Of a stretch of DNA of 60,591 nucleotides, positions 1-60,591 are shown in pieces. The notes under the pieces are model-generated. The model was not told the origin of the DNA and ran no database searches. It worked only from the letters and a program-made list of their open reading frames with translations. Source of the DNA: Candidatus Nealsonbacteria bacterium RIFCSPLOWO2_01_FULL_43_32 (GTDB lineage: Bacteria; Patescibacteriota; Minisyncoccia; Minisyncoccales; MHMH01). The stretch lies in the NCBI GenBank assembly GCA_001819335.1, contig MHMH01000006.1, forward strand, positions 1 to 60,591. Reading direction: 5' to 3'. The position numbers were made by a program, and so were the translations under genes. How positions within the stretch are numbered: the stretch's first letter is position 1; each line of letters opens with the position of its first letter.

Positions 1-25
1 CGAACGTTTACACCTCGCTTTAGAA

Positions 26-54
26 TTAAAAACTCCGCAACAGGTGTTGCGAAG
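26..54 (-). terminator. Hairpin plus U-run after the Mur-ligase-like ORF
   Basis: Inverted repeat CGCAACA (36-42) / TGTTGCG (45-51). The A-run at 28-32 on the + strand is a U-run in minus-sense RNA. Confidence 0.45.
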
Positions 55-68
55 CTATTGACTATAAT

Positions 69-596
69 TCACCCCCTTAAGGCTTCGGACACTTGCACCA
101 GGTTTAAGCCTAAAGCCTCGCCGACAGCCGAAGCAGCCAGCGCGGCATAAACCTGCTCTTGGTCGGCCAGGTTTTCCAGCCAAACAGGCACAACATTACC
201 CTGATAACTTATTTTAAAATTAGCGCCCACTGCGGTCGCTCTGATATCAGCTCTGGCGCCAAAACCAAAAGTCAGAACACGGGCCTGGCTTTTGTTTTTT
301 AAGTCCCTGGCGACTTCATCATCGTCGGAATTCAAAACAAGATATGAACTCGCCGTCAAAGCTTGGACCAACAGAGACACTTCCGGAGCTTGAGTAATGT
401 CGCCGTTCACCACTAAAACGGGCAAACGCGAATATTTGATAAAAAATTCAAAATCTTGGTCAATCATTAAAACTTCTTGACCCATTTTAAAATGAGCTTG
501 CAAAACCTGATAAATCGCATCTTGGGTGATGCCCTGGGCCGCGCCTTTGACAATCACTATTTTGGGCCGTTTGAGAAAAAAAATAAGTTTATTCAT
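69..596 (-). CDS. Short stand-alone Mur-ligase central-domain-like protein (175 aa)
   Basis: Resembles the MurE/MurF middle domain (VLNSDDD, LTFGFG, YAALAASAVGEALG). The P-loop position reads KGAAQGIT instead of GxxGKT. There is no N- or C-terminal Mur domain. It is the last gene of the mraZ-rsmH-ftsL-ftsI cluster. Confidence 0.5.
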   Translation of the reverse strand: MNKLIFFLKRPKIVIVKGAAQGITQDAIYQVLQAHFKMGQEVLMIDQDFEFFIKYSRLPVLVVNGDITQAPEVSLLVQALTASSYLVLNSDDDEVARDLKNKSQARVLTFGFGARADIRATAVGANFKISYQGNVVPVWLENLADQEQVYAALAASAVGEALGLNLVQVSEALRG

Positions 597-630
597 TGGC
601 CGAATTTTTGTTTACAAAAATGAAGGTAAA

Positions 631-719
631 GATGAAAACGAAGTTTTCATCGCCGAAAATTGGGCAAAGATATTTTCTTCAAAAATATCTTTTTCAAATG
701 TTTCAATTTTGAAACATTT
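631..719. repeat. Three tandem perfect AT-rich hairpins in the ftsI / Mur-like spacer
   Basis: GATGAAAAC-GAA-GTTTTCATC (631-651); AAGATATTTT/AAAATATCTT (667-691); AAATGTTTCAA-TT-TTGAAACATTT (696-719). Confidence 0.6.
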
Positions 720-734
720 AACTAAATTGAAAAT

Positions 735-2399
735 TCATTGAACATGGTCGGGCGGTATTTGCTCATAATCAATAATATATTTGGCTAAGGTTTGGAACAG
801 GGGCACGGCCGAATATTCGGCAGTTTTGGTAGCTGGGTTGTCCAGCTTGACCAGAATCAGGAACCTGGGATCAAAAGCCGGAGCAAACCCGATAAAGCTC
901 TGCCAGGTCTTGTCGGAATAGCCTCTTTTATCCATGCCTAAAGCAGCAAAAGAAATCTGGGCGGTGCCGGTTTTGCCGGCAATATAGTAACCGGGGATAG
1001 CAGCTGCCTTGCCAAAGCCGTTCTCCACCACGCTGACGAGCATGGTCGTTAGTTTGGAAGCGGTTTGCGCAGAGATAACGTTGTCACTAATTTCCGGCTC
1101 GTTGGTGGTAAGCAAATAAGGTTTGACCAGCTTGCCGCCATTGGCAATAGCTGCAAAAGCCCGCACCAATTGCAGGGGCGTCATTTCAATGCCCTGACCA
1201 AAAGAAGCTGTAGCAAAATTTATTTCGCGTCCTTGTTTGAATTCAGTATTGAGAGGAGAAATTTCTCCGGCCAAATCAACACCGGTTTTTTCAAAAATGC
1301 CGAATTTCTCAACATAGTCCAGAAAACTTTTGTCGCCGACTTGGCGTTCGGCAAAAACCGCGCCGGTATTAATCGATTTTTCCAAAACATTGGTCATGGT
1401 CAATTCCCCGGGATAGGTTCTCCCCTCGTAATTGCAAACCCGGTAAGTGCTGATATTCAAACAGCCCTGGTCAAAATAAGTAGTCTGGGGGGTGATTTTG
1501 CCCTTATCCAGAGCAGCGGCCATGGTAATGGGTTTGAAAACAGAGCCTGGTTCAAAAATCTTTTGGATGGCATCATTTTGAAAAACCTGGAAATCTTTTT
1601 CCTGAAAATATTCGTTGGGGTTGAAATTGGGAAAATTAGCTAAAGCCAATATTTTCCCTGAAGCAGGCTCCATCACGATAATGTCTCCGCCCTCAATCTT
1701 TAAATCAGTTCTAGCCTGCTTGAGTAATTTTTCAGCCAGATATTGGATATGATAATCAACGGTCAAAGTAAGGTCCGAACCGGAAGAATCGGCCAGCCCT
1801 TCCCCCAAAGAAAATAAATAGCCCAAAGGCCCTTTCTCGCCCTGAAGAAGCTTCTCCTTACCCTGCAAAAGAGCGTTAAAATACTCTTCCAGGCCGTACT
1901 GGCCTTGACCCTGCTCGTTGACAAACCCTAAAAGATGCGAAGCAAAATCGCCATAGGGATAATAACGCACCCTTTCTTCGCTGAAATGCAAGCCAGTTAA
2001 TTTTTTGGCTTGCAAAGAGTCAAGCTCTTCCTGACTGAGCCTTTTTTTAATCAATTCATAAAGGCTGTCTTTTCCAGCCTCGGCCATTAAAGACGCTTTG
2101 TCTAAATTGAGTACCTCGCTTAAAATCTGAACCGTCTCCGACCTTTCTTCAGCGGGAATTTCTTTGGGAGAAAGGTAGGCAGAAACAAAGACCTGGGTGG
2201 TGGCTACGGGCAAATCATGGTTTTGGAAAAAGATTTTTCCCCGGTCGCCTTGAGTACTGACTAAAGTCTTCTGCTGACCCTGGGCCAGAGCAGCGTATAA
2301 GTCATGGTTAATAATCTGCAAAACAACTAATTGACGAAGAATAATTGCGGCGCAGAAAAAAATTAAAGCTAAGATTAAATTGACCCGCCAATGTTGCAT
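735..2399 (-). CDS. ftsI: Class B penicillin-binding protein / septal peptidoglycan transpeptidase
   Basis: N-terminal TM helix. SxxK (SVFK), SxN (SIN) and KTGT motifs. Sits after the ftsL-like gene in the dcw cluster. Confidence 0.9.
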   Translation of the reverse strand: MQHWRVNLILALIFFCAAIILRQLVVLQIINHDLYAALAQGQQKTLVSTQGDRGKIFFQNHDLPVATTQVFVSAYLSPKEIPAEERSETVQILSEVLNLDKASLMAEAGKDSLYELIKKRLSQEELDSLQAKKLTGLHFSEERVRYYPYGDFASHLLGFVNEQGQGQYGLEEYFNALLQGKEKLLQGEKGPLGYLFSLGEGLADSSGSDLTLTVDYHIQYLAEKLLKQARTDLKIEGGDIIVMEPASGKILALANFPNFNPNEYFQEKDFQVFQNDAIQKIFEPGSVFKPITMAAALDKGKITPQTTYFDQGCLNISTYRVCNYEGRTYPGELTMTNVLEKSINTGAVFAERQVGDKSFLDYVEKFGIFEKTGVDLAGEISPLNTEFKQGREINFATASFGQGIEMTPLQLVRAFAAIANGGKLVKPYLLTTNEPEISDNVISAQTASKLTTMLVSVVENGFGKAAAIPGYYIAGKTGTAQISFAALGMDKRGYSDKTWQSFIGFAPAFDPRFLILVKLDNPATKTAEYSAVPLFQTLAKYIIDYEQIPPDHVQ

Positions 2400-2409
2400 T
2401 TAAACATTA

Positions 2410-2700
2410 TTATTTGGCCACGACTTGGGTGCCGGGTACGCGCAAATAATGCACCTTGCCTGCTTTTTCATAGCTTAAGGTGCTTAAAATTGTTTCCAAA
2501 TCAGCCAAAGAATTAAGTCGGGGGAAAGCGCTTTCTAAAATTTTGCTCTCTTTCACCAGGTCAGCTATTCGCTTCTCGTAATTTGCAATCAAGAAACCGG
2601 CTTCGGTCGACCGGGCTACCTGGAAAACATAATAAGCCAAAAGAACGGCCATCAGCATCAAGGCGACAATCCATGAAAATTTTGGTAAAACTTTGGTCAT
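2410..2700 (-). CDS. ftsL: FtsL-like bitopic cell-division protein
   Basis: 96 aa with one TM helix followed by a coiled-coil-like segment. Position between rsmH and ftsI; 4-nt overlap with rsmH. Confidence 0.5.
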   Translation of the reverse strand: MTKVLPKFSWIVALMLMAVLLAYYVFQVARSTEAGFLIANYEKRIADLVKESKILESAFPRLNSLADLETILSTLSYEKAGKVHYLRVPGTQVVAK

Positions 2701-3545
2701 TGTATTTTTTGAGCAGCTCTTAATGTGGCGCTGCGGGCCCTCGGGTTTATTCTAAGCTCTAATAGGCTTGGAGTAATCGGTTTTTTTGTTAAGATATGCC
2801 ACGACCCTTGTTTTAAAAAATTCTTAACGATTCTATCTTCTAAAGAATGAAAGGAGATAGTCACGAGCCTCCCGCCGCTTCTTAAGATTTTCAGGGCTTG
2901 GGGCAGGGCCTTCTGTAAATTGTTTAATTCGTCGTTAACCGCTATTCTTAAGGCTTGGAAGGTTCTGGTGGCGGGATGAATGCGCTGCCTGCCCCGGACT
3001 GATTTTTTAATTATCTCTACTAATTGGAGAGTGTGTTTAATGGCTCTGGCTTTTCTCTCTTCAACAATACCTTCAGCAATCTGGGCGCTAAACTTTTCTT
3101 CGCCGTATTCTCTCAAGATTTTCTCGATATCAAACTTTGACCAGTAATTAAGTATTTTCTCTGCGCTCAATTGGTTCTTCAGACTGTATCTCATGTCCAG
3201 GGGCTCTTTTCTCTGAAAGGAGAATCCTCTGCCCGATTGTTCAAGATGCCAGGAAGAATAGCCCAGGTCAAAAAGAATTCCGCTGACTTGATCAAACCTA
3301 TTCTCTCGAACGATCTCTTTCAGGTTAGCAAAGTTGTCGCAGACCAGAATCAAATTATGACTGGCTTTATTTTTTTTGACCAACTCAGTGCTCCAATCAA
3401 TGCAAAGTATTTTTCCCCGAGGCGCAATCTTTTCAAGAATGGCCGAAGCATGTCCGCCCCCGCCGAAAGTGCAATCAATGAAATGCTCGTTGGGTTTGGG
3501 GTCAAGCTCCTGCAAAACTTCTTTTTGTAAAACCGGAATATGCAT
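2697..3545 (-). CDS. rsmH: 16S rRNA (cytosine1402-N4)-methyltransferase
   Basis: N-terminus HIPVL..E......F.D.T.GGGGH is typical of RsmH/MraW. Follows mraZ. Confidence 0.95.
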   Translation of the reverse strand: MHIPVLQKEVLQELDPKPNEHFIDCTFGGGGHASAILEKIAPRGKILCIDWSTELVKKNKASHNLILVCDNFANLKEIVRENRFDQVSGILFDLGYSSWHLEQSGRGFSFQRKEPLDMRYSLKNQLSAEKILNYWSKFDIEKILREYGEEKFSAQIAEGIVEERKARAIKHTLQLVEIIKKSVRGRQRIHPATRTFQALRIAVNDELNNLQKALPQALKILRSGGRLVTISFHSLEDRIVKNFLKQGSWHILTKKPITPSLLELRINPRARSATLRAAQKIQ

Positions 3546-3556
3546 GTCAAATCAAA

Positions 3557-3988
3557 TCAAATACCCATTTCTTTTAAACGTTCGGCAATGTCGCCGACCG
3601 AGCTTTCCGTTCTCTGTTTGTGCTCGGCCCATTTTTCTGAATCCCAGATTTCAATTTTAGTGGAAAGGCCGAGTAAGGTGACGTTTTTCTTTAAAACTGC
3701 GTAATTTTTCAAAGAGTCCGGGATGAGAATTCTGCCTAATTTATCAAGCTCAACGTCCGAGGCTTGAGAAAGCATCACCCGGGCAAAATTTCTCGCATCA
3801 GCTTGAGCGGTCGGCAGGTTGGCTAATTTCTGAGCCAGCTTTCCCCACTCGTCTAAAGTATAAATCACCAAACAATTTTCCAAGCCTTTGGTAATGACTG
3901 CTTTTTCGCCCAAGTCCTTTCTGAATTTGGCCGGGACGGCTAATCTTTTTTTAATATCAATGGTGTGTTGGTATTCGCCTATTAGCAT
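3557..3988 (-). CDS. mraZ: Transcriptional regulator MraZ
   Basis: 143 aa. Duplicated SpoVT/AbrB-like halves (DIKKRLAVPAKFR and DKLGRILIP). First gene of the dcw cluster. Confidence 0.95.
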   Translation of the reverse strand: MLIGEYQHTIDIKKRLAVPAKFRKDLGEKAVITKGLENCLVIYTLDEWGKLAQKLANLPTAQADARNFARVMLSQASDVELDKLGRILIPDSLKNYAVLKKNVTLLGLSTKIEIWDSEKWAEHKQRTESSVGDIAERLKEMGI

Positions 3989-3992
3989 GGAG

Positions 3993-4150
3993 TTATCCCC
4001 TAATTACTTACTTATCCCCATAATTATCCACAATTCGCCACTACAACTCCATTATCCCCCACCTAAAGGAGCTTGGTCAAGCTCCGCCAACTATGCCAAA
4101 ACACCTAAAAAAAGCCCTTAAAGGGCTTATTTATCCACTTTTTATCCACA
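3993..4150. promoter_or_regulatory. Array of six same-orientation TTATCC(A/C)C boxes upstream of mraZ (MraZ operator or DnaA boxes)
   Basis: Boxes at 3993, 4012, 4024 (TTATCCACA), 4052, 4131 (TTATCCACT) and 4142 (TTATCCACA). A putative minus-sense promoter TTGACC-N18-GATAAT overlaps box 4. Confidence 0.6.
4105..4128 (-). terminator. Intrinsic terminator after the DUF4015-like gene
   Basis: AAGCCC-TTAAA-GGGCTT stem followed by a U7 run in the minus sense. Confidence 0.6.
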
Positions 4151-4151
4151 G

Positions 4152-5447
4152 TTAGATAAAAATGTTAGTATATATGTTAGCCGAATTCCATAAGAGCCAG
4201 CCAGCGGTGCCGGCGTCCTCGGCTGCTTGAATTTGAGCCTTAATTTTTTCCGCGTCGTAAAAAATACCTCTTTCCGTATCAGCTTTCAAATTAAAATCCT
4301 GCAGCCAGGGACGGATTTTAGCTGGCAAGCCGAATAAAGCAAAATAATCGTAAGCTTGCAGTACTGAACGGAAAATAACATTGTACGGATTGTTGGAAAC
4401 TAAATGAGCGGTAGAAGTGGTGGTCTCGTCCTGATAAGGAAAGTACAAAGCCGGCAACTGGCGGGCGGAGTCGGCTGGAACCCTGAAGCCGCCGTAAAAA
4501 TGGCTGGGATAAAGCATAAAAGAAAGATAATCGAAATATCGGCCGGCATCAACCAGCCGCTGGCCGATTTCATAACTTTGGAATTGGGTGGCGACATAGC
4601 CGAAAATGTCTACGGATAAAATAACCGAAGGCTTGTATTCCCTGAGACTTTGGGAAAGTTTGGCAAAAAAATCGCCGATCCACGCTATTTTCTCCTGGCC
4701 GGTGACTTCATCATAATCGTCCGGGTAGCGGATGTAATCAAACTGCAATTCGTCAAAGCCATAATCAACGGCCTTTTTCGAAAACTCAATGAGATAATTT
4801 CTCACCTCCTCGTTTTTGGGGTCCAGCCAATACTGGCTGGCGTTATCCTGCCAGAGCACCATAGTGCTCGTGGCTTGCCCTGAGTCTGTCGAAGTGGCGT
4901 CAGTGGTGGTGGTCAGATACCAATGCGGTTTTTCATTTGTTAAAGAAGCATCTCTAAAAACTACGATTCTGGCGATCACCCAAGCATCTTTTCGGTGCAA
5001 CTCATTAATAAAGGTCTTTAACGAAAGAGACAAATTCGGCCCGTAAGCCTCTTTGATATCAATCACCACACTGTTCAATCCGGTCTCATCCAGCAGCTTA
5101 ACAATATCTTGTCGGGTTTTAGAAGCAATCGGGGTTTGAGAATTGGCAATAAATTCATTAAGATAGACGCCTCTAACTTTACTTGATTTTTCCTTGGCTG
5201 TTTGTATTTCTTGGATAAACTTTTGGGTTTGAGCAATCACCTCCGCTGACTTTTCGAGCAGTTCTTGGACCGCAATATCTAATGGGGTGGTCGTGCTCTC
5301 CGCTAAAACTACTTCTTCATTTTTGATAACGGGCTGAGATGGTACATAGGCCGTAGTGGGCCGATACTTGTAAATAAAAATTCCTCCGGCAATTAAAGCC
5401 AGGAGGGTGGCAAATAACAAAATAATTAAAGTCGCTCTAACGGACAT
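4152..5447 (-). CDS. Membrane-anchored putative glycoside-hydrolase-like TIM-barrel protein (DUF4015-like)
   Basis: N-terminal TM helix. Motif block YWLDP...GFDELQFDYIRYPD resembles the GHL/DUF4015 family. Confidence 0.6.
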   Translation of the reverse strand: MSVRATLIILLFATLLALIAGGIFIYKYRPTTAYVPSQPVIKNEEVVLAESTTTPLDIAVQELLEKSAEVIAQTQKFIQEIQTAKEKSSKVRGVYLNEFIANSQTPIASKTRQDIVKLLDETGLNSVVIDIKEAYGPNLSLSLKTFINELHRKDAWVIARIVVFRDASLTNEKPHWYLTTTTDATSTDSGQATSTMVLWQDNASQYWLDPKNEEVRNYLIEFSKKAVDYGFDELQFDYIRYPDDYDEVTGQEKIAWIGDFFAKLSQSLREYKPSVILSVDIFGYVATQFQSYEIGQRLVDAGRYFDYLSFMLYPSHFYGGFRVPADSARQLPALYFPYQDETTTSTAHLVSNNPYNVIFRSVLQAYDYFALFGLPAKIRPWLQDFNLKADTERGIFYDAEKIKAQIQAAEDAGTAGWLLWNSANIYTNIFI

Positions 5448-5454
5448 CTTAAGT

Positions 5455-8019
5455 TTATTTGATAACGAGAGTAAATTCCTGGGGATTGATTTCCACCTTG
5501 TCCCCTCTTTTCAGCGTGCCGGATAACAAGGCCGAAGCCAGCGCATTCTCCACTTTGTCTTGGATGGTTCTTTTGATTTGCCGGGCGCCGAAAGTCGGGT
5601 CAAAGCCCAACTCCACGAGCTTTTCTTTCAAGGCCAGGGTGACTTCCAGCTCAATCCCCTTTTCTTTAAGGTTTTTCTGCAAAGAACCCAGCATGAGCCC
5701 GACGATATCCAAAAGATTTTCCTGGGACAGCGGGCCGAAGACCACGACCGCGTCAAACCGGTTGATGAATTCCGGCCGGAAGATGGCTTGTTCAAAGACA
5801 TAATCCAGAAGTTTCTGCTTGACTTGAGACCATGCGGTTTTTTCTTTCAGGGCCTGCAGAATGACCTGATAGCCGGCGTTGGAAGTGGCGATGATGATGG
5901 CACTCTTAAAGTCAACTTTTCGGCCCAAACCGTCGGTCAAGCGGCCCTCGTCCAACACCTGCAAAAACAAGTTCAGAACATTGGGATGGGCCTTTTCGAT
6001 TTCGTCCAAAAGAATCAAAGAAAAAGGTTTTTCTACGATTTGAGTAGTCAATAAGCCTTCCTCGCCCGGAGAACCGATTAAACGAGCAATATCTTTGACA
6101 TCCTGGAACTCCGACATATCCAATCGCACCATGCTGGCCTCGGAACCAAAGTAGATTTGAGCCAGGGCCTTGGAGGTTTCGGTCTTGCCCACGCCGGTCG
6201 GGCCCAAGAACAGAAACGTGCCCATGGGCCCTTTTCTGACATTCACTTCAGACCTGGCCCGCCTTAAAGCCGTGGAAACCTCTTTGACCGCTTCGGCTTG
6301 ATTGATAATGCGCTGATGGATTAAGGCCTCCAGATTGAGCAGGATTTCTTTTTCTTTTTTCTCCATTTCGCCCACCGGCACGCCGGTTTTTTCAGTGATG
6401 ATTTTAGCGATATGCTGGGGCAGCACCACCCTGTCCCTGGTTGATTTCTTGACATAAATGAGCACTTCATCCAATAAGTCAATGGCTTTTTTGGGAAAGG
6501 GCAAGGCAGGCATGTAGCGCTTGGTTAAAGACACGATTTCCCGCAAAGCCGGATAGCTGATGAACAGCTTGTATTTCTGCTCTAAAGCTAAAGTGAGGTT
6601 TTCCAAAATCCTCATGGTTTCTTGCTCGGAAATCTCCGGCACCTCGACTTTTTCAAAAAGACTCAAAACCGAAGGATTCTGCTCAATGTTTTTATGGAGT
6701 CCGGCGTAAGTCGTCACGGCCACAATCTGAAATTGAGGCAGATTTAAATAAGGAGCAATGGCGCCGGAAATATCCAGCTGGCCCGGACCCGGCTTCACGG
6801 CAATGAAATTATGGAAATCGTTGATGACCAAGATAACGTTGCCGGCTGAAATCGCCTCCTGGAAGATTTGGTCCAGCTTTACTTTTACAGCTTCTAAATC
6901 GCTTGTTTCAGCCAAAAGACTGGTTAAATCAAACTCCACCACTCGCTTATAATTGACATCGGGCAGACTCTGGCCCAAAACCGCTTTTCTGACCAGGCCC
7001 TGGATAATGCCTTTTCTACCAATACCAGGAGCCCCAACCAATAAAACGTTATTATACTCTTGCCTAGCTAAAACCCTTTCTACCTGTTCAATCACTTGGG
7101 CGTGGCCGATAATTTCAGGGAAACCTTGTTTCTTGGCAATTTCCGTCCAGTCAACGGAATATTTGTCCAAATGAATCGTGTAGCCGGCCGTCCATTCTTT
7201 GGCGAGAGTCCCTTTTTTCATTAGGTTCGGCCAGTCCCACCATCTCTTCCGCTCAGCCATTCTTTTTTTCAAAGATTCCAGCCACCAGGTTAAATTCTCG
7301 ATGTCTTCTTTTTTCAAATTGGCCTCCATTAAGATTTTTTGGAAAACCGGATCGTAAATGGCCAACGCCGACAAAACATCGCCCACGACCACTTGCTCGT
7401 GCTCTCTTTTTTGAGCTATTTTCAGCGACTGCCAAATGGTGTCTTGATAATCTTGGGCGTAACCGACGCTGGACTTTTCCTTTTTCAGGTACTCTTTCAG
7501 CTGATTCTTCAACATGGATTTAATCTCTCTGATGTCTAAAAGGTCTCTTTGAAAAATAAATTCCAGGCCCGAGCTTTTATCAAGCAGGAAACAAAATAAG
7601 CAGGCGGAGTTGGTCAGGGGAGACTTGGGAGACTGGGCGAATTGGTCAGCGGCCGCCACGGCTCGGGCTGTTTCAAAATCCAAGAATTCCGCCAGATTCA
7701 CGTCTAATTTCTCTAAAGCATCTTTGATGGTGGCTGACAGGGCTGGTCTTTTCAGTTTATGCTCAAAGAAAGCGTTCTCCAGCCAGAACAAAACCCTCAA
7801 AGTTAAAAAAATGATGCTAAGGCCCAGCAGGGCCGAATTGGCGCTATTAGATAAATTTTCTCCCAGAAAGCCATATAAAAATATTAAAAAAACAAAAATC
7901 AATAAGACGGAAAATAATTTTCCCAGAGGTTGGGCCAGGCTGAAAACCGGGCACCGTGCCCACTTCACCGCCTGAAATATTTTTGCTGATTTAAGGTTAA
8001 AAAAGAATTTTGAATCCAT
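5455..8019 (-). CDS. Clp/Hsp100-family double-AAA+ protein with N-terminal TM helices and a degenerate first ATPase module
   Basis: NBD2 is canonical (GPTGVGKTE, LLDEIEKAH). NBD1 reads GAPGIGRKG (7012-7035) and INDFHNF. The N-terminus has 2 hydrophobic helices instead of a Clp_N domain. Confidence 0.85.
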   Translation of the reverse strand: MDSKFFFNLKSAKIFQAVKWARCPVFSLAQPLGKLFSVLLIFVFLIFLYGFLGENLSNSANSALLGLSIIFLTLRVLFWLENAFFEHKLKRPALSATIKDALEKLDVNLAEFLDFETARAVAAADQFAQSPKSPLTNSACLFCFLLDKSSGLEFIFQRDLLDIREIKSMLKNQLKEYLKKEKSSVGYAQDYQDTIWQSLKIAQKREHEQVVVGDVLSALAIYDPVFQKILMEANLKKEDIENLTWWLESLKKRMAERKRWWDWPNLMKKGTLAKEWTAGYTIHLDKYSVDWTEIAKKQGFPEIIGHAQVIEQVERVLARQEYNNVLLVGAPGIGRKGIIQGLVRKAVLGQSLPDVNYKRVVEFDLTSLLAETSDLEAVKVKLDQIFQEAISAGNVILVINDFHNFIAVKPGPGQLDISGAIAPYLNLPQFQIVAVTTYAGLHKNIEQNPSVLSLFEKVEVPEISEQETMRILENLTLALEQKYKLFISYPALREIVSLTKRYMPALPFPKKAIDLLDEVLIYVKKSTRDRVVLPQHIAKIITEKTGVPVGEMEKKEKEILLNLEALIHQRIINQAEAVKEVSTALRRARSEVNVRKGPMGTFLFLGPTGVGKTETSKALAQIYFGSEASMVRLDMSEFQDVKDIARLIGSPGEEGLLTTQIVEKPFSLILLDEIEKAHPNVLNLFLQVLDEGRLTDGLGRKVDFKSAIIIATSNAGYQVILQALKEKTAWSQVKQKLLDYVFEQAIFRPEFINRFDAVVVFGPLSQENLLDIVGLMLGSLQKNLKEKGIELEVTLALKEKLVELGFDPTFGARQIKRTIQDKVENALASALLSGTLKRGDKVEINPQEFTLVIK

Positions 8020-8377
8020 AATAAAACCCCCCCGCTAAAAGTAAGGGCAAAAAGAGCCAGGCTAAAAATACGACAACTCCCGCTGCAACCACCAAGATCT
8101 CCGTCAGTATCCCCAGAACAATGAAAACGCTCCTGAAAAACGCTCCCATGACCCTGGAAATGATGTTAAAAGTAAAAACCTCAAAATATCTCTTAAAAGC
8201 AAACCCCCGGCCGTAAGAGTAGCGGAACCGCCGCCAATGCGCAGGCCAGGTTTTCAGCAGCAAAGGCACTGACCAATAATTCAGATTGAACTTAAGGCAG
8301 TTGCGCCAACCGCCTAAAATGTCTTTGGGCGTATCAATAAACTGCCAGGCCAGATACTGAATCAAAATATTCTGCAT
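7997..8377 (-). CDS. Small multi-pass membrane protein (unknown function)
   Basis: 126 aa with hydrophobic C-terminal helices. 23-nt overlap with the Clp-like gene. Starts 3 nt after tRNA-Val. Confidence 0.5.
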   Translation of the reverse strand: MQNILIQYLAWQFIDTPKDILGGWRNCLKFNLNYWSVPLLLKTWPAHWRRFRYSYGRGFAFKRYFEVFTFNIISRVMGAFFRSVFIVLGILTEILVVAAGVVVFLAWLFLPLLLAGGFYYGFKILF

Positions 8378-8380
8378 AAG

Positions 8381-8452
8381 TGGGCACTACAGGATTCGGA
8401 CCTGTGACCTCTTCGATGTGAACGAAGCGCGCTACCACTGCGCCAAGTGCCC
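8381..8452 (-). tRNA. tRNA-Val (anticodon CAC)
   Basis: Hand-folded cloverleaf: acceptor GGGCACT/AGTGCCC, anticodon loop TTCACAT, T arm ACAGG-TCCGAAT-CCTGT. No encoded CCA. Confidence 0.9.
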
Positions 8453-8480
8453 CTGTTTTTTTATTTTATCACTTACCCAT

Positions 8481-8530
8481 AAAAAAACAAACCTTCACCC
8501 CCGACGTATCGTCGGGGAGAAGATTTGTTC
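8481..8530 (-). terminator. Intrinsic terminator after the membrane gene 8546..9223
   Basis: CCCCGACG-ATA-CGTCGGGG core within a longer imperfect stem, followed by U7 in the minus sense. Confidence 0.6.
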
Positions 8531-8545
8531 TGCAGTTATAAAAAA

Positions 8546-9223
8546 TTAACCCTTAAGCTTGCGGTATAAATCTTTTAAAACGTCAGCCGCGATTTCTTTC
8601 CCGCCCAAACCGAAAGCCAGGCCCGCCGAAATAACGATGACCGCCACTAAGCCGGTAAACAATGTTTGGACTAAAACCGCCCCCACCCCTAGCTGAACCA
8701 GGATGATGGAGATGGCAAAAATCCAAATGGACCACTTGATGATTAAGCCGACGATGTGGCCGTAGCCTGCTTTGATTGACTCGACCGAGGCTCGGACCAC
8801 TTTCTCCAGAATGTCAGCCAAGAGCACTGCTACTACGAAAATAAAGGCAGACACCACGACATTGGGCAGATAGCCAAGCACCTCTTTTAAGAGGCTGGCG
8901 AATTCTTTGAGACCCAACACTTCCACGGCCGCCATTAAAAAGACAATGGCTAAAACCCATTTGACAATGGCGCCGATAAAAGCCGAGGCGTCCACTTTGA
9001 TGTTGGCCTTGGCTAGGGCTTCGTCCCAATTGCCCTTCTCAAATATCTGATTAAATCTTATTCTCTTGAGAATTTCGGCAATCAATCCGCCCACGCCCAC
9101 CGAAATAAGCCAGCCGACGACAAAGATAATAATCGCTCCGACCAAAGCCGGGATAAGCGCCACAAACCCTTGCCAAAGATTCTGGAGGGCGTCCAGGGTG
9201 ACTGTGTACCAATCTAAAATCAT
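8546..9223 (-). CDS. Multi-pass membrane protein, mechanosensitive-channel-like TM-helix repeats
   Basis: 225 aa with about 5-6 TM helices. Weak resemblance to conserved-TM-helix (MscS-associated) proteins. No SD before the ATG. Confidence 0.5.
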   Translation of the reverse strand: MILDWYTVTLDALQNLWQGFVALIPALVGAIIIFVVGWLISVGVGGLIAEILKRIRFNQIFEKGNWDEALAKANIKVDASAFIGAIVKWVLAIVFLMAAVEVLGLKEFASLLKEVLGYLPNVVVSAFIFVVAVLLADILEKVVRASVESIKAGYGHIVGLIIKWSIWIFAISIILVQLGVGAVLVQTLFTGLVAVIVISAGLAFGLGGKEIAADVLKDLYRKLKG

Positions 9224-9235
9224 ATAATTATAATG

Positions 9236-9305
9236 CGAATCTTACGAATAATTATCCGAATACTACGAATATTCGTATCATTCGGATACGAATTCGCATC
9301 ATTCG
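9236..9305. promoter_or_regulatory. Dyad-symmetric array of 4 CGAAT + 4 ATTCG pentamers (copy A)
   Basis: CGAAT starts at 9236, 9245, 9257 and 9266. ATTCG starts at 9271, 9280, 9292 and 9301. Spacing is 9/12/9 on each arm. The array ends 12 nt from the ATG at 9223. Confidence 0.7.
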
Positions 9306-9517
9306 GATTTTGTTATATTTTTTCGACCTTTTAGGCGATGAAGTTTACCTCCTTCGGAGTTTGCCTTCATCTTCACCTTCGCCCCGCTTTGCGGGGCTCG
9401 GTTAAAGATTAGTGTATTATACAGGAGTCAAGTCAAACAAAAAAGCCATAGGGCTGTGGATAACCCTGAACCAGGTCAAAGACCGGTTCAGGGCCCTAAA
9501 CCGAGCTATGCTCTGGT

Positions 9518-9775
9518 TTAGGGGCTACTCACACTTGCTCTCAATATTAATTTTAGCGCTTTTTTACCTTTGTTTGTTTTAAAATAACCTTCTCTTCTTT
9601 TTGCATCCTCTTTGGAAATAAATGCTTCGTAAAAAATACAACGGAAGGGTAATCTCCTTTTTGTACTAATCGAACCACCAAATTTATGTTGTTGTAACCG
9701 TCGTTTAAGGTCAGAAGTAAAACCAATGTATAAATTTTTATCTTTCAAACTCTGCAGAACATAAGTATAATACAT
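9518..9775 (-). CDS. Stand-alone GIY-YIG nuclease-domain protein
   Basis: MYYTYVL...NLYIGFTSDLKRRLQQH...EA...E...K matches the GIY-YIG/UPF0213 pattern. 85 aa. Confidence 0.85.
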   Translation of the reverse strand: MYYTYVLQSLKDKNLYIGFTSDLKRRLQQHKFGGSISTKRRLPFRCIFYEAFISKEDAKRREGYFKTNKGKKALKLILRASVSSP

Positions 9776-9977
9776 TAGAAAATCTTAACAGATTTTACCT
9801 TTGACGGCAAATTCCAATTCCAGAAACAAAAAACCAGCTATAAAAGCTGATTTCTTGTCCTAAATAAATCTCGTATGACACTTGCTTAGGATATAGGCGG
9901 GAAGTAGCAAGGTCTGCGGCAAATAAAAACGGGGCTTCTATCCCCAAAATATACGAAAAATTTTCTTTTAAAAATGT

Positions 9978-10047
9978 GGAACGTACGAAATTATTTCCAT
10001 AATTTCTACGTTCCTACAACGTAAAAATCTCTGATTTTGTACGTTGT
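9978..10047 (-). repeat. Double hairpin in the tRNA-Ala 3' trailer (ACGTA-core family, copy 1)
   Basis: Hairpins at 10016-10047 and 9978-10014, each about 14-16 bp with a bulged C next to ACGTA. A related copy lies at 36855..36936. Confidence 0.65.
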
Positions 10048-10118
10048 GGACCGTGCCGGACTCGAACCGGCGATCTCCTCATTGCAAATGAGGTGTCCTA
10101 CCACTGAACGAACGGCCC
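10047..10118 (-). tRNA. tRNA-Ala (anticodon UGC)
   Basis: Acceptor GGGCCGT/ACGGTCC with G3:U70. Anticodon loop TTTGCAA. T arm GCCGG-TTCGAGT-CCGGC. No encoded CCA. Confidence 0.9.
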
Positions 10119-10558
10119 TATTTTGGAGATTCTTCTGGTTTAGGCGGTTCCGAAGTGGGAACCTCAACGGGAGTCGGAGTTTCAACAGGCGCCACAGCTT
10201 CAGCAACCGGAATTTCCTCTGGAGCTGCCGGCTTGCCCGCCGTAGCTTCAGCGGAGGCGGGAGCAGCGGCAGGAGCTACTTCTGTTTTTTTGGATTTCTT
10301 GTGAACTGCTATCTTTTTGCCTTCCAAAACGCCTTCTTTTAAAAGCATATTGTAAACCGTGGGAGAAGGCTGAACGCCTTTGGATAGCCAGTATTTGGCT
10401 CTTTCTTTGTTCAAGACTTTCTCTTTGGTCACCGGGTTGTAAAAACCGATCTGTTCCACAAAACGGCCACCCCGCGGTGGATTCGTTTTTTCAGTCACTA
10501 CAATCTTGAAAGAAGGCTGATTTATTTTACCGATGCGAAATAATCTCATTACTAACAT
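10118..10558 (-). CDS. rpsP: 30S ribosomal protein S16 with an Ala/Pro/Glu-rich C-terminal tail
   Basis: MRLFRIGKINQPSFKIVV core. Start chosen at Met13 of the track ORF (Met16 also possible). The stop codon overlaps tRNA-Ala by 1 nt. Confidence 0.85.
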   Translation of the reverse strand: MLVMRLFRIGKINQPSFKIVVTEKTNPPRGGRFVEQIGFYNPVTKEKVLNKERAKYWLSKGVQPSPTVYNMLLKEGVLEGKKIAVHKKSKKTEVAPAAAPASAEATAGKPAAPEEIPVAEAVAPVETPTPVEVPTSEPPKPEESPK

Positions 10559-10577
10559 ATCGTCTATGATACACCTT

Positions 10578-11264
10578 TCATTTTTTAATTTCAAGGGCTG
10601 CTCTAGCTGCTTTTTCCTGAGCTTCCTGCTTAGAGAAGCCGCTGCCTTGAGCCACCAGCGCCTCTTTCAGGAAAACTCCGACCACAAAGTGACGGGCGTG
10701 GTCGGGGCCTGATTCTTCCAGCACTTTATAAGTAGGCGTCACTCCGGACTCTTCCTGGGCTTGTTCCTGAAAAAGAGATTTGGCGTCTTTAAATGACTGC
10801 GTCTCAAGAATCTTGGGCAATTCTTTGAGCAGGTGTCTTTTAATGAACTGCTGGCAGACCAGGTAGCCTTGGTCCAGATACAAGCTGCCGACGAAAGACT
10901 CAAAAGTATTGGCTAAAATATACTGCCGAGCCTTGCCTAATTCTTTTTGCTCTCCCCTGCTTAACAAAAGAAAACTGTTGAAATCAAGACTTCCGGCCAC
11001 TTGAGTGAGCATTTTGGCATTGACCAGAGCGGCTCGCCAATTAGTCAGCTCGCCTTCTGATTTTTTAGGATATTTCTGAAAAAGATACTCGGTCACCGCC
11101 AGCTCCAAAACAGCGTCTCCTAGAAACTCCAGCCTTTCATTGTGGTAAAGATGGAATTTGGGGTTCTCGTTCAGGTAAGAACGATGGATAAAGGCCTGGG
11201 TTAATAAGTCCTTGTTTTTAAATTTAACTTTGAGTTTTTTTTCTAATTTGGAAAAATCGTGCAT
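10578..11264 (-). CDS. rnc: Ribonuclease III
   Basis: Signature ERLEFLGDAVLE plus a C-terminal dsRBD. Confidence 0.95.
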   Translation of the reverse strand: MHDFSKLEKKLKVKFKNKDLLTQAFIHRSYLNENPKFHLYHNERLEFLGDAVLELAVTEYLFQKYPKKSEGELTNWRAALVNAKMLTQVAGSLDFNSFLLLSRGEQKELGKARQYILANTFESFVGSLYLDQGYLVCQQFIKRHLLKELPKILETQSFKDAKSLFQEQAQEESGVTPTYKVLEESGPDHARHFVVGVFLKEALVAQGSGFSKQEAQEKAARAALEIKK

Positions 11265-11273
11265 AAAAATCAG

Positions 11274-11326
11274 CGAATAACTAATTCTTTGCGAATATAC
11301 GAATTCGTAAATTCGTAACTTATTCG
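11274..11326. promoter_or_regulatory. Shorter CGAAT/ATTCG dyad array upstream of rnc
   Basis: CGAAT at 11274, 11292 and 11300. ATTCG at 11303, 11311 and 11322. Central TACGAATTCGTA. rnc has no SD. Confidence 0.5.
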
Positions 11327-11757
11327 CGATTAGTTGATTTATCTATTTCTTTATAAACCGTGCCCAGAACCCCGTTGATGAATTTGCCGGAGCTTTCTCC
11401 GCCAAAGGTTTTGGCCAGTTCAATGGCTTCGTTAATGGCCACTTTGGGCGGCACCTCTTCCTTGTTCTCGTATAACAGTTCAAAAAGGCCCATTCTTAAA
11501 ACATTCCGGTCCACAATGGTAATCTGATCAATGGGCCATTCGGGCGCGGCCTTCTCAATGATTTTGTCTACTTGAGGCAAATGTTTTTTAACGCCGTTGA
11601 CCAGCTGCCAGACAAAATCAACCTTCTCCAGCCCCGGACCGTATTCTTTAATATTCTTTTCCACAATCTTATCCAAAGCATCTTCTTTTTTACCGGAAAA
11701 ATCCCACTCGTAGAGGGATTGCATGGCGATGCTTCTTGAAAGGTGCCGTGATGCCAT
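11320..11757 (-). CDS. nusB: Transcription antitermination factor NusB
   Basis: 145 aa. SR..A.Q.LY N-terminus and an ...[11 protein letters not shown] helix typical of NusB. Confidence 0.9.
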
Positions 11758-11767
11758 TATAATACTT

Positions 11768-11805
11768 ACCTCCCGAGGGTGCTTATTTAAACACCCTCGG
11801 GAGGT
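11768..11805 (-). promoter_or_regulatory. SD-sequestering hairpin upstream of nusB (family copy)
   Basis: ACCTCCCGAGGGTG (11768-81) pairs with CACCCTCGGGAGGT (11792-805). In the minus sense the 3' arm carries GGAGG 10 nt before the nusB ATG. Confidence 0.75.
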
Positions 11806-11813
11806 GTTTAGGA

Positions 11814-12125
11814 TTATTTCTGGGACATTCTCTCCCAGCTCAAACCTTCTTCCCGCCCCGCCCTGGCGGGGCGAGGCTCGCCCCCTTCGGGGGCGGCTTT
11901 GGCCTGCAGTTCTTTTTCCTTGTTTTTCCTCTCTTTTTTAGTCAGTTTTTTCAAGACATCAATCACCTCTTCGCCCTTGTAATAACCGCAGTTTTGACAG
12001 GCGGTATGCGGCAAAACAGGCTTTTGACACTTGGGGCACAAACCCAAAGCACGCTCTTTCAGAAAAAGGTGCATTCTTCTTTGGTTGCGGTGGGATTTGG
12101 TGTGGCGCTGTTTGGGTACGGTCAT
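11814..12125 (-). CDS. rpmF: 50S ribosomal protein L32 with extended C-terminus
   Basis: [11 protein letters not shown]...CPKC...CQNCGYYKG zinc-ribbon core. Start taken at the internal Met (12125). About 45 extra C-terminal residues. Confidence 0.85.
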
Positions 12126-12170
12126 AATGATAGTCGAAGAGATAAATCTCTTCTTCATCTTCGCTTCTGT

Positions 12171-12863
12171 TTAAACAGAAGCTCGATAATGGAAACTATT
12201 TCTATGTATAGCACACCGCCCGTATTTGTTCAACCTCGCCCGGTGAAGTTTTGTCGGATAACCCTTGTGCTGAGCAAAACCGTATTGAGGGTATTGCTGG
12301 TGATACTTGAGCATGAGCCTGTCTCTCGTCACTTTAGCTAAAATTGAGGCCGCAGCGCAGGAAAAAACCTTTTCGTCGGCTTTAATAATCAGTTTGTAGT
12401 TTATAGTTTTTAGTTGATAGTTTTTGACGTTATTGCCATCGATTATCAGAAAATCTGGCTTTATTTTTAAATTATTGACTGCCTTTTCCATTGCTAATTC
12501 TGCCGCATTTTTGATATTGATTCTATCAATGATTTTTTCAGAAACAATCCCTATCCCCCACCAAACTCTGGGATGGGTAGTGAATATCTTATAAAATGCC
12601 TCTCGCCGTTTTGCCGACAATTGTTTTGAATCTCTTAGTTTTAAATCCGAAATTCGAAATTCGAAATCCGAAACGGGTTTAGAATTTAGAAAATTAGGTT
12701 TTTGAATTTGTTTCGAATTTCGTGCTTCGTGCTTCGGATTTATTATTACGACTCCTGCCACTATCGGTCCGGCCAAAGGACCCCTACCCGCTTCGTCCAA
12801 CCCAGCCACTCTTTTAAATCCTTTTTTCCATAATTTTTTTTCTTCCACAAAATTCGGGTACAT
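12171..12863 (-). CDS. rnhB: Ribonuclease HII
   Basis: GLDEAGRGPLAGPIV and DSKQLS motifs. Carries an in-frame repeat insertion between them. Confidence 0.9.
   Translation of the reverse strand: MYPNFVEEKKLWKKGFKRVAGLDEAGRGPLAGPIVAGVVIINPKHEARNSKQIQKPNFLNSKPVSDFEFRISDLKLRDSKQLSAKRREAFYKIFTTHPRVWWGIGIVSEKIIDRINIKNAAELAMEKAVNNLKIKPDFLIIDGNNVKNYQLKTINYKLIIKADEKVFSCAAASILAKVTRDRLMLKYHQQYPQYGFAQHKGYPTKLHRARLNKYGRCAIHRNSFHYRASV
12642..12740. repeat. About 100-nt imperfect inverted repeat of CGAAAT heptads inside rnhB
   Basis: Left arm AAATCCGAAATTCGAAATTCGAAATCCGAAAC. Right arm GTTTCGAATTTCGTGCTTCGTGCTTCGGATTT. Translated in frame. Confidence 0.7.
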
Positions 12864-12911
12864 TATAGAATTATATCATTTTTTAAAATAAAAAAGCTCT
12901 GGCTTTCTTTT

Positions 12912-12940
12912 TTGCCGAGCCTGGGATAGAATGATATAAT
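12912..12940 (+). promoter_or_regulatory. Putative sigma70-type promoter of dnaE
   Basis: TTGCCG-N17-TATAAT with TG at the extended -10 position (TGATATAAT). Lies 22 nt upstream of the ATG. Confidence 0.5.
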
Positions 12941-12961
12941 CCTTCAAGAAAGGTTTTTATT

Positions 12962-15900
12962 ATGCCAAACTTCACTCATCTGCACGTCCATTCTCACTAC
13001 AGTTTACTCGACGGCCTGCCGAAAATCGACGAACTTTTAGATTACACCAAAAAACTGGGCATGGATTCAATCGCCCTGACTGACCATGGCGTGCTTTACG
13101 GCGCGGTGGAATTTTTCAAAAAAGCCAAAGAGCTTGGCATCAAACCGATTATTGGCGCTGAAGTTTATCTGGCGCTGGAAAGTATGCACCAGGAAAGGCC
13201 GGGCATTGACGACAAAAGATATCACCTGATTCTTTTAATTAAAGACGAGCAAGGGTATAAAAACCTGGTGAAACTCGTGACCAGAGCCCATCTTGAGGGC
13301 TTTTATTATCGGCCCAGGATTGACGAAGCATTATTGGAAAAACATGCTCAAGGCCTCATCGGCTTGTCCGCCTGTCTGCAAGGAAAGATTCCCCAGCTTA
13401 TCTTGGCTAAAAAAACCAAAGAGGCTGAAGAAACGGCTTTAAAATACCAGGCGATTTTCGGTCCGGATAATTTCTATCTGGAATTGCAGGACCATCCCCA
13501 TATCCCCTCTCAAAAAAAAATCAATGACGGTTTGATAGCGCTTTCAAAAAAACTGAAAATCCCCTTGGTCGCGACCAATGACAGCCATTATTTGAAACCA
13601 GAGGACGCCGAAGCTCAAGACGTTTTAATGCTCATCAACACCGGCGCCGACCCCAAAGACCCGGAAAGATTAAGCATGAAAATGGATGATTTCTCTTTGA
13701 AAACGCCGGAAGCAATGCAAGAGGCCTTTAAAGATATCCCCGAAGCCATTGAAAACACCCAAAAAATTAAAGACCAATGCAATTTCCAGTTTGAATTGGG
13801 TAAAACTCATTTGCCCTATTTTGAAGTGCCCAACGGTCAAGCTCCCGACGAGTACTTGAAAGACCTTTGCTTTCAAAGACTGAAAAACCGCTACGCAAAA
13901 CCCCAGAAAGAAGTGTTAGAGCGGCTGGAATACGAGCTCTCGGTCATTAAGCAGACCGGTTTTGCTTCCTATTTCCTGATTGTCCAGGATTTCGTCAATT
14001 GGGCCAAGGAGAACCGCATTGTCGTGGGACCGGGCCGGGGCTCGGCCGCCGGCTCTTTGGTTTCCTATGTCTTAAACATCACCAATGTCGACCCTTTGAA
14101 ATATAATCTTTTATTTGAAAGGTTTTTGACTCCGGGCCGGTCGGCCGGACTGCCTGATATTGACCTTGATTTCACGGACCGGAGAAGAGACGAAGTGATT
14201 GAATACGTGGCTCAAAAATACGGCCGGGACAGGGTGGCGCAAATCATTACTTTCGGCACCATGGCGGCCAAGGCCGTGGTCAGGGACGTGGGCCGGGCTT
14301 TGGGCTATGCGTACAACTTCTGCGACCGCCTGGCCAAAATCATTCCTTTGGGCTTCACCCTGGACGAAACAATGAAAAAGATTGGCGAATTCCGCCAAAT
14401 TTATGAAACAGACGAACAGGCCAGAAAACTGATTGATTTGGCCAAAAAATTGGAAGGCGTGGCCCGTCACGCTTCCACCCATGCCTGCGGCGTGGTGATT
14501 GCCAAAGAACCGCTGGAAAACACCGTGCCTTTACAGCATCCGACCCAGGACGAACAAAATATCGTCACCCAATACGAAATGCACGCTATTGAGGATTTGG
14601 GTCTTTTAAAAATGGACTTTCTCGGTTTGAAAAACCTGACCATTATTGAAGACACCCTGGTGCGGATTTACGCGATTCACAACGAAAAAATAGATATCCA
14701 GAATCTGCCGCAAGACGATAAGCAGACCTACAAACTCCTGCAAGACGCCAACACCACCTCTGTTTTCCAGCTGGAAAGCGACGGCATGAAAAGATATTTG
14801 AAGCTGTTAAAGCCGACCGAGTTTGAAGATATTATTGCCATGGTGGCTCTCTATCGCCCAGGGCCCATGAAGCTGATCCCTGATTATATTGCCGGCAAAC
14901 ACAAAAAGAAGCGGGTGGAATATCTGCACCCGAAACTGGAACCGATTTTAAAAAATACCTACGCCATACCGGTTTATCAAGAGCAAATCATGGAAATCGC
15001 CAAAGTCATCGCTGGCTTCACCCTGGCCGAAGCCGATGTTTTAAGAAAGGCCATCGGCAAAAAAATCAAAAAACTGCTCATGGAACAAAAAGATAAATTT
15101 ATTGAAGGGGCGGTGAAAAACGACATCAACCGCAGTATCGCTCAAGAAATCTGGTCTTGGATTGAACCCTCGGCCCGCTACTCTTTCAACCGCTCGCATG
15201 CGGCCGCTTACGCCACTATTGCTTACCAGACCGCTTATTTGAAGGCTCATTATCCGGCCGAATTCATGTCAGCCGCTTTAACTTCGGAAAAAGCGGACGT
15301 GGAAAGAATTGCGGTTTTGATTGAAGAGTGCAAAAAAATGGGCCTGGAAGTGCTGGCGCCCGATATTAATGAAAGTTTCATGAATTTCAGTGTGGTGCCG
15401 AAAAAAAATCAAATCAGGTTTGGGTTACTGGCCATCAAGAACGTGGGCACCAACGTGGTGGAAGCCATTATCAAGGAAAGGAAAGCCAACGGCCCCTATA
15501 TATCAATCCAAGACTTTGTTTCCAGAACCAATACTAAAGACCTCAATAAAAAATCTTTGGAAAGCCTTATCAAGTCGGGCGCCTTTGACAAATTGGAGGA
15601 AAGAAACAAGCTGCTGAACAATTTAGAAAAACTCTTGGAGCATTCAAGAGAAACTCAGAAAAATAAAAATAACGGGCAAAAAGACCTGTTTGACAATACC
15701 ACGTTTAAGGCTACTCTGGCCTTGGCCAGCACTGCGCCGGCCTTGGAATCAGAAAAATTGAAATGGGAGAAAGAGCTGCTGGGGCTTTACATTACCAGCC
15801 ACCCCTTAAAGCACTTTGAGAAAATCATGGGTCAAAAGACATTGCCCATCACGAAAATTTCCCGAGAGCTTACAGGTAAATTGGTAAAAATCTGCGGGGT

Positions 15901-16132
15901 GATTTCCACCATCAAGAAAATCATCACCAAAACCGGCCGGCCCATGCTTTTTATGGGCCTGGAAGACCAGCACGATAAAATTGAGGTAGTGGTTTTCCCC
16001 TCCATTATGGAAAGGAGCCCCGGCTTATTCCAGGAAAACAAAATCGTGCTGATTTCCGGCAGGGTTGATATGAGAGACGGCACCCCCAAAATCATCTGCA
16101 ACGAAGTCGAAGAAATAGTCGAAGAGGGATAA
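12962..16132 (+). CDS. dnaE: DNA polymerase III alpha subunit
   Basis: PHP domain start FTHLHVHSHYSLLDG. 1056 aa. Polymerase core and OB-fold region. Confidence 0.95.
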   Translation: MPNFTHLHVHSHYSLLDGLPKIDELLDYTKKLGMDSIALTDHGVLYGAVEFFKKAKELGIKPIIGAEVYLALESMHQERPGIDDKRYHLILLIKDEQGYKNLVKLVTRAHLEGFYYRPRIDEALLEKHAQGLIGLSACLQGKIPQLILAKKTKEAEETALKYQAIFGPDNFYLELQDHPHIPSQKKINDGLIALSKKLKIPLVATNDSHYLKPEDAEAQDVLMLINTGADPKDPERLSMKMDDFSLKTPEAMQEAFKDIPEAIENTQKIKDQCNFQFELGKTHLPYFEVPNGQAPDEYLKDLCFQRLKNRYAKPQKEVLERLEYELSVIKQTGFASYFLIVQDFVNWAKENRIVVGPGRGSAAGSLVSYVLNITNVDPLKYNLLFERFLTPGRSAGLPDIDLDFTDRRRDEVIEYVAQKYGRDRVAQIITFGTMAAKAVVRDVGRALGYAYNFCDRLAKIIPLGFTLDETMKKIGEFRQIYETDEQARKLIDLAKKLEGVARHASTHACGVVIAKEPLENTVPLQHPTQDEQNIVTQYEMHAIEDLGLLKMDFLGLKNLTIIEDTLVRIYAIHNEKIDIQNLPQDDKQTYKLLQDANTTSVFQLESDGMKRYLKLLKPTEFEDIIAMVALYRPGPMKLIPDYIAGKHKKKRVEYLHPKLEPILKNTYAIPVYQEQIMEIAKVIAGFTLAEADVLRKAIGKKIKKLLMEQKDKFIEGAVKNDINRSIAQEIWSWIEPSARYSFNRSHAAAYATIAYQTAYLKAHYPAEFMSAALTSEKADVERIAVLIEECKKMGLEVLAPDINESFMNFSVVPKKNQIRFGLLAIKNVGTNVVEAIIKERKANGPYISIQDFVSRTNTKDLNKKSLESLIKSGAFDKLEERNKLLNNLEKLLEHSRETQKNKNNGQKDLFDNTTFKATLALASTAPALESEKLKWEKELLGLYITSHPLKHFEKIMGQKTLPITKISRELTGKLVKICGVISTIKKIITKTGRPMLFMGLEDQHDKIEVVVFPSIMERSPGLFQENKIVLISGRVDMRDGTPKIICNEVEEIVEEG

Positions 16133-16161
16133 ATCCTTCTTCTCCACCTTCGTCCACGCAA

Positions 16162-16208
16162 GCGAAGCGAAGAGTAAAGAAGAAATTTATTTCTTCGCAT
16201 CGCTTCGC
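16162..16208 (+). repeat. Long hairpin after dnaE within a GC-rich REP-like element
   Basis: GCGAAGCGA (16162-70) pairs with TCGCTTCGC (16200-08), with an inner AGAAGAAAT/ATTTCTTC stem. The flanks resemble the element at 9374..9402. Confidence 0.5.
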
Positions 16209-16243
16209 GGGACTCGGTGATTGAAGAAATTATCGAAAAATAA

Positions 16244-16269
16244 AACAGCCCCGCTAAATCGGGCCTGTT
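16244..16269 (-). terminator. Terminator after the RAYT-1 gene
   Basis: Minus sense AACAGGCCCG-ATTTAG-CGGGGCTGTT followed by a U-rich run. Confidence 0.5.
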
Positions 16270-16286
16270 GAATAATTACGAAGTAA

Positions 16287-16985
16287 TTATGGGAGTCCGA
16301 CTCCCATATTTTTTAATAACTGCTGGACAGATTTAATATTTTTACTATAGTATTTTAACCAATTCATAAAAAATTCTCGATATTTTTCTGGAGTTTCAAA
16401 GAATCTAGATATAAAATTATTATCTATTAGTGAGGGAAAATTCTTGATACCAAGCCAATCTAAATGGCTTGACCATCGGTACTTATTTTCTAAAAAATCC
16501 ATAGCTCTCACAATCTCTGAATTATTCAGACCTGTTTTTTTCCAATCGGGCTTCCAAAGATCTAAAGGATTAGCGTGAATATAACAAATCAATTGAAGAG
16601 CTTGAGTATCATTAACAACGCGAACTTTTTTATATTTCCCCTGGAACAATACTCCGCTTCTTTTATATTTATTATTGAAAAAATTAGTAAAGCCTACTCC
16701 GAACTTTTTGTGATATTTTGATAAGCCATTATCTCTAATCGGGCATAGAAAAAAATGGTAATGGTTTGGCATTAGATTCCAGCATATTAAGTTTACTAGT
16801 TTCTGGCGTTGTTTTTCCAGAAGAAAAGAAGGCGGAGATTTATCAAACCGATAAGCAATATTAACGACATCATCAACGTCATTGAACTCATACGCGTCAT
16901 GAACAGCTCGAAGATAATCCGTATCTTCTAAAAATATCTTTCTTTTTTCTGTTCCTCGGTTATAAGTATGATAAAATTCTAGCAT
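16287..16985 (-). CDS. REP-associated tyrosine transposase-like (IS200/Y1 HUH) protein, paralog 1
   Basis: HUH motif MPNHYHFF and catalytic-Tyr motif CYIHANPL. Confidence 0.8.
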   Translation of the reverse strand: MLEFYHTYNRGTEKRKIFLEDTDYLRAVHDAYEFNDVDDVVNIAYRFDKSPPSFLLEKQRQKLVNLICWNLMPNHYHFFLCPIRDNGLSKYHKKFGVGFTNFFNNKYKRSGVLFQGKYKKVRVVNDTQALQLICYIHANPLDLWKPDWKKTGLNNSEIVRAMDFLENKYRWSSHLDWLGIKNFPSLIDNNFISRFFETPEKYREFFMNWLKYYSKNIKSVQQLLKNMGVGLP

Positions 16986-17032
16986 TATTTTATTATACTA
17001 AATCATTAGAATTATGGAAGTCCGACTCCCAT
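16289..17032 (-). mobile_element. RAYT/IS200-like unit 1: Y1 transposase gene bracketed by cognate hairpins
   Basis: ATGGGAGTC-C-GACTCCCAT at 16289-16307 and ATGGAAGTC-C-GACTCCCAT at 17014-17032. Confidence 0.7.
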
Positions 17033-17101
17033 AATTACTCCGAAGGAGGTAAGGCATCTCCCCTTATTCCCTCCCAAACGATTTTGTGCTAAGATAAAAA
17101 T

Positions 17102-18817
17102 ATGAAAATTGAGACCATCAGGCACTCCCTATCGCATTTGATGGCTTACGCCGTTCAGGAATTGTCCCCCAGCGCCAAGTTTGGCATAGGGCCGGCCATT
17201 GAAAACGGCTTTTATTATGATTTTCAGTTTGAAAAGCTCCTGGCTAACGAAGACCTGCCCAAAATTGAGGCTAGAATGAGAGAACTTATTAAACAGAACC
17301 TGGCTTTCAAGAAAAAAACCATTTCTAAAGTTGCAGCTAAAAAACTATTCAAGGGACAGCCATATAAGCTTGAATTGATTAAGGATTTGCCGGGCAGAAC
17401 CGTGACGGTTTATGAAACCGGCTCGTTCTTTGACCTTTGCGCAGGACCTCACGTCAAATCAACCCAAGAAATAACTCTGGATGGCTTTAAGCTGGCTAAA
17501 GTGGCGGGAGCTTATTGGAAAGGTTCGGAAAAAAACCAGATGCTCACCCGCATTTATGGATTCGCTTTCGAAACTAAAAAAGAGCTCGACGATTATCTGG
17601 CCATGCAGGCGGAAGCCGAAAAAAGAGACCACCGCATCTTGGGCCAGAAGCTCGGGCTGTTCATTTTCTCCGACCTGGTAGGCAAGGGCCTGCCCTTATT
17701 TACCGAAAAGGGTTCCATTATCAGAAGAGAGCTGGAGAGATTCGTGATTAATGAAGAAATCAAAAGAGGGTACATGCACGTTTACACCCCTGAGCTGGCC
17801 AAGGTGGCATTGTACAAAACCTCGGGGCATTATCCCTACTATAAAGAGTCCATGTACCCGGTCATGAAGATTGACGAAGAAGAATTTATTTTAAGACCCA
17901 TGACGTGCCCCCACCACTTCCAGCTTTATGCCAGCCAGCCCAGAAGCTATAAAGAATTGCCTTTCAGGGTGGCGGAACTGGCCAAACAATTCAGATACGA
18001 AAAATCGGGCGAATTAACCGGCCTCATCAGGGTCAGGGTTTTTTGCTTGGCCGATGCACATATTATTTGCCAAAAAGACGCAGCGCTCAACGAAATCAAG
18101 GAAGTGTTTGACCTGATTGAATATGTAGCCCAGAGATTGGGGCTGAAAGTCGGGGTTGACTACCGGTACAGGCTCTCTCTGGGCGACAGAAAAGACGGCA
18201 AAAAATATTATAAAGACGACGCAGCTTGGGCATCCGCCGAAAATATTTTAAGAAAGGTGCTGGTTGAGAGAAAATCTCCTTTTTTTGAAGCTAAGAACGA
18301 GGCGGCTTTCTACGGTCCGAAAATCGACGTCCAGATGAAAAACTTTAGCGGCAAGGAAGAGACTGCTTTCACCATCCAATACGATTTTGTCATGCCCAAA
18401 CGCTTCAAGCTTACCTATGTGGATAAAGACGGTCAGGAAAAAGAACCGGTGGTCATCCACCGCTCGTCCATCGGCGCCATTGAAAGGACCATAGCTTTCC
18501 TTTTAGAGCATTACGCCGGCGCACTGCCTTTCTGGCTTTCGCCCGTCCAAGTCTGCGTTATTCCCATCGCCGACCGGCATCTGCCTTACGCTCAAAAGAT
18601 CAAAAATGAACTGGAAGGCTTCCGGGTGGAAATCAGCCAAGAAAATGAAACTCTTGCCAAAAGAATCAGGGAGGCTGAAATGCAAAAAATTCCGTACATC
18701 TTGGTAGTCGGCGACAAAGAGATAGCGCACAACGCGGTCGGCGTAAGAGTCAGGGGCAAAGGCGATGTCGGCACCATGACTTTAGATGAATTTATTAAAA
18801 AATATGCAAGAACCTAA
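17102..18817 (+). CDS. thrS: Threonyl-tRNA synthetase (no N-terminal TGS domain)
   Basis: Starts at the editing-domain HxxxH region (RHSLSHLMA). Class II core and anticodon-binding domain. 571 aa. Confidence 0.9.
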   Translation: MKIETIRHSLSHLMAYAVQELSPSAKFGIGPAIENGFYYDFQFEKLLANEDLPKIEARMRELIKQNLAFKKKTISKVAAKKLFKGQPYKLELIKDLPGRTVTVYETGSFFDLCAGPHVKSTQEITLDGFKLAKVAGAYWKGSEKNQMLTRIYGFAFETKKELDDYLAMQAEAEKRDHRILGQKLGLFIFSDLVGKGLPLFTEKGSIIRRELERFVINEEIKRGYMHVYTPELAKVALYKTSGHYPYYKESMYPVMKIDEEEFILRPMTCPHHFQLYASQPRSYKELPFRVAELAKQFRYEKSGELTGLIRVRVFCLADAHIICQKDAALNEIKEVFDLIEYVAQRLGLKVGVDYRYRLSLGDRKDGKKYYKDDAAWASAENILRKVLVERKSPFFEAKNEAAFYGPKIDVQMKNFSGKEETAFTIQYDFVMPKRFKLTYVDKDGQEKEPVVIHRSSIGAIERTIAFLLEHYAGALPFWLSPVQVCVIPIADRHLPYAQKIKNELEGFRVEISQENETLAKRIREAEMQKIPYILVVGDKEIAHNAVGVRVRGKGDVGTMTLDEFIKKYART

Positions 18818-20375
18818 CCCATTAACTCAAAAACTTATTTCAGAATACCGAGATTGGTACGAAACCCTCCAGCCCAAAGAAGGTGAGGCCAAAATTAAGG
18901 TTGACGAGGTGGTCAGCAAAGTCGCTTCTTTTTATGAAAAGGTCAGGGGTGTAATTGATTGGCGGGAAGAACATCTCTTAAGGAAAACGGCCGTTGAGAG
19001 AACCTTGAAAAGAAGATTATTCTTAAAGAAAAGCGGTGAAGAGATTGCCGAACCACTCGTCCAGGAATTGATTCGGGGCGGGCACTTCCCCAACGATGCC
19101 ATTCCCGAAAAGAAAATTGCGGAGATTCAGAAAGTGATTAATAAGTATATTTTTATCATTGAAAATGCGCCAATAAAAATCCAGCTCAACGACTGGCTTT
19201 TGGGCATTGCCGCCTGCGAAGTCGAAGAAACCTTGGCTCCGCCCCTGAAAGAGAAAGCTTTGATGGATTATATGAGAGAACTGATGGCAACCAGCATTGA
19301 AGTTAAAGAAAAAATCTCAGAAGAAGAAGAAAATGTTCAAATTGATATCGCTATCCAGCAAGCTCTTTTCAAACTTGATGCCCCGGTCATCAGCTATCAT
19401 CTTTTAGAAAAATGGTTTCCTCAATGGCCCGATCTGCCTCAAGAAAAGTTAAGCGAGATTACTCAAAATATTCGTGCTCTTTATAATAAAATCGAAAATG
19501 CATTAAAGCATCCCCTGGCCGAAAAATTTTATAACATCTGTGAAAGATACGATACGCCTTATCTTATTCTGGGCGATATCATTACCCAAGGTCCTCCCCG
19601 AACGTTATTGGATGATTTCAAAAACCCTGAAACCTTAGAAGGTAAAGTCAGGGAAGCTTACAATGGAAGATTAAAAAAAGTCAAGGCGAGAATGGGCCGG
19701 GCGGCTTTCTACAGCACTCTTTCCATTTTCATCACTAAAATGCTGGTAGCTTTTGCGATAGAAATACCCTTTGATAAATATATCACTCACGAATTCAGTT
19801 ATTTTACTTCGGGTCTTAATATCCTCATCCCTCCTCTTTTAATGTTTTTTCTGGTTTTAAGCATTCGGCCGCCGTCAAAAAACAACGCTGAATTGGTCGT
19901 GATGGAGGTAATGAAGATAGTCTATCAAAAGGAGAGAAAGGGTATTTATGAAATTAAATTAGCTTCTCCTCGGGGCTTTATCCTCAACGCCATCATTGTG
20001 CTGATTTATCTTTTGAGCTTTGTTGGCTCTTTCGGTTTAATTATCTGGGGCTTGAAAAAATTAAACTTCAGCTTGCTTTCCATTATCATCTTTCTGGTAT
20101 TCTCTTCTTTAATCTCATTTGCCGGCGTGAAGATACGCCAACGGGCCAAAGAATTAGTCGTGGAAAAAGAGAAGGAAGGTTTCTTGCGCACCTTTTTCGA
20201 CCTTTTCTCTTTGCCGATTATTCAAGTGGGCAAATGGCTTTCCAACCAATGGACAAAGTATAATGCCGTAGCGGTCCTCTTCAACTCGCTCCTGGATATG
20301 CCCTTTCAGGTATTCATGGAATTTCTAGAACAGTGGAGATTATTCTTAAAAGAAAAAAAAGAAAAAATACATTAA
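18786..20375 (+). CDS. Hypothetical membrane protein (soluble N-terminal half, 4-5 C-terminal TM helices)
   Basis: Long ORF overlapping thrS by 32 nt. No recognisable family. Confidence 0.55.
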   Translation: MNLLKNMQEPNPLTQKLISEYRDWYETLQPKEGEAKIKVDEVVSKVASFYEKVRGVIDWREEHLLRKTAVERTLKRRLFLKKSGEEIAEPLVQELIRGGHFPNDAIPEKKIAEIQKVINKYIFIIENAPIKIQLNDWLLGIAACEVEETLAPPLKEKALMDYMRELMATSIEVKEKISEEEENVQIDIAIQQALFKLDAPVISYHLLEKWFPQWPDLPQEKLSEITQNIRALYNKIENALKHPLAEKFYNICERYDTPYLILGDIITQGPPRTLLDDFKNPETLEGKVREAYNGRLKKVKARMGRAAFYSTLSIFITKMLVAFAIEIPFDKYITHEFSYFTSGLNILIPPLLMFFLVLSIRPPSKNNAELVVMEVMKIVYQKERKGIYEIKLASPRGFILNAIIVLIYLLSFVGSFGLIIWGLKKLNFSLLSIIIFLVFSSLISFAGVKIRQRAKELVVEKEKEGFLRTFFDLFSLPIIQVGKWLSNQWTKYNAVAVLFNSLLDMPFQVFMEFLEQWRLFLKEKKEKIH

Positions 20376-20422
20376 TTAATAAAGGTCGAACAATCAGATA
20401 TCAACCATTGACAAAATTTATC

Positions 20423-21685
20423 ATGAAAATATTAAAATCGATCATCTTGAGTATTTGTTTATTGTTTGCTTTCGGCATTGTTTCAGCCGAAGAAACAAGC
20501 AACGGCGCTCAAGCCGTCGCGCTTGACGAGAACGTCACGGCTCAAGACCTGGGCGTTCAGGAGCCCACTGTTTTACCCGACAGCCCCTTCTACTTCTTTA
20601 AAAACTTGGGCAGGGAGATCCAAAGCGCCCTAACCTTTAACCCAATCAGAAAAGCCGAATTGAGAGAAAAATTTGCCAACGAAAAACTAATCGAGCTGAA
20701 GAAAGTAAGCGAGAAGACCAGAAACCCTCAAGCGGTTGAAAAAGCAACCGAGAATTACCAAAAAGAACTTGCCAGAGCAAAGGATGCCGCAGAAAAAATA
20801 AAAGACACGACTGAACAAAACCCCGAAGTAGGCACGTTCCTGGACAAGTTTATCCAACAATCAACCCTTCACGAACGAATTCTGGAAAAATTGGAAACTC
20901 AAGTGAGCACCACCACCCTGGCTAAAATACAGGAAGTAAGAGCGCAGCATCTTGAAAAATTCGGGGAAGTTATGAACCGCTTAGAAACCAATAAGGAAGA
21001 ACTGCAGGAAAGACTGGAAAACAATTTAGAAAAAGTGCAGGGAAGTGAATTCAAGGATTTCAAAAACCTGGAAATGCTTAAAGCTCTGGAAGGAAAAGTG
21101 CCTGAAGCCGCCAAAGAAGCCATCCAGCAAGCCCAGGAAAACGCTTTAAAAAGATTAAAGGGTGACTTAGAAAGTATGTCTTCCGAAAACCAAACGAAAT
21201 TCCAGGATTATATTGAACAAATCAACGGAAAGAAAGAAAGACAGTTGGAGATTTTGGATAGTTTAAAAACCGAACTGCAAAGCAATGCGCCGGCGATCCA
21301 AAAGCTTCTCCAGACAAGGGAAAAAATGATTGAACAGGTGAAAGACGAGGCCGAAACCGAAGCTTGCCCGCAGATAGCCAAGCCCGCCTCAACCTTCTGC
21401 CCGAACGGCCGAATCATTATTAAAAAAGATGAAAAGGGTTGCATTGCCGCTTTCAATTGCGTTATACCAGCTGAAACCAATGTCACCCCAGGAGGTACGC
21501 AAGCCTGCGTGGCTTTATGGGACCCGGTCTGCGGTCAGGACGGCAAAACCTACAGCAACGCCTGCTTCGCCAAACTTGCCGGCACAGCTATAGCTCACGA
21601 CGATGCGTGCAAGTCCCTGGAAACCGGCAACTCTCCTCAAATCAGGGAACAGATCAAAAGCTTGGTGCCGAAATTAACGCCCTAA
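20423..21685 (+). CDS. Secreted coiled-coil protein with a C-terminal Kazal-type domain
   Basis: Signal peptide MKILKSIILSICLLFAFGIVSA (start moved to 20423). Long Glu/Lys helical region. CVALWDPVCGQDGKTYSNACFAKLAG...C motif. Confidence 0.75.
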   Translation: MKILKSIILSICLLFAFGIVSAEETSNGAQAVALDENVTAQDLGVQEPTVLPDSPFYFFKNLGREIQSALTFNPIRKAELREKFANEKLIELKKVSEKTRNPQAVEKATENYQKELARAKDAAEKIKDTTEQNPEVGTFLDKFIQQSTLHERILEKLETQVSTTTLAKIQEVRAQHLEKFGEVMNRLETNKEELQERLENNLEKVQGSEFKDFKNLEMLKALEGKVPEAAKEAIQQAQENALKRLKGDLESMSSENQTKFQDYIEQINGKKERQLEILDSLKTELQSNAPAIQKLLQTREKMIEQVKDEAETEACPQIAKPASTFCPNGRIIIKKDEKGCIAAFNCVIPAETNVTPGGTQACVALWDPVCGQDGKTYSNACFAKLAGTAIAHDDACKSLETGNSPQIREQIKSLVPKLTP

Positions 21686-21701
21686 GAAAGAAATGACGAA
21701 C

Positions 21702-21735
21702 GGAAAACGGCTTGAAAAAGCCGTTTTCCTATTGT
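21702..21735 (+). terminator. Intrinsic terminator after the Kazal gene
   Basis: Perfect 12-bp stem GGAAAACGGCTT-GAAA-AAGCCGTTTTCC. Confidence 0.6.
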
Positions 21736-21748
21736 AAAATAAGAAATT

Positions 21749-22735
21749 ATGAGATACCACCTCATCACCTACGGCTGCCAAATGAATCAAGCAGATTCAG
21801 AAAAGATAGCAGCGAGCCTGGAAAAGAAAGGATATAAAAAAGCCCGCCTAGGGCGGGCTGATTTGATTGTGGTTAATATGTGCTCGGTCAGACAGTCAGC
21901 CGCTGATAGAGTTTTTGGTTTAAACCAAAAACTCTCCAAGCTCAAATCTCAAAATTCAAATCTCAAAATTATCTTAACGGGTTGTGTCTTAAAAAAAGAT
22001 AGAGAAAAGTTTAGGAAATTTTTTGATGAAATAAAAAAGATGCCACAGCGTAATTGTCCTTCGGCCTTGATTCCTATTTCCCACGGCTGCAATAACTTCT
22101 GTACTTATTGCGTCGTGCCTTTGGCTAGAGGAAAATTAGTCTGCTTGAGCCACCAAATAGTCTTAAAAGAAGTTAAAAAAGCGGCCGAAGCCGGCTTCAA
22201 AGAGATTTGGCTTTTAGGCCAGAACGTCAACGACTATCAATCCCCGGCTGACGCTTCCATTAACTTTGCCAAACTTTTAAAAATGGCCAATGATATTCCC
22301 GGGGATTTTTCCATCCGCTTTATGTCTCCCCATCCCAGAAACTTCACCGATGAATTGATTAGCGTCATGGCTGAATCTGAAAAAGTGGCTAAATATCTTA
22401 ATCTGCCGGTCCAATCTGGAGACAGCAGGATTTTGAAGAAGATGCGACGCCCCTACACCATGAAACAGTACAAAGATTTAGTCGGAAAAATCAGAAAGAA
22501 AATCCCCAATATCAACCTCTCAACCGATGTCATCGTCGGCTTCCCCGGAGAAACCAGAAACCAGTTTAAAAACACGACTAAACTATTTAAAGAGATAAAG
22601 TTTGATATCGCTTACGTCGCCAAGTACTCTCCCCGGCCCGGCACCGCCGCCTTCAGGCTGAAAGATAACGTCGCTCCTGATGAAAAGAAAAGAAGGGAGA
22701 AAATTTTAAGAAAACTTACCAAACATCCCTCTTAA
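21749..22735 (+). CDS. miaB: MiaB-family radical-SAM methylthiotransferase lacking the TRAM domain
   Basis: N-terminal Cys triad (YGCQMN, NMCSVR, LTGC). Radical SAM CNNFCTYC. 328 aa, ending before any TRAM domain. Confidence 0.8.
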   Translation: MRYHLITYGCQMNQADSEKIAASLEKKGYKKARLGRADLIVVNMCSVRQSAADRVFGLNQKLSKLKSQNSNLKIILTGCVLKKDREKFRKFFDEIKKMPQRNCPSALIPISHGCNNFCTYCVVPLARGKLVCLSHQIVLKEVKKAAEAGFKEIWLLGQNVNDYQSPADASINFAKLLKMANDIPGDFSIRFMSPHPRNFTDELISVMAESEKVAKYLNLPVQSGDSRILKKMRRPYTMKQYKDLVGKIRKKIPNINLSTDVIVGFPGETRNQFKNTTKLFKEIKFDIAYVAKYSPRPGTAAFRLKDNVAPDEKKRREKILRKLTKHPS

Positions 22736-22781
22736 AAAACGTTCGAAACGTTCGAACAAACTTATGTTCTGCCATAATTTG

Positions 22782-22791
22782 TGCGATCGCA
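22782..22791. promoter_or_regulatory. 10-bp perfect palindrome TGCGATCGCA (copy 1)
   Basis: Lies about 23 nt upstream of the likely ATG (22814) of the PaaX-like gene. Identical 12-mer GTGCGATCGCAT at 23379-23390. Confidence 0.45.
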
Positions 22792-22813
22792 TAAAATCTG
22801 TCATAATGCAGAA

Positions 22814-23370
22814 ATGGAAAATAATACCTTAGGGCAAAAAGTTTTGCTTATTTTATATGCAGGGGTCGCCCTGGGCTTTACTTATAGTCCATCGCGACAA
22901 CGTAAAATTCTAACAGCCGCAGAAAAAGAATGGCGAAAAATTAATAAAGAAAATCTGAAAAAGAGATTAGAAATCTTTATAGATCAAAACTAATCGAGGT
23001 CAAAGAAAACCTCGACGGCACTCTGACTTACACACTAAGCGACAAGGGTAAGATTAGAGCTCTTACCTATCGTTTCCAAGAAATGAAAATAAAAGAAAAT
23101 CTCTGGGATGGCAAATGGCGGACGGTTATTTTTGATATCCCCGAAAAACTTAAAAGTGCCAGAAATGCCTTACGAGACAAATTAAAAGAGGTGGGATTTC
23201 ACGAACTTCAAAAAAGCGTCTTTGTCTTTCCCTACGAATGTAAAGACGAAATTGATTTTATTATTGAGTTTTTTAATCTTAGACAATATGTACGATACGG
23301 AATTTTTGATTTTATTGACAACGACCTTCATTTAAGAAAAACTTTTAATCTAACTTTAAATAAGATGTGA
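22814..23370 (+). pseudogene. PaaX-like / Cas2-fold wHTH regulator gene split by a -1 frameshift
   Basis: The N-terminal fragment ends at 22993. The C-terminal frame is open from 22960 and reads KEIRNLYRSKLIEVKENLDG...WDGKWRTVIFDIPE. The switch point is at CTGAAAAAG (22955-63). Confidence 0.55.
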
Positions 23371-23379
23371 CAAGGTTCG

Positions 23380-23389
23380 TGCGATCGCA
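23380..23389. promoter_or_regulatory. 10-bp perfect palindrome TGCGATCGCA (copy 2)
   Basis: Lies about 20 nt upstream of the likely miaA ATG (23409). Confidence 0.45.
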
Positions 23390-23408
23390 TCATTTTGGGC
23401 ATATTTAT

Positions 23409-24329
23409 ATGAAAAAATACGGACCGAAATTAGTTGTGATTTTGGGGCCGACGGCCTCGGGTAAATCGGCACTGGCCGTTAAAATCGCCAAAAGATTCAA
23501 CGGCGAGGTGATTTCGGCTGATTCCAGACAGGTTTATCAGGGCATGGACATTGGCACGGGCAAAATCACCCAGAAAGAAATGCAAGGCATTCCCCATCAT
23601 CTTTTGGACGTGGTTTCGGCCAAAAGAATCTTTACGGTTACTCAATATCGGGCATTAGCCTTAAAAGCCATCGAGAGAATCATGAAAAAGGGTAAAATAC
23701 CGATTTTATGCGGCGGCACTGGGTTTTACATCCAGACAGTGGTTGAGGGCATTATTATCCCTAGGGTTAAACCCGATTGGCGGCTAAGAGGAAAACTCCA
23801 AAAAAAAACAGTGGAAGAGCTTTACCAAATGCTCCAAAAATTAGATCCGAGACGGGCGGGAAACATTGATAAAAATAATCCAAGACGGCTCATTAGAGCA
23901 ATCGAGATAGTGACAAAGACGAAAAATCCTGTCCCCCGCCTTCGCCGAGGCTACGGCGGGCAAGCCTATCCTGTTTTGATGATCGGTATTAAAAAAGAAA
24001 AAGAAGAACTTAAAAAATTAATAGCAACGCGGCTTCTAAAAAGATTAAAAGGGGGAATGGTTGAGGAGGCAAAGAAACTCCATCGCCATGGGATTTCCTG
24101 GAAAAGAATGGAAGAATTCGGTTTGGAATATCGTTATCTCGCCCGCTATCTCCAGGGTAAATTAACTTATGAAAAAATAGAGAAAACCCTCCAAAAAGAA
24201 AGCGAACATTACGCCAAGCGCCAGATGACCTGGTTCAAGCGCGACGAGAGAATCCGCTGGATAAATAACCAAAAAGAGGCGGAAAAATTGGCGAAAGGAT
24301 TCTTAAAAAATAATGAAGGGAGAGATTAA
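23409..24329 (+). CDS. miaA: tRNA dimethylallyltransferase
   Basis: P-loop ILGPTASGKSAL and DSRQVYQGMDIGTGK. Start moved to the Met before the P-loop. Confidence 0.9.
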   Translation: MKKYGPKLVVILGPTASGKSALAVKIAKRFNGEVISADSRQVYQGMDIGTGKITQKEMQGIPHHLLDVVSAKRIFTVTQYRALALKAIERIMKKGKIPILCGGTGFYIQTVVEGIIIPRVKPDWRLRGKLQKKTVEELYQMLQKLDPRRAGNIDKNNPRRLIRAIEIVTKTKNPVPRLRRGYGGQAYPVLMIGIKKEKEELKKLIATRLLKRLKGGMVEEAKKLHRHGISWKRMEEFGLEYRYLARYLQGKLTYEKIEKTLQKESEHYAKRQMTWFKRDERIRWINNQKEAEKLAKGFLKNNEGRD

Positions 24330-24350
24330 TAGGTCTCTCCCTTCTTTTTT
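24318..24350 (+). terminator. Intrinsic terminator of miaA
   Basis: GGGAGAGA-N8-TCTCTCCC followed by TTCTTTTTT. The stem overlaps the last codons. Confidence 0.7.
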
Positions 24351-24368
24351 GGATTTGCCAAAGGTCCT

Positions 24369-24521
24369 CTAGTTGAGTGATATGTCAGTGTTGACGCCGG
24401 CAACCACCAATAAGCCCTTTGTCCCCTGGTCTTGAAGCAAAAGAAACTGAATCCATTTCTCTTTTACTTCCTCTTGCTCTTGAATCGAGCGCTTTTTCTT
24501 TCGGAAGGGTACTACCTTCAC
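24369..24521 (-). CDS. Candidate 50-aa small ORF downstream of gatB
   Basis: AAAGGAGG SD 5 nt before a GTG start. No similarity recognised. Confidence 0.3.
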   Translation of the reverse strand: MKVVPFRKKKRSIQEQEEVKEKWIQFLLLQDQGTKGLLVVAGVNTDISLN

Positions 24522-24551
24522 CTTGTCCTCCTTTCGATATATATTATTTGC

Positions 24552-25994
24552 TCAAATTATAGCACTCCTGATTATTTTTGTCAATATGGCAGGGTCAGCC
24601 TTGCCTCTGGTTTGGGCCATAGCCTGGCCGATGAGAAACTGGAGAGCGTTTTGTTTGCCGTTTTTATAGTCTTCAATTGCTTTGGGATTTTTAGCAATGA
24701 CTTCCTGAACCGCCTGCTCGATTTCTTTCTCATTAGTGATTTGAGCCAAGCCCTTTTCCCGGATGATATGGCTAGGATCAGCTCCGCTTTTCAACATCTC
24801 TTCCAGCACCACCTTGGCGATTTTTGAAGAGATATCCCCTCTTTCAATCAAGCCAATGAAGTCGGCAAAATTATCCGGAGAAATTAAAAAGTTTTTATCC
24901 TTGATTGAGCTCCCCTTCAAGAGGCCCTGCAAATCGCTGATCAAATAATTGGCGGCCAGTTTAACCAGCCTTAAAAGCTTCTCGGGCGCCAGACGGGCTG
25001 GAAACTCGCTGATGATTTTTTCAAAGTATTCGCCCAGGTCTTTATGATAAATAAGAATCTCGACATTGTTTTCTTCGATGCCGTATTCCCTGCGCAGTCG
25101 GGCTCTTCTTTTCTGCGGGAGTTCGGGCATTTCAGCTCTGATCCCGTCGACTAAAATTTTGGCGAGGTGGAGCGGAGGCAGATCGGGCTCTGGAAAATAG
25201 CGGTAATCGTGCGCCTCTTCCTTTGCCCGCTGGGAAAAGGTTATCTCTTTGACGTCGTGCCAGCCCCGGGTCTCTTGGATGACTTTTTTGCCGGCCCTGA
25301 GCAGTTTCTCCTGGCGCTCAATTTCAAAATTAACTCCCCTTTCCACCGAGCGAAAAGAATTCAGATTTTTAATCTCTACTTTAGTGCCTAATTTAGAACC
25401 CGAGGATAAAGAAATATTCACCTCAACCCTCATCTGCCCTTTTTCCATGTCAGCGTCGGACACGTCCAAATAGTGCATAATCAGATGCAGTTCTTGGGCA
25501 AAAGCCCTGGCTTCTTGGGCCGAGGCAAGATCCGGCTCGGTGACTAATTCCATTAAAGGAATGCCGGCCCGGTTGAAATCAACCAAAGAATAATCAGCGC
25601 CTTCGGGGTGGATGAGCTTGCCCGTGTCTTCCTCCAGGTGGATTTCCCTGATGCGTACCTTCTTGCCCCCTATCTCCAGATAGCCGTTCTTGCATAGCGG
25701 CCGGTAAAGCTGGCTAATCTGATAGCCTTTGGGCAGATCGGGATAAAAATAGTTTTTCCGGTCAAACTGAGAATGCTTTGAAATCTGGCAATTGAGAGCC
25801 AGCCCTGTTTTAATGACTTTTCTTAAAGCCTCCTCGTTAATGACCGGCAAGGTACCGGGCTGGGCCGTGCAAACAGGGCAGATGTTGACGTTGGGCTGTT
25901 TTTCATCTGGATCATTCAAACAAGAACAAAACATTTTGCTCTTGGTTTTCAATTCCACGTGGATTTCCAGGCCAATGGCTGGCTGATAGCTCAT
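24552..25994 (-). CDS. gatB: Asp/Glu-tRNA(Asn/Gln) amidotransferase subunit B
   Basis: MSYQPAIGLEIHVELKT...KMFC start; 480 aa; C-terminal YqeY-like tail. Confidence 0.95.
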   Translation of the reverse strand: MSYQPAIGLEIHVELKTKSKMFCSCLNDPDEKQPNVNICPVCTAQPGTLPVINEEALRKVIKTGLALNCQISKHSQFDRKNYFYPDLPKGYQISQLYRPLCKNGYLEIGGKKVRIREIHLEEDTGKLIHPEGADYSLVDFNRAGIPLMELVTEPDLASAQEARAFAQELHLIMHYLDVSDADMEKGQMRVEVNISLSSGSKLGTKVEIKNLNSFRSVERGVNFEIERQEKLLRAGKKVIQETRGWHDVKEITFSQRAKEEAHDYRYFPEPDLPPLHLAKILVDGIRAEMPELPQKRRARLRREYGIEENNVEILIYHKDLGEYFEKIISEFPARLAPEKLLRLVKLAANYLISDLQGLLKGSSIKDKNFLISPDNFADFIGLIERGDISSKIAKVVLEEMLKSGADPSHIIREKGLAQITNEKEIEQAVQEVIAKNPKAIEDYKNGKQNALQFLIGQAMAQTRGKADPAILTKIIRSAII

Positions 25995-26653
25995 TTATTT
26001 GCTTCGTTAATGATTTCCACGCCCGAGCTGGTGCCGATGATATCAGCTCCGGCTTCAACCATCATCTCCAAATCAGCCAGGGTTCTCACCCCGCCCGCAG
26101 CCTTCACCAATAAGCCGGGCGCTGACTCTTTCATAATTCTCAAGTGCTTGGCCTTCTCTGGCAGTTCTGAATGGTCCAAGGGGTCGTTAAGCGTGGCTGT
26201 TTTAACGCAAATGGCGCCCGCCTCCTTAACCATCTGGGAAGCTTTTTTGATTTCTTCGTCGGTCAGATAGCCAGAGCCGATAATCACCTTAGTGGGGGCA
26301 ACCTGGCAGACGGCTTTCAAATCCTCTAAAACATCGTCGTACCGACCGTTCTTAAAAGCATCAATTTGCATTACCACGTCAATCTCATCCGTGCCGTCTG
26401 CTTTAGCCTTTTGAGCCATTTTAATCCTTTCTTTGGTGGTGCTGGTACCGGTGGGTTCGTCTACTAATGTAATCACCTTAATACCGGTGCCTTTGAGGCA
26501 TTCTTTGACTAATTTGGTGTGCTCTGGCAAAACGCAAAGACCCCTGAAGCCGTATTTCTTGGTTTCTTCGCAAACCTCTTCCATTTTTGGGTCGCTCGCG
26601 CCTTTTTTCAAAAATGTCTGATCAATAATTTTGGCAATATCCATATTATTCAA
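25991..26653 (-). CDS. deoC: Deoxyribose-phosphate aldolase family protein
   Basis: IDQTFL start motif. Schiff-base region ICVKTAT. VKAAGGVRT near the C-terminus. Confidence 0.8.
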   Translation of the reverse strand: MNNMDIAKIIDQTFLKKGASDPKMEEVCEETKKYGFRGLCVLPEHTKLVKECLKGTGIKVITLVDEPTGTSTTKERIKMAQKAKADGTDEIDVVMQIDAFKNGRYDDVLEDLKAVCQVAPTKVIIGSGYLTDEEIKKASQMVKEAGAICVKTATLNDPLDHSELPEKAKHLRIMKESAPGLLVKAAGGVRTLADLEMMVEAGADIIGTSSGVEIINEANK

Positions 26654-26759
26654 TTTTAACAGGTTTACCTCAAAAGAAAAGAGGCCTCTTTTTAAGAAGC
26701 CTCTTTTGATTTATTATAGCGGGCGGTGCGCCGCCCGATATTATTGAGCATTCTGCTCA

Positions 26760-28208
26760 CTATAATGAATCGCTGTTTTCGCCGCCGTGGTCTTGAATGT
26801 ATTTTGAGTTATTCTTCAGGGCAAACTCTGCTTTCATCAGCTCTGAGCCCAGGTAAGCAGCATGGGGAATCTGGGAAACGTAGAAAATCAGCTGGTCTAA
26901 AAGTTCTTGAGCACCCTTTCCTTGCCACTTTAGATTAACCGGGTCAGCGGTGCTGTAAACTTTAATGAATCCGCCAGACACCTCAATCACAAAATTTCCT
27001 CTCGGATCCCAGGCACACTGAAGCTTGGGGTTATCTTTTAGAATCTTCTTGGCTTCCTCCCAGTTTCTTTCATAAATATGGGCTGAGGAGGAAATCGTAA
27101 CGATGGAACCCCGGCTCAATTTTAATCCGGGATTTTTTCGGTTCACTTCTTCGATGATTAAATCCTGCAGGCCTAAAATTCCAAAAGCATTTTCCGGCCA
27201 GGCCAGGAACATATCGTTGGAACGGATATAGACGGTCAGGAAAAGCTTGTCTTTTTGGACCAAAACCTGGAACAGGTCCAAGCACGGCGGACTTTCGCTG
27301 CCGTGATCAAGTGCGACATTCCAGGTTGAAGCCACGCCCCTTCTGGAGTAAGGAGTTTTGGCAATAAGATCGATGATTTCCTTAATTTGATCAATGCCGC
27401 CATGGTTTCTCAATCTTTTGCCATAAGTATATTCCGAACCTTCGGCTTCTTTGGGCGTCGTAATCGTCGGGATGTAGTCTTTGATCTGGTCTTTGGTTAA
27501 AGAAAGGTATCGAGGAAGGTATGGATTGCTCATATCCTCTTCCTCCACCACCGTCACCAAATCCACCAGCTCTTTCTGCCGCTCGCCGTACTGGGAGCCC
27601 TTCACATTCCCAAAAAGCATAATATTCTTCAAGATGTCAATCCAGCACTCCGCAACCTTGCTTCTTCGCACCACAAAACCCGCTCTTTCTGAAGGCAATT
27701 CCAGATTCTCCGTCTTCTGGGGCTCGGGGAAAATAAAGGTTTCGTATGGCCGGAGACCCTCTTTAAGGTTTTCGGATATAGCTTGCTGAATTTTCAAGGG
27801 ATCGTTCTCTCCTATTAAATCAACGGCTTTAACCCTGGAACGAAATAGTGCTATTTTTTCAATAGGAATTTCTTTTTCTATCCTGGCTTGTCCGGAGCCG
27901 ATGATAAAATGGTTCTCGTCCACTCCGTTATCAACAAGATTTAATAAAGCCTTGCTGCTTTTAGTTTCCTCAATCGTCCCCTCGTTGCCGCACAGAACCA
28001 ACCTGTCAAGATAGGGGTGGGCCAAGACATTTCTAATGATGGACGAAACGCCCAGGTCCCGACTGTAGAGCTGACCTACCGCTGCATAAGTGTTTTTATC
28101 CAGCCCTGCAGTTATTAATTCCTTGCGGGTCCAGTGGCAAACCACCCCGACATTGGAATTTAAGTTTCCGAGAGTCAAAAGTTCTTTGTATTTTATAGGC
28201 CAATCCAT
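26760..28208 (-). CDS. Fusion of an MtrA-like/DUF4346-like N-terminal domain with an archaeal-type thymidylate synthase (ThyA) domain
   Basis: C-terminal half: YGKRLRNHGGIDQI, SRRGVASTWNV, PPC (catalytic Cys), IRSNDMFLAWPEN, SSSAHIYERN. N-terminal half: WP...LGNLNSNVGVV...LVLCGNEG...NGVD resembles MtrA. Confidence 0.75.
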   Translation of the reverse strand: MDWPIKYKELLTLGNLNSNVGVVCHWTRKELITAGLDKNTYAAVGQLYSRDLGVSSIIRNVLAHPYLDRLVLCGNEGTIEETKSSKALLNLVDNGVDENHFIIGSGQARIEKEIPIEKIALFRSRVKAVDLIGENDPLKIQQAISENLKEGLRPYETFIFPEPQKTENLELPSERAGFVVRRSKVAECWIDILKNIMLFGNVKGSQYGERQKELVDLVTVVEEEDMSNPYLPRYLSLTKDQIKDYIPTITTPKEAEGSEYTYGKRLRNHGGIDQIKEIIDLIAKTPYSRRGVASTWNVALDHGSESPPCLDLFQVLVQKDKLFLTVYIRSNDMFLAWPENAFGILGLQDLIIEEVNRKNPGLKLSRGSIVTISSSAHIYERNWEEAKKILKDNPKLQCAWDPRGNFVIEVSGGFIKVYSTADPVNLKWQGKGAQELLDQLIFYVSQIPHAAYLGSELMKAEFALKNNSKYIQDHGGENSDSL

Positions 28209-28222
28209 AAGCTAATCCTCCT

Positions 28223-28840
28223 TTACAAATTTAATTTTAAATGAACATGTGATTTCATCTCTTCGGCAATCTCATTAATTGGTCTCTCTCCTCCAATTAT
28301 GTAAACATTTTTAATATGGTTTGGCAAGATAGCATAAGTTTGCCAAACCTTCTCCAGTTTCTGCGTTTCTTCAAAAAGAGTTTGAGCGCTGCCTCTCTTT
28401 TTAATCCTTTCCAGACAAATCTCTGGCCTGACTTTTAAAATAAATGTCAAATCTGGCACTAAAAATGCGCTGTTCAATTCCATGAGCCAGGCCAAATCCA
28501 ATCCATCGGACACGCCGTAGGCAAAAGTAGAGAAAAAATAGCGGTCGGAGATCACGATGTTATTTTGTTGCAGCACCGGAATGATTAAATTTTCCAAGTG
28601 CTCTTTTCTGTCTTGAATGAATAACTCCTGCAAATACACGGGTTCAACCAGTGTATTTTTGTCCAAAACTTGACGAATTTCTTTTCCGGCTTGAGAGTCT
28701 TTGGTCGGTTCTTTGGTTAAAATGACCTTAAACCCTTCTGAAACTAAAAAATCCTTTAAAAGATTGGCTTGCGTTGACTGGCCGGAACCGTCCAATCCCT
28801 CAAACGCAATAAATTTGCCAAGATAAGGATTTTTAATCAT
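28223..28840 (-). CDS. tmk: Thymidylate kinase
   Basis: P-loop FEGLDGSGQSTQ; 205 aa. Confidence 0.9.
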   Translation of the reverse strand: MIKNPYLGKFIAFEGLDGSGQSTQANLLKDFLVSEGFKVILTKEPTKDSQAGKEIRQVLDKNTLVEPVYLQELFIQDRKEHLENLIIPVLQQNNIVISDRYFFSTFAYGVSDGLDLAWLMELNSAFLVPDLTFILKVRPEICLERIKKRGSAQTLFEETQKLEKVWQTYAILPNHIKNVYIIGGERPINEIAEEMKSHVHLKLNL

Positions 28841-29331
28841 TGATTTTTATATTCTTCCGTCGTATTTTCTATAATGATCAGCTCTACGTTAGCATCATTA
28901 AATAATTTTACGGATAATCCATCGGCATGGTATCTTTTCTGGGCCACCACTTTTTTGACACCCACCCTGACAATTCTCATGGCGCAGTTATAACAAGGAA
29001 CCATTTTACAATAAAGCGTGGCTCCTTCAATTTTGATGCCATCCTTGGCGCATTGCAAGATGGCGTTTTCTTCGGCGTGCAAGGTTCGCACGCAGTGCTG
29101 AGACTGATTGCCCGCTTCATCGATAACCGTCCTCATCATGTGGCCGACTTCATCGCAATGCGGCTGTCCCGGAGGGGCTCCCACATAGCCCGTGGCTAAA
29201 ATAGTACGGTGCGGACTGACAATAACGGCTCCGCTACGACCCCGGCCGCAAGTGGCTCTTTTCCCGATTGGTTCTATCAGCCCCAAAAAATATTCATCCC
29301 AGTTTGGGCGTATAATTTTTTCTTCTGCCAT
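28837..29331 (-). CDS. dCMP deaminase (ComEB-type cytidine/deoxycytidylate deaminase)
   Basis: HAEENAI and PCYNCAMRI zinc motifs; 164 aa. Confidence 0.85.
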   Translation of the reverse strand: MAEEKIIRPNWDEYFLGLIEPIGKRATCGRGRSGAVIVSPHRTILATGYVGAPPGQPHCDEVGHMMRTVIDEAGNQSQHCVRTLHAEENAILQCAKDGIKIEGATLYCKMVPCYNCAMRIVRVGVKKVVAQKRYHADGLSVKLFNDANVELIIIENTTEEYKNQ

Positions 29332-29349
29332 TTTTATATAAAAATTAAA

Positions 29350-29772
29350 TTACTCAATAGTAATCCCCATATTTCTGGCTGTGCCCTCAATAATCTTCAT
29401 GGCTGCTTCGATATCCTGCGTATTCAAATCCTCCATTTTCTTTTCGGCAATCTGGCGCAGTTGGCTCCTGGAAATTTTAGCTACCTTAACCTTGTCAGGG
29501 GTGGCGGAACCCTTTTCAATGTTAAGCATTTTTTTCAAAAGCTCTGAAGCGGGCGGCTGGTGCAGTTTGAGAACATAGGTCCTGTCTTCGTAAATGGTCA
29601 CCTCGACCGGAATCTTAAAACCCTGATTGGCTTTAGTGGCTTCGTTGAACTTCTGGCAGAACTCGCCGATGTTCAAACCGTGCGGAGCCAAAGCCGGCCC
29701 CACCGGAGGGGCGGGCGTGGCTACGCCGGCCGGAATCTGCAGTTTAACGATGGCTTTTATTTTCTTTGGCAT
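29350..29772 (-). CDS. rplK: 50S ribosomal protein L11
   Basis: [26 protein letters not shown] signature. Confidence 0.95.
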
Positions 29773-29929
29773 AAGAATGAGAATGCTGGATTTTCCGAGA
29801 TGCGTAGGGCCCCGCGCGAGAATGCCCTATTTTATTCGCGCTTTACCCTAAAGGGCTCCGACGCGTCTCATAAAATCTGGTATTCTCTCGCGTGGGGTAA
29901 AGCACGAGGGAAAGACAGCATTCGAATAA
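29773..29929 (-). promoter_or_regulatory. 157-nt structured leader between nusG and rplK
   Basis: Nested complementary segments: GCTTTACCC/GGGTAAAGC, TAGGGC/GCCCTA, GAGAAT/ATTCTC, GAGACGCGT/ACGCATCTC. Unusually long spacer for this genome. Confidence 0.4.
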
Positions 29930-30475
29930 TTATATCTTTTTTATTTGTAATGAATCCAATTCAAGGGGGGTGTCCCGGCCGAACATGTTGACCAGTACCT
30001 TGACCTTGCCCCGCTCTTGGTCAATTTCTGAAACCTTGCCGTCGAAATCTTTAAAAGGGCCGTCAGTGATTTTAATGGCGTCACCTGCCTGAACGTCAAT
30101 CTTATATTGAGGAGTTTCTACGCCCATCTTTTTTTTCAACGTTTCAATTTCTGGAATGGAGACGGGTACGGGCGTGGTCCCAGCTCCCACAAAACCGGTC
30201 ACATTGGGGGTATTGCGGACCACGTACCAGGAATCGTCGGTCACAATCATCTCCACTAAAACATAACCGGGATAGATTTTCTCTTCAACCACTTTTCTTT
30301 TGCTGTCTTTAATTTTAATCTTTTTTTCTTTGGGCACGATGACATTGAAAATTTTATCTTCCATACCCAAAGACTCCACTCTTTGCTTGAGGGCTTTGGC
30401 GACCGCATCCTCGTAACCGGAATAAGTATGAATGACGTACCAATTTTTTTGTTGTTCTATTTGTTGCTTCGGCAT
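29930..30475 (-). CDS. nusG: Transcription termination/antitermination factor NusG
   Basis: NGN start WYVIHTYSGYE. KOW motif GDAIKITDGPFKDFDGKV. Confidence 0.95.
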   Translation of the reverse strand: MPKQQIEQQKNWYVIHTYSGYEDAVAKALKQRVESLGMEDKIFNVIVPKEKKIKIKDSKRKVVEEKIYPGYVLVEMIVTDDSWYVVRNTPNVTGFVGAGTTPVPVSIPEIETLKKKMGVETPQYKIDVQAGDAIKITDGPFKDFDGKVSEIDQERGKVKVLVNMFGRDTPLELDSLQIKKI

Positions 30476-30480
30476 GGTTT

Positions 30481-30666
30481 TTATAAAATAAATTTTTCCA
30501 ATAAAGTAGTAAAGAGAAAGTCCAAACTACCCAAAAATAAAGCCACCGTAACCGAAATACCCAGCACGATCAAGGTGTATTTAACGGTTTGGTGCCTGTC
30601 CGGCCAGTTGACTTTTTTTATCTCTAATTGAACTTCTTTTAAAAAGGTAGTAATTTTGTCAAACAT
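30481..30666 (-). CDS. secE: Preprotein translocase subunit SecE
   Basis: 61 aa. E..KV.WP motif plus a single TM helix. Directly upstream of nusG. Confidence 0.85.
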   Translation of the reverse strand: MFDKITTFLKEVQLEIKKVNWPDRHQTVKYTLIVLGISVTVALFLGSLDFLFTTLLEKFIL

Positions 30667-30738
30667 GGGTTTTTAAAAGCGCCCGAGGCGCTCTGTTTTT
30701 ATCTTAACAAAGCAAGCGCCCTGAGTCAACACCCCGGC

Positions 30739-31182
30739 TCAACCGGCCAGCTCAACAGAATCAATGTAGTATTGGCCGAGGATTTTCGTCAGGATAATGA
30801 CTTCAACAAAATCGTTGGCATCTTCTTCAACTACTTTGACGATAAAACGATAATTGCCATCAGCCAGTTTTTCGCTTTTGATAATTTCATAATTTTCAAA
30901 ACTGTCTATCAAGACAAACTTACTCTGGAGCTTCTCTTCTGTGGCTCTTTCCGTCAAAAGGCCTTCGGCCCTTTTTTCGTTCTTATCAACGCGGTATCCC
31001 ATGAACCTGTCTAAAACAGCTTCGGCTGATTTTTGCTCCAGCTTCTGCTCAAGGGCCGGAATCTTTTCTTGCTCTATTTTGCGGTACTGCCAGCCCAAAA
31101 GACCGATGCCCAAGAAAGCAATCAAAATCGCCAGCACCATGGCTCTGAAAACTCCTTTTTTATCAAGATTTTCTTCTGCCAT
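30739..31182 (-). CDS. Hypothetical membrane-anchored protein
   Basis: 147 aa with one N-terminal TM helix. No family recognised. Confidence 0.5.
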   Translation of the reverse strand: MAEENLDKKGVFRAMVLAILIAFLGIGLLGWQYRKIEQEKIPALEQKLEQKSAEAVLDRFMGYRVDKNEKRAEGLLTERATEEKLQSKFVLIDSFENYEIIKSEKLADGNYRFIVKVVEEDANDFVEVIILTKILGQYYIDSVELAG

Positions 31183-31186
31183 TTGA

Positions 31187-31222
31187 TTAAATATCTAAAT
31201 TTTTGACTTTTTTTGCATAAAC
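31187..31222 (-). other. Ghost copy of the last 10 codons of gyrB
   Basis: Minus-sense translation VYAKKVKNLDI-stop. The real gyrB ends HAKKVKNLDI-stop at 31257-31289. 25/30 nt identical, and the differences are synonymous. Confidence 0.7.
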
Positions 31223-31256
31223 TCAAGGAGCTAAGCTCCTTTCGACATGCAAAAAT

Positions 31257-37787: not shown

Positions 37788-39193
37788 AATTGTTCAAAAA
37801 TTTCGGCCAGGGCTAAAATTTTATGTTCACTAAATGGTTGACCAATCATCTGCAGACCGACGGGTAGAGCGCCCACTTTACCGCAGGGCAAAGAAAGGGC
37901 GGGCAGACCGGCTAAGTTGACCGAAACCGTGTAAACATCAACCAGATACATGGATAAAGGGTCTTTGATTTTTTCGCCGAGTTTAAATGGCAGTACAGGG
38001 GAAGTCGGAGTTAACAGCACGTCCACTTTCTGGAAAACCTTTTTGAAATCATTGATAATTTGCGTCCTGACTTTCTGCGCCCTCAAATAATAGGCCTCGT
38101 AATAACCGGACGACAAAGCATAGGTACCCAGCATGATTCTCCGTCTGACTTCGGGGCCGAAGCCCTGGCCCCGGGATTTCAGATAAACTTCCATTAGGTC
38201 TTTGCCTAAAGCCGCGTAGCCGTATTTTATCCCATCATAACGAGCCAGATTAGCCGAAGCTTCTGAAGGATTAATCATGTAATAAGCAGGCAGAGCGGCT
38301 TCGGTATGGGGCAAGCTCACTTCAATGAGCTTGGCGCCGGCTTTTTCGTATTTTCGAATCGCTTCTTTGACGAGCCTCTCAATACTCGGGTCAATTCCTT
38401 TGACAAAATACTCCTTGGGCATGCCAATCTTTAAATTTCGAATTTCGAATTTCGAATTTCGAATTTTTGATTCCACCGAAGTGGAATCAAGCGGATCTTG
38501 GCCCGCGATGGCCTCAAATACTATTTTAGCATCTTCCACGGTCTTTGTGATGGGACCAATTTGGTCCAAAGAAGAAGCAAAAGCAATCAAACCATAACGG
38601 GAAACCGCTCCATAAGTGGGCTTTAAGCCCACCACGCCGCAGAAAGAAGCAGGCTGGCGGACAGAACCTCCGGTGTCTGAACCAAGCGCATAGATAGACA
38701 TGTCGGCAGCCACAGCTGCCGCTGAACCACCTGATGTTCCACCGGGTACTCGGGTCAGGTCGTGCGGGTTGCGAGTCGGGCCAAAAGCCGAGTTCTCGGT
38801 AGAGGAACCCATGGCAAACTCATCAAGATTGGTCTTGCCCAGAATAATTGCTCCCTGCTTTTTAAGCTTGGCTACTACTGTAGCATCATAGGGAGCTACA
38901 TAGTTTTCCAGCATCCTGGAACCAGCCGTGCATTTGACGTTTTCAATCAGGATATTATCTTTGATGGCAGCCGAAATCCCAGCCAGCAAAGATATCTCTT
39001 GGCCAGTGGCCAATAGGTCATCTATTTTCTTAGCTTGAGTCAGGGCCGCACTTTCATCAACGCTTAAAAAAGCATGGATTGATTTGTCTTGCTCTTTGAT
39101 TTTATTTAAATGGGCTTGGCAAAGTTCCAGAGCAGAAAATTGTTTTTTCTTCAGCCCCTGATGCGCCTGAGCGATGGTTAATTCGGTTAACAT
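37784..39193 (-). CDS. gatA: Glu-tRNA(Gln) amidotransferase subunit A
   Basis: Amidase signature GGTSGGSAAAVAA and GSDTGGSVRQPA. Confidence 0.95.
   Translation of the reverse strand: MLTELTIAQAHQGLKKKQFSALELCQAHLNKIKEQDKSIHAFLSVDESAALTQAKKIDDLLATGQEISLLAGISAAIKDNILIENVKCTAGSRMLENYVAPYDATVVAKLKKQGAIILGKTNLDEFAMGSSTENSAFGPTRNPHDLTRVPGGTSGGSAAAVAADMSIYALGSDTGGSVRQPASFCGVVGLKPTYGAVSRYGLIAFASSLDQIGPITKTVEDAKIVFEAIAGQDPLDSTSVESKIRNSKFEIRNLKIGMPKEYFVKGIDPSIERLVKEAIRKYEKAGAKLIEVSLPHTEAALPAYYMINPSEASANLARYDGIKYGYAALGKDLMEVYLKSRGQGFGPEVRRRIMLGTYALSSGYYEAYYLRAQKVRTQIINDFKKVFQKVDVLLTPTSPVLPFKLGEKIKDPLSMYLVDVYTVSVNLAGLPALSLPCGKVGALPVGLQMIGQPFSEHKILALAEIFEQL
38434..38468. repeat. Heptanucleotide tandem repeat (AATTTCG)x4 plus a partial unit, inside gatA
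   Basis: Units at 38434, 38441, 38448 and 38455. Translated as IRNSKFEIRNLK. Confidence 0.8.
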
Positions 39194-39195
39194 CG

Positions 39196-39450
39196 CTATA
39201 AGATGGACTTTACCTTTAAATAACCTTCGATGAGTTTTTTCTTAGACGATAAAACCTCGTCTTTCCTCATCACGTTCTCCATAGACAGGGGATGGCTCGT
39301 GGCTTCAACCCCGGACACGTCCACCCTCTTGAGTTTTTCAACGTAATCTAAAATCGAAGAAAGTTCTTTTTGATACTTGCCTATTTCTTTCTCGCTCAGC
39401 CCCAAACGGGCCAACTGAGCAATATGTTTTACCGCTTCTTTAGTGATCAT
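39196..39450 (-). CDS. gatC: Glu-tRNA(Gln) amidotransferase subunit C
   Basis: 84 aa. AQLARLGLSEKE motif. Upstream of gatA. Confidence 0.85.
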   Translation of the reverse strand: MITKEAVKHIAQLARLGLSEKEIGKYQKELSSILDYVEKLKRVDVSGVEATSHPLSMENVMRKDEVLSSKKKLIEGYLKVKSIL

Positions 39451-40499
39451 TTGGGTGGCTCTAATTCCTCGGTCTCGGCCAGCACCTCTCTCAACTCGTC
39501 AATATTCTCTAAAACCAGGCCCGCGCCTCGGGCTACGGCCGTGACCGGGTCTTCAATAATTTTGGCGGGAATTTTCGTTTCTTTGGCGATCAAGATATCT
39601 AGTCCTTTCAGCAGGCTGCCCCCGCCGGCGAGGTGAATACCTTTCCCCATGACATCGGCCAAGAGCTCGGGCGGCGTTTCCTCCACCGCTGTCTTGATGG
39701 TGTCGACGATTTGTCTGACGGATTTTTCCATGGCTCTTCTGATATCCTCGTCAGAAACCATAATTTCTTCGGGCAAGCCGGTCACAAAGTTCCTGCCTCT
39801 CAGCGGCATGGCTTTTTTTTCTTTTAAGGGGTAAGCCGAACCAATACCGATTTTAACGTCTTCAGCTGTACGCTCACCGATTAATAACTTGTATTCTTCC
39901 TGGGCAAAATAGATGATGTCTTCGTTAAGCTTGTCCCCGGCCACTTTAAGGGTCTTGGACAAAACTATGCCGCCCAGAGAAATGACCACGACCTGGGTCG
40001 TACCTCCGCCAATATCCACAACGAAATTACCGCCAGCTTCCTGAACGGGCAGCCTGGCCCCGATGGCCGCGGCCATGGGCTGCTCAATTAAATAAACTTC
40101 TCTGGCTCCGGCATTTTTGGCCGCGTCTTGAACGGCTTTTTTCTCCACTTCGGTCACTCCGCAAGGCACGCCGATGATCACCCTAGGCTTGGGACTGAAT
40201 AAAAACTTGCGGCGCTGAATTTTCTCGATAAAGTAGCGCAGCATTTGCTCGGTTACTTCAAAATCAGAAATCACCCCCTTGACCAGGGGACGGGTAGCCA
40301 CGATATGAGCCGGAGTCCGGCCCACCATTTTTTTAGCCTCTTCGCCAATAGCTAGAACCTGACCGGTTTTCTGGTTGACGGCCACCACCGAAGGCTCAAA
40401 AATGACAATGCCCCGCCCCTTAACGTAAACGAGCGTGGTGGCCGTGCCCAAATCAATGGCAATATCTTGGTATAAATAAGAAAAAAGTTTATCAAACAT
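39447..40499 (-). CDS. mreB: Rod-shape actin homologue MreB (paralog 1)
   Basis: DLGTATTLVY, VIGVPCGVTEVE and VDIGGGTTQV motifs. Confidence 0.9.
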   Translation of the reverse strand: MFDKLFSYLYQDIAIDLGTATTLVYVKGRGIVIFEPSVVAVNQKTGQVLAIGEEAKKMVGRTPAHIVATRPLVKGVISDFEVTEQMLRYFIEKIQRRKFLFSPKPRVIIGVPCGVTEVEKKAVQDAAKNAGAREVYLIEQPMAAAIGARLPVQEAGGNFVVDIGGGTTQVVVISLGGIVLSKTLKVAGDKLNEDIIYFAQEEYKLLIGERTAEDVKIGIGSAYPLKEKKAMPLRGRNFVTGLPEEIMVSDEDIRRAMEKSVRQIVDTIKTAVEETPPELLADVMGKGIHLAGGGSLLKGLDILIAKETKIPAKIIEDPVTAVARGAGLVLENIDELREVLAETEELEPPK

Positions 40500-41730
40500 G
40501 TTTTAAAACTTGAGTAATTTTAACTAATTTCATTTGGGCCTGGCTTCTTTCTTTAAGCTCTGCGCAATTCTTTTCCAACGTTCGCTCGCTCGCGACTACT
40601 CTGAGTGGTATGCCGATTAAGTCGGCCTCGGCAAACTTCTCGCCCGCAGACTTATCTTTTCTGTCGTCGTACAGCACTTCTTTCTTAGCTTTCTGCAAAT
40701 CCTGATAAAGTTTGTCTGCTGTCTTCTTGACTTGAGGGCTATCCCCTATCTGGATAAGGTGAATTTCAAAAGGAGCTACAGCTTTGGGCCAGACAATGCC
40801 TTTTTCGTCATAAAACTTCTCGACGACGGTCGCCATAACCCTGCCCAAACCGATGCCGTATGAGCCCATGACGACGTATTTTTTCTCGCTTTTTTCATCG
40901 GAAAATTTAAGGCCGAAGGCTTCCGAGTATTTCGTCCCCAAGGGGAAGATATTGCCGACCTCTATCGATTTGCTTTCTTTAACCGGGCCACCGCATTTCG
41001 GACATTTCGAACCGTCTCCGAGTTTTGAAATTTCTTTGTTCTCCGCGTATCCGCATTTTTCGCAAACATAAATCGTATCTTCCCCGGCATCGCATAAAAC
41101 CTGGAATTCATGGGTATTATTCAAAGTAAAATCTCCGCCGCCGGCCAGCGTATAAATAGAATCAAGCCCGCACCGATTGAATATTTTTTTGTAAGATTCG
41201 GCTGCTTTATCGTAATATTTGAACAGGTCCTCTTCTGTCGTATGAAAACTGTAAAGATCTTTCATTAAAAACTCCCTGCCTCGAAGAAGACCGGATTTTG
41301 CTCTCGGTTCATTCCTGAACTTGGCCTGGATTTGATAAGCGGCAAAGGGCAAATCCTTATAAGAGCTTATGTATTTTGTCGCTATTTCGGTGATTATTTC
41401 TTCGTGCGTCCAGCTTAAATTAAAAGCCGGCTCTTTTCCTTCTTCGGCCACTTTGAAAATAACGTCGACGTTCCAGCGTCCGGTTGACTGAAGATAGTGT
41501 TTGTCATGGAGCGCCGTCATAAACATTTCCTGGCCGCCGATGGCCGCCATTTCTTCTCTGATGATTGAGGAGATTTTCTGGATTACCCTCCAGCCTAACG
41601 GTAAAAAAGAATAGATGCCTGCAGAATTTTTATAAATAAAGCCGGCTCTAGTTAGAAGCCTGGCATTGACTGAAACTTCGTCTTTGGGCGCTTCTTTAAT
41701 TGTTTTGGTAAAAAGTTGGCTTTGTTTCAT
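40492..41730 (-). CDS. proS: Prolyl-tRNA synthetase, bacterial type without the INS editing domain
   Basis: N-terminus MKQSQLFTKTIKEAP...ARLLTRAGF. Motif 2 RGREFLMKD. CEKCGY...CPKCGG zinc ribbon. Start moved to Met15 (41730). Confidence 0.85.
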   Translation of the reverse strand: MKQSQLFTKTIKEAPKDEVSVNARLLTRAGFIYKNSAGIYSFLPLGWRVIQKISSIIREEMAAIGGQEMFMTALHDKHYLQSTGRWNVDVIFKVAEEGKEPAFNLSWTHEEIITEIATKYISSYKDLPFAAYQIQAKFRNEPRAKSGLLRGREFLMKDLYSFHTTEEDLFKYYDKAAESYKKIFNRCGLDSIYTLAGGGDFTLNNTHEFQVLCDAGEDTIYVCEKCGYAENKEISKLGDGSKCPKCGGPVKESKSIEVGNIFPLGTKYSEAFGLKFSDEKSEKKYVVMGSYGIGLGRVMATVVEKFYDEKGIVWPKAVAPFEIHLIQIGDSPQVKKTADKLYQDLQKAKKEVLYDDRKDKSAGEKFAEADLIGIPLRVVASERTLEKNCAELKERSQAQMKLVKITQVLKHV

Positions 41731-41734
41731 AAAA

Positions 41735-42814
41735 TTAAAAAAGTCTGGGGATGTCGAACTTGACCGTGACAAAAACCATCAGCATAATCAATAAAACAAA
41801 GAAAGTGGCGGTAATCTTCTGCTCTACCTTGTAATTGATGGGCTTGCCCCTGACGCCTTCTATCAGCAGAAAAAATAGCTTGCCCCCGTCCAGAGCCGGA
41901 ATGGGCAGAATGTTCGCCAAGGCCAAAGCTAAGGCGATTAAAGAGATTAAAAATAGAAAATAATTGATACCTAAGGCAGAATATTCCCTGAGCAGTTCAA
42001 AAATCCCTAACGGCCCCATCATTTCCATTTTCATCCCAGCCGGCAGTTTAATCAACCCGAACGCACTTTTTAAGCCCAGCACCCAACCGTTAACGATATC
42101 TAAAGAAAGCTGCCAAGCAGTCAACACCCCTTGCCCGGGCGCTTCATACCAAGTGTAAGATTTAAAAGCAGTCCTGACCAAACCGATACCAATGGCGCCT
42201 TCTCCCTCGGGCGGAGCAACCCTGGGGATAATCTTTTCGTTAAAAACCTGGCTGCCTCTTTTAAGCGTCAGCACAATTTCCTCTCCCTGATGAGCGTCAA
42301 TAAACTCTTGAACGTCCTTTACTTTTTCAAAACCGACAATAATATCGCCCGCTCTTAAGCCGGCTGCTTGAGCTGGAGAATGATCAGCTATTTGGGTAAT
42401 CTGAATTTTAGGGCCTATTAAATTATGATTATCCTCGTCAGAAACAGCCGTGGGCAACCCCCAAATGCCAGCCACCACGCTTAATAAAATCACCGCCACA
42501 ATCCAAAAAGAAACCACGCCTCCCAAAACAATGGCCACTCTCTGCCAGATGGGCTTGCCGATAAAACTGCGGTAATCCTCAATACCGCCTTCTTCACCGT
42601 GGATTTTAACAAAAGCGCCGAACGGCCAAAGATTCAAAGAATAAACGGTCTCCCCGATTTTCTTACCCAAGACACGAGGCGGATAGCCGATGCCGAATTC
42701 CTCAACCTTAACGCCGAATTTTTTGGCTAAAATAAAATGGCCCAGCTCATGAATGATAATGAGGGCGATTAAACTGAAAAAAGCAATAATAATTGTAAAA
42801 AACATATTCGTCAA
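41735..42814 (-). CDS. rseP: Site-2 (RseP/M50) zinc metalloprotease with PDZ domain
   Basis: HELGHF motif, PDZ-like AAGLRAGDII, C-terminal TM helices. Confidence 0.85.
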   Translation of the reverse strand: MTNMFFTIIIAFFSLIALIIIHELGHFILAKKFGVKVEEFGIGYPPRVLGKKIGETVYSLNLWPFGAFVKIHGEEGGIEDYRSFIGKPIWQRVAIVLGGVVSFWIVAVILLSVVAGIWGLPTAVSDEDNHNLIGPKIQITQIADHSPAQAAGLRAGDIIVGFEKVKDVQEFIDAHQGEEIVLTLKRGSQVFNEKIIPRVAPPEGEGAIGIGLVRTAFKSYTWYEAPGQGVLTAWQLSLDIVNGWVLGLKSAFGLIKLPAGMKMEMMGPLGIFELLREYSALGINYFLFLISLIALALALANILPIPALDGGKLFFLLIEGVRGKPINYKVEQKITATFFVLLIMLMVFVTVKFDIPRLF

Positions 42815-42828
42815 TTAGGACAAATTCG

Positions 42829-43386
42829 CTATTCGCTGATTTCTTTCTTCTTCTTTTCGGCGAGAGTGTTAATTTTCTTTTGATAATCGTCCACCAATTC
42901 CTGCAACTCGTCTTTGGCGCGGAATTTATCGTCTTCTCGTATTTTCCCCTCCTTAAAGCCGTCTTGAACCTCTTTCCAGGCCTCTTCTCTCCACCGCCTG
43001 ACGGTTTGCTTGGCCTGTTCTTGTTTTTCCGACAAAAGACGGAGCAAATCCTTGCGATAATCTTCGGTCAAAGGAGGCAGGGTGATACGGACAGTATCCT
43101 TATCAACGATGGGATTTATGCCTATGCCGGTTTTGGATAAGGCCGCGACAATCCCTTCAATATAGGATTTATCCCAGGGCTGAATGAGAATCTGCTTGGC
43201 TTCGGGCGTGGAAATGGCCGCTAACTGCTTTAAAGGAAATTTCTGGCCGAAACAATCAGCCACCACGTCTTCCACCAAGGAAGGCGTAGCTCGGCCCGTG
43301 CGGATTTTACCCAGCTCCCCTTCCAGAAACCCGACCACCTTATCCATCTCCGGCTTAATCTTATTGATGATTTCTTTGTATTCCAT
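42829..43386 (-). CDS. frr: Ribosome recycling factor
   Basis: 185 aa; L..IRTGRA.P.L...V pattern. Confidence 0.95.
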   Translation of the reverse strand: MEYKEIINKIKPEMDKVVGFLEGELGKIRTGRATPSLVEDVVADCFGQKFPLKQLAAISTPEAKQILIQPWDKSYIEGIVAALSKTGIGINPIVDKDTVRITLPPLTEDYRKDLLRLLSEKQEQAKQTVRRWREEAWKEVQDGFKEGKIREDDKFRAKDELQELVDDYQKKINTLAEKKKKEISE

Positions 43387-43456
43387 AATTAAAAATCAGA
43401 TGCTCACTCTTTTTCCAATATACCAGAAAGCGGCTGGCCTGTCGAGAAAAAAGTAA

Positions 43457-44223
43457 CTATCGGGGTCGAACCCCGATAGCCTACTCTATGGCGACTTTTT
43501 CGAAATCAGCTAATTCTTTTTTGAATTCTAACCAACTATCTACTGCTTCCTTGCAACCTTTCACCCCGCCCATTGTTTCAGCTAAAAACTCTCGGCTGGT
43601 TAAAGACGGAAAATTTTTAACTCCTAAATAATCTGGATAGCTTGACCACCTGTAATCTCTCGCGAAATTAATTACTTTTTTCGCATCTTCAATTCCTCTT
43701 TCCTTCCAACCAGGAAAGATAATGGCCACCGGATTAGTATGAACGTAAACAAAAATTGTGTAAAGTTGTTTGTCGTTCTCGATATGGACCAACCTGTATT
43801 TTCCTTGGAATAGGTGTCCGACTCTTTTGTGTCTCTGATTATAATAGACTCCGTAACCTCCGCCAATCTTTTTCATAAACTGACTGATTCCGCCATCTCT
43901 TATCTGGCGAAGTAATAGGTGAACATGATTAGGCATTAAACAAAAGGCTAGAATCTCTACCAACATCTCCCTAACTCCCCTCTTATAGCTATCGGGGTCG
44001 GACCCCGTTAGTTTTGATTTTTGGAAGAAACGGAAATTAGAAGAAACGGGGCTTGTGTCATTGAACTCAAATAAATCATGAATCATGCGAAAGTAATCTT
44101 TTTCATCACGAAAAAGCTTCAGATTTTCTACTGTCCGAATAACGGTATGATATATTTCTCCATTAACTAACGGCGGTCTTTTGCTTGGCATATTAGCGTA
44201 TTAGCGGGGTCGGACCCCGATAG
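43457..44223 (-). mobile_element. RAYT/IS200-like unit 2 with cognate hairpins (two flanking plus one internal)
   Basis: CTATCGGGGT-CGA-ACCCCGATAG at 43457-79; CGGGGT-CGG-ACCCCG at 44205-23; internal copy at 43989-44011. Confidence 0.7.
43481..44191 (-). CDS. REP-associated tyrosine transposase-like protein, paralog 2
   Basis: HUH motif MPNHVHLL; Tyr motif VYVHTNPV. Confidence 0.8.
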   Translation of the reverse strand: MPSKRPPLVNGEIYHTVIRTVENLKLFRDEKDYFRMIHDLFEFNDTSPVSSNFRFFQKSKLTGSDPDSYKRGVREMLVEILAFCLMPNHVHLLLRQIRDGGISQFMKKIGGGYGVYYNQRHKRVGHLFQGKYRLVHIENDKQLYTIFVYVHTNPVAIIFPGWKERGIEDAKKVINFARDYRWSSYPDYLGVKNFPSLTSREFLAETMGGVKGCKEAVDSWLEFKKELADFEKVAIE

Positions 44224-44367
44224 TTATATTGTAGTGGGATTTTGGATTAATGTCGAGGAAAAGAAAGGGGTGCCTCGTGCAATATCACGAAACACCTCCA
44301 TTGCTTGATTCCTTGGCCTCATTCTTTATCTTTTAAACTTTGTGCCGATGGCCAGCCGGCAATCTTT

Positions 44368-44514
44368 TCACCGTGGCACTAGTAATGCTAATATGGCCCG
44401 GATCTTGAAGCTGAATGTCAAAGAGTTTTTAGGCATGCCGTCCATAGCAACGGTGTGAGGCCCGCTTCGCTTACCGCCATCCTTCATAAAATATCGCAAT
44501 TCGTAATCACCCAC
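44368..44514 (-). CDS. Candidate 48-aa small ORF with a strong conserved RBS
   Basis: AAGGAGGTGCCAA then GTG. The RBS/start block is shared with 60361. Confidence 0.3.
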   Translation of the reverse strand: MGDYELRYFMKDGGKRSGPHTVAMDGMPKNSLTFSFKIRAILALLVPR

Positions 44515-44566
44515 TTGGCACCTCCTTAATTTTTCTTTACTCTAACAAATTTTAACGAAAAGTCAA

Positions 44567-45370
44567 TCACAATTCCAGCATCAATATTTCCAAGGCGAGC
44601 CTGGCGTTGACGTTGGTGGTGGCAATCAAGAAGTCAGTGGTTTGGATAAGCTTAAGGATTTTGCTGAGCTTGGCCAGAGAATATTCCTTGTTGTGGTTAT
44701 GAACGGCTGAAATGAGTATTTCCCTGAAATAGCCCAGCCAGGTTTCCAGGATTTCTTTAAGGCGCTTTGGCTCTTCGGCTAATTTCTTGGCATAGGCAAA
44801 ACGTAAAACCATTTCCTGTCTGATGATTTCAAGAAGCTCAGCGATGATTTTCTTTTGGCGTTGATCAAAAGTCTGAACTTCAGTATGATAAAATCTTAAA
44901 CGTTCCACCCGGGAAAGAATGGTGGGCAATAACATTTCCGGATATTCGGTAATTAAAATAAAAATAGTACTACCCTTGGGTTCTTCTAAGAGCTTCAAAA
45001 AAGCGCTTTGAGCCTCTTGGTTTAAAAGATGCGCCCGGTCAATCATGACTGCTTTAAAAGATGAGGCATAGGCCCGTAAGGCAAGGTGGTCATGCAAGGC
45101 CCTGACTTGGCTGATTTTGATTTCCTTGTCTTCTTCTGGCTCGACTATTAATAAATCAGGATAAACATTTTTCCCGATGTCCAAGCAGGCGCGGCATGTT
45201 TGGCAGGGACGCTCAGCCGTATTTCCATACTGACAATTAAGCAGCTTAATTAACTCCAGAGCCAGGGCTTTTTTGCCGATGGAATGCTGGCCGTAAAATA
45301 AGAGAGCATGAGGCATTTTTTGAAGCTCATACGTTTTTTTAAGGTATTGCCATTGTTTCGGATATAACAT
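44567..45370 (-). CDS. holB: DNA polymerase III delta-prime subunit
   Basis: HALLFYGQHSIGKKALA and a Cys4 module CQ...CQTCRAC. Start moved to Met48 of the track ORF. Confidence 0.8.
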   Translation of the reverse strand: MLYPKQWQYLKKTYELQKMPHALLFYGQHSIGKKALALELIKLLNCQYGNTAERPCQTCRACLDIGKNVYPDLLIVEPEEDKEIKISQVRALHDHLALRAYASSFKAVMIDRAHLLNQEAQSAFLKLLEEPKGSTIFILITEYPEMLLPTILSRVERLRFYHTEVQTFDQRQKKIIAELLEIIRQEMVLRFAYAKKLAEEPKRLKEILETWLGYFREILISAVHNHNKEYSLAKLSKILKLIQTTDFLIATTNVNARLALEILMLEL

Positions 45371-45386
45371 AATTCGGATTATATTT

Positions 45387-46397
45387 TTATCTTTTAGACA
45401 TGATGCTCTTTTTATAAACATCGAGGTTTTCCAAAACAATGCCCGTGCCCTTGGCCACGCATAATAAAGGCTCATCGGCCATAAAACAAGGCACGCCTGT
45501 AGCTTGAGCAATCAAAGCGTCAAGGTTGCGCACCAAAGCGCCTCCGCCCGAAAGCACCATGCCCTGGTCCATAATATCGGCTGACAACTCGGGCGGCGTA
45601 TCTCTCAAGACCTGCTTAATCACCTGGATGATTTCAGAGAGCGTGTCGGTCATGGCCGAACAGACTTCGTTGGAAGAGATCTTAACGGTCCGGGGCAGGC
45701 CTGAAAGCAAATCACGGCCGCGAATCTCCATTTTCTTCTCTTCCTTTTCCGGCAAGGCTGTGCCGATTTTTATTTTAATGTCTTCGGCCGTCTGATCGCC
45801 CACTGCCAAATTGTATTTTTTCTTAATATAATCGGCAATGGCTAAATTCATTCTATCGCCGGCCATCCTGATAGAGCTTACTGTCACGATGCCCCCCAGC
45901 GAAATCACCGCCACTTCGGCCGTACCGCCGCCGATATCAACAATCAAATGGCCGGAGCAGGCATTAATCGGAATATTAGCGCCGATGGCCGCCAGAATCG
46001 GCTCTTTGGCCACGAAAACTTCTTTGGCCCCGGCATTAAGGCCCGCTTCAATCACGGCCCGCCTTTCTGTTGAAGTGATGCCAGCCGGCACCGCGATCAT
46101 CAGCTCTGGTTTCAAAAACTGCAAAGGCCCCCTGGTTTTATTGATAAAATGCTTAATCATGGCTTGAGTGACCCGGAAATCAGCGATAACGCCGTCTTTC
46201 AGCGGCCGATAAACCCTGATGGTATCGGGCGTCCTACCGATCATGGCTTTGGCTGCCTCGCCCACGGCTAAAATGCTGTTCTCGTCGAGCGAAACAGCCA
46301 CGACTGAAGGCTCCTGCAAAACCACTCCTTTGCCTGGGACGAAAACCAAAGAGTTGCAAGTGCCCAAATCAATGCCGATTTTTCTCACAAACATCAT
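45387..46397 (-). CDS. mreB: MreB paralog 2
   Basis: IDLGTCNSLVF and VDIGGGTAEV motifs. 336 aa. Confidence 0.9.
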   Translation of the reverse strand: MMFVRKIGIDLGTCNSLVFVPGKGVVLQEPSVVAVSLDENSILAVGEAAKAMIGRTPDTIRVYRPLKDGVIADFRVTQAMIKHFINKTRGPLQFLKPELMIAVPAGITSTERRAVIEAGLNAGAKEVFVAKEPILAAIGANIPINACSGHLIVDIGGGTAEVAVISLGGIVTVSSIRMAGDRMNLAIADYIKKKYNLAVGDQTAEDIKIKIGTALPEKEEKKMEIRGRDLLSGLPRTVKISSNEVCSAMTDTLSEIIQVIKQVLRDTPPELSADIMDQGMVLSGGGALVRNLDALIAQATGVPCFMADEPLLCVAKGTGIVLENLDVYKKSIMSKR

Positions 46398-46398
46398 G

Positions 46399-47664
46399 TT
46401 ATATTTTAATTCTTTTAATATCCGCTCCTAATCTTTGGAGCCGTTCCTCTATCCTCTCATAGCCCCGGTCTATTTGGTAAATATTATCAATAGTTGTTTT
46501 GCCTTGAGCCATGAGGCCGGCGATAATCAGCGCCGCTCCGCCCCTCAAATCAAGGCTGCCCAATTCCCTGCCCTGAAGCTTGGTGGGGCCGTTGACAATG
46601 GCCCGGTGCGGATCGGCAAAATAAATCTCTGCTCCCATCTTATTGACTTCTTCAAGATATTTCAAGCGTCCTTCGTAAAGCGGGTCGTGAACCAGCGTAG
46701 AACCGGGCGACTGCGTGGCCAGCACGCCGAAAGCCGACTGCAGGTCAGAAGGCATGCCCGGATACGGCAGGCTTTGGATTTTATCGATTTTCAACTTATT
46801 CCAGGGCAAAACCCTGATGGCGCTCTTGCCCACCCGCTTGAGAGGCACGCCGAAATCTTTGAGCTTTTTGAGGGGCAGTTCTAAAAAAGCATTTTCCACG
46901 TTTTTAACCAGCACATTCCCCCTGGTCGCTGCAGCCATGATGATAAAAGTGCCAGCTTCAATCGGATCGTAAATCAAACTGTGCTTTGTCCCCTTTAAGT
47001 TCTTTTTGCCTTCGACTGTAATCTCGTGCGTGCCCTCTCCCTTGATTTTGACTCCCATCTTTTTTAGAAAGCGGGCCAGTTCCTTCACCTGATAATCCTG
47101 GTCGGCTATTTTAATCACGGTTCTTTGCGGCAAAAGAGAGGCAAAAAGCATGAGGTTCTCGGTCGCGGTCACGGAAAATTCATTCAAAACAACTTCCTTG
47201 CTTTTGCTTTTGGAAAAGTTCAATAAATAATGGCTATTATTTTTCGATACATTAACTCCCAGCTGCAAAAATCCGTCCAGGTGCGTATCAATGGGTCTTG
47301 CTCCGATAATGCAGCCGCCGGGCTGGGGAAATCTTAGTTTGCCGAATCTGGCCAGGAGCGGCCCGAAAAAAAGCACCGACCCTCGCAAAAGACCAACCAG
47401 GTCCTCTCTGATTTTTAAAGGATTGATTTGAGAATTGTTAATCTTGATTGAGCGCTGGCCGGTCCAGATAATCTGAGAGCCCATGCCTTTCATAATCTCA
47501 ATCATCCTGAAAACATCTTCAATCAAAGGCAGGTTGGCAATCTCGCAAGTTTCACGGGTTAAAAGAGTGGCAGCTAAAATCGGGAAGGCGGCGTTTTTCG
47601 CCCCCCTCACCTCAATCTCGCCCTTGAGGGGCTTGCCTCCGTTGATGATGAATTTCTCTGCCAT
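46399..47664 (-). CDS. murA: UDP-N-acetylglucosamine 1-carboxyvinyltransferase
   Basis: GAKNAAFPILAATLL and active-site PGGCIIGARPID. Confidence 0.95.
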   Translation of the reverse strand: MAEKFIINGGKPLKGEIEVRGAKNAAFPILAATLLTRETCEIANLPLIEDVFRMIEIMKGMGSQIIWTGQRSIKINNSQINPLKIREDLVGLLRGSVLFFGPLLARFGKLRFPQPGGCIIGARPIDTHLDGFLQLGVNVSKNNSHYLLNFSKSKSKEVVLNEFSVTATENLMLFASLLPQRTVIKIADQDYQVKELARFLKKMGVKIKGEGTHEITVEGKKNLKGTKHSLIYDPIEAGTFIIMAAATRGNVLVKNVENAFLELPLKKLKDFGVPLKRVGKSAIRVLPWNKLKIDKIQSLPYPGMPSDLQSAFGVLATQSPGSTLVHDPLYEGRLKYLEEVNKMGAEIYFADPHRAIVNGPTKLQGRELGSLDLRGGAALIIAGLMAQGKTTIDNIYQIDRGYERIEERLQRLGADIKRIKI

Positions 47665-47687
47665 GCTAATTTATCTTACTTTAAAAT

Positions 47688-48935
47688 CTACTTTTTGACA
47701 ACCCTGAATCTCTCTCCCAAAAATCCCGAGGTGAAAATTATTATTCCGCCGAGAACAAATATCAAAGGATAGCCGAAAGAAACAATGATTAATCCTCCGA
47801 TTAAAGCTCCCAGGGCCGTGGCCAAAGGGGAAAAAATCGTATCAATGGCCGCCGATTCCTCGGGATATCCCTTTAATTTGGCGGCCATCATCCCCGACCG
47901 GCCCGCCCCGGCCATCAAGCCGCCCAGATACTTCCCGATCATGATGATAAAGACTGAATAAAAATTCAGGATGCTGGCGAAACTCCCCAATAATATAGAA
48001 AAGATACCGGTAATCTGGGCACCCCGGAAAACATTTGTTTCGCTTTTAAAGCGGGCCACCTGCTTTATCGCCCACAGGGAAATCGGCAAAAAGATAAAAG
48101 ACAGCAGAGAATTAAAAATTAAAATCTGGTTTTGGCTCCAGCCGAGATTTTTCAAAAACAGCACAAAAAAAGTATTGTTAAACCCGGCTAAAATCAAAAC
48201 CAAGAAAGAAGCCAAAACGGGAAAGAGAATACTCTTTGTTTTTAATGATTTAAAAACCTTCAAATAGTTCTGGCCGGACTCTGTAATTTTTACGTTTTCC
48301 GTTAAATGGCTGGTCTGGTTTTTTAATTTAACAAAACAAAAAATAGCGTTAAAAAACTGCAGAATCAAGCTGAAGATAAAAACGCCGATAAAATCAAACT
48401 TCCAAATCAATAATGCCCCGACGGCCGGCGCTATGGCGTCGGCGTAAAAGGGGGCGGAATAGAACCAGGCAAAAGCCCGGGACGGATTTTCCAGCTTTGA
48501 GCCCATCATCATCGCGCGGGAACTGACGAAAAACAAACTGGCCGAAATGCCCAAGATCGCCTGGAAAAGATAAAAAATGAACAGATTGGGAAACAAAATC
48601 ATCGCCAGCGCATAAGCTCCATAGCCCAATACCCCGACGGCCGCCAAAACTGCGGGATTGATTCGATGATTCAAAAAACCGACCAGGGGCGCAAAAAGGG
48701 CAATCGGCAGATAAATCAAAAAATTGGTGTAGCCGATTTGGGGCAAAGAAAATGACTTGGCGACTAAAAACAGCGGGAAATACAAAGAAAAAAGCTTATA
48801 GCCGAACATCAAAAAGAAATGGGTAATGGCGGCATCTCTGGTAATCTTCTCAATTTTCGGCAAAGTAAACATATTAAACCATTCTAACAAAATAAATAGT
48901 GGGTAGCCAACATGGTTGGTTACCCACTCTTTCAC
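47688..48935 (-). CDS. MFS-type transporter
   Basis: About 12 hydrophobic helices. The start could be the internal Met22. Confidence 0.6.
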   Translation of the reverse strand: MKEWVTNHVGYPLFILLEWFNMFTLPKIEKITRDAAITHFFLMFGYKLFSLYFPLFLVAKSFSLPQIGYTNFLIYLPIALFAPLVGFLNHRINPAVLAAVGVLGYGAYALAMILFPNLFIFYLFQAILGISASLFFVSSRAMMMGSKLENPSRAFAWFYSAPFYADAIAPAVGALLIWKFDFIGVFIFSLILQFFNAIFCFVKLKNQTSHLTENVKITESGQNYLKVFKSLKTKSILFPVLASFLVLILAGFNNTFFVLFLKNLGWSQNQILIFNSLLSFIFLPISLWAIKQVARFKSETNVFRGAQITGIFSILLGSFASILNFYSVFIIMIGKYLGGLMAGAGRSGMMAAKLKGYPEESAAIDTIFSPLATALGALIGGLIIVSFGYPLIFVLGGIIIFTSGFLGERFRVVKK

Positions 48936-48947
48936 TTTTAATGGAAA

Positions 48948-49610
48948 TTACTTATTCCATCCCTCCATAATTTCAGCAAGCATCTCACCGGCTTGTTTGG
49001 CGTATTCCTGATTAGGCGCATCTCGCGATGCTAAAAGCCGCAGACAAAGCCGGCACATTCGCTTACCCCAACCACTAAGCAGTCGATTTCCTTCGGGTCC
49101 CTCGGCAAGTTCGCGAAGTTCTTGAGGAGAAACATACCTAGTTTCGCCCTTACTTGGTTTTTCCTTAACTACACCGACGAGAATCGCAAATGCCCAATCT
49201 CCTCCAGATTTGAGCACTGCCGGATACATCGCCGCCATTGGAAGCAGAGGCGGTGTTGAAATTCCTGTTTCTTCTTTTACTTCTCGGCCAAGTTCTTGAA
49301 TGATTATTCTTTCATCAAGACCCTTGGAAGCATTATCAGCGTCTACTCCGCCTCCAGGAAGTTCCCACTCGCCAGCGAAAGAAGTTCCAGTAAGTCGTTG
49401 CCTGAGAAGGACTTTGCCTTCTTCATTGAATATACCGGCAAAAACCCCGATAGTTGGCCTAATTACAGCTGGTCGTTCATCTTTTACAATATTCCTTGCT
49501 TCCACCGCGTCACATGTCTTACATTTCCGGAACTCGGCGGTATAACGACCTCCAGCTACATACCAAAGTTCCTTTTTCCAATCTCCCCATTCATGTATGT
49601 GTTCTACCAT
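48948..49610 (-). CDS. NUDIX hydrolase with an N-terminal H/W/CxxC extension
   Basis: Nudix box GGG...REVKEETGI. N-terminal IHEWGDW...RKCKTC. Confidence 0.7.
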   Translation of the reverse strand: MVEHIHEWGDWKKELWYVAGGRYTAEFRKCKTCDAVEARNIVKDERPAVIRPTIGVFAGIFNEEGKVLLRQRLTGTSFAGEWELPGGGVDADNASKGLDERIIIQELGREVKEETGISTPPLLPMAAMYPAVLKSGGDWAFAILVGVVKEKPSKGETRYVSPQELRELAEGPEGNRLLSGWGKRMCRLCLRLLASRDAPNQEYAKQAGEMLAEIMEGWNK

Positions 49611-49768
49611 TTCGACACCTCCTTTTTATTTACCGGCGGGGCATATTTGCTTTTTTCCGTTGTTTCGCACTCTAAGCAACATCTTTCCCAAATTTGCTTA
49701 TTCTTTTTGTCCCATCTCAACTCCCACGGCGTCCAATTGTGTTTGTTCTTCTTACATTTTTTGACCAT
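49604..49768 (-). CDS. Candidate 54-aa Cys/His/Trp-rich small protein overlapping the NUDIX start
   Basis: GAGGAG SD. MVKKCKKNKHNWTPW...ERCCLEC. Its stop overlaps the NUDIX ATG (AAATGGTAG). Confidence 0.4.
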   Translation of the reverse strand: MVKKCKKNKHNWTPWELRWDKKNKQIWERCCLECETTEKSKYAPPVNKKEVSKW

Positions 49769-49859
49769 TGTTAAAAAGCTCCTCTTGAACTTTTGAATAT
49801 CTCGGATTTCTCATCTTACTTAATTGATTTCAAAATGTCAATGGCAGACGAAAAACAAA

Positions 49860-50629
49860 TTGATGGATATCCGATATCCATCAATACACATCAATCTAAA
49901 AATAATCTTTTTATCGAATCGGTATTCTTTTCATAATATCTCAGCCAATCTATGAAAAATTCCCGATACCCCGCCGGCCCGCCAAAAAAGTTAATCAAAA
50001 ATTCATTATTACTAATCAATGACGGGAAATTTTTAATGCCGAGGTAGTCTAAATGGCTAGACCACCGGTATTCCTTCTCTAAAAATTTTAAGGCGCCCTG
50101 AATCTCCAAACTAGATAAACCATTCTCTTTCCAGCCGGGCTTCCATAAATCTAGCGGGTTTGAATGGATATAACAAACCAATTGAGCCATCTGGGTGTCA
50201 TCGACAACTTGAACCTTTTTATATTTTCCCTGGAATAATACCCCACTCCTTTTATATTTGGTATTAAAAAAATTGCTGAAACCTATCCCAAGTTTTTGAT
50301 GGAACCTTGGCAGACCGTTCTCAACCTTCGGAGTAGAAAAAAGGTGATAATGATTGGGCATTAAACACCAAACAATAATATCTATTAACTTGTTTCTTGA
50401 TTTTTCCGCAGAAGTTCCATTGATGGATATCCGATTTCCATCAAATCGCCGATTGAGATTAATAACAGCATCAGTGTCGTTAAATTCGTAAAAATCATGT
50501 ACGCACCGCAAATAATCCGTGCCGTCCATAAATATCTTGCGTTTCTCAACCCCTCGATTATAGGTATGATAAAAAATAGATTCCATTAATAAATTATAAC
50601 ACGGATTGATGGATATCCGATATCCATCA
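49860..50629 (-). mobile_element. RAYT/IS200-like unit 3 with cognate hairpins (two flanking plus one internal)
   Basis: TTGATGGATAT-CCG-ATATCCATCAA at 49860-84, 50607-29 and (1 mismatch) 50420-44. Confidence 0.7.
49891..50586 (-). CDS. REP-associated tyrosine transposase-like protein, paralog 3
   Basis: HUH motif MPNHYHLF; Tyr motif CYIHSNPL. Start moved to MESIFYHTYNRG because the upstream track codons are the hairpin. Confidence 0.8.
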   Translation of the reverse strand: MESIFYHTYNRGVEKRKIFMDGTDYLRCVHDFYEFNDTDAVINLNRRFDGNRISINGTSAEKSRNKLIDIIVWCLMPNHYHLFSTPKVENGLPRFHQKLGIGFSNFFNTKYKRSGVLFQGKYKKVQVVDDTQMAQLVCYIHSNPLDLWKPGWKENGLSSLEIQGALKFLEKEYRWSSHLDYLGIKNFPSLISNNEFLINFFGGPAGYREFFIDWLRYYEKNTDSIKRLFLD

Positions 50630-50716
50630 CAATCCATCACATATACGCGAATTGATTTCGAGGCATCGATGGAGTATTATCCAATATAGAGAGATTGAAT
50701 CTCCTAAAATCGTTTT

Positions 50717-51454
50717 ATGACAAAGAAAACAAGGACAATTCTTTTTGGTACCTGCGTTTTTTTGTTCGCTCTGATAACGCCCTCAATCATTCTGTATTCC
50801 CAGGGATACAGAATTGATTTTAATCCTTTGCCCGGCGGAAAAATAATCGTCCAGACCGGCGGCTTGTATTTTAAAGTGCTGCCGGCCGGAGCCGATGTGT
50901 ACCTCAACGCAAAATTCAAAGACAAAACCGCCTTTTTCGGCAACTCCCTGCTGATTGAAAACCTTTTACCCAAAACCTATCAGGTTGAAATAAAAAAACA
51001 AGGTTATCATACCTGGCAAAAAACCTTGGAGGTTAAAGAGGCCCAGGTAACCGAAGCCAAAAACATTATCCTCTTCCCCGCAAAGCCTGATTTCACTCTC
51101 ATCAACCAAGCTATTCCTAAGATAACAGCCAATGCCACCTCCTCGGACAAAAAGAAAGTCATTGAAAAACCCAATGACTATGAAATCTGGGTTTTCTTCC
51201 CGGAGAAGGAAGAAAAGATCTTCTTAACCAGATTCTCGGGAAAAATCAACCGCGTTTTCTGGCTGACCGACGATTATTTGATTTTTAACGTGGGCGATAA
51301 AATAAAAATTGCCGAGATCGACTCTAGAGACACCTTAAACGTAATTGACCTGGTTGAGTTCAACAACCCGGAAATATTTTGGAGTCAAAAAGACAAAAAG
51401 CTATACGTGTTAAGCCTGGGCAACCGCTATCTCTTAGACAACCTGCTCCCCTAA
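50717..51454 (+). CDS. PEGA-domain membrane-anchored protein
   Basis: N-terminal TM helix. LPAGADVYLN...YQVEIKKQGYHTW fits a PEGA domain. Confidence 0.6.
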   Translation: MTKKTRTILFGTCVFLFALITPSIILYSQGYRIDFNPLPGGKIIVQTGGLYFKVLPAGADVYLNAKFKDKTAFFGNSLLIENLLPKTYQVEIKKQGYHTWQKTLEVKEAQVTEAKNIILFPAKPDFTLINQAIPKITANATSSDKKKVIEKPNDYEIWVFFPEKEEKIFLTRFSGKINRVFWLTDDYLIFNVGDKIKIAEIDSRDTLNVIDLVEFNNPEIFWSQKDKKLYVLSLGNRYLLDNLLP

Positions 51455-52126
51455 CTTTTCTATTTTCTTTTTGAAATCAGCCCACTTGACCTCGCCCTCA
51501 TCAGATGAGGCACAAATGTCTTTAAACTGGCAATACTGGCATTGCCAGTTTTGCGGCCAGTCCGCCAAGCGCTCCGGGATGATATCGGCCTTAATCTTTT
51601 TGTCCAAGTCCTCCAACCCAGTTAAAAGACCCTGGACTAGTTTAGGATTATACGAAATGATGAAATCTTTCAGCTCCGAAGTATCTTTGCTCATATAAAG
51701 CAGAATGCCCTTCTCAATTTTGAAGTAATGCAGATAAAGCTGAATTTGATTGACGTTTTCTTCTTTGGGCTCTTGCAGTTTCCTGAAAATCATGCTGTTC
51801 ATGCTTTTGAAATCAACCACGTAAAGTTCGTTGTTCAGGGTGATGATGGCATCGGCTCTGCCTGAGACCAGAGCTTGCGGAGGAATCTGAACTTCGGAAG
51901 AACGGACTATGCCCAGGCTGAAAAGAGTGTTTAAAATCTGCATTTGGATATAATCGCCGTGGTCAAACAGCCTTAAAATACGCGCCTCCATTTGCTCCCG
52001 GGGCACGTTTTTAAACTTAAAAAAAATAGCCCGGCCGCATTTGCCGGCGTCCGTAATGTAAAAATGATACTGTTCCCTATCTCGATGCCTGTCCAAATAA
52101 AATTGGTCAATCAGCTCCTTGAGCAT
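51434..52126 (-). CDS. Cas4-like PD-(D/E)xK nuclease with 4-Cys cluster
   Basis: N-terminal C (DAGKCGR). GRADAI...VVDFKS. QIQLYLHY. C-terminal CQYCQFKDIC. Confidence 0.65.
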   Translation of the reverse strand: MLKELIDQFYLDRHRDREQYHFYITDAGKCGRAIFFKFKNVPREQMEARILRLFDHGDYIQMQILNTLFSLGIVRSSEVQIPPQALVSGRADAIITLNNELYVVDFKSMNSMIFRKLQEPKEENVNQIQLYLHYFKIEKGILLYMSKDTSELKDFIISYNPKLVQGLLTGLEDLDKKIKADIIPERLADWPQNWQCQYCQFKDICASSDEGEVKWADFKKKIEKLGEQVV

Positions 52127-52127
52127 A

Positions 52128-52538
52128 TTACCGTTTCCCCCACTGTGGAGCTCGGCGGGCTCTTTTTAAGCCGAACTTCTTCCTTTCCCTCATGCGCGAA
52201 TCCCGGGTCAGAAAACCGGCTTTTTTTAACATCTGACGAGAGCCAGCGTCAAATTTTACCAAAGCCCGGGCGATACCGTGCCTGATAGCTTCGGCCTGGG
52301 CGTGCAGACCGCCGCCTTTTACTTTGACTGAAACCCTGAACTGATCAAGCGGACTTATTTTAATCAACGACTCCCTGGCCTTCTGCTGCAATGCCCGAGC
52401 CGGAAAATATTTTTCCAGCGGTTGACCGTTAGTCAAAAATTCGCCCGTGCCTTGAGCTTGCAGCCTGACCCGGGCGACGGCTGTTTTTCTCCGGCCAATG
52501 GCTTCAAAATAGGCGCTAGGTTTCTTTGTTTTTTTCAT
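52128..52538 (-). CDS. rpsI: 30S ribosomal protein S9
   Basis: GRRKTAVARV...GGG...QA.A...GIARAL...RD.R..ERKK.G..KAR. Confidence 0.95.
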   Translation of the reverse strand: MKKTKKPSAYFEAIGRRKTAVARVRLQAQGTGEFLTNGQPLEKYFPARALQQKARESLIKISPLDQFRVSVKVKGGGLHAQAEAIRHGIARALVKFDAGSRQMLKKAGFLTRDSRMRERKKFGLKRARRAPQWGKR

Positions 52539-52540
52539 AT

Positions 52541-52891
52541 TTATTCAAATTGCAATCTTTTAATCTGGATTGACCTTAATTTGTTCGTGGGCAACATGCC
52601 GAAAACGGTCTTTCTTAAAACCTCTTGCGGCTGGCTCTCAAAGAGCTTTTTGAAAGAAATTACTTTAAGGGCTCCGGGATACCCCGAATGGCTGTAATAT
52701 TTCTTCTGTTCCATTTTATTGCCGGACACTTTTATCCGGCCGACATTTTTGATCACCACGAAATCGCCACAGTCCTGGTTGGGCTGGAAACCGGGCTTGT
52801 GCTTGCCTCGCAGCAAAACAGCGATTTCGGTCGCCAATCTGCCTAATATCCTATCGGCAGCGTCAATGGTGTGAGTTTGTCTCTCCGTCAT
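52541..52891 (-). CDS. rplM: 50S ribosomal protein L13 (short form, 116 aa)
   Basis: ILGRLATEIAVLLRGKHKP and GDFVVIKN motifs. Confidence 0.9.
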   Translation of the reverse strand: MTERQTHTIDAADRILGRLATEIAVLLRGKHKPGFQPNQDCGDFVVIKNVGRIKVSGNKMEQKKYYSHSGYPGALKVISFKKLFESQPQEVLRKTVFGMLPTNKLRSIQIKRLQFE

Positions 52892-52892
52892 A

Positions 52893-53243
52893 TTATTTGA
52901 CTAATTCTATCAAGGCCATTTCAGCGCCATCGCTTTGCCTTACGCCCAGCTTGATGATCCTGGTAAAGCCTCCCCGCCTTGACTGGTATCTTGGCGCTAC
53001 GTCATCAATAAGCTTTTTTACGACTTTGGGAGTAAAAAACCGGCCAAGCCTTTTTCTTGAAGACAAATTGGCTTTTTTAGCTTGGGTGATCAATGTTTCA
53101 ACAACAATTCTTGCCTCTTTGGCCTTGGCTTCGGTTGTTTTAATCTTCTCTTCCAGGATAAGAGAGGCAGCCAAACTTTTTAATAAAGCCCGGCGCTGAG
53201 CCTTTTCTCTACTTAGTTTTCTTCTTTTTTTTCTTTTCTGCAT
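52893..53243 (-). CDS. rplQ: 50S ribosomal protein L17
   Basis: KLSR....RRALL..L...L..E.I.TT.AKAKE pattern. Overlaps the rpoA 3' end by 35 nt. Confidence 0.9.
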   Translation of the reverse strand: MQKRKKRRKLSREKAQRRALLKSLAASLILEEKIKTTEAKAKEARIVVETLITQAKKANLSSRKRLGRFFTPKVVKKLIDDVAPRYQSRRGGFTRIIKLGVRQSDGAEMALIELVK

Positions 53244-53994
53244 GTTTTTGAACTTTCTTTGTTCTCTTTACTTTTTCCTTAACTACCGAAGCTTTGACTA
53301 ATGAAGGCACCTCTTTAAAGACCTCGCTTAACAGAGAAAAGTGCCTGACCAAAATTTCTGAAGCCTGAGAGAGCGCTCCCTCCGGAGTGGTCGTGCCGTC
53401 GGTTTCTAACTCCAGAATCAAACGGTCAAAGTCGGTCCGCTCACCCACTCTCATGCTCTCAACCCGATAGCTTACTTTTCTGACCGGGGTGAAGATAGCG
53501 TCTACGGCAATGGTGCCGATTTCTAATTTGCCTTTTTTCCTGGTTTCCACCGGTTCGTAGCCCAAACCTTTTTCAATCAGGATTTCTATCTCCAGGTTAG
53601 CTGTCGGAGCGGTTAAGGTGGCCACATGGACGTCTTGATTCATTAAATCCACCTGGGAGGGCAATGCGAAATTGGCTCCTTTGACTGCTTTTTGGCCTTT
53701 AACTTTGAGGGTGGCTTGCTGGGGCTCTTCAGTATGCAATTTGAATCTTAACTGTTTGATGTTGAGCAAAATGGTAATGACGTCTTCAATCACGCCAGGG
53801 ATAGTTGAAAATTCGTGCTGAACGCCCTTGATTTTAACCTGGGTGACCGCGGCACCTTCTAAAGAAGAAAGTAAAACCCGGCGTAAAGAGTTGCCTATGG
53901 TTACACCGTAGCCCGGGTAAAGGCCGGCTATTTCAAAAATGGCTCGGTTGTCTTTTTTCTCGATGACTTTTGGCTGAAGCGGTAAGGGAATCAT
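53209..53994 (-). CDS. rpoA: RNA polymerase alpha subunit, N-terminal domain only with a Lys-rich tail
   Basis: GYGVTIGNSLRRVLLSS motif. 261 aa, ending KVKRTKKVQKHAEKKKKKKTK. No alpha-CTD sequence. Confidence 0.9.
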   Translation of the reverse strand: MIPLPLQPKVIEKKDNRAIFEIAGLYPGYGVTIGNSLRRVLLSSLEGAAVTQVKIKGVQHEFSTIPGVIEDVITILLNIKQLRFKLHTEEPQQATLKVKGQKAVKGANFALPSQVDLMNQDVHVATLTAPTANLEIEILIEKGLGYEPVETRKKGKLEIGTIAVDAIFTPVRKVSYRVESMRVGERTDFDRLILELETDGTTTPEGALSQASEILVRHFSLLSEVFKEVPSLVKASVVKEKVKRTKKVQKHAEKKKKKKTK

Positions 53995-54011
53995 ATAAAT
54001 AATATATAATC

Positions 54012-54081
54012 CGAATTCTTCGAATAGTTATCCGAATTCTACGAATATTCGTATCATTCGGATAAAAATTCGTATCATTCG
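54012..54081. promoter_or_regulatory. Dyad-symmetric array of 4 CGAAT + 4 ATTCG pentamers (copy B) between rpsD and rpoA
   Basis: CGAAT at 54012, 54021, 54033 and 54042. ATTCG at 54047, 54056, 54068 and 54077. Spacing identical to copy A. Confidence 0.7.
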
Positions 54082-54092
54082 CATTATGTTAA

Positions 54093-54701
54093 TTATCTTG
54101 AATAATACTCAAAAATAGTTGACATTTCAGCTGGCGGAGCAGCTTCTTCAAGGGTCGGTACCCCGACCACCTCTCCCTTTAGATTATCGGCATCCATCTT
54201 TAACCAAACGGGCGCTTGGTGTTTTTTTAATAGAGGCATTAAGTTGCTGAAAGCTTTCTTTTTTTGAGAAGCGGGATTAAGGGTTATCTGATCGCCTTTT
54301 TTTAATTGATAAGAAGGCAAATTCACCGCCTGTCCATTGAGGAAAAAATGACCGTGAGAAATGTGCTGGCGCGCCTGCGCCCTGGAATTCACCAGTCCCA
54401 AGCGGAGAATCACATTGTCAAAACGACTTTCCAGGGCTTCAATTAAAAGGTCGGGGGCAGGATTGTTCTCAACGTAGTTGGCCAATTGCCTTTCTCTGAG
54501 ATGATACCAATTTTTCAGTTTTTGTTTCTCCTTCAATTCTTTGCCGTATTCAGAAAGAGCGCTCATTCTTTTTTTCTTCTTGGCCATGCCCGGCGGATAG
54601 GGTTTTCTAACCAAAGTGCATTTGGGCGACAAGCATTTCTCGCCTTTTAAAAAGAGTTTTGTACCCAACCTGCGACAAATTTTACATTGATTGTTTTGCA
54701 T
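54093..54701 (-). CDS. rpsD: 30S ribosomal protein S4
   Basis: Start moved to MQNNQCKICRRLGTKLFLKGEKC (zinc-ribbon type S4). The upstream track codons overlap rpsK. Confidence 0.9.
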   Translation of the reverse strand: MQNNQCKICRRLGTKLFLKGEKCLSPKCTLVRKPYPPGMAKKKKRMSALSEYGKELKEKQKLKNWYHLRERQLANYVENNPAPDLLIEALESRFDNVILRLGLVNSRAQARQHISHGHFFLNGQAVNLPSYQLKKGDQITLNPASQKKKAFSNLMPLLKKHQAPVWLKMDADNLKGEVVGVPTLEEAAPPAEMSTIFEYYSR

Positions 54702-54708
54702 AAAATAA

Positions 54709-55164
54709 TTAGACCCTTCTCGCTTTAGGCGGACGGCAGCCGTTGTGAGGTACCGGCGTCGTATCGGTGATGGAGAGAATTTCCAACCCTTTGTTGGCCA
54801 ACGACCTGATGGCCGATTCTCGGCCACCGCCAACGCCTTTGATGAAAACAATGACTTTTTGGATACCCAGGCTGAAAAGCTTTTGGGAAATGGTTTCAGC
54901 CACTTTTGAGGCGGCGAAAGGAGTGGCTTTCTTGCTACCTTTGAAGCCAATAGCGCCGGCGCTTGAGGCAGCCAGAACATTGCCCCGGGGGTCGGTCAAG
55001 GTGATGAGAGTGTTGTTGTAAGAAGAAAAAATGTAAACTCTCCCTTCTTTCAAGCGGCTGGCAGGGGCTTCTGCGACTGCTTCTTTTTTAACAGTGGCCT
55101 CTATTTTAGCTCTTTCTTCAAGCAGCTCTTTTTCGGTTTGTTGAATAATGCGCTTTTTCCCCAT
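54709..55164 (-). CDS. rpsK: 30S ribosomal protein S11
   Basis: YIFSSYNNTLITLTD...GFKGSKK.TPFAA... Confidence 0.95.
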   Translation of the reverse strand: MGKKRIIQQTEKELLEERAKIEATVKKEAVAEAPASRLKEGRVYIFSSYNNTLITLTDPRGNVLAASSAGAIGFKGSKKATPFAASKVAETISQKLFSLGIQKVIVFIKGVGGGRESAIRSLANKGLEILSITDTTPVPHNGCRPPKARRV

Positions 55165-55172
55165 TTCTAATC

Positions 55173-55206
55173 ACCTCCCGAGGGTCAGTAAACACCCTCG
55201 GGAGGT
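55173..55206 (-). promoter_or_regulatory. SD-sequestering hairpin upstream of rpsK (family copy)
   Basis: ACCTCCCGAGGGT (55173-85) pairs with ACCCTCGGGAGGT (55194-206). GGAGG lies 9-10 nt before the ATG. Confidence 0.75.
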
Positions 55207-55215
55207 ATTTAATTA

Positions 55216-55605
55216 TTAAGTTGGTTCGGCGGCTGGCTTACGGCCCGAACCCACGGTTTTTCTGACGTTCCCCCTGACCGTTCGGTTGTTGGTGCTGGTT
55301 CTCTGGCCCCTGACAGGCAAACCCTTGAGATGACGCAGTCCCCTCCAAGAACCAATATCTTTTAATCTTTTAATATTCATCATCCGCTCTCTCCTCAAAT
55401 CGCCTTCAATCTTATAGGTTTTCTCAATCAGGTCCTTAAGCTGGTTGATTTCGGCCGGAGTGAGCTGGGTGGCTTTGGCTGCGGGATCTATCTTGGTTTC
55501 GCTCAAAACTTTCTTACTCAAAGAACGGCCTATGCCGTAAATATAGGTCAGCGCTATCTCTATTTGTTTGTTTTCGGGTATATTAACCCCGGCAATACGC
55601 GGCAT
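55216..55605 (-). CDS. rpsM: 30S ribosomal protein S13
   Basis: MPRIAGVNIP....I.IALTYIYGIG. Confidence 0.95.
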   Translation of the reverse strand: MPRIAGVNIPENKQIEIALTYIYGIGRSLSKKVLSETKIDPAAKATQLTPAEINQLKDLIEKTYKIEGDLRRERMMNIKRLKDIGSWRGLRHLKGLPVRGQRTSTNNRTVRGNVRKTVGSGRKPAAEPT

Positions 55606-55616
55606 ATAACAAAAAA

Positions 55617-55730
55617 TTAACCCTGGCGTTGTTTGTGTTTCGGGTTTTTACAGATGACATAAATTTTTCCTTTACGTCGAACTATTTTGCAATGACTGCA
55701 GATTGTTTTGACCGATGGTTGTACCTTCAT
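55617..55730 (-). CDS. rpmJ: 50S ribosomal protein L36
   Basis: Hand translation [37 protein letters not shown] (37 aa). Not in the ORF track. Confidence 0.9.
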
Positions 55731-55740
55731 AAAAAATCAT

Positions 55741-55799
55741 CGAATAGCGAATCAGTTGCGAATTTACGAATTCGTATATTCGTATTTTTTCGTTATTCG
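55741..55799. promoter_or_regulatory. CGAAT/ATTCG dyad array upstream of rpmJ
   Basis: CGAAT at 55741, 55748, 55759 and 55767. ATTCG at 55770, 55778 and 55795. Central TACGAATTCGTA as before rnc. Confidence 0.5.
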
Positions 55800-55808
55800 T
55801 TGATTTAT

Positions 55809-56030
55809 TTATTTTCCTCGATAAACTATCCTGCCTTTAGTGGCGTCGTAAGGACTCATTTCCACGGTGACTTTGTCGCCCGGCAAAATCCTGATATGGA
55901 ACAGGCGTAATTTTCCGGCCAGATGGGCGGTAATTTCTCTGCCGTCATCTAATTTCACCTTAAAATGAGTACTGGGAAGCGCCTCTAAAACTAATCCGTT
56001 ATATCTTAGGATTTTCTTATCTGATTTCAT
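55809..56030 (-). CDS. infA: Translation initiation factor IF-1
   Basis: 73 aa S1-like protein; GKLR...[21 protein letters not shown]. Confidence 0.95.
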
Positions 56031-56068
56031 TAATTAATATATAACTAAGGATAGCAGACAACTAAAAG

Positions 56069-57259
56069 TTAGTCAAGACGGAGCTTGATTTTAATTCGGC
56101 TGATGTCATCCGGCACGATACGGCTCCAAAAAGGCCAAATCCTGACTTGTGCCCGGCTAATTTCCGGAAACTTGTTCAGGGCTGAAACCACATCGTTCAT
56201 CCCAAAGTTTTTAACGTCTTCCTTAACCAAGGTTTCGTTGAAAGCGCTATAAACTACCGCTGATATCCTGAGGTCTAAAACCATCTCTCGCTTAACTAAA
56301 TCAACACTCTTTAAAGTATAGCTCAAAACAAGAGAACCAGCAACCAATTCTTTCCCTCGGGTAATTTTGCTCTGCACATAGGCCTTAGCAAAATCTACTG
56401 ATTCGACTTTTTTGAAAACCAGGGCCTTGGCTTCAGCTTTGGCCTGAAAAGTAAAATTATCTACGGCTTGACCGACCCCTGCTAAGGGTTTCGCTTCAAT
56501 CACATTCGCCTCAATGGCGTCTTCAAGCAAAACATAGTCTTCGGGAGAGATGAAATTTTTTAAAGCTGATTTACTATCAGCTAGGGCCTTTTCCGTGATA
56601 ACCCGTTCGGCTTTATGCAGGTCTTCTTGGTTGACTACGGTGGCTTCGGTTTTGATGCCGCCGCTCATAGGCAAAGAAGATTTCCCGTAAACCGACGTAT
56701 ATCTGGGACTGCCTTTCAAGCCCGGAATGGAAAAAGTGCAGGGGCCGATATTGTATTCGGCGCCAGCGCTGGAAGCGGCCACCGGTACATCAAGTTGCGC
56801 CTGCGAAGGGATGACTACTTTTTCTTTTGTTTTAAATTCCTTTAAGGTATCTCCCTCAAAGCACCAAAGCCGCGTATTTTGCACCAGCGTCTGGGGGAGA
56901 GAATAGTTATTGTAAATTCTGACCACGCCTTCTGCTTTTTCTGCTTTGACGGCTTTGCCGGTGGCAGCAAAATCTTGGCTTGTTAGTTGCGTTTGCGTCA
57001 TCAGCTCCCCTACTGGCGAAAACTGGGTTGTCAATTCCATTGTTTCTTTTACCGGCCAAATTTCTATTTCGGCTTGGGGCTTAATAAAAATAAAACAAAG
57101 AACGCCGACCAATAGCACTCCAGCTGTCATGAAAATCGGCTTTTTAAAACGAAACTTTTTCCGAGCCCCTGAGGATTTCTTAGGCAAAGATTCCTTAGCA
57201 GCTTTGACGATTTTGGGCGACGGCGGAGTAATATCAAAAATCTTTCTCTTGTTGACCAT
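56069..57259 (-). CDS. Hypothetical membrane-anchored protein
   Basis: 396 aa. Basic N-terminus plus one TM helix, then a beta-rich region. Overlaps alaS by 26 nt. Confidence 0.5.
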   Translation of the reverse strand: MVNKRKIFDITPPSPKIVKAAKESLPKKSSGARKKFRFKKPIFMTAGVLLVGVLCFIFIKPQAEIEIWPVKETMELTTQFSPVGELMTQTQLTSQDFAATGKAVKAEKAEGVVRIYNNYSLPQTLVQNTRLWCFEGDTLKEFKTKEKVVIPSQAQLDVPVAASSAGAEYNIGPCTFSIPGLKGSPRYTSVYGKSSLPMSGGIKTEATVVNQEDLHKAERVITEKALADSKSALKNFISPEDYVLLEDAIEANVIEAKPLAGVGQAVDNFTFQAKAEAKALVFKKVESVDFAKAYVQSKITRGKELVAGSLVLSYTLKSVDLVKREMVLDLRISAVVYSAFNETLVKEDVKNFGMNDVVSALNKFPEISRAQVRIWPFWSRIVPDDISRIKIKLRLD

Positions 57260-58886
57260 AGATGATTGCTTTAATTCTTCTGACGCCGGCCCCGGACGAT
57301 TCTTCTTGAATAATCTTCAAACAACCGAGCTCCCTGGTTCTTTTAACATGAGGTCCGGCGCAAATCTCTTTGGAAAAACTATCGATGGAAAAAACCGTCA
57401 CTCGCTCGGGATATTTTTCTTTAAAAAAAGCCAGGGCACCCTGCTTGATAGCTTCATTATAGCTCATTTCCGTCTTTTTAACCTCCAGGTCTTCCTGAAT
57501 CTTCTGGTTAACCAATCCTTCAACTTTTTTAATTTCCATCTCGCTCATTTTCTGGGGGTGGGAGAAATCAAAACGCAATCTGGAAGAAGTGATATCAGAG
57601 CCCATTTGCTTGACCTCAGAACCCAAGACCTCCCTTAAGGCTGCCTGGAGCAAGTGGGTGGCCGTATGAAGCCTGGGTGAAAACTTCCCCCCGCCGCCGA
57701 ATTTGCTCTCCGCTCCGGCCCGGGAAACTTCCTGATGAGACTCCAGCTCTTTATCGAAATCTTCTTTCGTTAGGGCCGCGGCTTTAAGCCCGCCGATTTC
57801 TTTAATCACTTCATAAGGCAACCCGAAGCTCTCGTAAAGCTTAAATGCTTCTTTGGCATCAATCTCCCCCATTTTTTTAAACTCTGCCAATCCCTTATCG
57901 AGCGCTTGATTGAATTTTCTGGATTCCTCGTCAAAAACAGCGTTCGCCGTATTTTTATCGAGATCGGGATAAAAATCTTGGTACTCTTGAACCACCAAAT
58001 TAAATAATTTTTTGAGGGCTGTACCATCTTTTATTAAAACAATCATGCGGCGCAAAAGCCGCCTCAAAACATAGCCTGTTTCTTTATTGAAGGGCCGCAC
58101 GCCGTCGGAAATCAAAAAAACAATGCCCCGGGCATGGTCGGAAACGATTCTTTTTTGGCGCTCCGATAGACTGTCCGGCAACGCTTCCATCAACGGCTCG
58201 AACAGGTCGGTTTCAAAGATACTTTTTTTGCCCTGTGCGATCATGCCGACTCTTTCAAGCCCCCACCCAACATCAACTCCTTTCTGCGCTAAAGGTGTCA
58301 GAGAACCGTCTTTAGCGCAAAAATATTCCACAAAAACCAGGGTGGCTACTTCCAGCCCGTCTATATAAACCTCGTTCGCCGCACCGCAAGGCCCCTCGTC
58401 GCCCACGGGCCCCCAGACGTTATCCTTCTTTGGATTTTTTTTGATTTGCTTCTCTGGTAAAAACTTCAGCCACGTTTGGTATGATTCTTCATCAAAAGGA
58501 ATTTTCTCGTCCCCCTCAAAAACCGTGGCCGTTATCCTATCAACAGAAATTTTTAAAACTTTCGTGAGAAATTCAAAAGTCCATTCTATTGTTTCTTTCT
58601 TGAAATAATCACCAAAAGAAAAATGCCCCAGCATCTCAAGAAACGTCAGGTGGCTGACGTCGCCCACATTATCAATATCGGAAGTCCTGAAACATTTTTG
58701 GCAAGAAGCGACTCTTGGGCCATAGGGTGATTCTTTGCCCAAAAAATACTCCTTAAACTGCTGCATGCCGGCCGTCGTCAACAGCACGGAAGAGTCAGCC
58801 GGTAAAAGAGAAGATGAGGGCACTATTTTATGCCCTTTTTTCTCAAAAAACTTCAAAAACTCCTGCCGTAATTTCTTAGAGTCCAT
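57234..58886 (-). CDS. alaS: Alanyl-tRNA synthetase, short form without the C-Ala domain
   Basis: N-terminus LRQEFLKFFEKKGHKIVPSSSL. Editing motifs HTATHLL and CAGPHV. 550 aa. Confidence 0.9.
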   Translation of the reverse strand: MDSKKLRQEFLKFFEKKGHKIVPSSSLLPADSSVLLTTAGMQQFKEYFLGKESPYGPRVASCQKCFRTSDIDNVGDVSHLTFLEMLGHFSFGDYFKKETIEWTFEFLTKVLKISVDRITATVFEGDEKIPFDEESYQTWLKFLPEKQIKKNPKKDNVWGPVGDEGPCGAANEVYIDGLEVATLVFVEYFCAKDGSLTPLAQKGVDVGWGLERVGMIAQGKKSIFETDLFEPLMEALPDSLSERQKRIVSDHARGIVFLISDGVRPFNKETGYVLRRLLRRMIVLIKDGTALKKLFNLVVQEYQDFYPDLDKNTANAVFDEESRKFNQALDKGLAEFKKMGEIDAKEAFKLYESFGLPYEVIKEIGGLKAAALTKEDFDKELESHQEVSRAGAESKFGGGGKFSPRLHTATHLLQAALREVLGSEVKQMGSDITSSRLRFDFSHPQKMSEMEIKKVEGLVNQKIQEDLEVKKTEMSYNEAIKQGALAFFKEKYPERVTVFSIDSFSKEICAGPHVKRTRELGCLKIIQEESSGAGVRRIKAIIYGQQEKDF

Positions 58887-59002
58887 TTAGCGAGATTTTA
58901 ATTTATGAAAATCGAAGCTGGAAAAGAGAACGAAGTTCTCTTTAACTCCAATTATTATTATAGAGAATTAAAGGTTTTTGAGCAACTCTTAAGCACATCT
59001 AC

Positions 59003-59030
59003 TTGACACCACTTTTCAAATTGCTACAAT
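59003..59030 (+). promoter_or_regulatory. Putative promoter TTGACA-N16-TACAAT
   Basis: Lies 64 nt upstream of the ATG at 59094. The 5' UTR contains the palindrome GAAGAATT-AA-AATTCTTC (59049-66). Confidence 0.5.
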
Positions 59031-59093
59031 TAGATCAGAAATATAGCGAAGAATTAAAATTCTTCTTTATACTTTTTCACTCCATTCAAAATT

Positions 59094-59336
59094 ATGCCAG
59101 AAGAAAATCTCAAACAATTTAAAGATGAAATCTGTCGCCATTTTGATGTTGTGTCGGAAAGAGTGGAAAATAAAATTGGGGTTGTCTCTGAACAAGTTGC
59201 CGCAAATACTGAAACATTAGAAACAATCAAGCTTGATATTGAACTTATTAAAAACGACCTCAAACAGAAAGTTTCCCGCGAAGAATTCGTCATCCTTGAA
59301 AAAAGAATCAGCTTGCTCGAAGCAAAACGAAGATAA
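59094..59336 (+). CDS. Hypothetical 80-aa coiled-coil protein
   Basis: Heptad-like helical sequence with its own promoter and terminator. Confidence 0.5.
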   Translation: MPEENLKQFKDEICRHFDVVSERVENKIGVVSEQVAANTETLETIKLDIELIKNDLKQKVSREEFVILEKRISLLEAKRR

Positions 59337-59361
59337 TTTTCTGTTTAGTCCACAAACTTGA

Positions 59362-59394
59362 ATTAGCGGGATCATTTCCCGCTAATTTATTTTA
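59362..59394 (+). terminator. Intrinsic terminator
   Basis: ATTAGCGGGA-TCATT-TCCCGCTAAT followed by TTATTTT. Confidence 0.7.
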
Positions 59395-59655
59395 AGCAAA
59401 AAGGCCAAGGGTGCTCCCATGAGCCATTGGTATTCCTTAAGAAAGAGGATAATGGCTGACTGAGAGCGCCTCTGACCTTATTTCCCTTTCAGAAACTGCT
59501 AATTTTAGTAATCTCTGAAAGGGAGAGGAAGATAGAAGTGTTTGAGTTCTACCTCCCCCTTTATTTTCTCTGTTTGACCAAATCGCTTTCGCTATTTTTG
59601 GTCAAAGGCGGGTGGCTAATATGTTAGCGTCAGGTTTTAGGCCTGAGTGCGTGCG

Positions 59656-60057
59656 TTAATTTTCCCGTAGAGCCGCGCGCAAGCTCTTGATGATGCGATT
59701 CCGTGATGCTATTTTTTGCTTCGCCATTTCAAGAAAAAGCTCTGCGTTTTCGCGAGAAAGCTTCTCGCCTTCGAGCATAAGCTTTAGATGTTCAACCTCC
59801 AAGTCAAACATCTCGTTTCTCTCAGTCGAATTCCTTAGCTCTTCTAAAGACCACTCTAAATCGAAATCCCAATACCATGGATTTAACTCTAGAGTATGGA
59901 CATGCTTGGCACCACAATTTGAGCAATGAGCCCATTTTTGTGACGCCACACAATCATCCTCTACGGCCTTTGTTAAGCAGAAAGGGCATTTCTCGACAGA
60001 AACTACCTCAACGCAATCGAGATCGTACTGTATCTTTGACCCATCATAAATCCTCAT
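59656..60057 (-). CDS. Hypothetical zinc-ribbon plus coiled-coil protein (133 aa)
   Basis: CPFC...CSNC pair. Start moved to the Met preceded by a GAGGAG SD (60057). Confidence 0.5.
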   Translation of the reverse strand: MRIYDGSKIQYDLDCVEVVSVEKCPFCLTKAVEDDCVASQKWAHCSNCGAKHVHTLELNPWYWDFDLEWSLEELRNSTERNEMFDLEVEHLKLMLEGEKLSRENAELFLEMAKQKIASRNRIIKSLRAALREN

Positions 60058-60283
60058 TTTTCTCCTCTGCCACCCGCCAAGGCAACAGAGCGCCACTATT
60101 TTCACAGCAGCGAGGTGGCCTCTTTTGACATAAGTCTGAAAGGCCACTTCGCCGCCGTGAAAAATATTACAAAGAACTCTTTTAATCTCTTAAGTCCGCA
60201 ATACTTATTACGAACTTGAGAGATTGGAGAATTTACTGAAGGGATAGTGAGATTCCTTTAGAAAATTCTCCTTACTCTTCGGC

Positions 60284-60361
60284 CTACTTAGATGCTTCTT
60301 TGTAGGCCACTGCGTCTTCCCTCTTTAGGAAGACGATGCCGTTAACGACGTAATACGCCAT
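60284..60361 (-). CDS. Candidate 25-aa small ORF with a strong conserved RBS
   Basis: AAAGGAGGTGCCAAG then ATG. Contains hairpin GTCTTCC/GGAAGAC. RBS block shared with 44514. Confidence 0.25.
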   Translation of the reverse strand: MAYYVVNGIVFLKREDAVAYKEASK

Positions 60362-60591
60362 CTTGGCACCTCCTTTTTTTATTTTCTAAACAAACAAACG
60401 ACTTCTCTAAGAGAGAGTCGCCTGTAGAATTATGGTAAGAAAGACTGCCTAAGCTCACTCTCTCTTTATGTTTCTATTATAGCACGCCTTGCAAAATCTG
60501 TCAAGCCCCTGTCGTGGTTCAATACCTTGTAACCACCTTATTGTACAATTATGGATATGGCCTATTCTCAAAACCCCAACCTGCCTCGGGT

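What the first reader, a model, noticed from the sequence alone, without database searches (positions are those of the whole stretch)
54012..54081. Same eight-pentamer CGAAT array (copy B) between rpsD and rpoA
CGAAT starts at 54012, 54021, 54033 and 54042. ATTCG starts at 54047, 54056, 54068 and 54077. This is exactly the 9/12/9 | 9/12/9 architecture of copy A, with about 85 percent identity over about 80 nt. It fills the 98-nt rpsD-rpoA spacer inside an otherwise tightly packed ribosomal operon. rpoA also lacks an SD. This suggests an internal promoter or operator that controls rpoA-rplQ separately from rpsM-rpsK-rpsD.
Basis: partly seen in the sequence, partly recalled or inferred. Interest (0 to 1): 0.7.

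Follow-up and report, generated by a model that had tools for sequence, protein, structure and literature searches.

The report
Repeated-word palindrome upstream of rpoA
The eight-pentamer CGAAT array in front of rpoA is real, but it is not an rpoA-specific switch: it is one copy of a widespread, apparently undescribed kind of "repeated-word palindrome" that sits about a dozen bases before the start codons of highly expressed genes in CPR bacteria, and also occurs in other phyla and a phage.

Summary
Four CGAAT then four ATTCG lie at the stated positions with 9/12/9|9/12/9 spacing. Copy B is 87% identical to copy A over 82 nt, and simulations never give more than 5 pentamers per 80 nt.

The organism is a Candidatus Nealsonbacteria (CPR) bacterium, and the genes lie on the minus strand. 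The window holds four such arrays, upstream of an MscS-like gene, rnc, rpmJ and rpoA.

The central 28-nt pattern hits 60 stretches of the species-genome collection (I estimate about 1 by chance). Hits are mostly CPR, but also Deltaproteobacteria, Prevotella and Planctomycetota; a separate viral scan hit one phage contig.

Arrays end a median of 13 nt before the downstream ATG. About 22 of 34 CPR downstream genes encode translation or transcription machinery.

Related genomes carry the same architecture built from other words (CGCTGAT, ACGAAA, ATAGTC and others), in every junction of this operon. Many relatives have no array.

No Rfam family matches and I found no literature. It is not a TIGR array, a terminator or a RAYT-flanking REP.

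Best reading (0.45): a dispersed palindromic repeat transcribed as a stem-loop just 5' of SD-less start codons. A promoter or operator module is a serious rival (0.3). "rpoA lacks an SD" carries no weight, since 55 of 63 genes do.

The parts
54012..54081 (-). Array B: four CGAAT followed by four ATTCG, spacing 9/12/9|9/12/9. In gene sense it reads CGAATgataCGAATttttatcCGAATgataCGAAT|ATTCGtagaATTCGgataactATTCGaagaATTCG.
54005..54088 (-). Full repeat element, including the conserved closing flanks (C/T)ATAATn ... nATTATA shared by the 13 full-length family copies.
   Evidence: family alignment; helix extends into the flanks
53995..54011 (-). A/U-rich linker between the array and the rpoA ATG. 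It contains TATATT at 54001-54006, which is positions -12 to -7 relative to the A of the ATG. This could be a leaderless-type -10, or simply the single-stranded initiation region.
54083..54112 (-). Sigma-70-like match TTGAGT-18-CATAAT (9 of 12). The -10 is the upstream flank of the element, and transcription from it would start inside the first pentamer.
53209..53994 (-). rpoA, 261 aa, with no alpha C-terminal domain. This is the gene downstream of array B.
54093..54701 (-). rpsD, the gene upstream of array B. Its stop codon lies 11 nt before the first pentamer.
9236..9305 (-). Array A, same family, 12 nt upstream of the ATG of an MscS-like membrane protein (8546-9223). It lies downstream of a terminator-like hairpin and of a TATAAT that is shared with orthologue L031.
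11274..11326 (-). Array C, same word but 8|8 inner spacing and centre CGAATTCG. It lies between nusB and rnc, 9 nt before the rnc ATG.
55741..55799 (-). Array D, same type as C. It lies between infA and rpmJ, 10 nt before the rpmJ ATG (rpmJ 55617-55730).

Best explanation
Array B is one copy of a dispersed family of 'repeated-word palindromes'. A short word (here CGAAT) is repeated 3-5 times with 3-7-nt spacers and is followed by the same number of inverted copies. The element fills the rpsD-rpoA spacer and is transcribed with the operon.

In the mRNA it folds into a stem-loop of about 30 base pairs interrupted by small purine-rich internal loops. The foot of that stem lies about 5-10 nt before the SD-less rpoA AUG.

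Inferred mode of action (not shown): the helix draws the rpsD stop and the rpoA start to within a few nucleotides of each other and keeps the A/U-rich start region free of other pairings. That would make rpoA translation depend on, or be boosted by, ribosomes finishing rpsD. After any processing, the helix would also give the downstream message a protective 5' hairpin.

The family spreads or turns over like REP or MITE-type repeats, and is retained preferentially in front of very highly expressed genes.

Shown: the anatomy, the family, its anchoring to start codons, its gene preference and its strand asymmetry. Inferred: that it is transcribed through, that it folds in vivo, and its effect on translation or stability.
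For: 1. Hairpin. Gene-sense RNA of B folds at -37.3 kcal/mol (z = -7.4). The helix runs from the rpsD stop region to 5 nt before the AUG. Arrays A and D and arrays from other phyla give z of -2.9 to -6.2; C is weakest (z = -2.8).
2. Any word will do.
- In 80 RpoA-anchored loci the same architecture is built from ACGAA(T/A), CGCTGAT, GCGGA, TAGCTT, GACAA, CTGAAAC and others.
- Different words occur in one genome, and in one operon. In Deltaproteobacteria an ATAGTC array sits in folD|cooC and a CGAAT array sits between a 290-aa gene (provisionally acsE) and a 297-aa gene (provisionally acsD).
- Mononucleotide-shuffled loci give 0 arrays against 39 real ones.
- A self-complementary structure explains this more simply than a set of binding proteins.
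3. Position. Median 13 nt (IQR 11-17) to the downstream ATG. The array lies next to the start codon in 11 of 13 roomy spacers.
4. It occurs where no promoter is needed: every junction of infA-rpmJ-rpsM-rpsK-rpsD-rpoA-rplQ-rplM in some genome, terL|portal in a phage, and between convergent genes.
5. Strand asymmetry. Spacers are purine-rich in gene sense in 30 arrays against 4 (18 against 3 without the two richest genomes). Array-less spacers of the same operons are at 0.50. The 9/12/9 family has conserved tandem G.A/A.G mismatches, and I count 15 of 17 copies in the same orientation relative to the gene (p = 0.002).
6. Copy A and its orthologue L031 share a TATAAT well upstream of the array, which places that array in a 5' UTR.
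7. Dispersal.
- At least 17 matches on 12 contigs in one MAG, with near-identical spacers.
- Presence or absence varies at orthologous spacers, and the L071 orthologue of B is inverted in place.
- Arrays fill otherwise minimal spacers.
8. Gene preference. By my reading of the sequences, about 22 of 34 downstream genes in CPR encode ribosomal proteins, EF-Tu/Ts, RF1/2, RpoA/C, LysRS, MiaA or RNase III. Pfam confirmed 18 of the 20 checked, plus rpoA and rnc. P is about 6e-11 against an assumed 15% background.
Against: - There is no strand bias in predicted stability: sense is more stable in 16 arrays and antisense in 17, and 17 against 18 in a second set.
- There is no compensatory covariation in the pentamers.
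- In orthologous arrays from Deltaproteobacteria and at CPR tuf|rpsJ the pentamers stay CGAAT while the spacers diverge and are mostly non-complementary. That pattern looks like sequence-specific recognition.
- ACGAA(T/A) words make up 21 of 37 arrays (my grouping), so words are not arbitrary.
- -10-like hexamers are enriched between CGAAT arrays and the ATG.
- No transcript data exist for this organism in the tools I had.
Confidence: 0.45

Rival explanations
1. Promoter or operator module. The pentamers would be binding sites on double-stranded DNA for an oligomeric factor: tandem dimers on each arm, head to head. They sit directly upstream of a -10 box that drives leaderless or short-leader transcription of the downstream gene. 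The arrays would mark a regulon of highly expressed translation and transcription genes in CPR bacteria, whose RpoA lacks the alpha C-terminal domain.
For: - In orthologous arrays the pentamers are near-invariant at fixed spacing while the spacers are free.
- Pentamer pairs recur at 21 bp, which is two helical turns.
- There is two-fold DNA symmetry without RNA strand bias in stability.
- Downstream genes are enriched for translation machinery.
- rpsJ, a classical operon start, carries an array in three of the five CPR genomes compared.
- This window uses TAnAAT 5-8 nt before the ATG at several genes. B has TATATT-6-ATG and A has CATTAT-6-ATG.
- -10-like scores 4-9 nt before the ATG are higher for array-preceded genes than for controls (median 3.6 against 0.3 bits, p = 8e-4).
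- L051, in a divergent spacer, has TGATATAAT at the upstream flank. B has TTGAGT-18-CATAAT.
- In the Deltaproteobacterial arrays upstream of the acsD-like gene, TAA follows the last word in all four (ATAAT in two).
Against: - Several different words occur in one small genome and even in one operon, which would need several factors.
- Arrays lie between convergent genes, where there is nothing to promote.
- Arrays lie inside tightly coupled operons and in a phage late operon.
- No recurrent -35 is found.
- The -10-like flank is part of the repeat itself. Its distance to the ATG is spread over 4-9 nt, whereas control promoters peak at 6.
- There is no -10 enrichment for arrays of other words (p = 0.10).
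- Array-less orthologues of rpoA show no such -10 by eye.
- The purine asymmetry of the spacers is not expected for a symmetric operator.
Confidence: 0.3
2. A selfish or neutral miniature repeat of MITE or REP type, with no function for the host. It inserts into, or arises by slippage and template switching in, the few spacers that a compact genome offers. It is tolerated because a self-folding palindrome does not disturb neighbouring genes.
For: - High copy number with near-identical copies in one MAG.
- Patchy presence at orthologous sites and in-place inversion.
- Distribution across phyla and in a phage.
- Arrays add about 70 nt to otherwise minimal spacers.
- Three Y1 (IS200/RAYT-like) transposase genes lie in the window.
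Against: - Words are conserved at orthologous sites across species whose spacers have diverged.
- Anchoring to the downstream start codon is tight.
- Enrichment before highly expressed genes is strong.
- Composition is strand-specific.
- I saw no target-site duplication in the flanks.
- The Y1 transposase genes are flanked by other hairpins, not by these arrays.
Confidence: 0.15
3. A cluster of recognition sites for a DNA methyltransferase or a Type III restriction-modification enzyme. CGAAT is the HinfIII site, and Type III enzymes act on head-to-head sites. The array would work as an epigenetic or restriction-related element.
For: CGAAT is the published HinfIII/HineI site, and Type III cleavage needs inversely oriented sites (PMC3874151). 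The arrays are head-to-head sets of an asymmetric 5-mer.
Against: - CGAAT outside the arrays is not significantly avoided under a maximal-order Markov model (82 observed against 95 expected, z = -1.6).
- I noticed no restriction-modification gene among the window ORFs I looked at.
- Many other words are used, several per genome.
- The fixed distance to start codons is unexplained by this idea.
Confidence: 0.03

Closest known systems
REP/BIME elements of enterobacteria (and REPINs with their RAYT transposases)
   Same: Both are short imperfect palindromes that are multi-copy and strictly extragenic. Both are found between co-directional or convergent genes and are transcribed with operons. From general knowledge, REP stem-loops act as mRNA stabilisers and set differential expression within operons, for example malE-malF.
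   Different: REPs are single hairpins of 20-40 nt with a conserved GTAG end, and they flank their RAYT gene. Here the arms are built from 3-5 copies of a 5-7-nt word. The element is anchored 11-17 nt before start codons. The RAYT-like genes of the window are flanked by unrelated hairpins.
Correia, ERIC and BOX-type miniature repeats (from general knowledge)
   Same: Both are dispersed palindromic repeats of 70-150 nt inserted in intergenic spacers. Both are co-transcribed, can carry promoter-like ends, and can alter the stability of neighbouring mRNAs.
   Different: Those families have one long unique consensus with terminal inverted repeats and a target duplication. Here the arms are periodic repeats of one short word, the word differs between arrays, and I saw no target duplication.
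Operators of ribbon-helix-helix repressors: ParG O_F boxes, omega heptads, MetJ met boxes (from general knowledge)
   Same: Both are arrays of very short boxes (4-8 bp) with short regular spacers, in direct and inverted orientation, just upstream of genes. In those operators one protein dimer binds per box.
   Different: Those operators lie next to the gene of their own repressor and use one box sequence per system. Here there are dozens of sites per genome, several words per genome, sites between convergent genes, and no cognate gene nearby.
Short tandemly repeated repetitive (STRR) heptamers of cyanobacteria (from general knowledge)
   Same: Both are intergenic arrays of a 5-7-nt word that is specific to a lineage.
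   Different: STRRs are simple head-to-tail runs. Here every array is a direct set followed by an inverted set, and it is positioned relative to a start codon.
TIGR arrays of TIGR-Tas systems, common in CPR (PMC12045711; bioRxiv 10.64898/2026.09.09.750476)
   Same: Both are arrays of short repeats in CPR genomes that standard repeat finders miss.
   Different: TIGR arrays alternate two 8-12-nt repeats with variable 9-nt spacers, are repeated 5-15 times, and lie next to a tas (Nop-domain) gene. Array B has 5-nt words, 4- and 7-nt non-variable spacers and palindromic symmetry, and I noticed no tas-like gene among the window ORFs.

Membership tests
REP/REPIN-RAYT | Multi-copy extragenic imperfect palindrome | tested here: met
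   Four copies in the window. At least 17 matches on 12 contigs of one MAG.
REP/REPIN-RAYT | The RAYT (Y1 transposase) gene is flanked by its own REPs, and there is a conserved GTAG-type end | tested here: not met
   Y1_Tnp genes lie at 16287-16985, 43481-44191 and 49891-50640. The one checked in detail (43481-44191) is flanked by CTATCGGGGTCGAACCCCGATAG-type hairpins, not by CGAAT arrays. GTAG is present in only some copies.
MITE | Terminal inverted repeats plus a target-site duplication | tested here: inconclusive
   The flanks ATAAT...ATTAT are inverted, but I saw no direct duplication. Empty and filled orthologous sites are too diverged to align.
MITE | Presence/absence polymorphism at orthologous sites | tested here: met
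   14 of 74 rpsD|rpoA spacers have an array of at least 3+3 words, 10 more have 2+2, and 34 spacers are shorter than 45 nt.
Sigma-70 promoter | -35 and -10 hexamers separated by 16-18 bp | tested here: inconclusive
   One 9-of-12 match sits at the upstream flank of B. None is found at A. No recurrent -35 is seen in 13 family copies.
Leaderless-type promoter | TAnnnT ending 5-8 nt before the ATG | tested here: inconclusive
   Present at B (TATATT-6-ATG) and enriched for CGAAT arrays (p = 8e-4). However, the distances are not peaked as they are in controls, and there is no enrichment for arrays of other words (p = 0.10).
Transcription-factor operator array | One recognition word per factor, with sites in promoter regions of a regulon | tested here: not met
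   Several words occur per genome and per operon. Some sites lie between convergent genes. The regulon-like gene enrichment is, however, met.
Any Rfam family | Match to a curated covariance model | tested here: not met
   Only five tRNAs reach gathering score in the window. In the 201-nt region there are only weak miRNA-precursor look-alikes, the best at 25.9 bits against a gathering score of 80.
Intrinsic terminator | G+C-rich stem followed by a T run | tested here: not met
   No terminator-like site in 53900-54200. The stem is A/T-rich, and no T-run site was called there.
TIGR array | Alternating 8-12-nt edge and loop repeats with variable 9-nt spacers, next to a tas gene | tested here: not met
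   Sequence compared with the definition.
Type III restriction-modification target cluster | A cognate mod/res system in the genome, and methylation of the word | not testable with these tools
   Only the identity of the word with the HinfIII site is known. The avoidance test was not significant.

The most novel reading that the evidence does not exclude
The arrays are a previously unrecognised class of cis-regulatory element. The CGAAT word would be read on DNA (or RNA) by a conserved oligomeric factor. That factor would co-ordinate expression of the translation and transcription machinery across the Candidate Phyla Radiation, possibly standing in for UP-element/alpha-CTD control, which these RpoA proteins cannot perform. 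Relatives of the system would exist in Deltaproteobacteria, Bacteroidota, Planctomycetota and phages.
Probability: 0.25. Interest if true: 0.85.

Novelty: new variant of a known kind. Interest (0 to 1): 0.6.

Why it matters
Almost nothing is known about how CPR/Patescibacteria control gene expression. Very few are cultured, most genes in this window lack Shine-Dalgarno sequences, and their RNA polymerase alpha subunit lacks the C-terminal domain.

This element is easy to recognise. It marks EF-Tu, RpoA/RpoC, release factors and a dozen ribosomal-protein genes in many CPR lineages. It therefore gives a concrete handle on that question, whichever mechanism proves right.

It can be tested directly. 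Candidate tests are 5'-end mapping in existing groundwater metatranscriptomes, reporter assays, and pull-downs with an 84-bp duplex or RNA.

The class is also of general interest. These repeated-word palindromes appear in several phyla, their words are conserved, and they sit at a fixed distance from start codons. I found no Rfam family and no paper describing them.

Tried and rejected
- Rfam. Searched at gathering and permissive thresholds: no family.
- TIGR-Tas arrays. Read both papers; the anatomy does not fit.
- REP/RAYT link. The Y1 transposase gene I checked is flanked by other hairpins.
- Intrinsic terminator. None predicted.
- Compensatory covariation at pentamer position 2. In-register pairs are no better than out-of-register pairs. 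The 13-copy family alignment has too little variation.
- RNA strand test by MFE, sense against antisense. No bias in two sets.
- Restriction-site avoidance of CGAAT. Not significant once trinucleotide and tetranucleotide context is modelled. The apparent depletion comes from the low-order model.
- A neighbouring gene common to arrays across phyla. Only ribosomal-operon genes and local orthologues recur, with no candidate binding protein or transposase.
- A conserved -35 upstream of the family's ATAAT flank. None.
- Literature. Searches for the word, the palindrome core, CPR repeats and leaderless translation found no description of the element.
- Viral collection. One hit only.

Full report
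**What is there.** Four CGAAT are followed by four ATTCG, with starts 9, 12 and 9 nt apart on each side, and the inner two abut as CGAATATTCG. Copy A at 9236-9305 has the same layout and is 87% identical over 82 nt, spacers included. CGAAT is not frequent in the window (116 hits). In 300 first-order Markov simulations no stretch of about 80 nt held more than five pentamers, against eight or nine observed.

The genes are on the minus strand:
- infA 55809-56030
- rpmJ 55617-55730
- rpsM 55216-55605
- rpsK 54709-55164
- rpsD 54093-54701
- rpoA 53209-53994
- rplQ 52893-53243

The array fills the 98-nt rpsD-rpoA spacer. It starts 11 nt after the rpsD stop and ends 17 nt before the rpoA ATG.

**Context in the window.** The best RpoA relatives that carry a name are labelled Candidatus Nealsonbacteria (CPR/Parcubacteria), from groundwater. 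Almost all of them, like this one, lack the alpha C-terminal domain.

The window holds two more CGAAT arrays with different spacing: C at 11274-11326 between nusB and rnc, and D at 55741-55799 between infA and rpmJ. All four arrays end 9-17 nt before a minus-strand ATG.

The absence of an SD before rpoA is not informative, because only 8 of 63 genes have an SD-like motif. Several genes instead have TAnAAT 5-8 nt before the ATG, the signature of leaderless transcripts.

**Distribution.** The central 28-nt pattern CGAAT-N4-CGAATATTCG-N4-ATTCG has 20 specified bases, so I estimate about one chance match in 596 Gb. It matched 60 stretches in the one-genome-per-species collection.

Most hits are CPR lineages: Nealson-, Moranii-, Collier-, Doudna-, Falkow-, Giovannoni-, Roizman- and Liptonbacteria and Paceibacterota. 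One MAG has at least 17 matches on 12 contigs. The same 3-4 + 3-4 architecture also occurs in several Deltaproteobacteria/Syntrophaceae, Prevotella/Bacteroidales and Planctomycetota. A separate viral scan found it in one phage contig, between terL and portal.

Arrays mostly fill short spacers between co-directional genes. In non-CPR genomes several lie between convergent genes.

**Relation to genes.** Across 31 arrays in co-directional spacers:
- The last word lies a median of 13 nt (IQR 11-17) from the downstream ATG.
- The distance to the upstream stop varies widely (IQR 5-85).
- In 13 spacers with at least 60 nt to spare, the array sits next to the start codon in 11. At least one of the two exceptions (L023) is a gene-calling error.

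The genes directly downstream in CPR genomes are RpoC, RpoA, L2, L5, L7/L12, L15, L20 (twice), L24, L36, S7, S10 (twice), S21, EF-Tu, EF-Ts, RF1/RF2 (twice), LysRS, MiaA, RNase III, GroES, FtsA, MreB, a pilin and a few others. Pfam confirmed 18 of the 20 checked, plus rpoA and rnc. Roughly 22 of 34 belong to the translation or transcription machinery. That gives P of about 6e-11 against an assumed 15% background, where the background is my estimate. Three of the five CPR genomes compared carry an array in the tuf|rpsJ spacer.

**The word can change, the architecture does not.** I fetched 80 orthologous loci through RpoA. Many relatives have a short rpsD-rpoA spacer with no array. Others have an array of the same design, ending a few nucleotides before the rpoA ATG, but built from a different word. 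Words seen include CGCTGAT/ATCAGCG, ACGAAA/TTTCGT, GACAA/GTCAT, TAGCTT/AAGCTA, CTGAAAC, CGCGGA and ACTAAT.

Arrays of at least 3+3 words occur in every junction of the operon in some genome:

| Junction | Arrays of at least 3+3 words |
|---|---|
| rpsD\|rpoA | 14 of 74 loci (10 more with 2+2) |
| infA\|rpsM | 9 |
| rpsK\|rpsD | 5 |
| rplQ\|rplM | 4 |
| rpoA\|rplQ | 3 |
| rpsM\|rpsK | 2 |

By my grouping of the words, ACGAA(T/A) accounts for 21 of 37 arrays and C(G)CTGAT for 7. Different words coexist in one genome.

In the Deltaproteobacterial Wood-Ljungdahl operon, gene names are provisional and read from the sequences. An ATAGTC array sits in folD|cooC, and a CGAAT array sits between a 290-aa gene (acsE-like) and a 297-aa gene (acsD-like). 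Each is conserved in three or four species. Shuffled loci give no arrays, against 39 real ones.

The orthologue of B in L071 (84% RpoA identity) is the same element inverted in place.

**Tests of mechanism.**

For a transcribed stem-loop:
- The gene-sense RNA of B folds at -37.3 kcal/mol (z = -7.4). The helix is closed by pairing between the rpsD stop region and the bases 5-11 nt before the AUG. Most other arrays give z below -4.
- The 13 full-length family copies share conserved tandem G.A/A.G mismatches. I count 15 of 17 copies in the same orientation relative to the downstream gene.
- Spacers of CGAAT arrays are purine-rich in gene sense in 30 of 34 informative arrays. Array-less spacers of the same operons are at 0.50.
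- Copy A and its orthologue L031 share a TATAAT upstream of the array, which places that array in a 5' UTR.

Against a stem-loop:
- Predicted stability shows no sense bias.
- The pentamers show no compensatory changes.
- In orthologous arrays the pentamers are conserved while the spacers drift and are mostly non-complementary. That is what protein-binding sites look like.

For a promoter or operator:
- B has TATATT 6 nt before the ATG, and TTGAGT-18-CATAAT at its upstream flank.
- The family flank nATTAT usually lies 4-8 nt before the ATG.
- -10-like scores are higher for array-preceded genes than for controls (p = 8e-4).

Against a promoter or operator:
- The -10-like flank is part of the repeat, and its distance to the ATG is not peaked at 6 nt as in control promoters.
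- There is no -10 enrichment for arrays of other words.
- There is no recurrent -35.
- Arrays occur between convergent genes and inside a phage late operon.
- Several words per genome would need several factors.

**Comparison with known things.** No Rfam family matches. TIGR arrays, which are common in CPR, have a different anatomy and need a tas gene. The Y1 transposase gene I checked in the window is flanked by an unrelated hairpin, so these arrays are not its REPs. No terminator is predicted. CGAAT happens to be the HinfIII Type III restriction site, and such enzymes need head-to-head sites, but CGAAT is not avoided elsewhere in the window. Full-text searches found no description of the element.

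The closest known kinds are REP/BIME, Correia or ERIC-type dispersed palindromes, for what the element is. For the rival reading, the closest are ribbon-helix-helix operator arrays such as ParG boxes and omega heptads. Both comparisons rest on general knowledge.

**Verdict.** The array is a cis element belonging to the 5' side of rpoA, and copies A and B are the same thing. It is not a private rpoA switch.

My probabilities for what it is:
- 0.45: one copy of a dispersed, word-periodic palindrome that is transcribed and acts as a stem-loop just upstream of SD-less start codons of highly expressed genes.
- 0.30: a DNA-level promoter or operator module.
- 0.15: a neutral repeat.
- The remainder: other explanations.

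The class as a whole appears undescribed and is worth an experiment. The individual copy B is ordinary within that class.

Noticed in passing
window 11758-11813, 35529-35592, 55165-55215: A second dispersed hairpin family: ACCTCCCGAGGGTG-loop-CACCCTCGGGAGGT. Its 3' arm is the Shine-Dalgarno sequence of the next gene (nusB, the 1423-aa gene 31257-35528, and rpsK). These account for 3 of the 8 SD-bearing genes in the window, and in each the SD is locked in a stem.
   Followed up: partly
window, whole: The genome is SD-poor: only 8 of 63 genes have an SD-like motif. Several genes have TAnAAT 5-8 nt before the ATG (hexamers at 12875, 16997, 21735, 46408, 50705, 58900), which suggests widespread leaderless transcripts. 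Control genes in other CPR loci show the same peak at 6 nt.
   Followed up: partly
window 53209-53994: RpoA is 261 aa, lacks the alpha C-terminal domain and ends in a lysine-rich tail. Nearly all of the 120 best relatives listed are the same; only 2 carry PF03118.
   Followed up: no
window 16287-16985, 43481-44191, 49891-50640: Three IS200/RAYT-like Y1 transposase genes lie within 60 kb. The middle one is flanked on both sides by CTATCGGGGTCGAACCCCGATAG-type hairpins, as a RAYT is by its REPs.
   Followed up: partly
window 3989-4151: Six copies of G(T/G)GGATAA lie upstream of mraZ. They match the DnaA-box 9-mer TGTGGATAA and are also reminiscent of MraZ box repeats.
   Followed up: no
window 38439-38464: (TTCGAAT)x4 head-to-tail lies inside the gatA reading frame and encodes KIRNSKFEIRNLK.
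   Followed up: partly
window about 9330-9400 (compare 16133-16286): The leader of gene 8546-9223 carries an insert of about 75 nt (a G+C hairpin plus GGAGG) that is absent from orthologue L031. A similar sequence lies next to the Y1 gene at 16287.
   Followed up: no
L071:996-1058 versus window 54012-54081; L045 versus L063: Orthologous arrays are inverted in place while their flanks stay the same. This suggests recombination between the arms, or re-insertion.
   Followed up: partly
L046:3313-3381, L066:3488-3548, L032:4793-4871: Deltaproteobacterial Wood-Ljungdahl operons carry a second array built from ATAGTC/GACTAT in the folD|cooC spacer. This is in addition to the CGAAT array between the acsE-like and acsD-like genes.
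   Followed up: partly
L151:2651-2720: A phage contig has a CGAAT array between the large terminase and portal genes, about 11 nt before the portal ATG.
   Followed up: partly
L089, L092, L096, L099, L119 (rpsD-rpoA spacer): A different, G+C-rich conserved element (…agagcgagcccgaagc…gggcgagcgat…) occupies the same spacer in another group of relatives. It may be a structured leader.
   Followed up: no
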